Of a DNA stretch of 64,000 nt, positions 1 through 64,000 are shown piece after piece. Origin of the DNA: Nageia nagi (taxonomy: Eukaryota; Plantae; Pinophyta); NCBI GenBank assembly GCA_050084985.1, contig JBITNC010000001.1, positions 126,232,001 through 126,296,000 on the forward strand. Direction: 5' to 3'. The position numbers and the translations under genes were made by a program. Each line of letters opens with the position of its first letter. Position 1 is the stretch's first letter. The notes beneath the pieces were generated by a model. The model was given only the letters and a program-made list of their open reading frames with translations. It did no database searches and was not told where the DNA came from.

Positions 1-3000
1 ACAAGTTAGCCACTTGAACTGTTGTGTATGAGGTGGAAATGGCATAGAAATGTGCAAATTTGGTCAATCTGTCCACTACCACATAGATGCAATCTTTACC
101 TTGTACTTTGGGCAAACCAGAAATGAAGTCCATGGATATACTTTCCCATTTTTATGTGGGAATGGGAAATGGTTGTAGCAATCCTGCTGGTAATGTATTC
201 TCTCCCTTATTTTCTTGGCAAATAATACATTCTCTTACATGTCTAAGAACATCATCCTTGAACCCCGTCCATGTGAATCTTTCTCGCAGCTGTCTATATG
301 TTTTAAAGAAGCCAGGAAGACCAGCCATTGGTGTGTCATGCATTGCCTCAATTAATTTCTCTTTTAACTTTGAATTGGGCACAAGAAAAATTCTATTTTT
401 GTAGAAAATCAATCCCTTTCTAATGTTGTACCTGTCATCTTTCAAGTGGCCATCTATGAGACGTGATGCTAATTCATTCTTGGTATATTCAGCCATGATG
501 GCAGCTTTCCAATCGTCAATAATGATGGATGTAGAGTGAAAGGAGGGTGTTCTTGAGAGTGCATCAGCTGCTGTGTTCTTTTTCCCTTTTACAAATTCAA
601 TGTCAAAATCATAGGATTGAAGCTTGGTTACCCATTTTTGTTGTCTCTCATTCAAATCTTGCTGTCCCAAAAAGTATTTAAGACTGTTATGATCAGTCCT
701 TACTATGAACTTGCCACATACCAAGTATTGTTTAAATTTGGCTAATGCATGCATAATGGCAAGCATTTCTTTGTCATAAATACTGAAAGCCTTTTCATTG
801 GGTTTGAGTTTTCTACTTTCAAAGCAAATTGGCTATCCTTTTTGCATGAGAATAGCTCCTATCCCAAAGCCTGACGCATCACAATCAATAGTGAAAGGTA
901 AGGAAAAATCTGGAAGTGCAAGTAGTGGACAAGTGGTCATTACCTCTTTCAATTTTGTGAAAGCCTTGTGGGCCTCCTCATTCCATGCAAATGCATCTTT
1001 TTTTGTCAATTCGGTCAATGGAGCTGCTAAGGCTGAAAACCCCTTGATGAATCTTCTATAGTAACTGCAAAGACCCAAGAATCCTCTCAAATGGGTCAAG
1101 TTGGTTGGTGTGGGCCATTCTTGAATAGCTGCAATTTTGTGTTCATCCACTTGTACCCCTTTGTTACTGATTATGTGTCCCAAATAGAGAATTTCAGTCA
1201 ACCCAAATTCACATTTGGATTCCTTAGCATAGAACTCTTCTTGCTCCAAGATTCTTAGGACTGTTTCCAAATGCTTCAAATGGTCTTCCCAAGAATTGCT
1301 ATAGACAAGGATGTCATCAAAAAATACTAATACAAATTTTCTCAAATATTCTCTGAATATTTGGTTCATAGCTGATTGGAAAGTGGCAGGAGCATTTGTC
1401 AAACCAAAGGGCATCACCAAAAATTCGAAATGACCATAGTGGCACCTAAAGGTAGTTTTGTGAACATCCTCCTCATTGACTCTAATTTGGTGATAGCCGG
1501 ATCTAAGGTCAATCTTGGAAAAATACATAGCTCCATGCAATTCATCCATGAGCTCATCCACCCTAGGAATGGGGTATCTATTCTTGATGGTTTTTTTATT
1601 AAGGGCTCTATAATCTATGCACATTCTCAATGTTCCATCTTTCTTTTTGGCCAATACAATGGATGAGGCAAATGGGCTTGTACTTGGACGAATATGGCCT
1701 AGAGCTAAGAGTTCATTTATGATCTTTTCAATTTCATCTTTATATATCTTTGGATGCCTATAGGGGTTAATCATGATGGGTTTGGATCCATGTTCAAGTT
1801 CAATGGCATGTTGGAAACCTCTATGTGGGGGCAAACCTTTGGGAACTTCTTTGAAAATTTTACTATGCTTGCTTAGTAAAGTTTGAATGCCGGAATGATG
1901 AAAAACACAATGAGTGGATGGATGATTCATACCTTTTAATGTGAAGATTTGGACAGCCCATACGAATTCTCCCTTTTTGAGGATCTTCTCCATTCTTTTA
2001 TTTGTCACCTTTTGGGTCATGTGGTCTTTGACTCCTTGCAGCACCACCTCGCGTCCTTTATTTTTGAATTTGAATTGCAATGTTTGGTGGTTGGTAGTAT
2101 AATCACCCAAGGGAAATAGCCATTGTACTCCCAACACTATTTGAGGTACTCCCCCCAATGGAAACACATAAAAATCTTCTTCAATTGAATGCCCATCAAA
2201 CTCGATTTTCAAGTTAGTCACATATTTGTTGCAAGGTACAAGGTTCCCATTTCCAGTAGCCACATTAAAACCAGCAAAGAGTTCTGATTTTAGTTTCTTT
2301 CTTGCCACGAATTCCTCATCTATGAAGTTATGGGTTGCCCCACCATCAATTAATGTGATCACTTTTTCTCCTAGAATTTTCCCGGGTACTTTGATGGTGT
2401 AAAATTGGTTGGCACTATTCAAGGTAGCCAAGTTTCCTGTGTTGGTGACTGTATTTGGAACAACAGTCCCTTCATTGGTGAAATCTTCCATTGTGCATTC
2501 ATTACTAGGTTCATTCTCATCATCGGATGCTTCATCATCAGAAATAACTTCAATATAATGAATTTGCCCCTTACCTAAACAACGGTGACCAGGTACCCAT
2601 GGCTTCTTGCAGCTGAAACAAAGATTCTTCCTTCTAAGTTCATTTCTTTCATCATCCAATTTCCTTCCATGGTGTGGCGATGGTGGACCCCTAGTTGTAT
2701 GTGGTGTAGGTCTTCCCATGGGTTGGTTTCTTTGGAAAGCTGATCCTCCCCTTTGGAATGTATCTCTTCTTTGAAATGGGGTTGCAATGTTAGCTCTAGG
2801 AGGTGGTAGAGTAGAAGGCCTTGATCTAGGAAAAGCAGATGATTCAAGAGCTAGTGCCCTCCTAAAAGCATCTTGCAATGTGGGTGGTTCATGAGCTTTA
2901 ACCAAACCCTTTAGTGGTTCTAGTAAGCCTTCAATGAAAAGAAAAGACACCCTTCTATCAGATATATTGGTCACCATAACTGAAATCTTCTGAAATTCTT

Positions 3001-3682
3001 CAATATATGCTTCAACAGTTGTTGTTTGTTGTAGTGTGGCCAGCTCCCTAAAGTACTCTTCTTCATCTTTCTTTTCAAATCTATCCAAGACTCTTTGACT
3101 AAATTCATCAAAGGTAATAATTTCTTCATGTCCTTGTGTTGTGAGGCCATGATGCCACCAATCATATGCAGCTTCTTCAAGGTAAATAGTGGCAAATTGG
3201 ATTGCATCTTCTTCGGCTATAGGACAAAGAGTAAAGTAGGTTTGCAACATTTGTAACCATGCTCTAGCTGTCATATTCTTGCCATTGAACATAGGAACTT
3301 GCATCTTTTGAAAATGCTTATTATCATAATACTTGCTATTTCTACCAATCTTCTTTCCCAAAATACTTAGATAGCTCTCAAAAGAAACTGAGTCTTTAAA
3401 TTCAGTAGACTTACCTTGGTAATCAGCGAAGTATATCTCCATTTCTTCAGTTGCCAAACCTTGATCAGTTCCTTGTTTTGGCACGAACATGGGTTTTGAA
3501 GGTCTAGGCAAAGGAGGATGACCATAACGAACTGATCTTTCACTCCCTTGGTCATTCGCTAGTGTCCTAACTATTTCCTCTTGTTGTGGCTGCGTTTGGG
3601 GTTTGGAGAGCCCATCTATTTTTTTGACCAACTGAGTTAGTAGGTCTACCATTGTCTTGAGCTCATTTGGTGGTTCTTCCAT
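1..3682 (-). pseudogene. gag-pol polyprotein with two in-frame nonsense codons
   Basis: ORF 833-3682 has gag (AYDWW), a CFSC..HRC knuckle, protease ([10 protein letters not shown]) and RT ([10 protein letters not shown]). After TAG (833-835) the same frame reads PICFESRKL into ORF 152-766 (RNase H, integrase H-H-C-C). After TAA (152-154) it reads [22 protein letters not shown] (integrase core). Confidence 0.93.
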
Positions 3683-3804
3683 GCCTTTGATTTCTTCAAC
3701 TACTTATTTTTCGAAGTTTGGATCTGCTGTTCGTTGCGAATCCTTCTTACTTTTTCTTATGTAGTAATGGTGCATAGACTCCCTCACAGGCTGGCAAGAG
3801 ACCA

Positions 3805-3816
3805 GCTCTGATACCA
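3805..3816 (-). other. primer binding site (tRNA-iMet)
   Basis: Minus strand TGGTATCAGAGC, 1 nt after the LTR end ...TTTCA. Confidence 0.95.
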
Positions 3817-3817
3817 C

Positions 3818-4496
3818 TGAAATATCCCAATTATTACTCAAGATTTTTGGGCATAAAAAACTAGATCTGTTACATGCTATCTTTGACTTCAAACTCCAAC
3901 TGTAACAGCACTTTTATTACTTAATAATGATGACAGAATTCTAATCTTATAACAGCAGTAATATAGGAATTAAATCACATGAAAGAGACCATAGAATCAT
4001 TCATTCAAGAGTTGATAACAAGAACAATGAGTATATGAGATCAAATCTTCAATACGCAAGTAATAATACTGTTATTTCTGTAACAATTCTGTAACATTCC
4101 TGTAACAATATTTAGGGCATCCAAAATATGAGAGTCTCCTCACAAATTCTTCAAAATGCCACTTCTAAGGCTGTTGGGCGCATCCCTAGGCCAAAGAAGG
4201 ATGAGAAGGGCACATCCCTAACTCAAGAAAAGTAGATATCAGAATTTGATTGGATGATCCATTGAAAATGAGAAATGTTTTTGCTTAAATAGCCACTAAA
4301 TGTCTCCATAAAAGCCAGCCGACCAGCCTTGGAAGAGAAAACTAGATTTCCAAGTGGTTTTGCCGACTTGAACATGGATAATGATTCCAAATACAATTCT
4401 TTACATTTTTTTTTTGATAAATGCCGAAAGTGTAAAGTACTCCTAGATCTAGAAATTGCAATGAAAATGAAATACAAAGAATTTTGGGACATTACA
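3818..4496 (-). repeat. 5' LTR of the gypsy element (679 bp)
   Basis: Plus strand begins TGAAATATCCC and ends GGGACATTACA (9/11 inverted match). It abuts the PBS on one side and Copia coding sequence on the other. Confidence 0.85.
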
Positions 4497-6053
4497 TGAA
4501 GACTCCAAAAGTAACACACTTGCAAGAAACCAAAAGAATATTAAGGAATCTCAATGGAACCAAGGAGTATGGCATTTTATACACCAAAAAAAATGAATTA
4601 AAGTTAACTTAGAGATACACAGATAATGATTAAGTAAGTAGCATAGATGATAGGAAGAGTACCTCTAGCTATGTATTTCATCTTAGATCAAGTGTTATCT
4701 CATGGGCTTCAAAAGAAACAACCAATACTCACTCTTTCTTTAGCTGATGTAGAATATGTGGTAGCTACAGGACGAACATATCAAACAATGTGGATAAGGA
4801 TAATGTTGAAATACCTTAGATACAAGCTAGATGAACAAAAATATGTTTATGTGATAATAAGTCAACCATAGTATTATCCACAAATGTTGTCTTTCACAAA
4901 ATAACCAAGCACATTGATACTAGATGTCACTTCATCATAGAATTGATAAATGCTGGAAAAATCATTTTGGAGCATTATAGATATGAAAAGCAATATGCAA
5001 ATATTTTTACCAACTCATCAGGAAAGAAGAGTTTGTAAGATACAACTTAAGCATCATATATGGCAGCAGTAGCAATTGTGATTAAGGGGGAGTGTTGGAA
5101 AATTAATCCCAACTGCCACCATATTATTTTCTAGGAACATATATATTATATTTAATATTTTATTTTTGTTATTCAATATTTTAGGCACATATTTATTGTT
5201 ATATTTTATTTACATTGTTAGTTGAAAGCATTAAATAGGTAGAAATGGCTAAAAGTCTAATGAGTGTGTTCAAACATATTTTATAAATAAAGCAAATTAG
5301 TTTTGGGAAAATAATGTGTATGAAAGAAATGAACATGTTGTAGCTACAGAGCTGAAGCTTCATATGTAATGAATTTTTGATATAATAATACTCTCAGCTT
5401 TTGTATGATCTCTATTATTTTTATTATATTTTGCCTTTGCCTTCACTTTTTTTTGGCATATCTCATGGACTTCGAAGAAACAAGCAATTATCACTCTTTC
5501 TTCAACTCAAGCAGAATATGTGGCAGTTACAATAGTAACGTCTCAATCAATGTGGATAAGGAGAATGTTGAAATACCTTGGATATAAGAAACATGAACCA
5601 ACAAAAAAAATTTGTGATAACAAGTCAGCCATAGTATTATCCAAAAATTAAAATTTTTGTGATAACAAGTCAGCCATAGTATTATCCAAAAATTAAAATT
5701 TTTGTGTTAAAAGTCAGCCATAGTATTATCCAAAAATGTTATCTTTCATAGAAGAACCAAGTACATTGATATTAGATATTACTTCATCATAGAATTGATA
5801 AATGTTGAGAAATCATTTTGGAGCATTGTAGATCTAAAGAGCAATAAAAAAGCTATGTTTTGTTGTAATCTTAATTTTCATGTGTGATCTCCTTTTCAAT
5901 TATACTCTACCTCTGGCTTCATGTGGAAGAGTCTTTATTTACGGTACTCACAAAGCTTTCCCCTATAATAAGGAGCATCGATAAAATCAACCTAATGGAG
6001 GTGATTAGAGTGGTTTCTTTCCTATTATTTTTTTGTGTGCTATTTCTGCAACA
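4497..6053 (+). mobile_element. Ty1/copia remnant: RT end, RNase H, PPT and probable 3' LTR
   Basis: Reads KTPKVTHLQETKRILR..GTKEYGILY, DDRKSTS, SWASK/KQP, EYV, DN.S, KHID. PPT AAGGGGGAG (5084-5092) is followed by TGTTG (5093); a candidate CAACA end lies at 6049-6053. Confidence 0.8.
5611..5737 (+). repeat. 45-bp tandem triplication inside a second copy of Copia RNase H
   Basis: TTTGTGATAACAAGTCAGCCATAGTATTATCCAAAAA at 5611 and 5656, slightly diverged at 5701. Confidence 0.9.
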
Positions 6054-6704
6054 ATTTTCTTTTAACTTTTGAAATGAAGCATCAAAATGCAAGCCCAATT
6101 ATATAGGAAAGCATGGATAGCTCGCTCACCCACAAAGGAAACTTGTTAAGTAGGGCTAACAATTAGTATATCATTTGCAACTATAATGGGGTTGTCCACG
6201 TAAATGCTCAATCTAAAGAATTTAAAAGATGCTTGTAATGGGGATTTGTGTCAATCTAATGTTTTGAGAGACATAATTGATTCGTATCATTATTGAATAG
6301 CAAAGGAAAGGAAAAAAATCATTGCGATAAGATCTTGATCTTACTGCATATTTGGCCAAAAACAATTTGAACATATATTTTAAAATCTCGATCCAAATCT
6401 AAACATCAATTAACATTTGGGAGCTTAATTTTTATAGTTTTGTAGTTAGAATTTAGTATACCATTCATTAAAATTAATTATTTCATTTGTACAATTAAAA
6501 TCTTGTTTAAAATTTCATTTATTAAAAGTCAAAAGTAAAATATAAATTTTATTGTTCATGAACATTTTAATGAAATTGAAAAGGAATTGTCATATCTTGG
6601 AGATATTTATCATAATAATGACATGCTACCTTCAAAAATTTGAAAATTATTTTAATTTTACTTGAAAATTTTAAGTTCATAAATAACTATTCAATGATGC
6701 ATAC

Positions 6705-7037
6705 TTTTTTTTTGATGAAAAAGACTTTTAATTACTTAACACTTTTTCATACAAAAAAGGACCGATGGAATTAAGCACACCTCATGGGTAATCACAACCC
6801 CAAACTAACTACACCATAGTTAGGAAGATAATACAAAAAAAACATCTTGAGAAGAACAATCAAAATGTCCACCAAGGGAGTCTCGACAATAAAAAAAGAA
6901 ACATTCCCATCTCCAAGACCAAAACTAACCACCAGCTAAATTAAAAACAGAAATTAATCATGAAAGGATGGTGGGTAGAAGTTGTTAGTAAAACCCATAT
7001 GCTCCCAACCACCACCCTCAGCAGTGGCACACTTATC
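6705..7037 (-). mobile_element. possible 5'-truncated non-LTR retroelement 3' end
   Basis: Minus strand ends ...TCATCAAAAAAAAA; CATACTTT occurs at both flanks (6700 and 7038) as a candidate TSD; composition differs from the AT-rich flanks. Confidence 0.35.
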
Positions 7038-7914
7038 CATACTTTGAATTTATGAAAGAACAAATTTTCAATTCTTTTCAAATTTTAAATATGTTTATTT
7101 TTATATTATTTTCACATTTACAAATGCTAATTTTGCTTTTATTTCCATATTTAATCATAGATTAAACATACACAATATTAATTTTTATTTTATTTGATTT
7201 TTTTAATCTTGTTTACATTCACATATCATATCATAATATTATCTTTATGTTTTTTCCATTTACCCATTGCACAATGTTGCAATTGTTAATTTTACATCTA
7301 CCTATATAAAAAATTAAATCTTTAGACATAATACGGAAACATGTTGTCTTTATTTTAAATATTATTTTGAAGATATATTTTCATATTTGATCTCAAAATG
7401 TAATTATACCTATATCATCTCAAAATATCTTTTTAAATATATTTTAAACATTTTATATTACATTGATTATGATTTTCATTTCTTTTAAATTTTTTAAATT
7501 TGAAAAAATAAATTAATGAAAATATTATATATTTCCCTTGTTTCATGATAAAAATAAATTACTTAAAATTACTATTATTATATAAATAAAATTAAATAAA
7601 AAATATATTAAAATTGAACTACCAAAATAATTAATTAATATTATTAAAAATATATAAAATGTTACTTTTTTCTTTATTATCAAAATAAAAATTCAAATAT
7701 TACAATCATAAATTAAACAAATCTTTCTCTTATTCAAAATTCCACACCAACCATGAACATGTCATAGTGTGTGGAAGGACATTTCATGGCCAGGGTCGGA
7801 GTAGAGCAGGAGGGGATGGAGCGAGGTGCTGGCGGCGAAAGAGTTGAAAATTATACAGAACGTGACGTTGTTAGTTGGTGGTATTACAATGCGTAAGACA
7901 TATAAGGTTTGGCA

Positions 7915-9882
7915 GAGGAATACTGTCTTGAAGCATATTTTTCCTTATAATTAAAACTCTCCAAGTCTTTACGATAGGTAAATGTTAATTGTCTTGTGCG
8001 TTGTGACTAATTAAATTCAGAATGTTCTTAAACTATATAAAACACTTTACTAATGCAAGAAAATAAGTAATATAAACAATTAAAGAATACATTCAATTAA
8101 GTTGAATCAAACACAACTCACAAGACAGTTAAGTCTATCGTTTAAGATATATTAAATAGGAAAGAAACTCACCTGTCAATCTATTTTCTCTAAAATTCAA
8201 AAATTGAATCTGTGTACAATTGATCAATGAGTGAGGAAGATTGCGAGAAAAATAATTACAATGAGCAGACAAAACTTCTATAGAAGAGGAAAATCTTATA
8301 TCTCTAAGACTTTCGTTCAATGAATTGTTGGACAGCTTTAACTTCTTCAAAGATCTGCAGTTGCGGAGAGAAGTTGAATTTTTCCCTCACAAACGATTAT
8401 TTTTCAGTATCAAATCTGTCAAACGCTTACAGTTTCCTATCGATTCTGGAATCTTTTCATTAACCATATTCTGGGAAAAACTAACTTTTTCAGTTCAATG
8501 CATTTACCAATTTCCTCAGGAATGCTTCAAGTCAACTTGTTATCTGAAATGTCTAAATATTGCATTAAAGTGGAGATAGTACTTGTTTTCATTTGACCTT
8601 ACAAAGGAATATTACGTGGATCAAAAGTAAGTTATTTAAAGCTTCAATGAAATATCTTATACACCTATACATAACAGAGCTAATATTTTAATAGTTTAAT
8701 ATTTAAATATTTTTTAATATTATTTTGACAGGTTTACTTTTTTCAAACTTTTAATATTATTTTTTTAATTTAATATTATATGTACACATTGAATGATAAG
8801 AGACACCACTATAAAATTCCAACCATACATGGATCGATAGTAGAGTACACCACTATCAATCAACCCTTTGATTGAGAAGAAAACACAAGTTCGAATAAAC
8901 AAAAACCAAGTAAGATTTTTGAGTTCATGTATGCTTTGTGGTATAGGTCCACTCAATCTATTGAAGTGTAAACTCAAGTTCTGCATGTTCTGGAGATTCG
9001 CTATGTCCTCCTGAATTGTACCTTCCAAATTACTATGGGCAAGATAAAGTGTCTCGAGCTTGCTGAAGTTACCTATACTTCCCGGTAGTCTGTTGACATA
9101 AAAATTCAAAGAAGTTAACTCTGTGAGCCTTCCCATATCCCTCGAAATGATTCCAGTGAAATTGTTGAAATTGTTTAGGGCAAGATTTAGGTAGTATAGG
9201 TTGGTCAAATTCATCAAGATTGAATTTGGTAGCCTATCTTCAATACTATTATTGTATAACGAAAGAATGGAAATGGGAAGGCGGGAAACACTTGTTGGGA
9301 GAGACAGTCTAACTCTGTTAAATGATAAGTCCAGCAAATGAAGATTGCTACAATTACCCATTTCAGGAGGAACAGATACTGTAAGATTCCCGGGACCATG
9401 GAGGGATAACGTGAAAAGCAGTTTTAACTTACCTAATTCAGGAGTTATTTTTCCATACAATAAGTTTTCTCCAATAACTAATTCTTGGAGAGAAGAACAA
9501 TTTTCGACTACTGAAGGGATTTGGCTTCGTAACCTGTTTGATTGTAGATAGTCTCTCTACTTTATCAAGCCTTCCAAATTCTGACAGAATGCTTCCTGTC
9601 AAGCTGTTATGGCCCAGACTCAGACTTACCAGAGACGTGCAGTTGCTCAGAGAAGGGGGAGTGCTTCCAATCAAATCATTGTACGGCAAGAAGAGATGTT
9701 GTAAGTCTTGCAGTTGGCCGAATTCTTGTGGTATGCTCCCACTCAAGTTGTTCAATTAGCCAGATATTTGTATGTATGACGCCTAAGTAAGTTCTTTAAG
9801 CGAAGCACCCTGATTACTTTGAGCTGTCTCAACTGTGGTGGAATATTTCCTGTTACATAATTGAAGGAGAGATCCAATGTGT
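7915..9882 (-). pseudogene. LRR receptor-like protein pseudogene, copy 1 (truncated at both ends)
   Basis: Plant extracellular LRRs (LxxLxLxxNxLxGxIP) in ORFs 9438-9755, 8765-9460 and 8135-8350, collinear with 14990-16480. Contains frameshifts and foreign inserts (~7975-8135, ~8575-8893). Lacks signal peptide/LRRNT and island/TM. Confidence 0.9.
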
Positions 9883-10750
9883 TGTTAGAAATACATTACG
9901 TGTTAGTATTTTAGGTATTTAGAGAATCAGTTATGAGAAGGTACAAGGATATGGTAACTTCCTTGAATGTTGATGTAGATTAATTTGCTACATGTTAATG
10001 AAATGTTTGTTCTTTTGGGTCTCTCCCATATTTTTTATCATGGTATCAGAGAGGAATCTTAAAGGTTTTTCTCCTAAGCATTGTAGCTGTGAGAATTATT
10101 TCTTTGAGAAGATCATGGGGATGAACATTTAATTTTTGCTTGAGTATTAGATGTTCAAGAATTGTTTAGAGAGAATTTTAGAAGTGAAGAAGAGCCTTAG
10201 AGCCAAGAGAATGAGCCTGCAGAGCTCAGAGTGAGTTGCCATAAAAGGAAAGGGGCTGAAAGCTCCAGAAGCAGTCAAGTGGAACTGCAAAATGGATCAG
10301 AGGGATCCAAGTGAAATGAAGGGCGTTGATGAAGAGCGCAATTAAATGACCAGAAAAGCCGTAGGAGTCCGTTTGAAGAACCCAATGTTTGTTATTGTTG
10401 TATAAAGAAGTTTGCAGATGTTGAGGAAGCCCACAACGGGCATGAGAGATCACGTGGGTGCTGTTTCATGGGTAGAGAGCCACAGAGAAATGATCTAGTA
10501 GGGATCTGTGGTGGCTTGAGGGCCACAAGATTGAATCACTGGGATTCAACGTTTATAGTAAACATGATCCAAAGGAGCATCTGTAAGCAGTCCTGATAAG
10601 CGCCATCAAGATGGAAGAAGCGGGGAGGAGTCGTTTGGAGTTGATTCCGTCCAAGGAGGCGAAAGTATTACGAAGTGGTGGTTGTTTGAAGTGTTTATGT
10701 GTACTGTTTGGAAAAAAAAAGGAACTGTGAAAGATAAACAAAAAAAATTA
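9883..10750 (+). mobile_element. 5' fragment of a short-LTR retrotransposon inserted in RLP copy 1
   Basis: LRR homology stops at 9882. TGTTAG...TTATCA (9883-10040, 158 bp) is followed directly by PBS TGGTATCAGAG (10041-10051), then a purine-rich leader. No second LTR seen; right boundary approximate. Confidence 0.8.
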
Positions 10751-11519
10751 AAAGCGTATGTTTTGCAGGTAAACACTTGATTTATTCCAAAAGTTTTACA
10801 ATAGCGTCTCCAAATGATGCTTCCTCATCTTTCTTTTATAATAATCATTCAGTAATAATTGACAAAAATTTTAATTTTGCAACAGAAGAAGGAAAAACAA
10901 AAGAAAGAAACCTAGGTAAATATTATCCATTTAAAAAAAAAAACCAACAATTTTGGATTCTATGTTTTCAACAAAAACACAAATAAAAATAATATCTTGT
11001 TTTCAATTTGCGTTATGGGTATCACTGCAAGAATCAAGAAGAGTAAAGCATAATGAGGATCTAAACTTACATGCTTGACAAGGTAAATCCAACAACTCAA
11101 GCATTAAAAAAAATAATTCAACCTTGTCATATTTAAACAATGAGATCTTTCCTAATACATATATATATACACAGTACTTAACACATGATTCAAGAACAAG
11201 GTATCTCAAATTACTTCTTAATGCTAATAATGATCTCCCATGCATGCAATATAACAAAAAACATTGATTGAAATTTGGTATTGTAAGTACCATGTACCCA
11301 AAATTATTAATCATACATAAAATTCCAATTACTAATACTAACAGAAAAAAGTTGATAGATAAATTTTGAAATCAATCTTCAAATGAAAATTTAAAAATTA
11401 ATTTTACCCTTCTTATTGACGGATATTTATTTTTTTCACTTTTCAAATGATAAGTAATTTTCAGTAAGCCTTTCTAATAAAATAGTCTATGAAAGACAGT
11501 AACGGGTTAAATTTTGATC

Positions 11520-11890
11520 TGTCTAAAGTTTTAAAAAAAATTAAAATTTTTATTTAGTCAACTGAAATTCATTAGTTTTCATACTTATACAAATCCAGTC
11601 TTTTCTAAATCGCCGAATTGACCAGGAAGAGGTAGAGAGCATCGCGGTCTAAGGATGATCGATATTTCCGTAGAACGTAGCGTATAGTGCAAGTCGAGCA
11701 ACATTCATACGTTGGAAAGGATGGTCAATAATCCAGTAGATTGTCGAGTTGTTCAAATTATCTATATTTTGATGGAATTTTGGATTTAATATTTTATTTA
11801 GTTGTTCAATTTGTTATTTGAAGATATGAACTTCGATTTTATATAAAATATAAGTTTTAAAACTTGTTAAAATAATAGTATGAGTAAATT
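11520..11890 (-). promoter_or_regulatory. upstream/promoter region of RLP copy 1, with three W-boxes
   Basis: Paralogous to 21770-21998 plus 22320-22455. TTGAC(C/T) at 11556-11561 (-), 11618-11623 (+) and 11723-11728 (-). Confidence 0.65.
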
Positions 11891-12159
11891 TATTATTTTC
11901 TTTAATTTAATTTTATAATGTGTGGTAATATAGTTGATGATGAATCTTAAGAGAATTTCAATAATCACTATTGGATGGTTATTAGGTGAATTATATCCAT
12001 ATCCTTTATATTCATACTTGCATGTATTCTTCATCATAAGTTTTGATTTGAATACAATCTACTTTCTATAGTCCACATCTTGGGATGACGTAAGAAACCT
12101 TATATTTTTCTTGAATTTTAGATGTGAAGGGGGTAGCTTATGCAATATTATAACTAAAG

Positions 12160-12565
12160 GAAAAAAAAAGTTATGGCATTTGAGATATAATCAGTTAAAC
12201 ATTTAAAATTTAAATTTATTGACTACTAAAGAGGTATTTTTTAATCCACCTCAAATTAAAGATAGAAAGAAGAAATTTTTATTAACATCCATGAGAGACT
12301 AAGAGCAATCGCGACTGAAGGGAGTACATTGTATCACTCTTGGTGGGATTTGAACATGAGATACTCTATGAAATAGGTTCATAACATGACCAACTCAACC
12401 AAACATATGCACTCAAACATATTCACATTTCCAGATATCTATGGTATTATGAATTTTTAAATATTTGTATAGTTCCTCTTATTTCATTACTTTTACTAAC
12501 AGTTTTCTAAATAAATTGTTCAATATTATTTCACGAATAAATATGAGACTTTGAATATATTCAAA
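12160..12565 (+). mobile_element. decayed Copia GAG-pre-integrase/integrase fragment, paralogous to 41400-41735
   Basis: LWHLRYNQLN motif and shared blocks such as TACTAAAGAGGTATTTTTTA and ATATCTATGGTATTAT. Confidence 0.6.
12275..12410 (-). mobile_element. tRNA-derived SINE-like element
   Basis: Minus-strand A-box TGGTTGAGTTGG (12390-12401), B-box GTTCAAATCCC (12345-12355) and A-rich tail. Absent from the paralogous site near 41510-41585. Confidence 0.5.
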
Positions 12566-14237
12566 TGAGGGGTATCAAACTCGAGGCGTGTATTGTGGTA
12601 TTATATGCAAGATAGATACCTTGAAACTAAAATCTTTTAACATTTTATAGATATATTTTTAAGATATATAACCTATGAATTTAAGTTGTAAAACATTTAA
12701 ATATATATATTTATTGAATAATTATATAATTACAAATATAGAGGAAATGTACATTACAATATATTAAATTAATAAAAATTAAGTAAAAATATTTTCTCTT
12801 TTTTTTTTTAATATTGCACCTCAAATCGATAATAAATAAATTTTAAATAATGAATTTAAAAATCTAAAATCTAAAGTTTAAAGTTCATTTTTTGTAGAAT
12901 AATTTTATTTTGAATCAATGATATATATTATCATAATGTTATAAAGTATAATTTAAAAAAAAACTTAATTATTCATGAAAAAAACTTACATACAAAAGAA
13001 AATAATAAAAAAATATAAATAACTAATAAATATAAATGAATTTAAAAATATGCAAATTTCAAATAATTAAAATATAAAATCTAATATTTTCAACAATATA
13101 GCTTTTACTTATTATCAAAACTTTAGTAAAAATAAAAATATAATTATAAAACATTAAATTTGATAAAATAAAATTTATTAAAAATATAAATATTCTTAAA
13201 CAAACATTAGATTTGATAAAATAATTATAGCACTATTAATTAAAGTATATAAAAAAATTCACAAAATGCTGCCAACAAAAAGTATCATATTGTAAAGTGT
13301 AAGCTGAGAATACTCTGCTAGCATAAAGTGCATCCAAGTCTCATAATTAATTTTCTTTGAAACTCTTATTTTATTTTATTAATATATTTTCTTTCCATAG
13401 TAACCATTACTCAAAAAAAAAATTATTTGATTAATCATATTAAAATGATAATAAAGTGCAATAGTTAGCAAGTTTTACCAATAACATGTATAAACATCTA
13501 TAATCTTAAAAATTTAAATTTCTTCAACAAGATAATACATGTACAAATGTTAGATTTAAATCAATTCTCTCTCAACTTTAAATTAAAGATAATTTTATAT
13601 TACAATTTAAAAGTAATGAATTACAATTTATATAACATAGTTATTTAAATCTCATAAAATTTTATATATTTATGCAATACTATTAATTTCCTATTGTATG
13701 CAAAATGCAAAGTAAGAATTAAACTAAAAGTTGTTATTATTTATACTTATAATCATTTAAATTTTGTACTATTTAAATTTTGTATTGTACTAAATTTAGT
13801 ATCTTATTTAACTATGTTTATATATTATCTTCAAAGTAATTATTGTATACTAATTTTCAAGTTCAAATAATATTAAATTGACTTTTCAGCCTACCAACGC
13901 TTTAGACCCACGATTTATGCAAGATAAGAGGCCCATGACATCAACTAAATAATTGATCAACTATATAAAAAAAGTGATTACAAAACTCGATACAGATATT
14001 GGGGACTTAAAATTTTAAAACATGCATCCCATCTTAAAAACTGCATACGCTTGATAACATACATAAAAAAGAAAAATAAATGTGTTCAAACAAACTGAAA
14101 AGTTGCCAACCATACAAGTTTAGTCTGTACGAATGACATAATCAGTGGGATGAGAGAGAATAAATAAAATTTTACCCATGCAAATTTATTGTTCATCTAA
14201 TCCAGCAAGCTATGATTTGAAATGAAGAACAACTTCA

Positions 14238-16853
14238 CTAAAGTCCACTAGAGGGTGGGACTTCGGAGCGTAGCACCATAGTTCGTAGTCTGTCCCATCC
14301 ACTAATGACAGAGATTGTCACACCAAATCCAATCCCAAATCCGAATGCAAGACTAATCACTGACATGCTTTGCATCCACGCTCTCCCATACTGACCTCCT
14401 TTGACTCCTCCATAATATGAGGTTTTGTTGGTTGTTTTGTTTGCATCTGGGCATTCGCAAAGACCCTGATTATCCTTGAATGCACTCTTGTTGAATGTGC
14501 CAAATTGAGTTCCACTGGGTATGGCTCCAAAAAGCCTGTTTGATGAAACATACAGGTATGCCAATTTGGACAAGATAGAAAGCTCGTCGGGAATGCGCTC
14601 TGTAAGCTTATTGTGAGACAAGTCCAACTGCTCCAGAGTGGAGATCCGCCCAATGGATGGCGGGATCCTCCCTTTAAATTGGTTTCTAGACAGATTTAGC
14701 AACCGCAGACTACTCAGGCTCCCCATGCTTGCCGGTACTTCACCTGTTAGATTATTACAGGACAAGTCAAGTATGGTATTCGCTGCCATAACATAATCAA
14801 TATCGTACTCCATACCTTTGATTACAACTCTCACATCCTCGTCGAGGGTGTTACCACTGAGTTGGGGATCTCCAAGTCTTCCAAACCCACTAAGACGCTC
14901 CAGCTGATCGAATATTCTTCCTCGTAATCTATTGTTGGACAAATCCAGCACTTGCAAGTGTGTGAGGTTGGTAATCCATGGAGCAATACTGCCTTGAAGC
15001 ATATTCTTTCCTACAATTAAAACTCTCAAATCCTTAAAATATGCCGAGCGTCGTGTGAGGTTGGTAATCTATGGAGCAATACGGCCTTGAAGGATATTCT
15101 TTCCTACAATTAAAACTCTCAAATCCTAAAAATATGCCAGCTACGAAGGAAGCTCACCTGTCAATCTATTTTTTCTCAAATCCAAAACCTGGATCTGTGT
15201 ACAATTTGCCAAGAAGGGCGGAAGGTTCCCAGACAAATAATTACAATGAGCAGACAAAACTTCCAGAGAAGAGGGAAATCTTATATCTCTAAGACTTCCG
15301 TTCAATGAATTGTTGGAGAGCTTTAGCTTCTTCAGAGAACGAAAGTTGCCAAGTGAAGCTGAAAATGCTGCCTGACAAACAATTATTTTTCAGTATCAAA
15401 TCTATCAAACGCTTACAGTTGCCTATCGATTCTGGAATCTTTCCATTGAGCATGTTCTGGGACGAAACTAACTTTTTCAGTTCAGTGAATTTACCAATAT
15501 TCTCATGAATGGTTCCGGTCAACTTGTTATCTGAGATGTCCAAATACTGCAAGGAGCTCAGACCGCCTATGGTTTCAGGAATAATCCCAGATATATTGTT
15601 TCCCAAGAGCAAAAGCCAAGTAAGATTTTTGAGTTCACCTATACTTTGTGTTACAGGTCCACTCAATCTATTGAAGTGCAAACTCAAATTCTTCATGTTC
15701 TGGAGATTCCCTATGTCCTCGGGAATTGTACCTTCCAAATTGTTACGCGCAAGATAAAGTGTCTCGAGCTTGCTCAAGTTACCTAAACTTTCGGGTATGG
15801 TACCCGTTTTCGGGTATGGTACCTGTTAGTCTGTTTGCGCAAAAATTCAAAAAGGTTACTCTGTGAGCTTTCCCGTATCCCTTGGAATGATTCCAGTGAA
15901 ATTGTTTAGGGCAAGATCTAGGTGGCGAAGCTTGGTCAAATTCATCAAGATTGCATTTGGTAGCGTCTCTTCAATACTATTATTGTATAAAGAAAGAATG
16001 GAAATAGGAAGGCCTCGAAATACTTGTAGGGACCATGGAGGGATAAAATAAAAAGCTGTTTTAATTTTCCGAATTCAGGAGGTATTTTTTCCATGCAATA
16101 AGTTTTCTCCAAGAACTAATTCTTGGAGGGAAGAACAATTACTGATTGCTGAAGGGATTTTGCTTTCTAACCTGTTCGATTGAAGATGGAGATGCTTTAG
16201 TTTGTCAAGCCTACCAAATTCGGATCGAATGCTTCCTGTCAAGCTGTTGTGACCAAGTGATATGAAATTCAATTCAGAACAATTAGCTAGACAAGGCGGA
16301 ATGCTCCCATTCAAGTTGTTCAATGAGAGTCTGTCCCACTAAAGATGCTTGCAATTAGCCAGAGATTTGGGTATATGACCCATAAGTAGGTTCTTCTTGA
16401 GGTCGAACACTCTCAATGCTTTGATCTGTGTCAACTGTGGTGGAATATTTCCTGTGAAATAATTGAAGGAGAGATCCAAAGTGTGCAGTAAGGAAAGATC
16501 TCCCAAGGAAGGAGAAATTGTACCTTCCAATTGGAGATCGGGGAGGATGATGGGAACTACTCTTTGAGTATGTTTTCTGTACCAAACACCATTCCACGAG
16601 CACACCTCATTCGAATTGTTTGCAGTCCAAGAGGAGAGCGCTTGCTGTGGATCCGACTTAATGTTGTTTCGGAAGGATAGAAGAGATTCAATATCCCTCC
16701 TATCACCGGAACTATCTTCTGAAATCAGCGTACGCTCATTTTGATAGAAAAGCTTCCAAAATATGTAGGGTTTGGAGTTTTGGTATCAGTTATTGCAAAC
16801 GCCATAGGATAAGCTAAGCCCAGCAACATCATTATTATCAATACACTACCCAT
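14238..16853 (-). pseudogene. LRR receptor-like protein (RLP) pseudogene, copy 2, complete architecture
   Basis: Signal peptide MGSVLIIMMLLGLAYPMAFA; LRRNT (LLSF..DP..LSSW..CSWNGV); many LRRs; island domain ending VIKGMEY; four C3 LRRs; GTQFGTF..F.DN.GLC cap; TM with GFGIGFG (GxxxG); short tail, no kinase. Several frameshifts and stops. Confidence 0.93.
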
Positions 16854-16902
16854 GTTCCTCCTTGCTATTTTTAGATGTGGAAACATGCTAAGAGGTCTCG
16901 AC

Positions 16903-19900
16903 CAGCCCTGGAATTGGACGGGCATTTGAACGTTTTTTAAAATTTTAAACGTTTTTGACAGATAAATTTATAATTTTTTAAATAGAAAACGTAATTTTGA
17001 TGCCCTCTAAGAAATTTAAAACGTAATTCTGGCGTTCAAAATTATAAAAATCAAATAATATAATTATATATATAATCTACTCCCTTTCATTAAATTCGAA
17101 TCTTACATTCTAATTCTACTTGCTGTTTCTATTTTTAATTTCAGAGTTGTACAGCGCACTTATTTCTCTCTCTAATGAATGAAGATGCAGATTGTTGATG
17201 ATATTCTAAATTTCTAATCCCAGCAAATAATTGAATCCAACAGCGGAACATTGGAGGCTTGGAGGAATATGTTTTGAAGGTTTTCACGGTCACAATTCAC
17301 AGGTAAATGTCCATTTCTATAGATTTAGTTCTCAGTGTTTGATTATAGTTCATTGATCTAATTTTTTTATTAATATATACACTTACATGATCCTGTTCTT
17401 TTTCCTACCTCCTTCATAAAGTTCGAACTTTGAACTCCTCTATAGTAGTAGCATTTTCAATTAGCTGTAAGATTTCTGATGCCTGTTTTGCGCATTTGAT
17501 TAGATATGCCAAACAACCCAGGTAAAAAGCTAATAGGTTCACTTAGTTTTTTCCCATTTAATATACATTTCTTCTGTTTGATTGCACTGTGCACATATTA
17601 ATTTTTGTTATCAATGGAGAACCGTCTCTGTGGAGCTATCTATTGTTATCAATCCCTTAATGTGAAGGTTTAGAGCCTTTAATTGTCTACGATGTTCCTC
17701 CTCTTTCGCATGAACTACTATCACAATAATGGGGCTAGGTTTGGTCCCTTTGCCCCACATTGTATCAGCCCAAGAACCCTGCATCTAAATTTGTTCTGCA
17801 AGGGACGCATTAGATTCTTTGTTTGTGAGTAACTCACCCTTAAAAGATTAGATTTCCTCCTGTAAAGCATTCAACGGATGCTTAGATGAGAGTTCTGCCT
17901 GGAGTGCAGCTACATTATTTGAAAGTGATGTAATAGAAGAGATGCATGAGCCCATTTTCCTGCAAACATCCTGTTCTGAGAATTGTGATTGGAGCAAATG
18001 GATGACGGTCTGCTGCTCAGCATTGATGGTGAGAGGAAAGCCCACCTGGTCTAGTAGGTGTTGGTTTTTTTTTACAGTACCAGACTCCGATTGATATTAG
18101 ATATTTGAGCTTGTATAAATTTCTTGAACCAGTGCTATTCACTGGCGTGACTGTGGGAGCACCTTAGGAAGATGGGTATCTATTTTAACACCTCTCTAGA
18201 GGTTCTCTTGCAAATTGCTGATCCTATGATTCACTGACTCTTACTACATTGCTGCTTTCAACAAAGATAATTCCTGTCTTTTGTTGCATATACAAAGAAC
18301 TGTCTTTCTGGGCGCTCTGTTACAGAATGTTATGTAAACGTAGGAACACATCTCTGTTGTAACAGATAGAAGAGCCTGTCTGTGGTGAATGCAAGAGTCA
18401 ATAATGACGAAATGTCAAAGATTCGCCTAAACTGATAGGAAGTAACTATATATAAATGTAAGAGTTAGAAAAAGACAATATCTATCCCTCTTTGACAAGA
18501 AGCTACTAAGTAGTAATACAAGTCTAACTTTTATATTCTGAATTTTTGATGGTAATGAATTGTTGAAGAATATTAAATATTAGATATTAAATATCTATAT
18601 TATTTATTTTTGTGAAGATTACAGATATTATGAAAACCAAGCAAGTAAGAGATAATTTTATTATGTTTGTATATATAATTTTTACTATATTTGTATTATT
18701 TGTGCAGGATTTAAATGGATTAGGAACTTTGCTCGATGTAACATAACTTGTCTTATATTGAATGCATAGGAATCCTACTTGATACAGGTTCAAATTCTAT
18801 TATTTTGTTTATGTCACCTTATTTTGAAATGGGTTGCAATGTTATCTTTGTCTTGTAGCATAATATCTCAAATCATTCTTATATTATTATGTTGTGATTA
18901 TAGAATCTTAAGTCATGATATCTTAAATTGATTGTAATGTTGTGCTTATGTTTGTAAATTAATAAATTTAATTTTTGATATAGGTTATTGAAAATATGTT
19001 TCAAAAAAGGAAAGTTCAAGCTAGCATTGCTGAAATATATGGCTAGAATAAAGCTCATATTTCAAAATCGTGTGATGATTTAGAACCCCATGAAGAAATT
19101 TGTAACATGAAAATTCAAGTACATGAACAAATTCATAACATTTTTGGATCTTCTTCTTGATGATGATGATTCAAATGAAGAAATGGATGGTGCAAAAGAT
19201 TCAAATGAAAAAATGGATGATGTTGAAGAAGGTATCAAGAATCAAGATAAAAATAAATTAAAAGTGAACAAAAATTTTGTATGGAATGGATAGAAAGGTT
19301 TGAATGGTTGAATGACATTATAGATGGTGATAAAATAGTGATGAAATGCAAACATTGTGAGAAATATAACATGCGTGGACCATGGGGTATAGGTAATTGT
19401 TGTATTACATTACAATGTGATGCTCTTACTACCCATGAAAAATAAATTGTACATATAGATGCTCAAGCAAAATGGATTAATGCAGTGGAGAAAGGTTGAA
19501 ATCTATTCCAGTGCATATTGTTCAAATGGAAGATGTTAATAAGGAGAGGGTCATTTCTACAATGAAAATGGCATACTTTATTTGCCAAGAGGATCTATCT
19601 TTATCTAAGTATGAGAAACTTTGTAGATTTCTTATGGCTACTAAAACACCTCACATGCCAATGTCACATGATTACTCATCATACACAAATTGTAAGGTAG
19701 CAACAATTTTATCTTTTGTATATCAAAGCATCTTGAGAAAATTCAAATAAATAAAATGATAGAAAGCCCTTTCTTTTCTATAATGATTAAGGAAAGTACA
19801 GATTGCAATTTAGAACAACATCCTATTATGTATGGAACATATTTAGATTTACATGGACTTGGACCACCTATTTCATAGTTTATGAAACTCATCAATGTAG

Positions 19901-21750
19901 CAAATAGTAAGCGGAAACAATATATGATATTGTGAATCAACTACTAAATGATATAGGTCTTCCTTTTAGAAACTTGATAGATATTTCTACAGATGGGACT
20001 TTAGTAATGATTGGACATGAGAATGGTTTTGTTTCATTTTTAAAATGATAGTGTGCAAATCTTACTGTAATTCACTATATAGCTTATCGTGAAGCTTTGG
20101 CAATAGTAGATGCTTCTAAGAATATACTTGAATTATTATTTGTTAAAAAATACCAAACAAAGTGTATTCTTGGGTACAAAATTCATCAAAGAGAACTAAT
20201 GAACTTAATAATTTACTTAAACTCATGCAAATTGATGTATTGGATGTTTTACAAATCCATGCAGTTAGATGGTTATCTAGGGGAGAGGTTATAATAAGGC
20301 TTGTGAAGCTTATGCCAACTCTTTTAACTTTATGGAAAAATGAGAAAAAATGTTCTTCATGGTATGGTAAAGCATGCATTTACTCTTTTATGTTTTGTTT
20401 ACATATGTTTGCTGATGTTTTGAATGAATTGAATAAGTTGAATATCACATTCCAAGAAGAGAATCTCGATATTGCAACTCTTGGATTGAATCTTGAGCTT
20501 CCAATAAGTATATTATTTAGATGGTTTTTTAAAAAGATACATTTGCAAAAGGTATAACCTATCTCTCTAAATTTTTTAGTTGATTCACAACATGGGTATA
20601 TTGAAATTGAACAAGAAGAAACAATTATTAATAAACATGATTTATATTGTATCAAGTTATTCCTATAAGGGATTAACTATAGTGATGGAAAAAAACAAAG
20701 TATAAGACCTTGTATAGAAGGAACTTTTGAGAGCTATCAAAACTCATAGAGGACTATATTCAATCTCTCATATATTGTTTAAATACAAGATTTCCAAATC
20801 TTCCTCTTTTCAATGAAGCAAAACTCTTCAACCCATGTTATTATCCACCAAATTAGAAAGATTGAGAGCGTGTTACTGTACAATGGCATGATAGATTCTT
20901 CAACATTTGCAACATACCATTTTAGATGTATCAGATTTCCACCTTCATTTGATGTCAAAGCTTCTCAGATTGAGTTATCCTCTTTTTTTTTATTCATTAA
21001 ATTCTTCTTTTGAATGTTACTCAATGAAGGCTGCATGGAAAGTATTTCGTAACAAAGACATACTAACTATTCCAATAAGTGCAGTGGATTATGAAAGGGG
21101 TTTTTCTAGACAAAATATTATCAAGGATACTAGAAGATCAAAACTTGGCATAAATACTTTAGATGCATTGATGAAGATATCATTAAATGGACCAAAGATA
21201 TCTTGAGTTAGATTAGAATGCAATATATAAGATACGGATAAATGAAAAGTCCATAAGAGTTCTTGATCTTTATCCATTAACCTTCTCTTTATATTTTAAT
21301 ATTGATATTTTTCTACTTAGTTTGAATAAGAGTTATTCTAATTTTTTTTTTTTATCATTATATCCTCAAAGAACACTCATGTTTATATTTGGTTCATTGC
21401 AGGTCTATGAAGAGAAGTGAACTTGAAGGAGATAAAATTTCAGACACAAGACTTTTTTAAGTCAATTTGAAACATTCAATATATTTTTTATATTCAAAAT
21501 GAACTCAAGAACAAAAGCTTTCGATCTTTTATAAGTTTATTGTATGGTTGAATAAAATATCTCTATATATATTTTAAAAAAAGTTATTTGCATGCATTAT
21601 TTTAATCCCATATTATTTTTATTTATTAAATTATAATGATTTATTGAAAGGTTATTAAATTGTATAAAACGTATATTGAAAGGTGTTTAATAATCAAAAA
21701 CGTAAAAAATAAAATTGACAGGTAGAATTTTTTTTGAAATTCTAGGCCTG
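16903..21750 (+). mobile_element. hAT DNA transposon, complete ends (4848 bp)
   Basis: TIRs CAGCCCTGGAATT / CAGGCCTAGAATT (11/13); perfect 8-bp TSD GTCTCGAC at 16895-16902 and 21751-21758; internal transposase remnant. Confidence 0.95.
18996..21206 (+). pseudogene. hAT transposase (ZNF862/Tip100-like), disrupted
   Basis: W..RFEWL and MKCKHC zinc-finger region, FSIMI(K)ESTD, STDG, degraded CxxH, VRWLSR, and dimerisation motif TIPISAVDYERGFSRQNIIK..RSKL..LDALM.ISLNGP. Confidence 0.88.
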
Positions 21751-21758
21751 GTCTCGAC

Positions 21759-22455
21759 ATTAAAGGATGTCTGAAGTTGGAGAAAAATTTAAAATTTTAT
21801 TTAGTCAACTGAAATTCCTTGGTTTTCATACTTTTCCCGAGTCTAGTCTTTTCTAAATCGCCGAATTGACCGGTAGAGGTAGAAAGCATGGCGGTCCAAG
21901 GATGATCAATATTTCTGTAGATCATAGCGTATAGTGCAAGTCGACCAACATTCATATGTTGGACAAGATGGTCAATAAGCCAATAGATTTTCGAGTTGCA
22001 CAGATAGTGAGTCTTGATCCAAGGATGCCAAATTCTATACATTATCTTATTCATACCGTCTCTCGTTTCATTCGTAGACGATTGAATTGGTAACGAAGAA
22101 TATATTATTATATACATTGATGTGAGGAAAGAGAAGTAAGTAATTTTTCGTATGATAACATTATGTTTGTTGTCACATTTTTATAGTTTTAAGATGGTAT
22201 GTTTATATTGATGTTTCAAATCATTTTTATTTTGATGGAGTTTTTGAATTATCATTTATTAGTTGAAATTATAAGCTTTTATTTTATATTTGTTGTTATA
22301 TGTATGATTATATTGATGTTTCAATTCATCTATATTTTGATGGAATTTTAGATTTATTATTTTATTTAGTTTTTCAATTTATTATTTGAAGATATGGACT
22401 TCGATTTTATATAAAATATAATTTAAAGATTTGTTAAGATAATGGTATGATGAAG
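21759..22455 (-). promoter_or_regulatory. displaced promoter of RLP copy 2, with three W-boxes
   Basis: Directly adjoins the RLP 5' region once the hAT is removed. W-boxes at 21803-21808 (-), 21866-21871 (+) and 21970-21975 (-). Conserved with 11520-11890. Confidence 0.7.
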
Positions 22456-22799
22456 TGAATTTATATATCATTTTAACTTGAAATTTAGCATGGAATAAAT
22501 ATTTTTGAATAATATACAAGCATAATTAAATTAAATATTAAATTCTATGTCAGATCACACAAGCTAGTTGGGGTTATTAGAAGAATAAAAATAGAAATAA
22601 ATTCTATTTGTGTCATATAACTAGTTATGTTTCTCTTTGGAGATAAACATGTTCCAATAATTAAGGAGTTTATCAACCTTGAAGGGATTAGAAGGATCAT
22701 AGAGAGGTGAAATATTAAATGCAACCTTAAACGGTATGGTAAGAATGTTTAACTAGATCATGTGAACCTACCATGGTATGTTATAGAACTCTCTTAATT

Positions 22800-23417
22800 T
22801 AGTATAAACTTTCTTCAAAGTAATAATCAAGGAGAGTACACTTCAAATGAGTTTCAAGAATATCTTCTTTGATAAAGGATAAAACATCTGGTGATATAGT
22901 TTTGTATAATCCACAATAGAAGGTTATATTTACAAGGATAAATTAAGCAATCATTATCATGGTTATGGTATTGTTATTTTTTTAAAATATAAAATCATAT
23001 ATTGGTTTGATGCAATTCTATGTATATCATGCATTACAAATAAATTTATATTGTTAGCTCTCTGAAATAATATTCCTTATTAATTATGGTATGGTTGTAC
23101 TCCATTGTTGAAGTAACTCATATTTTTTCCACTTATTATTGTTTATTTCTTAAGGAACAGAGCAATAAATTAACTAAAAGGCCTCAAAATAGGACTTTTT
23201 AGGAGCATTCAAATAAATCCAAATCATGCCATTTGTATGATGAAGTCAATAATAATCTCATAATCTCAAGAGATATCATCTTTTATGAAATTTTAAATAT
23301 GAGACCATTATTAAGTGCAAACTAGATTACATCAATATGTTCACCATAGTGAAGATATATAATGGATTTCATGAAGCAATTATAAATATTGAGAAGGCGA
23401 TCCTTATCTCAGATTAT
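22800..23417 (+). mobile_element. decayed Copia integrase (left half of the host of the Sola2-like element)
   Basis: GEYTSNEFQEY (22831), LWYG and IISRDIIFYE remnants. Confidence 0.7.
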
Positions 23418-23445
23418 GGGTGGGTTCAAGAAGTTGGTTCCACTT
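23418..23445 (+). repeat. left TIR of the Sola2-like element
   Basis: GGGTGGGTTCAAGAAGTTGGTTCCACTT; reverse complement of 39225-39252 is GGGTGGAAGAAAGAAGTTGGGTCCACTT. Confidence 0.88.
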
Positions 23446-25489
23446 TGAGGCCAAAAAGTAGAGTATTTTTCTTAATTTTTAAGTTTGGATATGATTGATC
23501 TCAAAATTTGAAGCACTTAGACATGGAATCATGAAAAAAATCACTGGGGTGACAAAGTAGTCCTTAGAGTTTAGTTTTCAAATATATAATTTATTCCAAT
23601 ACCCAAATCATAGAATTTAAAATTTGATAAGATGAATAAAAACCACATTAAAAAAAAACCATTTTTGGACCATACCATGCACATGTCCATCATGTATAAT
23701 TTGATTGAAATCAAGGTATTTTTTAAAATCCTTTTAGAAAAATATACCTAAAATATTGGAGCTTGTCTTGGATATTTTTTCATCAATAATTTTTTTAGTA
23801 ATTTTTGTATCGGGAATGTTTGTGGTTTCAAAAGTGCTCATGTTTGTCATAAATAATTTGATCTAAACTTAATCTTTTTTCAAAAAATAATTCTTATAGA
23901 GAATTTGTGAAGATTGTTTCTATATTTTTTTCATAACTTCGAAAAAAAAACTTATTAAGAAAATACAAGACCCTCATATTTCAAGTATATGGACCAGTAT
24001 CATAAAAAATTAATAGAAAAATATAAAATGTACTCCAATTGTAAAAAAAAGTACATATTTCAATTTGTCACTCTTTCATCTAAAATGGGTTTCAGTTTCA
24101 TGAAAAAATCCAATCAAAATCACCATGAAATATATGCCCGAAGTTATCATTATGTAGTGAAATAAACCATGGACATTTACTTATAGGTCCAAGGAAAAGG
24201 ATTGGCTCACCTAGCCTTTTTCAAGACTAAATTTGAGATTGGTGGGTGGGGGCACATGGGAAGTAAATTTTGAATATATCGAGATGTCAATATATCATGA
24301 TCCTGATATGTTCTAGCCATTATACATATCGAGATCTTGATATTTATTAATACATTAGAATAAAAAATCAACTTCTTGGATAGATATGTTCTTTGCATCA
24401 TTCTCTTTCCATTCATATAATATGATTTAATATAGAAGATAGTTATACTTTTTGTAGGAATTAAGTTGCTTTTGTCATATGCATGCACCTTATTCAATCA
24501 TTATACTGAGGTTGAGACTTGAGGAATCTATTTTAGTTGATTTGAGGCTAAATTAAGTTTTTTTTTGAAGAGAATTAAGGTTTTGAATCCTCAAGCAACC
24601 ATTGCAATTACAATTTTCTTTTGAAGATATACAACATTGAATTTGTAAACTTGAAAGTTAATCAACATCATGGGTGATAAAAAATGGCAAATAAGGAGAG
24701 AAAGGAAGGTCATGTCATCTAAAGAAATTTTTACAAAAAGAGAGAAGGATGCAAAATGGAAAAGTGAAAAGAGCACAAAATTAAGAACCGAATTGTAATA
24801 AAGCATTTGAATGTTCCATCCCAATTAAAGAGGAGGATATTGAAGAGAACTTGAATGTATACATGATTGTAGATGATGCATGCATTGAAAAGGAGAATGC
24901 ACCATTGATTGAAGCTTCAAATTCAATGACTATGGAAATAAAAGCAACTGTGTCTTTGAATCTTTACATGATGCTTTTATAATTTTAGGTGCTTTTCAAC
25001 ATTCTCATGGAAATTCTTTAAATGATTGAGAAATTATTTAATTAATAAAATCCTCTTCAAATGATCATGTATTATTGATTAGGATTATTACCACTTTTAA
25101 AAGTTCCTTCCATATACTACTTGAAATGACACCTCTAGCTCTTGTTTATACTCCTACTATTAGAGTTATTCTTAGAATTTGCTTGTACAACTACTAAATC
25201 CTATAGATAATCGAGTTATTTCACACCCCTATTAATTATCTTAAGAACCCTAATTATGAGAATTACTAATAATGCCTTATATAAGATATATCATAATATA
25301 TCCAAAACTGTTTACTAGATATATAGTTGAATGATTTCTTCTCACAAATACATAGGAGATTATTATGACCATTTGACCAATGGGTTTGAAAACTTTACCA
25401 AAAAATCATTTGTAAGACCTTTAAAAATCTTTATAGAAGTGAATAAATACATAGATAAGTCTTTTAATATCCTTTTTAAACTCAATTAT

Positions 25490-28375
25490 ATTGTAGGACC
25501 TATCAAAGTGTATCCAAAAGTATTTAACAAATATATAGTAATCTAATTATTTTTCACAAACAAATAGGATAGTACTATGAAAACTTACTCAAAGCTATTA
25601 AACATTTTGTAAATAAGGTTAGACATTTAACCAATGGGATTACTTAGGTTTAGGGTTTTGGATTTATAGTTTAATAGTTAAGGGGTTAAATATTTTAAGG
25701 ATTTCTTAGGTTTAAGAATTCAACAGTTAAAGGTTGAATATTTTAAGGGTTTGGGGTAAAGAGTTTAAGAGTTTAAGGATTTAGGATTTAAGAGTTGAAT
25801 TGTTTAGGGGAAAGGTTTTAGAGTTTAGAGTTTAGGGTTATAGGGTTTACATTTTACTCTTTACATTTTAATGATTATAGGGCTTAAGGGTTTAAGGTTT
25901 ATGTTTTAGGTATTTAGAGTTTAGAGTTTACAAAACTTGTAGGTCCTATCAAGGTTTGGACAACAAGAATAAACATTTTACCAATAGGGTCAAACATGAT
26001 GTTAAAAGGGTTAAATAGTTTAAGGGTTACTTGGTTTTAGCAACATAAGGGTTAAGGGTTTAAGAGCTTAACAATTTATGGCTTAAGGGTTTAAGGTTAA
26101 GGTTTTAGGGGTTTAGAGTTACAGGTTTTAAGGGTTTAGGGTTTAGGTTTATTTAAGGCTTAAGGGTTTAGGGTTAGGTTCTAAGGGTTTAAGATTTAGA
26201 GTTTAGAGAACTTGAAGGTCCTATTAGGTTTTTCTAACAAGGTTAAATATTTGATCAATGGAGTCAAATATAATGTTAAAGGGGTTAAAGAGTTTAAGGG
26301 TTACTTAGGTTTAATAACTTAAGGTTAAAGAGTTTAAGATTTTATTGGTTTAGGGTTTAGGTTCTAGGAGTTTAAGGTTTTAAGGGTTTAGGGTTTAGGT
26401 TTGTTTAAGGCTTAAGAGATTAAGGTTTAGGTTTCTAGGGTTTAAATTTTAGAGTTTAGGGAACTTGTAGGTCCTCTCAAGGTTTGGTCAATGTGGTTAA
26501 ACATTTGACCAATGGGATCAAACATGACATCATTTAAGGGGTTAAAGAGTTTCAAGGTTAGGTTTAAGAACTTAAGAGTTAAGGGTTTAAGAGTTTAGCA
26601 TTTTATGTCTTAAGGATTTACAATTTAGGGTTTTAAGTGTTTAGAGTTTAGGTTTATTTAAGATTGAAGGGTTTAGGGTTTATGTTTTAAGGGTTTAGAG
26701 TTTTTAGTTTAGGGAACTTATAGCTCCTATCAAGGTTTAGCTAACATGGTTAAACATTTGAAAATTGGATTCAAACATGATGTTAAAGGGGTAAAAGAGT
26801 TTAAGGGTTACTTGGGTTTAGGAACTTAAGGGTTAAGGATTTAAGACTTTAGCATTTTATGGCTTAAGGATTTAGGGTTTAGGTTTTAAGGGTTTAGGGA
26901 ACTTGTAGATCCTATCAAGGTTTGATCAATAGGGTTAAACATTTGACCAATGGGGTCAAACATGATGTTAAAAGAGTTAAAGAGTTTAAGGGTTACTTGG
27001 GTTTAGGAACTTAAGGGTTAAGGATTTAAGAGTTTAGTGATTTAAGGCTTAAAGATTTAGGGTTTAGAATTTAGGTTTTACATGTGTATAGCTTAGAGTT
27101 TAGGGTTTTAAGGGCTTAGGGTTTAGAGCTTAGGTAACTTGTAGGTCCTATCAAGGTTTGGCCAATAGGGTTAAACATTTAACCAATGGGCTTACACATG
27201 ATGTTAAATAGGTTAAAGAGTTTAAGGATTACTTGAGTTTAGAAACTTAAGGGTTAAGGGTTTAAGAGTTTAGTGTTTAGGGCTTAAATTTAGGGTTTTA
27301 AGGGTTTAAGGTTTATGTTTTTTTAAGGCTTAAAGGTTTAGGGTTTATAGTTTAGAGAGCTTGTAGGTCCTATCAAGGTTTGTCTAATGGGGTTAAACAT
27401 TTGGCCAATGGGGTCAAATATGTTATTAAATGGGTTAAATATTTTAAGGATTACTTGGATTTAGAAACTAAAGCATTAAGAATTTAAAATTTTAGTGGTT
27501 TTGAGCTTAATGTTTTAGGGTTTAGGGTTTAGATTTTTTAAGTCTTAAGGGTTTAGGTTTTAAGGGATTAAGGTTTAGAGTTTAGGGAACTTCTAGTTCA
27601 TATCAAGGTTTGACCAATGGGGTTAAACATTTAACCAATCATATCAAACATGATGTGAAAGGGGTTAAAGATTTTAAGGGTTACTTGGGTTTAGGAACTT
27701 AAGGGTTAATGGTTGAAGAGTTTAGCAATTTAGGGCTTAAGGGTTTAGGTTTTAAGGGGTTAGGGTTTACAATTTTAAGAGTTTAAGGTTTATGTTTGTT
27801 TAAGGCTTCAAGGTTTAGGGTTTATGTTTTTAAGGGTTTAGGGTTTAGAGTTTATGGAAGTTGTAGGTCCTATAAAGGTTTGGCCAACAAGGTTAAAAAA
27901 TTGGCCAATGACATAAAACAAGATATTAAAGGGGTTAAAGAGTTTAAGAGTTAATTTTATTTAGGAAATTAATATTTAAGAGTTTAGGGCTTAAGGATTA
28001 ATAGTTTAGGGTTTACAGTTTAGGTTTGTTTAATTCTTAAGGGTTTAGGTTTTAAGGGTTTAGGGTTTAGAGTTTAGGAAACTTGTAGGTCCTATAAAGG
28101 TTTGGCCAATGGGGTTAAACATTTGACCAATGGGGTCAAACATGATGTTAAAGGGGTTAAATATTTTAACAATTACTTAAATTTAGGAACTTAAGGGTTA
28201 AATGTTTAAGAGTTTAGTGGTTTAGGGCTTAAGGTTTTATGTTTTAGGGGTGTAGGGTTTTATGGATTTAAGGTTTAGATTTATTTAAGGATTAAGGGTT
28301 TAGGGTTTTTATGTCCTATCAAGGTTTGGCTAAAGGGTCAGTTAAACAAAATTTAACCAATGGGATTAAACATGT
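25490..28375 (+). repeat. satellite array, ~11-12 units of 185-275 bp: conserved ~75-bp core plus degenerate TTTAGGG tracts
   Basis: Core CTTGTAGGTCCTATCAAGGTTTGGCCAATGGGGTTAAACATTTGACCAATGGGGTCAAACATGATGTTAAA begins at 25936, 26211, 26464, 26717, 26902, 27138, 27360, 27590, 27860, 28082 and ~28306, with degenerate copies at 25490-25640. Confidence 0.93.
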
Positions 28376-28646
28376 TATGTCTTATAAACTCTTTAATTCT
28401 CTTCAAATTAGTATAAGAATATATGTCACATATAAAATATATATATTGATTGCTTAAAGTTTAAAATTTTCCTTGAGTTTACATAATGCCACTATATATT
28501 TGTTACTTAATTTCTTAAATTTTAACTAACTATTAGCTTAATATTTTATTAACTTCCCAAAAATAACTAAACAATTGTTGTATGTTACATTTTTTTCCTT
28601 TGTAGTAAACTTTTGTGAGCCAAACATTAACCTTGGAGTATGAACT

Positions 28647-31342
28647 ATGGACACAAATCCAGATATGTCTTCAAATCCACATGTTAATGATATTGATAAT
28701 GAGAATATTAATAATTCTGATGATATAGATATTTTGTATGTATTAAATGTAATATATTAAATAATGTTCCTAGTATTATATCTATGAGATAAATAAGAAC
28801 AAATGCAAATAGAATATATGATCAAATGTTTCTTAATAAGGAGCTAGGATTTTAACATCAACTCATGTTATAATTAATGAGAATATCAAAAATGAGAAGA
28901 GTAATGAAACATTTAGGTGTTTATATGAAAAAAGAGGAACCCTTGAAATAAGTTATGTCCATTATTTCTAGTGCCATAGACTCTATTAAGAAGAAGGGTC
29001 AAGCTATATATAAGAATGTAGCATGACGAGCCATAACAATTGCTTTAGTAAATAGATCAACTGCAAATAAAAAGATTATTAGTAACCTTATTGGATATCT
29101 AAATATACATTTTAAAACTTTTTAAAGATATTTAAAAGGAAGAAAGAGTATTGAAATTGATCCAATCAACCAATTTTGGAGTTTTAGTGGTAGACTTCCT
29201 AGGTTTGGCAGGAAATGGACTAATGAGATAAAATGCATAAATGAAAAATATTGGCATGATCATACAAGGGAATCTCCTAATATTAAAGATGTTTTAAAAA
29301 TATCATCAACATAAGCATGCAAAACACTTTTTACATATGAGTCAAACTCAATTGTACAATAAATTTGTAAATGATAAAGTGTTAAGTACATTTAATATTA
29401 GCCTAAGTCAAATATAGTTTGAGAAATGCAAACCTTTGTATGTTTGGATTCACAACCAAAAGATAAAATGTTGTTGTAAAATTCATATGTGATTTAGATA
29501 TTATTATCAAGTTTTTTTGACATATATGTTGTACTTTACATATTAACAACTTCATATAGGGATGTGGTTTTAATATTGCACCTAAATCTATCAATATGTT
29601 TATAGTAGGTTTATTTTGTCAAATTCCAAATGGTGAATCATTTTATTCAAATGCATGCATTTTTTAACAATGTAGTATATGTGGTAATGTTTCTTTTTTA
29701 GGATAATGTGTGCATGAAATTAATTTATATGATTTTGGACAAACATTAGTGGATCTAAAAAAATTCAAAAATATTGAGTATGCATTAAGGAATGGAAAAA
29801 CTAGGAAGCATGTTGATCTAATCATTAAAAATGTTAGTGTACATACATTCATAGAAAATTTTAAGAGTAAATTTATTCCAAAATATGTGAAACATTCCCA
29901 ACATGCTCAATGGCTTAATAGTGAATTTTGTTAATGTAGAAACACATTTCTATATGGAACTATATTATTAGTTGTAGACTTTGCAAAAAATTATACTCTC
30001 GCACCATAAGAAAAAATTTAGTCTCAGTATTATAATTCTCAATAAGTTTCCATTTTTATTTATATCATATATAGACATGTATATGATAGTACATAATAAA
30101 CTAGAAACATTTTGAGGGAGTACCATTTTTATATGAGTGATAATTGATTACACTCATCAGAGTTTATTTGATTTTTGTTTAATATATTTTATAATAATTT
30201 GAATGAAGGAAATATTCAAATAGCACAACATTTGATATAGTTAGATAACTCTATGGGATAGTTTATTAATATATGTATGTATTATTTATTAAGTAGGATG
30301 CATAGAGAATACAATATCCAACATATATGGTCTCTTTTTTAAGCTGGACATGGTAAAGGTGAACTTAATGGAGCTAGTGCATGTGTGAAAGGAGTTCTTG
30401 CTAAATAATAACTTCAATTTTTAGATTCAATAAAATTTCAATATGCATGTGCAATTATGGATTTGTGTAATACAAATATATCTACTAGATTAAGAGAGAA
30501 TTCTACAATTTGATGATTCTTTTGGTTAGTTGAAGAAAATAAAATTACAAGTCATCATGATTGTGAGATAATTAATGGATCAATGAAATGACATTCATTT
30601 AGGAGGTCAAATGTAAACACATAGACTATTTGGATAAGGAAGCTTCCATGCTTTTGTGATTCTTATATTCTCAATAAATCATAAGCATGTGTAAATACAA
30701 AATGGGTTGAGGAATGGAAACAAAGATATTTAACACTTATTGAATCACATGATCAGTAAGAAATATTCATTGAATACAAGAATCAATTATTTATATTAAA
30801 GGTCTATGATCGAGTTTTTGACCCTGTATAAGAAGGTAATTTAATATAATTTTATTTTCTTTTCCTTTTTTTAGTTTATTTATATGAATGCTCATTTTTG
30901 TATATATATGAACTAATTTTATATGTTGCACTTCATTGATATAAATTTGATTTGTAGGATGTGTATGTTGTTATGGAACCTAAGGGGAATGAAGTAAAAT
31001 TAGAGTATTGGTTAACTCAATGTTTTAAGAGAAAATATAAGTTAACTTATCCTTGATGTGATCATGATGGAGTTGAGTATCCAATAGGTTTTATGGTGGA
31101 TTTTTGGCACATAAATAAAATAAATAATATCAAGAAGGAATGATTTGGGAGCATACAAAGATTGTGAAGTAAATAATAAAAATATTCATTATTCACATTT
31201 GATACTACCAACAAATATTAAAAATCTATATATAAAGGGAGGCCTTGTTAATAAAGTATCATGGAAGATTTTAATGCAAGAACATAAGGCAATTATGAAT
31301 GAATTACATGAAAGAGAGAATGCAAATAGTATCAAAGAATAA
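28647..31342 (+). pseudogene. Sola2-type DDD transposase, two coding exons, disrupted
   Basis: FEKCKPLYV (29418), CCCKIH (29469), VVDFAKNY (D at 29977), SQYY, MSDN.LH, I*LDNSMG*F (D at 30244), AGHGKGELNGASACVK (30349; third D appears as N), RKLPCFC (30640). GT-AG intron at 30836-30957. The start position is a guess. Confidence 0.8.
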
Positions 31343-31362
31343 AAAATACATGTAAGTTTATT

Positions 31363-31491
31363 TTCCCTTCTTCACTCCCCTTCATCCTCCACTTCCCCTT
31401 ATCCTTCAACCCTTCATATTCACTTCCCCTTTGTGTTCTACCCTTTACCCCTTCATATCCATGTCCCCTTCCCCTTCACCCCTTCACCTCA
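31363..31491 (+). repeat. C-rich CCCCTTCA-like low-complexity tract
   Basis: About a dozen degenerate CCC(C)TT(C)A units between the transposase stop and the tRNA-like sequence. Confidence 0.8.
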
Positions 31492-31564
31492 GTTGTCTTA
31501 GCTCAATTCGTAAAGTGTGTGACTTTTAACCATATTGTTGTGGGTTTGTTTCCCATAGGTAGAA
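31492..31564 (+). tRNA. tRNA-Lys(UUU) pseudogene
   Basis: GTTGTCTTAGCTCAATTCGTAAAGTGTGTGACTTTTAACCATATTGTTGTGGGTTTGTTTCCCATAGGTAGAA matches, by recall, plant cytosolic tRNA-Lys(UUU) with mostly C>T/G>A changes; anticodon TTT at 31525-31527. Confidence 0.8.
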
Positions 31565-32339
31565 TAACTTTCCTAATTATATTCAAGTAAACTTTTTTTT
31601 ATTTACTTAATTATCAAGCAAGAAAAAATTTGTATTTACTTATTCTTTTCTAGGATGTATAAAAGTTTGTCAAGATATAAATATATCAATTATGCATTTA
31701 AATAATTAAGATCCATGCTAAAATCATCAAAGCTTATTTTAGTTATCTCACAATAATTATAAACTTGTAAACTTGTTGTTTAGTAATATATATTTTAAAC
31801 TATAGTAGGTGGATTTTATTTTAGTTAAGAAGAATAAAATTTGAGTGGATTTTCCTTTAGTTACGAATAATTTACCAATAATGGGTGCATAGGTAAAAGA
31901 AATAAAATGTGATATGCTAGAGGGAATGGCATTTGATAAGGTAGCCTATATGGAATATTATGTTAACAAGGATAGGAAGTATGGAATAGATGAGTCTAAA
32001 GAGGGAACAAAGGATTTAACCACAACTTGATATTGAAGGACTAAGTGACTTGTTATTAAAAACATGTGAGGGAACCTAAGGGTATTTGAGACACATAAGG
32101 AAATGGATGAATATGAATAAATTTGATACAAAAAGGATCTTAATAGATGATTTTTAAACAAAAGTAGCTCATAGGGGAGTTGACATCATCAAATATTTTC
32201 TTACCATAATTATCAAGTATTCCTCTTGGATAGGACATTTGTGTTGCTTCTAATATGGCTTCCTATGTTTATGTTTTAACTTATTTTCTAAGAGAATCTC
32301 CTACATGATAAGATAACCAATAGATCCCAATTTAGTTTA

Positions 32340-33085
32340 TGATCAACAATTGTAAATTTATTATTATTATAGATAACATTTTTAATTATACTTATTGTTG
32401 TTATAGTTATAGATAACATGCAATTATGTGTGAGAAATTCATAGGCTTTGGTAAGTATAAAAATGTATTTACATGATTGACGTTTGTAAACTTGTTGTTA
32501 TAGATAACATTTGTAATTATACTAGTGATTATACTTACCTTTGTAATTATACTTGTTGTTGTTATAGTTATAGATAACATTTGTAATTATATTTATTGTT
32601 TAATAATATATATTACAACATTTATAAACTTGCAAACTTGTTATCTAATTATCTTGTAAACTTGTTATTTAATATTTACTTATTGTTTAGTTATTAGAAC
32701 ATTTGTAAACTTGAACATTATCTAAAAATTATTAATCCTATAATTATAATTTTGTGAAGGGATAAAGATTGTACATAAAGAGAAAGATGAAAGGGAGATA
32801 AAAATACATAACAACATTATAATCATTGTGTGAAAGATACATAATAACATAACAAAATTGTAATCATTATGTGAAAAATACATAACAACATAATAATAAC
32901 ATGTGTCCAAAGTCCATGTAGTCCATGTAATAATAGCATCTATTCCACAATAACAGTGTCCAAAACCCACTATATAACAATGTCCAAGTTCACAATATAA
33001 CAATGTCCAAAGTCCACAATAATAACATAGCAAAATCATAAAAATAATATCCAAAGTACAAAATAATGTCCAATGTCCATATACA
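32340..33085. repeat. short dispersed/tandem repeats between the two convergent transposon genes
   Basis: Recurrent TTGTTATAGATAACATTTGTAA-like units (32340-32720) and ATAACAATGTCCAAAG-like units (32890-33080). Confidence 0.7.
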
Positions 33086-33149
33086 TATTTCATGATCTAC
33101 AACTATCATACAAAACTAAGAATTGCAAAATTAATCCTAGATCTATCTA

Positions 33150-35124
33150 TTTAGGACTAGATATGTCTCCATCATTGATCCTCCTCTTCTTTTCAACTAA
33201 CGTAGATGCCCTATGATGTATAACACAAATAAACATAATTTAGTGTATATTATCATTTATATTTGTAATTATTTTAAATATTTAATAAATTAAATTTAAT
33301 TTATCTATAAGTTTTAAAAATACATATAAATATTACCATATCATGCTGCTAAGATCCTCCCTCAATAACTATATCATGTTGTGCAAATGATGTATTAATC
33401 TCATCAATATGAAATGCATGAGAAATAGCATCTTAAAAGATAAAATAAAGAACAATTGAATAAAATAAAAGGTTTTTAAATAAATATAGATTTTTAAGGC
33501 CTACAAATTGCATACATATGCATTAATATGAATGTATAAAATTACCTAAAATAAAGTAGAAATATGAATGAAAAATTGTGGAGTGGTGGATGCTAAATGT
33601 TGAGCCATTGGCATGCCCTCTTATCAATTGAATATGGCCATTTTAGGATGAACATCTACCTAGAATATGAATTTCATTTTTTAGCATACACATTCAAATT
33701 CACATATTATCTAACAAAATTAACATGGAATTATTTATGACCTATAAATTGCATAATATATGTAATAATGAATTTTAAAAAATGAAATAAACATCTACAT
33801 GACAACTTGTGGAGTGGTAAATACTGAAGGCCTAGCCATCGAGATGCCCTCTCATCGGTTGAATGTGGTCATCTCAGAATGGACATATACCTAGAATAGA
33901 AAAATATTTTTCAGCATACACATGTGCATATTCATATGTGAATAATATCTAACAAAATTAACATGGAAAATGTTAAACTTGGTATATTTATTTACCTCAT
34001 AATGTGTGCCAATAGATCTAGGATTCAGTGTCATAAAAGCTCTATGAAATGCACCTAAAGTGGAGGCTCCCATTGTCTATGATAAAAATATAAACACACT
34101 AATTCAAATTAAATTATAAGTACACATTACATACATTAAACGTACAAAAAATATGTAAAATATACCTCTCTCCTAGGAAGGTTGACATAGTCCATTGACA
34201 TTATCTTTGTACAAGATATCTTGTGATCAATTGAAGAGTAGCCAACACATATACTACTATAACTTTAGCAAAAATAAGATGCAAGTACACTAATTCTAGC
34301 ATTATTTCTAGGCTCACTGATATTAGCTACCAGATGGGTAGCTTGTTTAGTGCGAGTTTGGGTCACCTGAATCAATGATTCCAATGCCAAAATAACTACA
34401 TGATGAAAAGCTAGGGTAGGAATAGGAGAAGGAGGAGAGATGAGTGGTGTAGGATACATGGGTCAACCTATATTAACCCATTCCTTAGGTCTATTTTTCC
34501 ATGTGCCATGACTAATACCTTGATTATGCCTCATGTCAAAATAATTGACATATTTTCTTAACACACACTCAACATATATTTTCTTAAAAAAATATAGAGG
34601 GACATCAAAATTGGAATGTGGTGGTTTATCACACATTATCCACCATCAATCCTAAAACGTTTTAGCTATCATATGATGGGTGCACAAATCATAAGGAATT
34701 ATTTCTTTATTATATGGGATGGGTTTCCAGTAGATGGATTAATGAAGTTTGGAGCAAGGGTCTCTTTAAGAATACCTAAATTATTTACCTCTCAAGTGGA
34801 GAGACCATCTAAATAATGCCCTCTCATGAAGTCTCTCCATGCCTCGAAACCATACATATCCCCATCAAAACTCCTAATAGTATCAACTTAAGTTTGCATC
34901 AAATACGTAAACTATATAACATGGATTGGGGAATTACAAATACTCTAAATGTGATGCATTTTTTCTTTTAATTGATTAATATCATGAGCAATAGCATCTC
35001 ATAACTATTGTTCATCTACAACTATAGGTGGGGGTAGAGGGGGTGAATTTTGGGGGATTTTTTGGTTAAGTTTATCTAATGTCTCATATATACCATGATA
35101 AAATTCATGAGATGACTCATCCAT
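33150..35124 (-). pseudogene. spliced second gene of the Sola2-like element, unknown family
   Basis: Long degraded frame from ATG 35124 (MDESSHEFY..PPLPPP..GFEAWRDFMRGHY..WWIMCDKPPHSNFDVPLYFFKKIYVECVL..PTPLISPPSPIP). GT-AG introns at 34165-34077 and 33995-33891, with further small exons downstream. Confidence 0.6.
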
Positions 35125-38100
35125 GATTATAAAAAGGCACTTGTAAACATTTGAAATAACATAAAAATAGAAATAAATTGAATTTAAATTGGATAATAAT
35201 AGAACAAATTGCATTACTTATAAATTGGATATCACATGTTTGACTAAAAAACTATCATATAACAACATTCCATACATATTTATCCATTACCAAGGTCCTC
35301 ATTTTAATGTTCTAATATTTATAGTCAACTTCATCAACCTCAATGATCTGAAAAGAATTAATGTTGTTGGACATTACATAAAAATAATAATAAACCTATA
35401 GAAGAACTCAAAAAATAATTTAAAAATTTATGAACAAGTCTACACATGTGAATCTAACCTTCCAACTAAAAAAATACCTGATATCAAATAAATATTATAA
35501 ATCGAATAATAGAATACTAAATCATAATACATAACTATGATAAAACATACATGAGATTAAAGTAGTGTATAATAGAATGAATTAGTTATACCAAATCTAC
35601 CCAAATATGGATAAATATTGTTGGAATCTATACAAAGAAAGCTTCCTAATAAGATTACATGCATAAGAAAAAGAGTTATAAATTTCATAATATGTAAGCT
35701 CTAAAAATTATCATCTTTCTTTATTAGAAAAAACTAAAATGTACAACAAAAAATAACATGGGTAACTTGGATCAAAAATTGGTTTCTTTATCTTAATCAA
35801 ATTCAAATTTGAATAAACTACATGAAATATATAAGATTACATGTTAAACACATCAAATATTGTATTCTCCTATAGTTACATTGTAATGAATGTCTTACAC
35901 ATTGTCATTATTTCATTAGAAAATTATATAAATTGGGAAAACTATATTATAATGTACAAAAATAGTTACAAGAAGCTAAACATGCCTAAGATGATGATAT
36001 GAGATGTCATATATATGTTACAAATGTGCATAAAGGTTCTTTAACAACTTCACTTTCCAATAACTTTTCATAGTCATCTATAAGAGTGGAGGTTTTTTTG
36101 TATTCCTTATTTTGCTTACCATATGCAATTAACTATGCTAGAGATATACAACGTTACTTATAATTATCATTTCTAAAAAGAATACTCATATTGGAGTGAA
36201 TGATTATTTGGTATTTCATCTTGAATATGTTTTTTATTTTAAACTAATAGATATATGATTATTTACTTAGGTAGTAATTATATTAGTCATCATATACCTT
36301 AGTATACCTCTTTTCAACTTTTCCTAATGTGAAAAATATTTTTAGGAAAACTATCCTAACCACATGAATAATGAGCCACATTGAGCTCAAATTAAGTCCA
36401 TACTAAAGTATATCATGATGATTGAGAGCATGGAGATATTTGTGATCTAAATTGGTCATGTTGATCAAGATAGATGAGAGATTTAGAATGGCTACATAGA
36501 GTAGGATTTATCCCTAAAGGAATAATCTAGTGGAAAATTACTCATAATACATGTAATGTTACCCAAATGGTTAATTAATATCTATAGTTGTTTAATATCT
36601 ATAGCCACCTTATTACTTTAAACTAATATCTAGAGAAGGACATTATATAAAATAGAAACCTTGTTAGAAATATTATAATAAATAGGAGTACAAGAAGAAA
36701 AAAAGTTTCTCATTCCTTGATTTTCAAATATTAAAAGTATGCCAATGTAGAACAAATTTCACTCCTCTATAAATGAGTATGGGAATCCTTAAGTATCTAA
36801 AAGGAGGCTTTGTGACTATGGGAACTAATTAAGAAAGAAATATTGAAAATAGACTAATGCTAGTAATTATAAGCTCCCATACAACTTCAAAGTAGATGTT
36901 TAACATCCTTAGGAGCATGAAAAAAGGGATATAAGTGATTTTAAATATCCATGTGTTTAATATGGTTACCTAAGGGTACACTATGAGTGAAAAGGATCCA
37001 TGGAGAAAATGGTTTTTTTTGGTTGTAAGTAGGTATCCTTAAACCAATCATGAAAGCCATTGCTCGAAAATCCACCCAAAATTTCCCTTAGTTTCCTAGA
37101 TTTGCCTAACTACCCTTAGTTGCCTCTTAATTTCCCATTATTACTACCCTTCATTATCTCTTAGTTTCCCATAACATTGATCCTATATATAGGATCAATT
37201 TTGGACTCTTTATAACTCGTTTAGATCCATTAGTAATCCACCATGCCATCCAAATTACCATACTTACATTTTTCTAATCTATGATCTATTTATACTAATT
37301 ATATACAAGTTATCATAATGTTTCCTATTAATATTAAGTCATGTATAATTATCATGATATTTGAATATTATATTATTCTCCTATCACCTAGTCATTGTTA
37401 TAGCATCTTATCAAAAAATATGTTTACTTTTAAAGGTTTAAAATAATTATTTGATATACCAATTAGTTGCCACATGTAGTTGATACACCTATTCACTGTT
37501 ATAGCATCTTATCAAAGAATATGTTTACTTTTAATGGTTTAAAACAAGTAGTTTATATACCAATTTTTTAATCTTTTTGTTGCTTCAAACTTGAAATGTG
37601 TTGTTTGGTTACAAAATCTAAATAGAGGCCTTCTAGGTTAGATTTATGACCTAAATACTACCCTCCCATTATTATTCATTTCTTGATAGGGAACCTCATC
37701 CCCTCAGTTGGGTTTCAATTTTATTTATCTCATATTTATCCTAAAAGGTGACATTTATGTTAGTAGATAAAGGCCTTCTAGGTTAGGTTTTTCATTTTTA
37801 TTTATATCATATGATTATAATTTTGTGAAGGATAAAGATTATATAGAGAGTAAAATATGAAGGGGAGATGAAAATACATAACAACATTATAATTATTATA
37901 TTGAAAAAAGTGTCAAACCTGAAGGAGAACTACGAACTTAGCTTGGAGTTGAATTTACTTCAAAATAGGATGAAGTGTGATCTAATAATTTATTAAAAAA
38001 TTAGATATTGATCTTAGTTTTATCTTTGAATTCTTCTAAAATTTATTTTGGGGTATATTTTATATTGAAAATGATGATCTCCATACTAAATATTCTTAAG

Positions 38101-39224
38101 AATATACTATATGATATCTTATTATTATAATTTTACAAAGGGATAAAGATTATATAGAGAGGGAGAGATGAAGGGGAGATGAAAATACATAACAAAATTA
38201 TAATTATTATACAAAAAAAAGTGTCAAACCTCAAAGAAAACTATGGAATTAGGTTGGAGTTCTCATAGGTGTTAGTAACTAGCAAAAATAATTTATCTAA
38301 ATAGGAGCACATATAAGGCTAGGAATAATTATATCTTTGTAGCTAGTGTAAACAACTAGAATTTCACCACCTCAAAGTGGGGAAGGATATGATTTCAGAT
38401 TTCTATTGTTTAATACTATATATTTCCTATTGTAGCTCTTCAACTAGCATTGCATGATGATAATGGTATTCAATTCTTTCGTTATGTTGAAATTGGGATA
38501 TAATTCTATTATTTTTATTGATTGCTTTGTAACATATTGGATCTAGTTTGTTTTTCTATTTCAATTCTACATGTGTTCTCAATGTTACTTATACTCCATT
38601 CTATTTTTTTATAATTTATATTTTAGTTATGTTTTATTTATTATTTTCAATAACAAGGCCAAATTCTAGTTTTTGTTGTTGAAGATGTGAAGTTGCAACT
38701 TGTGACTAAGAACAAAATAAAGGTTTCTATTTTCAATCTTAATGCATTCAATATTAATTTTCTTGAAAGAATAAAGGAAACAATTTAATAGTAAAAAATG
38801 GATTTTTTAACTAAGAAAAAAATAGAAGGGTTCTAAAGAACACATACAAAAAAATATGATATTTTAACCAAAACAATAGTGGCCATGATGCTCAAACTAA
38901 CCTAGATAATGTGAGGTAAATTTAATGGTAGAAGTTGGTAGGAGGACCATTGAAATTGGGATCCTAAAAACTTAGGTTGCTAGTTCTAGGGTTGGTTAGG
39001 AGTACAAGCCATGGAGCTAGAAAATGAGATTCATGACCTGCATCATGGTATTTAAGTTTTGCAAATTGATATATCAGGATCCCAATCTAGGGTCAATTGA
39101 TGAGCCCATGTTGAGATCCCAATATCTCGTAGGACCAAGATCTCCAAATATACGAATCCTAATTTATTTTATATTGGATTCCCAATTTTTTTGACCTCAA
39201 AGTTTTACTCCATACTTCCTCTTT

Positions 39225-39252
39225 AAGTGGACCCAACTTCTTTCTTCCACCC
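39225..39252 (-). repeat. right TIR of the Sola2-like element
   Basis: AAGTGGACCCAACTTCTTTCTTCCACCC followed by TTAT. An extra subterminal match: 39188-39203 vs 23442-23457 (15/16). Confidence 0.88.
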
Positions 39253-39256
39253 TTAT

Positions 39257-41150
39257 ATTTTATAATCTACACCTAAAATTTGTAAGGAATACCCCTCATA
39301 GCTTGAAAATACATTTGTTTCCTAAGATTAAGAATATATATATTTTGGGTGATGTGATAGGTAGGATTAAAAAGGTTGATTATATATGGAGCTAAAGCAC
39401 ACCACAACCCATATATAAACTTGGTCTATCAAATATATTTCTAAAATGGACCATAAAATACTTGAGAGTGTTCATGTACATCAAATGAGGAAAATAAGAA
39501 CTAATAATTACTATTAGTTTGGATAGGAATAAAAAGAATTAAAAGAATATCATTCCAAGTATGAGGATGAAATAAATAGTGATGTATTTGATATTAAATA
39601 TTCATATAATTATAATTTGAATTTGCCTTAAGATTGAACATCTACTTCCTTCAAAGAAGTAGTAATTTAGAATACATGGAAGGGTGTGATATTAAAGAAA
39701 TTTGATATACTCTTCAAGAATGAGATATGAAGTTAGTTGCTCCTCTGTATGGAATGAAACCAATATGTTATAATTTATCTATAAAGTAAAGTACAAATCA
39801 AATATCTCACTTGGTAAACAAAGTATGAGTCTTTTTACAAAAGAAATAACTCAAAAAGAAGGAATTGACTACAATAAGAGATTCTACATTATAAAGAAAT
39901 GGACTATTGTTAATACTTTATTGTACTAAGTTGTTAGCTAGATATGGATCTAAAATTCAACATATAAATGTAAATATAAGATTCCTAAATGGAGATCTAA
40001 AGGAGAATTTGTACATGATTGAACCTAATTTTTTTCTATGAAATAATAAAAATATAAAGTCTACATGTTAATAAACTCATTGTATGGTCTCAAACAAAAT
40101 CCTTGCACTTCATGCATGAAGTTGACTAAACATATCATAAAGATCAATTTACAACACTTTCATTTTCATGATGTAACACTTTTTTATCAAGAAATCTAAC
40201 ATAATTGTTGCATATTTTCTATTTTATGTTGATGATATTTTTATTAGTTGAAAAAAATGAGGGTATATTTTCAATCAAAGAATAATTAAAGAAGTATTTT
40301 AAAATGATAGATATGGGTTATCATTATTACTACTTAAAAATTGAAATCACATAAAATGCCAAGTGTATCTCATATGTCAATAAAATTGAATTGATTATTT
40401 ATTTGATAGATTAGAAACCAAATATTGTAAACCTATATGAATTTTAATGAAAAAGAAATTAAAGCTCACATAAAAAGAACTAGAATATTTTGAAGATATA
40501 AAAAGAAACAAATTTTATGTTGATGAAAGTTTTGTTAATCTCATAATAATATGTACTTTCATGTTCTTTAATTTTAAATTCCTTTTCTAATGCACCCTAT
40601 GAAGGTTATTTGCAAGCAAAAAAGTGAATTCTTTATTGCTTGAATGAAACACAAAACCCTTGACTCGTATTTGAAAAAAAAACTTCTAATCAATTAGTTA
40701 TTTAGACTTCAACTATAATGGAGATAAATAAATTAAGAAATCATGTTAGAAATTCTCAAGAATCTTGGATCAATAGTAATCTCTTAGAAATGATGAGAGC
40801 AATTAGTTCAAATAGATTTGTATGTGGTAGCTATAGAAGAAAATAAATATATAATTTAACTCATGCATTTTAAAAAATTTATAGGAGAAATAAGTCAATT
40901 GTTTTTAATTGATAATGGATAACACTTTTGCAATAAAGTTTGCTAAGAATATAATATTTCACAATTGAATAAATCACCAAAATATAATCTAATTTATAAT
41001 ATTGTAAGTATTAAAAATATATAGTTAAAGCATTATTACATAGATGACTAGATAGGATATATCCTTATCAAAGTACATGAAAGAGAAACTTTCAAGATAA
41101 TTATGAAAATTCTTAGGCTATAAGAACCCTTTAAAATTAGGAGAGAACTA
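39257..41150 (+). mobile_element. decayed Copia RT/RNase H (right half of the host element)
   Basis: YKVKYKS, QKEGIDY (39850), FLNGDLKE.LYM, KLIVWSQ/LYGLKQ (40080) and YVDDI (40225) remnants. Confidence 0.8.
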
Positions 41151-41399
41151 TTATATTAGAAATAGTTTTTTTTATTTTCTATAATGTAACCCTATGGATT
41201 GCATTAATGTAATATGTATGATAAATCTTAGGAGAAGTTTATTAGCCATTCTTTGATGGTGAATAGGAGAGTCATATACATATTCTTTATATTCATCATT
41301 GCATATGTGCTTGGTCACAAGTTTGAATACATATCCTTATATTTTTCTCTAATCTTAGAGGTGAAGTGACTATTTAATGTATTATTATAATTGAAGAAA

Positions 41400-43300
41400 A
41401 AAATAGTTATGGAGTTTAAGATATAATTAATTAAATATTTAAAATCTACAATCTGTCAATACTAAAGAGGTATTTTTTTAGCTTGAATCAATATAAAGAG
41501 AAAAATAATTTTATGAAGTGTATACAAATACCAACTATTTTAGAGAAAAGTTCACAAGAGATAAAGCATGGAAGATTTCATATCCACTCAAATTTATTCA
41601 CTTTTATATCTATGGTATTATAAAATTTGAAATCTTTTGATAAATCATCTTATTTCATTAATTTTAAAAATGGGTTTTTTTATTAATTGTTGATTTTTTA
41701 TTTTATGAATAAAAATGAGGCTTTGAGTATATTCATTGATTTGAACCTTAGGTGGATAATTACTATGGGTATAAAATCAATTCTTTATGGATTAAACAAA
41801 ATGAAGTGAATTATTTTAGTAATTCAGATAATTTTTTTATTGAAATAGCATTAAGTAATTCAATTTCTCAAAAAAATGGGTTTGTAGAGAATAAAAACTA
41901 AGTTAATTATGAAAAAGCAACATGTATACTTTAGTGTAAGGGGTTAAGATATTCAAATTATGCTTATGTGATTGCCACAATAACTCATTTTCATTATAGT
42001 GTTGAAATAAATGCTCTGAATAATATATTTCCTCATGATTCAAAGTTTTTAAATAAGACCAATGTAACTTATTAGAATATTTATATTTATTTAGCTTTTA
42101 ATGATAAGAAGAAGGAGAAATATGATATAATAAGTAAACCTTCTATATTCATTATATATTTTAAAAATAGAAAAACTTCTGCATTTCATAATATAAAAAT
42201 AACGAAGTGGCGGCTTCAAGCGATATGATAATCATGAAGGGAATTTATGGATAATCTAAAAAACTATATTTATTAGATAATATATGTAGAAGATGTTATT
42301 AGTTTTTTGTGTTATACCAATCCTCTATTACATCCACTAAATAGACCATCAATAAGTCTTGAAGAGACTTTCTTTAGAGATTGACCATCAAGTCTGATTA
42401 CTAGCATCATCAAAAGTAAAGAAAGTAATAAAACTCTTTTAATGTATACATAACTTAAATTACTTCATAAGAAATTTTGAAGAAGAATTTCAACAATCGA
42501 AGCCTATGAATTTGACCATATTCTTGCTAGCTTAGAGAGATTATACTTTTATAGATGTTGAAGGATAACCAAAACGTGAGATGTCCAACTATGATTTATT
42601 ATTATGACTTCAAATTGAATCTTTTTATTTTCAATATTGTTATAATATTGATATCTAAATAAAGTTTATGTAAGAAAAAATTAATTACAATAAAAAATGG
42701 TGCATATAATCTTATGAATATTTTTAAGAGTAAAATAATCTTGAAATCTATGTGGGTCTACAACATCAAATATAATAAAGATCATAATGTTTGAGAGACA
42801 ATGTAAATAGTTTAGTTAAATATTTGAATTAATTAATTATAAAAAGGCCTCTACATCAATAGATAGGATAATTAGAATATCATTTTTCTTGATAGCAAAA
42901 AAGAAATCAAATGTGGATGTTAAAATATATTTACAAATGAGGCACATACACATAAATAAAGAAATATATATATATATTAATGGTTTTAAGTTTAAGAATG
43001 AATAGGACTATGTATAATAGTTAAAGAAGACTTTGTATTGCTTTAAAAATTATTTTTGGAAAAGGTACACCCATATAGATGCATATTTTTAAAAATATAT
43101 ATTCAAGAGAAGTTAGCATTATTTCATATTTTACTTCAAGATAAAAGGTAATGATCTTGTTCTTTTGAAGTTGTATGAAGATAATGTTGTATACATTAAA
43201 ATAAAGTATATAAATAAACTAGAATTTAAAAAATTAATGATGAATAAATTTCATGAAAGATTTGGCATTGATACATTATGTTTTTGGAATGGAGGTTCAG
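41400..43300 (+). mobile_element. second, highly decayed Copia remnant (integrase to RT)
   Basis: LW..R GAG-pre-integrase, QKNGFVENKN (PQQNGVAERKN-like, 41870), WVYNIKY (42753), DVK and LKKTLY remnants. Confidence 0.65.
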
Positions 43301-43699
43301 TAATATAAACATGAATGGAAAATGGTTGCTTTGTGTAGGGAAAAAGGTACTAAACCAATTAATTCTAAGCAATCATCAAAAAGCTATGCTTAGACTATAG
43401 CTCTTAAATCGATGTTGGAAATTAAAGCTCTTCCTCCTCCCACTCCTTAAAGTGTCATGGAGTCATAGGATTCTTCAGAGGAGGATTATCTTCCTCTAGT
43501 TTCCATAGTTATTCAGTAGTTAGAGCAAGTGGAGGGGGTTCACACTCGAGTGATAGAACAAACATTCCTATGACCCACCTCAAGGAAATCTAGTGTTACA
43601 CATGGATAAACTATATCATACTAGTCCCATGAATAAAGGATAGGAATAGTTTTTTAATAATTATTTCCAAACTCTTTCTAATTCAAAACTAGATATGGA

Positions 43700-46030
43700 T
43701 CGTTAAGGAGGTATGATCCTAGACATTCTTGAATGAATTTCTTTGCTTAGAATGTTCAAAGATTGATTGATCCAATTTGATGTTACATGACATAAGAATA
43801 AATGTTTTCATATTTGAAAATGTATGGTCACCTTGATTTTGTGTGTCTACAGAAGTTAAAGAAACTAACTTCACTTTACAATCAACATGTACTTCCATTT
43901 GGCTAAGCAAGAAGGTGTATGCCATGAATCACCCTTATGGGAGTGGTAGTGACATCATTCTATTAAGAAACAAATGAAAAAATAAATTCATGTCATGGGG
44001 TATTGAATTTAATCATCATGTTGTATGGTTATTGCTTAAAGTGAGAATATCTTTCAAATTCATTAATGTTTATGCATCAAATGATGCCTTCAAAAGGTAT
44101 GCATTATGGTGGTGGTTTGCATTTTCACTTTCACTAGAAGTTTGGATTATATGTGGAGATTTTAATATGTTGGGAAAAGCATCTTACAAGATCAACTCCA
44201 CTCTTAATAAGTGGGCCCTTGGGAATGAGAGGCATGGTTCTTTATGAAACACAAGTTAGGGTTGACCCTAATATCAACTTTAATGTCAACCTTTTTCTAG
44301 ATTATATTTGGTATATCTATTCTAAATTTTAAGTTGACCATGCACATGTTATCAAAAAACTTGACCATGCTATGATTATTGATTGTTGAGAATTCTCCTT
44401 TTCTTGAAAGGTACCCTCGGTCCCATTTATAAAAACTATTTTGGGCCTCACCTCATTTGATCATCTCCCTAATACTTTTAAAATTTAGATTACTTATTTG
44501 CCTTAGGGTATTTCAAATCTTAGTTATTTCTAAATACTTATTTCTTATAGAGCCATATTATGCTATCCCACATCCATAGAGTGTGGAACCTAGCCCCTTG
44601 ACCTTTTGGAGATACAAGGTGGATAGATTGGTGGAATTCAACCATATTCTACATATCTATTATTTTGCACAAGTTCTAGGTAATAAGGTTGCATAGTTCA
44701 TACACCAATCCTTTTTATTATATAGGAAGGCAATTCATTCTATACACACTTATAAACACAAGCTACCAAGATTAGACATGAGCTCAAGCTAATTGAATTG
44801 TATGTAGTTAAGGGAGCCCAAATTAAAGCCAAAATACATTATTTAAGAAAAGGGGATAAGGTTTCCAATGATGTTTTTCAAAAAACCCATCCACCAAGAT
44901 AAGAAACATAATTCAAAGTTATGTATGATGAGAGAGTTTGATTAACATCTCTTTTGGAGATTGCTAACTCTTTTAGCCATCATTATACTCAAGTGTTTAT
45001 GACTCATCCCTACACTCATTAGCAATCTCTAGATTTGCAAAAATATAAATATGTAATATCTTCTCCACTCTCTCCTTAACATTGAGTTGAGTGTGAAAAC
45101 CTCTTATATATTAAGGAGTTCAAGGATGCTCTTATGCAAATGGTAGATCATAAAAATTCATGGCATGATGATTTTACTTATGAATTCTATAATGCTTATG
45201 ATGATATTTTACTTATGAATTTTACCTTCATAAGATTTACCTTAAGTTAGTTCAAGTTAGCTCTCTATGGGTCCTTATCAAGAAAGAGAATATTAAGTTC
45301 ATCCTAGAGTAGGGTGACTAGGATCTAATTACAAACTAGAGGCCGATTACTCTTTTTAATGTTAGTTACAAAATTATTCCAAAGGCCCTTGCATTATGCC
45401 TTAGGCCCATCCTTGCGATCACTGTTCATCCTAAGAAAACTAGATTAATTTAGAATTGCTATATCATAAATAATTTTATCAATTTTTGGTAAGGAATGGA
45501 GTGGGATTGGCTCACCAACCAATGAGCTCTCTTTTTCAAACTAGATTTTAAAAAAGCTTATGATAGGATTGAATGGGCCTTCATTCTTTCTATGTTGGAA
45601 GCTTTAGGCTTTGACCCCATATTTATGAACACTATAAACATGTTATTTAATGATGCTTATGTTGTTCTTTATTTGAAAAATATGTAGAATCAAGCCATAG
45701 GGATTGAGTACTCTATTTGACATAGTTGGATACTAGCTTGTCAAGCATTCTAGTGAAGACAAAATTGTGGGGATCATTCTTCCTCAGAATCAAGGTTAGA
45801 TTTTTAATGGGAACATTGTATATGATTCTTTACTAACCATTCATGAGGATGAGAAATCCATATCTAACATAATGGAATGCATAAACACTTTTGTCAAGAA
45901 TCCAACTCTAGTATTCAATGGAAGAAAAGCTTTTGCTATAAGTAGTCCCCTCTAGATATTCCATCATGGTTAACTAATTATGAATTGAATTGGATTCAAC
46001 TTGGGGAGGTGTTTTATTTTTTAGGAATCC
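43700..46030 (+). mobile_element. decayed LINE (L1-like) ORF2: AP endonuclease plus RT, 3' truncated
   Basis: CLQEVK (43843), FINVYAS, WIICGDFNM, DH (44459), N*RPITLFNVSYKII.KALA (45333) and KLDFKKAYDRIEW (45538). Confidence 0.85.
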
Positions 46031-46034
46031 AAAA

Positions 46035-47040
46035 ATAAGATCTAATATGACCACTACTAAACAACTTCCAATTAGTAAGACACATATATCTGCATGGGGC
46101 AATGATAATCAAGAGTCCTCCTAGGATGTGTGTTGAATGTTTATTCTTGCTAGTTGTCTATTGTGAATATTCTGCCAAGGACCCCTTGATGAGAACATTA
46201 GTAGGGGTAGGTGATTTATTGCACTTTCAATACATTTAGATATTAATTTAATTAATTAAAGATTAATTCAATTAATAAGATTATGTGATGCAGGATTAAT
46301 TTAATTAATTAAATTAGCAGCTTTATAAAAAAATACTTAATACTTAAAATTATTATTATTAATAATATTATCTAATAAATTAAAATAAATTATAAAACAA
46401 AAATAATTATGGATAAGCTTAAGGAAAATATAAGCTTAACACATGGTCGGATAGAGTTAAGTGACAACTAAGAATTTGATGTCATGAAAATAAAATATTA
46501 TTATTTTATAAGAAACCCTAATCTTTTGAAAAGTTATAAATATACTCTTAGAGTTCACATTTTGGAAGGAATTGCAAGTGAGAAGCAAAGCTCTGGAGAA
46601 ATTGTAAGTTAACGCAAGAGCTAGGGTTTTCGAGACTTAGGGTAGTCTTAGAAAAATCACTTGAAGATGCAAGGTTATGCTATTGATTTGGAAGGTCAAC
46701 CATTTTACTTTATGAAAGATGTTTCTTTAGCATTGAAGGGTTTTGGATTCATTTTAATAATTTGATCAATTTGATAGCATTTATTAGGTCATTCTATTCT
46801 AATTTCTTAGTTAGGTTATATAGAAATGATATTATAAATATTTTTGTATGAGGATGAAAGAAAAATAATAGTTTCCACTTAGAAAGTAAAGAAAATGTTA
46901 CTCTGAATGTTGTGTTTTTAGAACATGTTATGATTTAGGACTTATTTTACCTTGACCTAGTTTATTTTTCTTTGATCTGGTTATTTTGGTTTGATCATTT
47001 AAAAATTTAAATATTGATTTGATTCTTTGATTAGAACTGA
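46035..47040 (+). repeat. LTR remnant of gypsy-type element B
   Basis: 46035-46300 aligns with 63727-63992, inside the LTR starting at 63448; interrupted at 47041 by element A. Confidence 0.7.
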
Positions 47041-50000
47041 TGTAACAACCCGTTCAATTTGCACTATTACAACCTAATTACCATCAAGGATTTTAATGAG
47101 ATTAATTTTGAATTATGTTATTAGATGACTAATTTTGAATAGTGATACACATTATTGTATCGATTTGATGTTAGCTTCAAGATTTTATGATAGGTTATAG
47201 GTTGACTAGAGTTGGAAATTTTGATTAAATACCCAAGGGACCAAGGGTCAGTTAGTGATGAAAATGGGATGGTAAGAGAGAGGAAATGATTTGCATTGGT
47301 TTGCTAACAAACCCTAATGACCATAATAGATCATGTAGATGCATGACATAATTAAAAAGCATAATAGTCAAATTCGATGATGAGTGTATCGATGTGTGTG
47401 TGCAATAATGAACTTACCTTATAGGATGAAGAGACCATCACAAGTAAAAATGGGTGTTAAAAAGTTTGATATGCATTTTCAAAATTTATTCTAAAAGAGA
47501 AAAAGAATATTCCATTCTTTTGAATTTAAATTTTTACTTAAGGTTTTTAGCGAAATGGGCTGAAATTTAAAAGTGATAGTTAAAAAAGATTATTTTCATG
47601 TTGTGGATGTTATAAAGGTATTTTGGTAGGTTGTGAAAATAATTGAGATAGAATCCCCACATACTTTGTTTCTTTGTATTAGGTGTAAGAAATAATTGGA
47701 CTCAATTTATAGGCTAATATAAAAGATTCTAAAATATTTTATGACACCACACTTGCCAATAAAATTAATTTAGACCCACCATATAAAAAATAAAATACCT
47801 ACATCTTCCCCATAGAAAGTATTGAATGGGATGAGTAAATACTTGTTTGGAAATATTATATCCACCTTGGCTATAAATAAGGGAGGAATATTAGGAAAAT
47901 TGACTACCACCTCATCATTCACAAGCTTTGGTATAGAGTCCCATGGAGAGAAGAAGCCTTCGATCTCAAGTCTAGGAGTTTTCCTTTTTTCATCTTAGCT
48001 AATGTATAGCTAAAATTTGAATTCATTTGTTATGTTTGATGATGGTTTATGAATACATATTGATGAGATTAAATTGTTAGTAATAGTATTACTGCTTATT
48101 GAAGAGACACTTCATTTTTTTATTTGATAGTAAATATGTGAAGCTTGTACCTATAGTTAAAAGGAGGCATAGTTTACTATCTTTATTTCAACATATGTTA
48201 GAGAAAGAAAAATTAGAATACATTATTCTATTGGTGGGATAACATATTTTATTGGTGGGGTAACACATTTTATTGGTGGGGTAACATATTTTATTGGTTG
48301 ATAAGACTATTATTTGTGCTTCCCATGCTATGAATACTCTTGAGGAAGTCAACTTTAGCAATGTCTTAAGCTCTTGCCTTAGCCTTTTGCCACTCTCATA
48401 GATATCCAACCAATCTTCCAATGTCCATTTTGAATACCATTGGAAGGCATAATAAGAAAATGTGAAAGGAATATTGGTTATCCACTTATTTCTTCTTCTC
48501 GATAATGTGGACTGAGATATGTTACCTTGCCTAGATGTATTTTTAGTCGATAGGGAACACCATCTTAAGTTCAGCTCCAATCCATTCTAGAATCCATTCC
48601 ACTTACAATAATTTTTGAATGCTTGAAGGTCATTTCCTCCAAGAATAATCCACTTTGCAACCTTTAAATCTAATCCCTATGCTTGTATAGTATTAGGTAC
48701 CTAAAACCAATAGGATATGATTCATTTTTCCTTTATGTTTGATTTGAAAAGACTCCCATGCCTTAGAGAGGCATTTCTTGCACTCATGTAGATAAATTTT
48801 ATTTTTTTCTCTCTATGTAGCTATGCTCTAAAAGCATATGAGCCCTTCAGGGTATAAGTGTGTTGATAAACACCATGTTGTTGAAATTTAAAAGGATAGA
48901 TCTATTGCATAGTAAAATGCTCATTCTACCCAATAGTGAATAATGCTATAGCAATGAAGATGTCACTCCCATATTTTCAAGCCTCCTAAAAGGACTTACC
49001 AGCTTTGAAATGCCATGTTTCTTAGCAATGTGAAGTGTAACTATGATAGGAATGTTTTCAAGTCCAGAACTCCTCTAAACATTTCTTGAATACCATTGGA
49101 AAATAACATGTTTAGCATCAATCAAGTACTTACATACATTGCCTATAGGTTACCTTGATAATTTGGATCATACGAGAATGTAGGGGTGGAGAGAGACTAG
49201 TTTTCATTTAAATATTTTTAATAGATCCTATACTACACATATATTTGTGAAGCTTATATCCATTATTTTTTTTTAATAATGGTAAAGATGTTGTTATGTA
49301 GAAACAAGTATTATGAAATTTGTATTAATTTAATAGGATAGTATGCATAACTAAGCTTTAATATAATTATAATAGTAATAATCTTAGAAGATGTTTAGTA
49401 TAAGATGATCATGACATTATTTTGAGAAAGGTTCTCATGTATTGATTTTAAATTTATCATGTGACCAAGGAAGGGAGGTAGTCCTAGAGAGGACATAAGA
49501 CCTCTCAAGGTTCATAAAATAGTTTTATAATAATGAGATATCATAAATTCATTTTCATCATGGTCATAAATAAGAAAAGGGTTTTCCTAATTCTCAATAC
49601 TCAACACCCCTCTTAGTACCCAATCCAATAACTTTTAAATCCTTGGGAGAATCTCAAATGATGAAGATGGGAGAATCTACACCAAGAGGACAAAGCTCTA
49701 TTGAAGACTCTCTAGACTAAGCCATGACCTATTTTATCATGTGATCATTTGTTAAAATTTATAAGGGAACCCTCTTAATTAATAAGGTTTACCCAAATTT
49801 ATTGTAATCTACTATCATTATGTAATAATATTTGTTGAATAAATGTTTGATGATTTTTCACCAAATACTACCTATGACTTATTGGTATTAATAAAACCTA
49901 TATGTGAAATAATTTATCCTATGATATGTTTTCAATTTGAGGTTACTTAAAATGGTAAGGTTAGAGCTCCAAATATAATTCCATATGAAGATAACTAATA

Positions 50001-52116
50001 GGAAATGTAAAATAATATAAATACAAGGGTAAGGGATGATGTCATTGATACAAATCAAAGAGGAAATTATTTGGTAATCACTATGTGTATTATTGAATTA
50101 TGCTTTTACTTATATAAATTCAAATAATTTAAGAAGGCCTTTAATGGGAAAGCCTTATTGCCTCTACATAATGTAGGTATATATATTACATGAAAATTAT
50201 GATCTCTAACTTCGTAGTCTTCTATCTTGCATGAATGTGGATTTATAAAATCTTATTGTTCTAATATGCTTACAAGATATAACTCACATTATATGAAGAG
50301 AAAATATTCCTAATGCAAGGGGAACTATTTAGTAATACTATATACTAGTATGGATTAAGATTAAATCAAACCCTATGGAATTGATTTTATTAACCCTAGA
50401 CCCTTGTAAATAGATCATAGAAGGGAACTTAGTAGATTTGTATTAAAACACATAGTAAGAAACTCAATTACTAAGGTAAGTAAAAATATATCTTCATTAT
50501 TAATATAAAGGAAACCCTATGTCCTCCAAGAAAATATAAGGTTATAACCCATATCATGGAAATTGACTCAATTAGAGAAGGAGGTTATCTACACCTTCTA
50601 TCCAAAAATAAGTTGATAACAATTGGGATGACCCTAGGGGTCCTTAGATATTGTAAGGGGATCAAATGGGATAGCTTAGTGGGGATATGATAATGATTTG
50701 GTAGAAGATATCCATATAAATGTTAATTTTTACTATCAAAAGAAAAAGAGGATAACTTATAACATGCTTGAAATTAATAAGATAAAAAACATACTCTCAG
50801 GAATAGCCACTTCATGTTTTTAGTAGAGATGTACATGGATACTATGGTAAGAAAACCCTCATGTAAACCTTAAATAAATAAACTCTAGAAGAATGAAATC
50901 AACTTCATAAAATTAAAATAAGAATGAAACTTACATACTCGCTCAATAATGAGGGAAAATGATAGGGAATATTCATTAGTCAAACTCTTACTCACTAAAT
51001 GAAAAGCAAGAAGAATATACCTTGAGTGAGGACCACTTTCCATTGTAATTCTTTTTTAGAAGTAGTTGAATTTAATGTCATCTCAAGGCACATTACTAGA
51101 CTCTAGAATGTAAACTTTTATAAAGTGGTATTAAATACGCAACACCATGTATGTGGGATAATTGTAGTACTTCCAAATATCTTGTATGACTTCCTAAATA
51201 AGCTTGATTTGAATCTTTGTCTATGCATTATTACTTATGGGTTTATAAATGTCAAGGATAATTTGTTTTCATGTATTTAGATAAAGGTAACACCTAATAC
51301 TTGGTATGAGAATGAAACATAAAAAACCTAATATTTGATCTAGGATCAATTACTTTTGTATTGATATAATATAGTTTCTTTTATTTTATAATCTTGTTTA
51401 AAATTTATTAGACTATACAAACCACTTGAGTGTATTACTTCAATACCCATGGGTCCCCAAGATATGGGTAGGAGGATACTAACCCCATGGTGAGCCTAAC
51501 TGATAGATATGGGAAGGCTAGTGTCTCATATCCTCAACATGGTGTTATATAAATATAGTAGTTGATAAAACTATGATTACTAAGTGAGAATAATTTAGTA
51601 GTCATACTACTTATAATTTAGTAGATAGGAGTATGATGACTATTCTATAGGCAATGAAGTTTACCCACTCATAAGAAAGTTTGCCTAGGATAAACTATTT
51701 GATCCTGTGAGTCAAAGAATTATCATTAGGTAAGGATGTGTAACCCTGTGGATGTGTGTTCTCTTAGGTGATATGGGCCCTGAGTAGAAAACCACTACAC
51801 TATGTCCAAAATGTTTGCTACATAGTTTGTGAAGTGGAAATGGTGTGATCAAATATGAGGCATATCCTAATAAGATGAGTGTTGAGGAGTGAGCACTAGA
51901 AGAGGTTTGATTAGGGTTGGTTCATCCAAATTTTAGCCAATCTTACAATGTGAGTGCTAACTAGATAGAAGCATTGATATGCTCATACAGATCACATGGT
52001 CCATTACAAGATTATTAGAGTGTTTAATCTAATAAAAAAAATTAGGTGTAAAATTTTAGGGCTTGAGATGTTAGGAATAGGTGAAAATGTTATCAAAAAT
52101 AGGTGGTAGCATTATA
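47041..52116 (+). repeat. 5' LTR of element A (~5.1 kb)
   Basis: Starts TGTAAC and ends ATTATA (TTACA with C>T) just before the PBS; 47041-50419 is collinear with 57963-60657. Confidence 0.8.
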
Positions 52117-52117
52117 G

Positions 52118-52129
52118 TGGTATTAGAGC
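52118..52129 (+). other. primer binding site (tRNA-iMet, one mismatch)
   Basis: TGGTATTAGAGC vs consensus TGGTATCAGAGC. Confidence 0.8.
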
Positions 52130-52369
52130 ATCAAGTTCAAAATCTTGGGCCTATGGTCCATAATTCTTTTGCTATAAGAGTTTAGGAATACAAGATGAGT
52201 ATGCTTGAGCCTAATAACAATACCATTTGGTGGAATCAAATTATGCCAATTCCAATATGTATGAAAAGAGCTTTGGGAAACTTGCAAAAAGGTGCTAGAA
52301 ATGGCTTTCCTATGAATATCAATGCTAGGGAAAACTAAAGATATGTTAGAGGCCAAAATACAAGAAATA

Positions 52370-55300
52370 GAATAATGATGAATTGCAATAGAAGGGCTAC
52401 CAAAAATGATAATGAAAGTTCATGAAGTCATTCCACCTAAAATAACAAAGGAGAAGAAGCCATCAAGATATACAAAAGTAGGTGGTGGACTAACAAGAGA
52501 TAATAAACAATCTACTAAATAAGCAAGTTGAACCTTCAAGAGAAGAAATTGTTTGAGGATAAGAAAGACTTGAAGAGATAGATGAATAGCTTCAGAAAAG
52601 AATTGAGCAAGAACTTACAACAAAACTTAAGAAAGCTTAGATCCTAAAATTTAAGGGTGGAAATAAGGTGAACAAGAGGAAGTATGGTTAGAAGAAGCAA
52701 AAACCTACTTCACAATAAAGAACTTATCATCAGAGACCAAAATGGTTTGGGTTACATATAATTTTTAAGATATTGCACTAGAGTGGTGGAATGCATACAT
52801 TTTGCAAGAGATTCATTTCTCATGTTTACTATGATAGAAAGAATGGGGAATGCTATACTATTTAGTAAGGACCCATGAGTGTTCAAAGCTACCATTAGAT
52901 ATTTATTAGGCTACTTAAATACATCCTAGAAGATAAGAATCACATTAAGGTCCATAGATTCCTTATGGGGTTAGATCCTAAGATTAAAACTATGGTAAAT
53001 GTATTAGATCCCAAAATGTTGGAAGAGGTGTATGACCTTGCCAAAAGGGAAGAAAGCAATTTGGGTATCAAGAAGACCTTTGTAAACTATACTCTTCCAA
53101 ATGAAAAAGACAAGGAAGTATACTGAAAGAGTTAAAGTGTAGAGCATCAAGCTCAGCATATAGGAAATAAAAAGATCAAGGAAAATAATCATAGTTACAA
53201 GGATGATAATTTTCCTAAATTTGAGAAGAGGTCATTTGGAAATAAGGGTATAAGAAGAACTATTTTTAGAGGAGGAATCAATAGTTCTATAAGCAAAATC
53301 ATAACCCTAGGAATGGAAGCCAAGGTTTTAGGAACCATGGTTAAGAATTTCTAGATCAAAGAGTAAATCATAATGCACCTAAATATAAGGTCCCATAACA
53401 AAAAAAGTCTCCTCAAGATGGATGTTGGAATTATTATGGAGCTCACATTGCGAATCAGTGTTTCTTGAAGATAGATCCACATAAAGACATTGAATCTTTG
53501 TAGCTATCAGATTGGGAAAGACCAAAGGAAAATCCACACCTCTTCAAATCCTTGGTAAAGTTTCTAACAAATCTTTTAGGGTTTTGATAGATTATGGTGC
53601 TATAGATATTTTTATTTCAAATTCCTTAGTTAAAGACATGTTAAAGGTACTAAAATATTTGGCAAATGGGTGGTAAGTGGATTTTGGATTAGATCAGAAA
53701 TACCTTATCAAATAAAGCTTTAGGGATGTTGAAATAGAATTACCCAAGGGGTTTGTTAGATGGGATTTGTATGTGGTTCCCCTAGCCTCTTATGATATTA
53801 TCTGAGACATGATTTGGTTGATGGCCCATAAAATTTTAATTAAATTTTAGAAAACATGGGTAGAATACATCGATGTACCTCAAAATTGATACATGGTATA
53901 CAATGATCAAGGATCTTTTGAACCTTATTTGATCACAACCATGCAAGTTAAAAGAAGCATCAAGAAAAAGGAGATGATTTATGAATTTAAAGTTAATGAA
54001 GTGGAGCAAGAGGATAAGGAGGTAGAATTGTTAAGTACCCCATGTTAAGAGAATGCAAAGATGTATTCCTTGAAGATCTACCCAAATTACCCCTAAAATA
54101 AGAATTTGATTTCTTAATAGAGCTAGTACTAGGATAAGAGCCTATTTCTAGAACACCATACAAAATGAATACCATTGAGATGTAAGAGTTGAAGATAAAA
54201 TTGCAAGATTTATTAGAGAAAGGGTTGATAAAACCTAGTGTGTCATCGGGGCCACTCCTATGTTGTTTGTAAAAAGAAATATGGAATCTTAAGGTTATGT
54301 ATCAATTATAGGATGTTGAAAAAAATTCACCGTTAAGAATAGGTATCCTATACCTAGAATTGATGATTCATTTAATAAACTCAAGGATGTTGCTATTTTA
54401 TTCAAGATAGATCTAATATTGGGATACCATAAATTGAAAATTAAGAGATCAAAAACCCATAAAAAAACTTTTAAAACTAGGTATGGAAACTATGAGTTTG
54501 TGGTATTACCTTTTGGGTTAACAAATTCTCATACAACATTCATGAACTTGATGAATAGTGTCTACTAGGAATACCTAGATAAGTTTGTGTTAGTATTTAT
54601 GGATGATATCCTCATATACTCAAAGAATGAGGAGGAACATAGTCATCATCTATGATTAGCTCTAGAAGTATTGAGAAGAAACCAATTATATGGAAAATTA
54701 TCAAAGTGGAACTTCTATGTTTTCTAAATTCAATATCTAGGCCACATCATCTCTATAGAAGGAATTTTAGTTTACCCCAAGAAAGTGGGAGCAATAATGA
54801 GTTGGTATACACCAAAAAATGTGATTGAGGTAAGGTTTTTTATGGAATTAGTTGGGTACTATCAAAGATTTGTCAAAGATTTTTTAAAAATAGCCAATCC
54901 CATCACTATTCTTCAAAAAAAGAATAAGGTGTCCAAATGGATAGAAAAGTATGAACAAACTTTTACACTCTTAAAAGAAAAACTTAACATAACACTAATT
55001 ATCACTATCCCTAATCCACATGGTGATTTTATAGTATGTAAAGATACTTCACAAGAGGGTTTGGGTGGTGTGTTATCACAAAATAGAAATCCAATAGCAT
55101 TTGAATCAAGAAAATTGAAAACAAATGAGCTAAATTATGTAACTCATGATCCTTAGTTGAAAGTTGTAGTGCATGCACTCAAAATGTAGATACCCTATCT
55201 TTTAGGGAAGCCTCTCAAACTTGAAACAGATCACCAATGTTTGAAGTATGTTTTTATTCAAAAATATATAAATGCTAGGCAAGGGTGATGGATATAATTC

Positions 55301-57880
55301 CTAGCTGAATATGATTTTGGTATTAAGTACGTAAAAGAAAAGGAAAAAAAAGTGGTAGATGCTTTGATTCATATGCAACATATCAATTCCATGATAAGAA
55401 GTCAATTTGACTTATTTGACCAAGTGAAAGTTTTTATAGCAAGAAGACTTGTATTGCAGATCAATTTGAGAATTGATTGGGAAATATACCCCATCAACCC
55501 AAGATTTTACTAAAAAAGATGGAAATATTTATTTTAAGGATAGATTAGTCATGCTAGAGAAGGAAAATTTAATATGTTTAATCATAAAAGAAGCCCATTT
55601 TCCCCCGTATGTAGCACACCCAAGAGGTACAAAGATGAGAGAAGATCAAAAATAAAGATTTTATTGAGATGGTATGAAAAAAGATATAGCAAAATTTGTG
55701 GCAATATGCCTTCAATGTCAAATAGTGAAGGTAGAACATCAACATACAAGAGGATATCTATATCCACATGATGTTCTTATGCTAAAATGGTAAGCAATTT
55801 TAATGGATTTTATTATTAGTTTGCCAAAAACTAGGTTCCATCACAAGTCAATTTTGGTAGTGGTTGATAGATTGATGTAGGTAACACATTTTATACCTGG
55901 TAACACCACTAATGATGCCTCTATAGTATCAAATAAGTTTACCCATGAAATATTTAGATTGCAAGGATTTCCTAAGGTGATCATCTTAGATAGGGATTCT
56001 AAGTTCACCTTCATATTTTGGAAAACATTGCATAAGGCATTGGGAACAAAATTGAATATGAGTTTAGCATATCATGTTGAAAAAGATAGATAGATTGAAC
56101 AAGTGAATATAATCCTTTAGGACATGCTTACAATGTACTACATGGAGCAAAAAACTAAATGCGAGGATTACATCTGCTTAGTCAAATATACTTATAGTAA
56201 TGGATATCATTCATCATTGAGAATGACTCCTTTTTAGGCTCTTTATGGAAGAAGATGCTTGAATCCTTTATCTTGGGACAATTGGGAGGATCAATTGATG
56301 ATCTAATTGAAGATGTTAAAGCAAATAGAGGAGCACCTAAAGTCCATTCAGCAAAAGCTCAAGGAAGCCATCAATTGATAAAAGAGTTATGCTGATCTCA
56401 AGAGACCTCCTTGAGAATTTATTTTGGGTGAAAATATATTTTTATGAGTCCAACCCATGAAAAGTGCCATAAAGTCTACCAAATTGGATCCTCGATTTGT
56501 TGGTCCTTTTGATATGTTTAAAAATTAGAGTTTAGTTGCTACAAACTTGCTTTGCCATCAAGTTTATCAAAAAATTATGATGTCTTTCATATCTCTTTGC
56601 TGAGAAAGCATGTTACTGACCACTCTCATGTGTTGTATTTCTTTGATTTGTAGATGTCAAACCCTTATGCTATTAAAGTTCTCCTTATTAGGATCCTAGC
56701 TTTTAGAACTAGCACTACTACTAAAAGGCTTATTTATGTCCATTTTTTGCATCTTAAAATATGAAAAATGAAAATCAATGTTAATTTCCATCCTCCTATG
56801 TTGACATGCATCATTTTAATTTTTTTTCCATTTTTTAACTTTTTCCAATCAAATTTTTTATCATTTTGCACCAACAAAAATATAAAACACATTTTACCTA
56901 TTCATCAATTGACCAATTGATAGATCACATTTATTTCATCCTTCATTCATACCAAAAGTGATTACTCAATATACCAAATACCCTCTCCTATTTATATATA
57001 TCAACAAACCCTCCCTATAATCCTTACATTTCATACACTTTAGCTAATTATTTTCTTCCTTAGTGTTTATGTTATGATCGTAGCTATGGCACCCAAGGAA
57101 AAGAAGAAGCCCATAGAGAATAAGCCCACAGTAAAATAAATATCAATAGTTACAGAAAAGAAAACTCCTTTGAAGGTTAAAAAAGAAGAAGGTAACAAGA
57201 AATGAAAAATAATATTAAAAACCTTACTATATTATTAATTAAAATAATATATAATAAATTTAAATTTTTAAAACCTAAACCATCAACCCCATTCCTGAAC
57301 TAGTTTAATGGACCTATGTCATTGCCCCAAAGACCTAATAAAAATGATGTACCTTGCAGAGGTCGTAGCTTTTGATTTGGATATCATTTTGAGCCCATTT
57401 TTTTAATCACATAGAATTAAAATATCTATAATTCTATGATATTCTCTTCTAAAAATTGATGCAAAAAATGATGCAAATTATGAAAATTTTACATAAACAT
57501 TGAATCAAATTATGAAATTCCAATGCAAAAATTGATGCAAATTCTAAAAAATGATGCAAAAATGATGTAAATGGTGGCTTTAAGGATGCAAAAAGTGGCT
57601 TTAAGGATGAAAAAATAGAAATAGAAAAATGCAAAAAAAGACATAAATTTTGGCATGCACATTACATTGGAATTTACATCAAAAAAAGAGGAAAAAATGA
57701 AAAAAAAAAAAAAACATTCCAATGCAAAAAAGGATGCAAATTCACTTTTTGATGGTAGTGTAGAAAACTAAGAAGTTGATAGATTAATGAGTGTTTAGTG
57801 CAATGGGACAAGTATTCCTAATTGTCTTCCACTTGGGAAGATTAATACACCATGAGAAGATAATTTCCTTATTTTTTTAA
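52370..57880 (+). pseudogene. gag-pol of element A, many stops and frameshifts
   Basis: ALEWWNA, GCWNY..H...C knuckle, [58 protein letters not shown], and chromodomain CLVQW..STWED (57797-57842). Confidence 0.88.
56713..57760. mobile_element. non-autonomous CACTA element (1048 bp)
   Basis: CACTAC...GTAGTG termini; 3-bp TSD TAG at 56710-56712 and 57761-57763; subterminal AAAA(T/G)GATGCAAA repeats in opposite orientation at the two ends. Confidence 0.92.
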
Positions 57881-57962
57881 ATGATTATGTGAAACATTTT
57901 CAAAACTTTATCATTGTATTTAAGAACATAGGGAATTGTGTTCCTTTGTAAGGCAAGTAGTA

Positions 57963-60657
57963 TGTAATGACCTATCCAATTTCCACTATTAATACTTGAG
58001 TACCATCAAGGATTTTGAGTAGTGATATGCATTATTTATATCAATTTGATGTTGGCTTTGATATTTTATGACACACATTAGAGGTTGAATCAAGATGGAA
58101 AGTTTGATTAAAGACCTAAGGGACTGGTTGGTGATGGGAATGAAATGGTAAGAATGAGAAAATTATTTTTGTTGGTTCATTGATAAACCCTAATGAATAT
58201 CATAGATCATGTAGATGCATGACATAATTAAGAAGCATAATAGTCAAATTCGATGATGAATGTGTGGATATGTGTGTGCACTAATGAACTTACCTTGCAG
58301 GATGAAGAGACTAATTTAGGTCAAAATGGATGTTAAAACTTTAATATGCATTTTCAAAATTTATTCCAAAAGAGGCAAGGAATATTCCATTCTTTTGAAT
58401 TTAAAATTTCACATTATAGTTTTTAGTGAAATGGGGTGAAATGATAGTTAAAAAAGACTATTGTCATGTTTGGATGTTACAAAAGTATTTTGGTAGGTTG
58501 TGAAAATAATTGAGATAGAATCCCCACATACCTTGCTTCATTGTGTTAGGTGTAAGAAATAATTTGAATCAATTTGTAGGCTAATATAAAAGAGTCCAAA
58601 ATATTTTATGACACTACACTTGCCAACAAAATTAATTTAGACCCACCATACAAAAAAATGAAATACCTAAATCTTCCCTAAAAGAAGGATTGAAGGGGAT
58701 GAGTAGAAACTTGTTTGGAAATATTATATCCACCTTGGCTATAAATAAGGTAGGAACCTTAGGAAAATTCACTACCACCTCATCATTCACAAGCTTTGGT
58801 ATAGATTCCCATGGAGAGAAGAAGTCTTCCCTCTCAAGTCTAGGTGCTTTCCTTTTTGCATCTTAGCTAATGTCTAGCTAAAATTTGAATTCATTTGTTA
58901 TGTTTGATGAAGGTTTATGAATACATATTGATGAGATTAAATTGTTAGTAATAGTATTACTACTTATTGAAGAAACACTTCATTTTTTTATTTGATAGTA
59001 AATATGTGAAGCTTGTACCTATAGTTAAAAGGAGGCATGGTTTATTATCTTTATTTAAATTCTATTATAGAGAGAAAACATATAATACATTATTTTATTA
59101 ATGGGATAACATATTTTATTGGTGGGGTAACATATTTTATTTATTGACAAGAATATTCTTCCCACACCATGAATGCTCCTGAGGATGTCCACTTTAGCAA
59201 TGTCGTGAGCTCTTTCCTCAACCTTTTACCACTCTCATATGTATTTAAGCAAGTTTCCAATGTCAATTATAAAAACCATGAGAAGGTGCAACAAGAAAAT
59301 ATGGAGGGAATATTGGTTATGTACTTATTTCTTCTTTCCATGATGTGCACTAAGATTTGTTACCTTGTCCATATGGATTTTTAGTCGATAAGGAACAACA
59401 TCTTCAATAAGGCTCCCATCCATTCTAAAATCCATTTAGCTTATAGTCATTTTTGAATGCTTGAAGGTTGTTTCCTCCAATAATAATCTACTTTATGACC
59501 TTTAAATCCAATACTTATGCTCACATAGTCTTGGGTACCTAAAACTAGTAGGATAGGGATCCTTCTTCCTCTATGTTTGATTTGAAAAGACTCATGCTTC
59601 TTGGAGAGGTGTTTCTTGCACATGTAGATAAATTTTATGTTTCTCTCTCTCTATGTAGGTATGCCCTAAGAAGCATATGAGCCCTTGAGGGTATAAGTGT
59701 GTTGATAAACACCATGTTGTTGAGATTTAAAATGATAGATTTATGGCATAGTAAAGTTCCAAGTCTACCCAATAATGAATAATGCTATAGAATTGAATAC
59801 ATCACTCCCATATTTCTAGGCCTCGTAAAAGGACTTTCTAGGTTTGAAACACCATGTTTGTTAGCAATGTGAAGTGTCACAATGATAGGAATATCATTGA
59901 GTCCAAAAATCCTCCAAACTTTTCCTAAATACCATTGGAAAACAACATGATTGGATTTGACTAGGTACTTACTTACATACTTATAGGGTACCTTGATAAG
60001 CTAGCTCATTTGAAAATGTAGGGGTAGAGAGTGGATAGTTTTCAATTAAATGTTTTTAATTGATCCTATACTACACATACATTTGTGAAGCTTATGTCCA
60101 TTAATTTTTTTGAATAATGGTAAATATGTTGTTATGTAGAAAGAAGTATTATGAAATTTGTATTAATTGCATAGAATAGATAGTATGCATTATTAAGCAT
60201 TAATCAAATTATAATAGTAATAATCTTGGAAGATGTTTAGTATAAGGTGATGATGTCATTGATATGAATCAAAGAGGAAATAATTTATTTATCACTATGT
60301 GCATTATTGAATTATGCTTTTACTTATATAAATTCAAATGATACTTAAGAAGGCCTTTAATGGAATAGCCTAAGTGCCTCTACATAATGTAGGTACATAT
60401 ATATGCTCACACAATATAAAATCCTATTGTCGCAATATGATCTCTAACTTTGTAGTCTTTTATCTTCCATGAATATGGATTTATAAAACCCTATTATCCA
60501 AATATGCTCACACGATATAACTCAAATTATATGAAGAGAAAGGATTCATAATCCAAGGGGAACTATTTAGTAATACTATATACTAGTATGGGTTAAGATT
60601 AGATCAAACCCTAGGGAATTGATATTATTAACCATAGACCCTTGTAAATAGATCATA
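57963..60657 (+). repeat. 3' LTR of element A, truncated
   Basis: Starts TGTAAT after a degenerate PPT; matches the 5' LTR up to 50419; lacks ~49405-50035 and the last ~1.7 kb. Confidence 0.85.
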
Positions 60658-62843
60658 TTTGATGAATATCTCCTAGGATAGAATGAATATTACCATTTTG
60701 AATCAAATAATGAGTCAATAATTTAAGAGTAATAGAGTACAAGTCCATTTTCTTGCTACCTATTGAAACAAATCTAGTACAATGAACTCCACTAAGAATT
60801 AAGTAATTAAACCTTTGCATAATTGTTGAAAGGTTGAATACAAATGGTGCTAACATAAACATTAAAGATCCTAAGAACATTGAAAGGGTTCAATATGTGT
60901 TAGATCTCCCTTGAAAGGAATTATGTAATGATTCATGAAAGTATGATATATGAATCAATAAGTATTTTGTAAAGGAAATAAATGATTTTATGCTCAATTC
61001 TAAAGTAAAAGTGAAGAACCAGTATTCAATAGAAGATTTAGATCATTATAGTTTTATTAGGAACAATTATGTATCAATAATGGTTATGGTATGTAAGCAA
61101 AACCTTTAAATAAGGTAAATAAAAAAAGTATAAATAACATATCTCTCCATCTTTGAATAAGGTAAACAATTTTCAAATATTGGAAGGTGATATACAAGAA
61201 GATCTTTTAGTAAGCTAAAGACTTAAGCCCACTCCAAGGTAGTTTCCCTCAATTATAAAAAGTGATAGTTTAAACCATCAATTTTTGTTGTAATTTTAAA
61301 AGATCTCAAAAAGAAATTTCATTGCAAAATTAAAGTTCAATGAAAGGTTGATCCAACATCAAAGAAAGAAGAAATCAAAAATTTTGAGACATTTAACATA
61401 AGATTAGTTATGTTAAGTCACAATTGATATGAAGAATAACTTTTAAGAAAAAAAATTATTGTCATAGGTTCTTTGTAATTCAGTTTAGTATCATTCAAAA
61501 ATGGTAATAAAAGTTGATAAGATTAATAATGGTAAAAGTGATGAACCAATGAATATGATCATGAATAGAAAAAAAAATTCTAGCCATGGAATTTATAGGA
61601 AACAAATATGGTGATACTATTGAAGCTTGGGTGAAAGAACTTAAGATCTATTTTGAGACCAAAAAACTATAACACCTATCAAAAAGATAGGTGGATTATT
61701 ATGCTACTTGAATATTCAGCTTTAGAATGATGGGAGAACCTCATGATGGATGGAAAGATATATACTAAGTATGTGTCAAATATGTTACTCATGGGAACAC
61801 TTGATGAATTTGATAGAATCAAGCAAATAAGTAGGTCAGCTAAAGAATTTCATAAGTAGGTAGTGAAAGTAATGAGGTATGAGATCTCAAAAGTTACATT
61901 CAAGAAATTCCATTAGCTTATTGAAAGACCTTGAAGATAAATAATTATTGCTACTAAATGATCCTTTGGGAATCCATCCACCAATGTATATGTTAAGAAA
62001 AGAAGATTTACCATCAAAGGAAGCCAATTGAAGACTTGAAGACAACAATGAAAATCAAAACAATGAAATATAAGAAAGAAAATGATAAGGATGTTCCATT
62101 AGGGATTAAAGAAATAGAGAACCTAAAATGATTGAATAATGAAGATCATGTTAAGGTTAAAGATATCCATGAGAAGATCAGAATGGTTGAGAAGTTTTAC
62201 AAAAGGATATACAACATGAATTAAAAGATTTTGAAAACAAAATATTTCAAGTATCCAAATAAAATAGTTAGATGGAAAGTATGACAAGAAAAATTACCTC
62301 CAATAAGACTTTTAGAGTAAAAATTAGGAGTAATAAGAAAGTACTATATGGAAAAGATAGTAAGATTTTCCTAAGAAATTGAACTAATTATGCCTAAAAT
62401 AGTTAATAAATATTGGATCCCAAAGTGTGAATGGGAAAATAGGTTAGCCAAAAAGAAAATAGCATCATGATATAAATTTACTAAATGAAAAGGGTAGAAG
62501 AGAATACCCTAAGAAATAAACATATCCAAATTAGATATTTAACTTGAAATTAATCTAACCTTTAGAGAAAAAAATGTTAGAATAAGGATAAATGTTGAAA
62601 TAATATAACAATTCCATCATGAATTCATTCATTAAGGGAGATTATGATGTTTGAACTAAGGAAAATCCTTAAAAGCTTAGTGAATTGAAAGATAGTTAGA
62701 TTGAGAATCCTAACTATGCATACTTATTCCTATAAATTTGGAATATTAAACAAGGTTATGAATACCAATATGGTTATTGGTAGACCTATTTTCTAAATAA
62801 AGTTAAGATAAATTGAATAAGTTAGATAATTTTAAGAGACTCA

Positions 62844-62924
<81 letters not shown>

Positions 62925-64000
62925 ATATAATATAATCTAACATTGCTTAATCTGATCAATTTGCACATAACAAAGGATAAGAATTAATACCCTTTGAAAA
63001 TAGGTAGGTTTAAGGATGCAAAAATTTCATGATGATATCTTAAGGACCAAGTTAGGATCAAGAAAAGATATCTAAAGGAAAAGAGGAGTGATATAGCAAA
63101 CAACCTATGATTAAAAATATATACATATAAATTATGTTTACTATAGTGAGCAAAAATATAGGAATGATGCGATGAGAATTCCAACAAAGCATAAGAATTT
63201 TTTAAGTCTTAGAATAAATTAGTCAAGTTAGAAATAAACTTAAACTTTTCACCTGATTTTTCTAAGGTATTTTGTTTTAAGTTTAGAAAACTTGTGAAGA
63301 AGTTGTGTTATGTTCCATCATGTTTTGCTATGAATACTGTATGTTATGATAAAATGTGTTTCATTATTGTGTGTGTAAAATGAAATAAGAAAACTTCAAA
63401 CTATAGTAGTTAACACAAGGGACTATGTTAATACAAGAGGGGAAGGATGTCAAAACCCAACTCCCTTTTGTGGATTCCCTTACTAGATTTAGGACTATGT
63501 GGTATTTGTTAGTGTGAAATAAGAGAATATTGTGATGTTTTGTTTCATTTATAGTATTTTTATAAAATTGAATTAAAAATCATCTTATTAAAATATGATA
63601 TTATCTATCCTTCTTCCTACGATATACTATCAAGGTGTACATGTTGTGTTCTACAGGTGATAGTTAAGAAGGTAGGATGCTCATGGGTACAAAGGTGATA
63701 ACACAAGGTGGATCAAGGATTTGAAAAGAAGATATAATATGACCACTACTAAAAAGCTTCCAATTACCAAAACACATACAGTTACATGGGGCAATGATAA
63801 TTGAGAGGACCCCTAAAATTGTGTGTTGAATTTTTATTCTTGCTATTTATTTATTATGAAGATTATACCAAGGATCCCTTGATGAGAATGTTAGTAGGGG
63901 TAGGTTATTTATTACAATTTTCATACACTTAGATATTAATTTAATTAATTAAAAATTAATTCAATTAATAAGATTATGTGATGCTAGATTAATAATGATA
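60658..64000 (+). mobile_element. gypsy-type element B: gag remnant, PPT and 3' LTR running off the window
   Basis: EFIGNKYGDTIEAWVKEL.IYF and ALE*WE (61590-61740); PPT AAGAGGGGAAGGA (63435-63447) followed by TGTCAAAACCC (63448). Confidence 0.7.
62846..62935. repeat. (TA)37 microsatellite followed by (TATAA)3
   Basis: Read directly from the sequence. Confidence 0.97.

Follow-up and report, generated by a model that had tools for sequence, protein, structure and literature searches.

What is the 15.8 kb stretch that parts the integrase and reverse transcriptase motifs of a Copia element in the conifer Nageia nagi, and do its several components belong together? The locus lies at positions 23418-39252 of the window, which is the whole stretch of DNA analysed, 64,000 nucleotides long (assembly GCA_050084985.1, contig JBITNC010000001.1, positions 126,232,001 to 126,296,000 of the forward strand). 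Very probably it is an old Sola2 transposon copy, now dead, and belongs to a streptophyte lineage of high abundance in gymnosperms. The features of the copy are summarized in Table 1.

Table 1. Features of the putative Sola2 copy and its borders (positions are those of the window)
Feature	Position	Strand	Remarks
Left TTAT of the target-site duplication	23414..23417		Identical to 39253-39256
Left terminal inverted repeat	23418..23445	+	5'-GGGTGGG start; GGGTGGGTTCAAGAAGTTGGTTCCACTT
Hyper-abundant left terminal block	23418..24219	+	Contig word depth in four public runs
Satellite	25680..28375	+	About 10 units of 185-275 bp
Decayed transposase gene, putative Sola2	28647..31339	+	At least 18 in-frame stops, 2 frameshifts; 28647 is the proposed start
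DFAKNY motif	starts 29977	+	In the transposase relic
Second catalytic aspartate, kept (LDN)	30244-30246	+	In the transposase relic
GHGKGELNG motif	starts 30346	+	N in place of the third aspartate (30367-30369)
C-terminal domain remnant of the transposase	30958-31315	+	From tblastn with full-length relatives
CT-rich minisatellite	31378..31488	+	Repeat periods 31 and 39 bp; immediately precedes the tRNA-like sequence
Decayed tRNA-like sequence	31492..31564	+	UUU (Lys-type) anticodon loop; T run about 30 bp later
Internal tandem duplication	33478..33968		About 250 bp, 72% identical; in the proposed span of the second gene
Second, convergent reading frame	34268..35126	-	Pieces 35010-35126, 34466-34645 and 34268-34462; the proposed model extends to 33150
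Right terminal inverted repeat	39225..39252	-	CCACCC-3' end; reverse complement is GGGTGGAAGAAAGAAGTTGGGTCCACTT
Right TTAT of the target-site duplication	39253..39256		Same 4 bp as left

The element is bounded by 28-bp terminal inverted repeats (TIRs) with GGG..CCC tips, the arms of which agree at 23 of 28 positions. A degenerate pattern derived from the pair has two sites in the 64-kb window, both of them the element's own arms (0 expected, from 100 shuffles). The 4-bp AT-rich duplication, TTAT, is exact at both edges in the one copy examined. The Copia flanks are marked on the + strand by weak matches to SH3_retrovirus (23203-23322) and RVT_2 (39895-40196), and removal in silico of the element together with one TTAT brings the Copia integrase tail and the reverse transcriptase motifs into one frame. 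The inverted repeats, the exact duplication and the rejoining of the flanks as integrase followed by reverse transcriptase had all been part of the original prediction, and they were confirmed by the comparison of the arms and the pattern count, by the identity of the two TTAT copies and by the single frame after removal, respectively. The right end at 39252 is placed by its TIR (5 of 28 positions mismatched), the TTAT and the in-frame Copia flanks, and by these three only. For Sola2 elements, the original prediction had named 5' termini of a G-R-G type.

At the left tip the summed contig word depth rises from about 12 (bin 23254-23414) to about 135,000 (bin 23415-23575) in run X1. Up to 24219 the depth is 10^4-10^5 in runs X1 and X2 and about 4,000-32,000 in X3 and X4, and beyond that position it is about 10^3 or less. 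The pattern is alike in all four runs, and at the left edge, the edge that was examined, the step coincides exactly with the tip. The terminal 0.8 kb is common to very many other copies, and the family of the element is real and highly abundant in its host. Since the depth of the terminal 0.8 kb and that of the next 1.6 kb lie two orders of magnitude apart in the four runs, most copies are without the whole interior; these many copies are probably short non-autonomous derivatives.

The confinement of the extreme depth to the first 0.8 kb or so, together with the finding of no longer subterminal inverted repeats between the two ends, could also be explained by TIRs that belong to a different abundant short element, with the Sola2 relic merely lying between two copies or ends of it. 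This is quite improbable, as the same TTAT stands on either side of the element and removal of exactly one unit returns the Copia flanks to frame, whereas two independent insertions would each bring a duplication of their own. The TIR pattern is also limited to its two sites in the window, and the inverted repeats enclose only one transposase relic, from a superfamily in which 4-bp duplications are the known type, as the literature records for Sola and for Sola2.

The element copy has a GC content of about 27% and holds a broken transposase gene, the pieces of which were searched separately, X being placed at stops only for the tree. Tblastn with full-length relatives covered 29015-30483 (in frames 2, 3 and 1) in addition to the C-terminal remnant, and across some 310 residues the relic aligns at 35-40% identity with P0025, P0027 and P0034 (tblastn E-values between 1e-47 and 1e-62). 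These alignments bear out the earlier claim of a transposase with DFAKNY, DN and GHGKG(D>N)G motifs, and the frames are broken as had been stated, by the stops and frameshifts given in Table 1. Because asparagine takes the place of the third aspartate and many stops are present, the DDD triad is kept by the family and not by a working enzyme here; as read from its sequence, the copy cannot move itself.

Relatives were found by an exhaustive HMMER search with a 75-aa piece of the transposase (29707-29931), which gave 14 fragments, the best of them at E 2.5e-17. The cluster of one fragment led to the 471-aa P0024 and from there to full-length proteins of 600-660 aa, and a later profile search yielded 321 relatives. 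Named relatives come from Cryptomeria japonica (LOC131074642), Taxus chinensis (KI387_026096), Ceratodon, Calypogeia, Klebsormidium, bivalves and a sea anemone. The blocks shared by the full-length relatives are DFAEN, SDGxAxQxK and HGK…D, and the family invariants in alignments A1 and A2 are D221-F-A-E-N, E233, Q235, S305-D306-G307, Q311, K313, H342-G-K and D348. Within these, D221, D306 and D348, the DDD triad, show full or nearly full conservation across 48 relatives.

In the AlphaFold model of P0040 (pLDDT 88), residues 202-400 match retroviral integrase cores with Z 10-11 and an rmsd of about 3 Å over 145-160 aligned residues, and the core matches the IstA transposase with Z 9.3. A core of the RNase H / retroviral-integrase type with a DDD triad is thereby predicted for the family. 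Plain Foldseek against the PDB returned weak RNase H-fold rows only, and a search of solved structures by sequence returned nothing. Neither the 40 stop-free stretches taken from the element nor 8 full-length relatives matched a Pfam family, the ESM Atlas gave the 75-aa piece a score of only about 0.77, and motif strings matched none of the papers that were searched.

The family was compared with the Sola superfamily, which reportedly goes back to Bao et al. in 2009. In the printed alignment (PMC3985635, supplementary file 5) Sola2-1_HM reads GDFAE-NYTFVVQDEIQSYHW … CSLHPLVIYY … FISDDITHD … FTDGCAGQ-YKNCKSF … WNFFATSHG, the core of Sola1-1_AP reads FDLEK … YSDNCGGQNRN … ERGHTQS and that of Sola3-1_HM reads KDYCQK … KSDNASSYHGN … EPCRGKD. 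Compared by eye with this alignment, P0108 and P0114 (alignment A1) carry the Sola2-1_HM blocks, and the invariants of the family coincide with Sola2-1_HM block for block; they fit neither Sola1-1_AP nor Sola3-1_HM. The features in common with Repbase Sola2, the type of which is Sola2-1_HM from Hydra, comprise the GDFAENY, QDExQSxHW, ISDDxxHD, DGCAGQ(F/Y)K and SHGK blocks with the DDD triad, a 4-bp AT-rich duplication and short inverted repeats starting with G, whereas the window holds a dead copy with a length of 15.8 kb. With Sola1 and Sola3 the family shares the Repbase superfamily, 4-bp duplications and an RNase H-like core, but it differs from both in the printed core motifs, and Sola1 ends are GAC or GGAC. 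The sequence blocks thus support the assignment of the transposase family to Sola2 that had been proposed at the outset.

A transposase from some other superfamily for which Pfam has no model (Sola1, Sola3, Kolobok, Academ or Zator), with a false likeness to Sola2, would be in keeping with the lack of a Pfam model and with a Sola2 match that is unscored and made by eye; 4-bp duplications (AWWT) are likewise made by Sola1. Set against the block-for-block fit to Sola2-1_HM, the misfit of the other two cores and the TTAA target of Kolobok, such an origin is hardly credible, and the Sola2 reading is retained.

In the tree the window copy groups with the Cryptomeria protein, its nearest named relative, and with P0016 (SH-aLRT 99). 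This group is nested in a clade with Taxus (99), which is in turn nested in a streptophyte clade (99). The plant proteins form a well-supported clade of their own, apart from the animal-type sequences that are most like Sola2-1_HM. The tree points to an old lineage of streptophytes, represented by a charophyte alga, liverwort, moss and conifers, and gives no sign of a recent import of the lineage from animals.

By analogy with the family, the transposase of an active relative would consist of the RNase H / retroviral-integrase-like core, with its aspartates in DFAENY, SDGCAGQFK and GHGKGxxDG, preceded by a Cys/His-rich region and followed by a beta-rich domain. This DDD enzyme would bind the G-started TIRs and excise the element. 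Here the element would have been pasted into a TTAT site in the pol gene of the Copia element, with duplication of the four target bases. The copy itself is decayed, with stops, frameshifts and the change of the third catalytic aspartate to asparagine.

Each satellite unit is made up of a degenerate TTTAGGG-like stretch and a unique core with the motif TTTGACCAATGGGGTCAAACA, which occurs 12 times, always within the array (0 expected by chance). The tRNA-like sequence, with a broken acceptor stem, reaches 32.4 bits with Rfam RF00005 (gathering score 29), and ARAGORN called no tRNA at 31492..31564. The tRNA is one of the weaker points of the original prediction, the sequence being a tRNA pseudogene or else a SINE head. 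Of the second spliced gene in the same prediction, a minus-strand reading frame at 34268-34645 stands, with a single relative from another assembly (P0280, 98 aa) that is 74% identical to it and reads through the stop that parts 34466-34645 from 34268-34462 in the window. The second reading frame has no Pfam domain, and a 60-aa piece of it scored only about 0.77 in the ESM Atlas. A retrotransposon gag-like domain (FDG…W…F pattern) was considered for this frame and rejected, as neither Pfam nor a tblastx comparison with the remainder of the window supported it.

The chances are about even that the element is a composite, a Sola2 core of a few kb later enlarged by independent events, with a cargo that is not a feature of the lineage. 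The events in question, which are given the same even chance, would be the expansion of a telomere-like satellite, the insertion of a tRNA-derived SINE or pseudogene, and the insertion or capture of an unrelated frame. The T run after the tRNA-like sequence, of the sort seen in pol III units and SINE heads, is consistent with such a history, as are the existence of P0280 without any tie to a Sola2 element and the drop in depth behind the terminal 0.8 kb, with most copies lacking the whole interior. Metagenome contigs with intact relatives (L001-L009) likewise show no similarity to the window element outside its transposase; no recognisable element ends were reached on these contigs, and exons lying downstream of P0026 were noticed there. 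On the other side, no foreign transposon or retroelement gene detectable by Pfam lies inside the element, and a non-systematic look noticed no nested element with a duplication of its own. Somewhat less probably, and proposed here only tentatively, gymnosperm Sola2 may be a distinct multi-part lineage, with a telomere-like core-plus-spacer satellite upstream, the transposase, a pol III tRNA-like unit just downstream, a conserved convergent second gene and numerous short derivatives sharing the terminal 0.8 kb, an architecture absent from Sola2 descriptions.

Large Sola2 elements with a second gene are represented by the Sola2-Fanzor chimeras of dictyostelids (DFa and PPa; Bao and Jurka 2013), which resemble the window element in being Sola2, in measuring at least 7 kb and in holding a second, unrelated gene. 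Their inverted repeats are 12-21 bp long, their duplications are 4 bp and AT-rich, and their 5' ends are GAG or GAA (Bao and Jurka 2013). Their passenger is a TnpB-like Fanzor, whereas the second frame in the window has no detectable domain; the window TIR of 28 bp has the tips GGG..CCC, compared with dictyostelid ends of GAG or GAA … GCTC.

According to reviews, Sola transposons are rare or absent in flowering plants, and plant Sola is documented mainly from a moss; one review notes that some Sola elements exceed 15 kb. In the annotation of Cryptomeria japonica, DNA/Sola-2 makes up 56.7 Mb (0.6%), and a preprint on Cupressus sempervirens lists Sola2 as the most abundant class II superfamily. 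The suggestion that the locus represents an undescribed system finds no support in view of these reports: as Sola2 is already present in conifer annotations, the locus serves as a well-documented example rather than as a system of a new kind. The likeness to the annotated conifer elements lies in the nearest named relative, a Cryptomeria japonica protein, in the Taxus protein of the same clade and in the high abundance of the window family in its host, and we infer that the Sola-2 of the conifer papers is the same family. Unlike the present account, those papers offer no more than rows in tables produced by automatic classification, and describe neither the ends and their duplication nor a satellite, a tRNA-like sequence or a second frame.

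The locus provides a concrete anatomy for the gymnosperm lineage, with exact ends, a duplication, catalytic residues, nearest relatives and an extreme terminal copy number, which helps in annotating the repeats of giant conifer genomes. Should the extra parts be conserved, they would point to a two-gene Sola2 system worth study.

Of the 28 positions in the terminal arms of the decayed 15.8-kb transposon (23418-23445 and 39225-39252), 23 are complementary; the tips read GGG…CCC, and TTAT directly abuts the outer side of each arm, in agreement with the original prediction. A degenerate pattern of the TIR pair matched two sites in the 64-kb window, exactly the two arms, and none in 100 dinucleotide-preserving shuffles. 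Long subterminal inverted repeats are absent between the two ends. The SH3_retrovirus domain comes after integrase in Copia pol. Weak matches in a Pfam domain search, to SH3_retrovirus in the left flank (23203-23322) and to RVT_2 in the right flank (39895-40196), were all on the plus strand and in the order expected for Copia pol. In-frame rejoining of the Copia host, which is expected if one element inserted and duplicated 4 bp, was observed: in-silico removal of the element and one TTAT placed the integrase tail (…IISRDIIFYE…) and, ~215 codons from it, reverse transcriptase motifs (…KQSMSLFTKEITQKEGIDY… and …SLYGLKQNP…) in a single reading frame, so that the claimed order of integrase then reverse transcriptase was recovered. 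Some 2 kb upstream of the nested Copia and Sola2 elements lies a hAT relic, as judged from a PF05699 (hAT C-terminal dimerisation) match in a 103-aa open stretch at 20895-21203 (+), which scored 21.3 bits (cut-off 21.4).

All frames are broken at 28.6-31.4 kb of the window, and the transposase pieces from this region matched no Pfam family. With the longest unbroken piece (75 aa, 29707-29931) as query, an exhaustive HMMER search retrieved 14 short relatives, with E-values as low as 2.5e-17. P0024, a 471-aa member of the cluster of one short relative, in turn retrieved full-length proteins (600-660 aa) along with one protein from Taxus chinensis. Full-length relatives were aligned to the window with tblastn at 29015-30483, in frames 2, 3 and 1, and at 30958-31315, with 35-40% identity; no second copy of the gene was found in the 64-kb window. 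The aligned stretch contains at least 18 in-frame stops and two frameshifts, as expected from the claim that every frame is broken. The transposase motifs named in that prediction coincide with the catalytic positions in this alignment: DFAKNY (29977) corresponds to DFAENY of the family, LDN at 30241-30249 retains the second aspartate of the family WSDGCAGQFK, and GHGKGELNG at 30346 has asparagine in place of the third aspartate of GHGKGEHDG.

No Pfam model matched the full-length relatives; a fungal transposon survey reported that Sola, Zator, Kolobok, Novosib, Academ and Dada likewise lack Pfam models. Two alignments, one of 18 relatives and one of 48, show the following residues as invariant or nearly so: H193, D221-F-A-E-N, E233, Q235, S305-D306-G307, Q311, K313, H342-G-K and D348. 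The Sola2 assignment was decided by a published alignment (Majorek et al. 2014, PMC3985635, supplementary file 5) that shows the RNase H cores of three Repbase elements, Sola1-1_AP, Sola2-1_HM and Sola3-1_HM. Compared by eye, Sola2-1_HM (GDFAE-NYTFVVQDEIQSYHW … QCSLHPLVIYY … CFISDDITHD … FTDGCAGQ-YKNCKSFYNLC … WNFFATSHG) has the same block series as the window transposase family and is near-identical to relatives such as P0108 and P0114, whereas the Sola1 and Sola3 cores are quite unlike it; the shared block series upholds the proposed Sola2 identity. The 4-bp AT-rich duplications and short inverted repeats of Sola2 were counted as a supporting feature, and the ends of dictyostelid Sola2 elements are GAG or GAA … GCTC. 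In the AlphaFold model of the relative P0040 (mean pLDDT 88), residues 202-400, within which the three aspartates lie, were superposed on the catalytic cores of retroviral integrases (Z 10-11, rmsd ~3 Å, 145-160 residues) and on the IstA transposase (Z 9.3). Plain Foldseek with this model gave weak rows only, every one an RNase H-fold nuclease.

A profile search yielded 321 relatives, among them the streptophytes Klebsormidium nitens, Ceratodon purpureus, Calypogeia fissa, Cryptomeria japonica and Taxus chinensis, the bivalves Mya, Mytilus and Argopecten and the sea anemone Actinostola. A quick maximum-likelihood tree was built from 37 rows, with the window copy represented by the single-frame catalytic part (29572-30483, X at stops). 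The window copy, Cryptomeria LOC131074642 and the environmental protein P0016 form one group, nested in a clade with Taxus, which is itself nested in a clade of all streptophyte sequences (SH-aLRT 99 for each); the branch of the window copy is long and its composition odd, so that only its coarse placement is reliable. The Actinostola sequence is sister to the streptophyte clade, and the bivalve sequences and the unnamed ones closest in sequence to Sola2-1_HM of Hydra lie on the opposite side of the midpoint root from the streptophytes.

Transposases of this family carry a beta-rich C-terminal domain (GDxFAV…YYLxxC…; residues ~500-630 of P0040), a remnant of which is present in the window copy at 30958-31315. 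Foldseek also matched a segment of the full-length P0040 model, its position not given, to a polybromo BAH domain (probability 0.90, 115 columns); we suspect that this segment is the C-terminal domain, which may be a chromatin-reading module. In two relatives, additional domains may reflect protein fusion or the merging of gene models: an OTU-like cysteine protease domain in P0116 (697 aa; PF02338, E 9e-7) and leucine-rich-repeat Pfam families in P0201 (Klebsormidium nitens KFL_005820050, 1180 aa). The metagenome contigs L003 and L004 are 99.7% identical and differ by 1,140 bp extra at L003:4645-5784, downstream of the transposase; this extra stretch represents an insertion/deletion polymorphism or else a nested element. 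Further open stretches that follow the 618-aa ORF in their transposase gene imply a longer protein, and the gene is probably spliced. In contigs L008 and L009, L003:243-608 is joined straight to L003:3036-3288, an internal deletion which takes out most of the transposase, as expected for a non-autonomous copy.

Logan contigs from four public sequencing runs (X1-X4; four organisms, two studies) were aligned to 21000-25800 at 80% likeness or more. Word depth, which was summed over contigs and does not give copy number, was ~4-36 over 21805-23414 and reached ~135,000 (X1), 155,000 (X2), 25,000 (X3) and 28,000 (X4) in the bin starting at 23415. This step shows that a repeat of extreme abundance in several related organisms truly begins at the left tip. 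Depth stayed at 10^4-10^5 (X1, X2) or ~4,000-32,000 (X3, X4) up to 24219 and then dropped to ~10^2-10^4 in all four runs, which indicates that the terminal ~0.8 kb alone is common to most copies. The loose-end consensus before 23462 (…GTTGGGTCCACTTTAAGGCC…) has a G that is also present in the right arm of the window copy. An air metagenome is one of the datasets that contain this sequence, as would fit a host plant with pollen carried by wind. GC content is 21-41% per 2-kb bin over the window and ~27% across the element, and the commonest read differences over 21000-25800 are G>A and C>T (with A>G); the low GC content and the G>A/C>T differences would fit heavy decay of methylated repeats by deamination.

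Features located inside the element are listed in the table.

Internal features of the Sola2 element in the window
Feature	Position	Strand	Remarks
Satellite	~25680-28375		~10 units of 185-275 bp
tRNA-like sequence	31492-31564		~150 bp beyond where the transposase remnant ends, preceded by a CT-rich minisatellite
Second reading frame	34268-34645	minus	real, conserved

The satellite unit consists of a degenerate TTTAGGG-like run and a core bearing TTTGACCAATGGGGTCAAACA, all 12 occurrences of which are within the array. The predicted tRNA stood in part: the sequence narrowly passed Rfam (32.4 bits, threshold 29), but its acceptor stem is broken and ARAGORN called no tRNA at its position. The predicted second gene was confirmed as a reading frame by P0280, a 98-aa protein from a different assembly, which is 74% identical and open across the stop that splits the window frame. 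Pfam detected no domain in this frame, and a gag-like identity was dropped, as tblastx comparison with the rest of the window gave no support. The remaining pieces of the element matched no Pfam family. A 93-148-bp repeat is present in three direct copies in the right half (32735-32827, 37804-37950 and 38114-38261; 84-86% identity). The odds that the satellite, tRNA-like sequence and second frame are built-in cargo of the lineage are near even.

The element had been put forward as an undescribed system, which prior reports do not support. A plant-transposon review gives Sola elements as mostly 2-9 kb, some >15 kb, and uncommon in flowering plants; the sacred lotus paper found no Sola in the angiosperms analysed there. 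DNA/Sola-2 occupies 56.7 Mb in the Cryptomeria japonica genome paper, rank two among DNA transposon classes, and Sola2 is the most abundant class II superfamily in a 2026 Cupressus sempervirens preprint. On the basis of the review and the conifer genome papers, gymnosperm Sola2, also at 15.8 kb, is thus a known kind of element, and the part not described in the literature searched is the anatomy of plant Sola2 elements.
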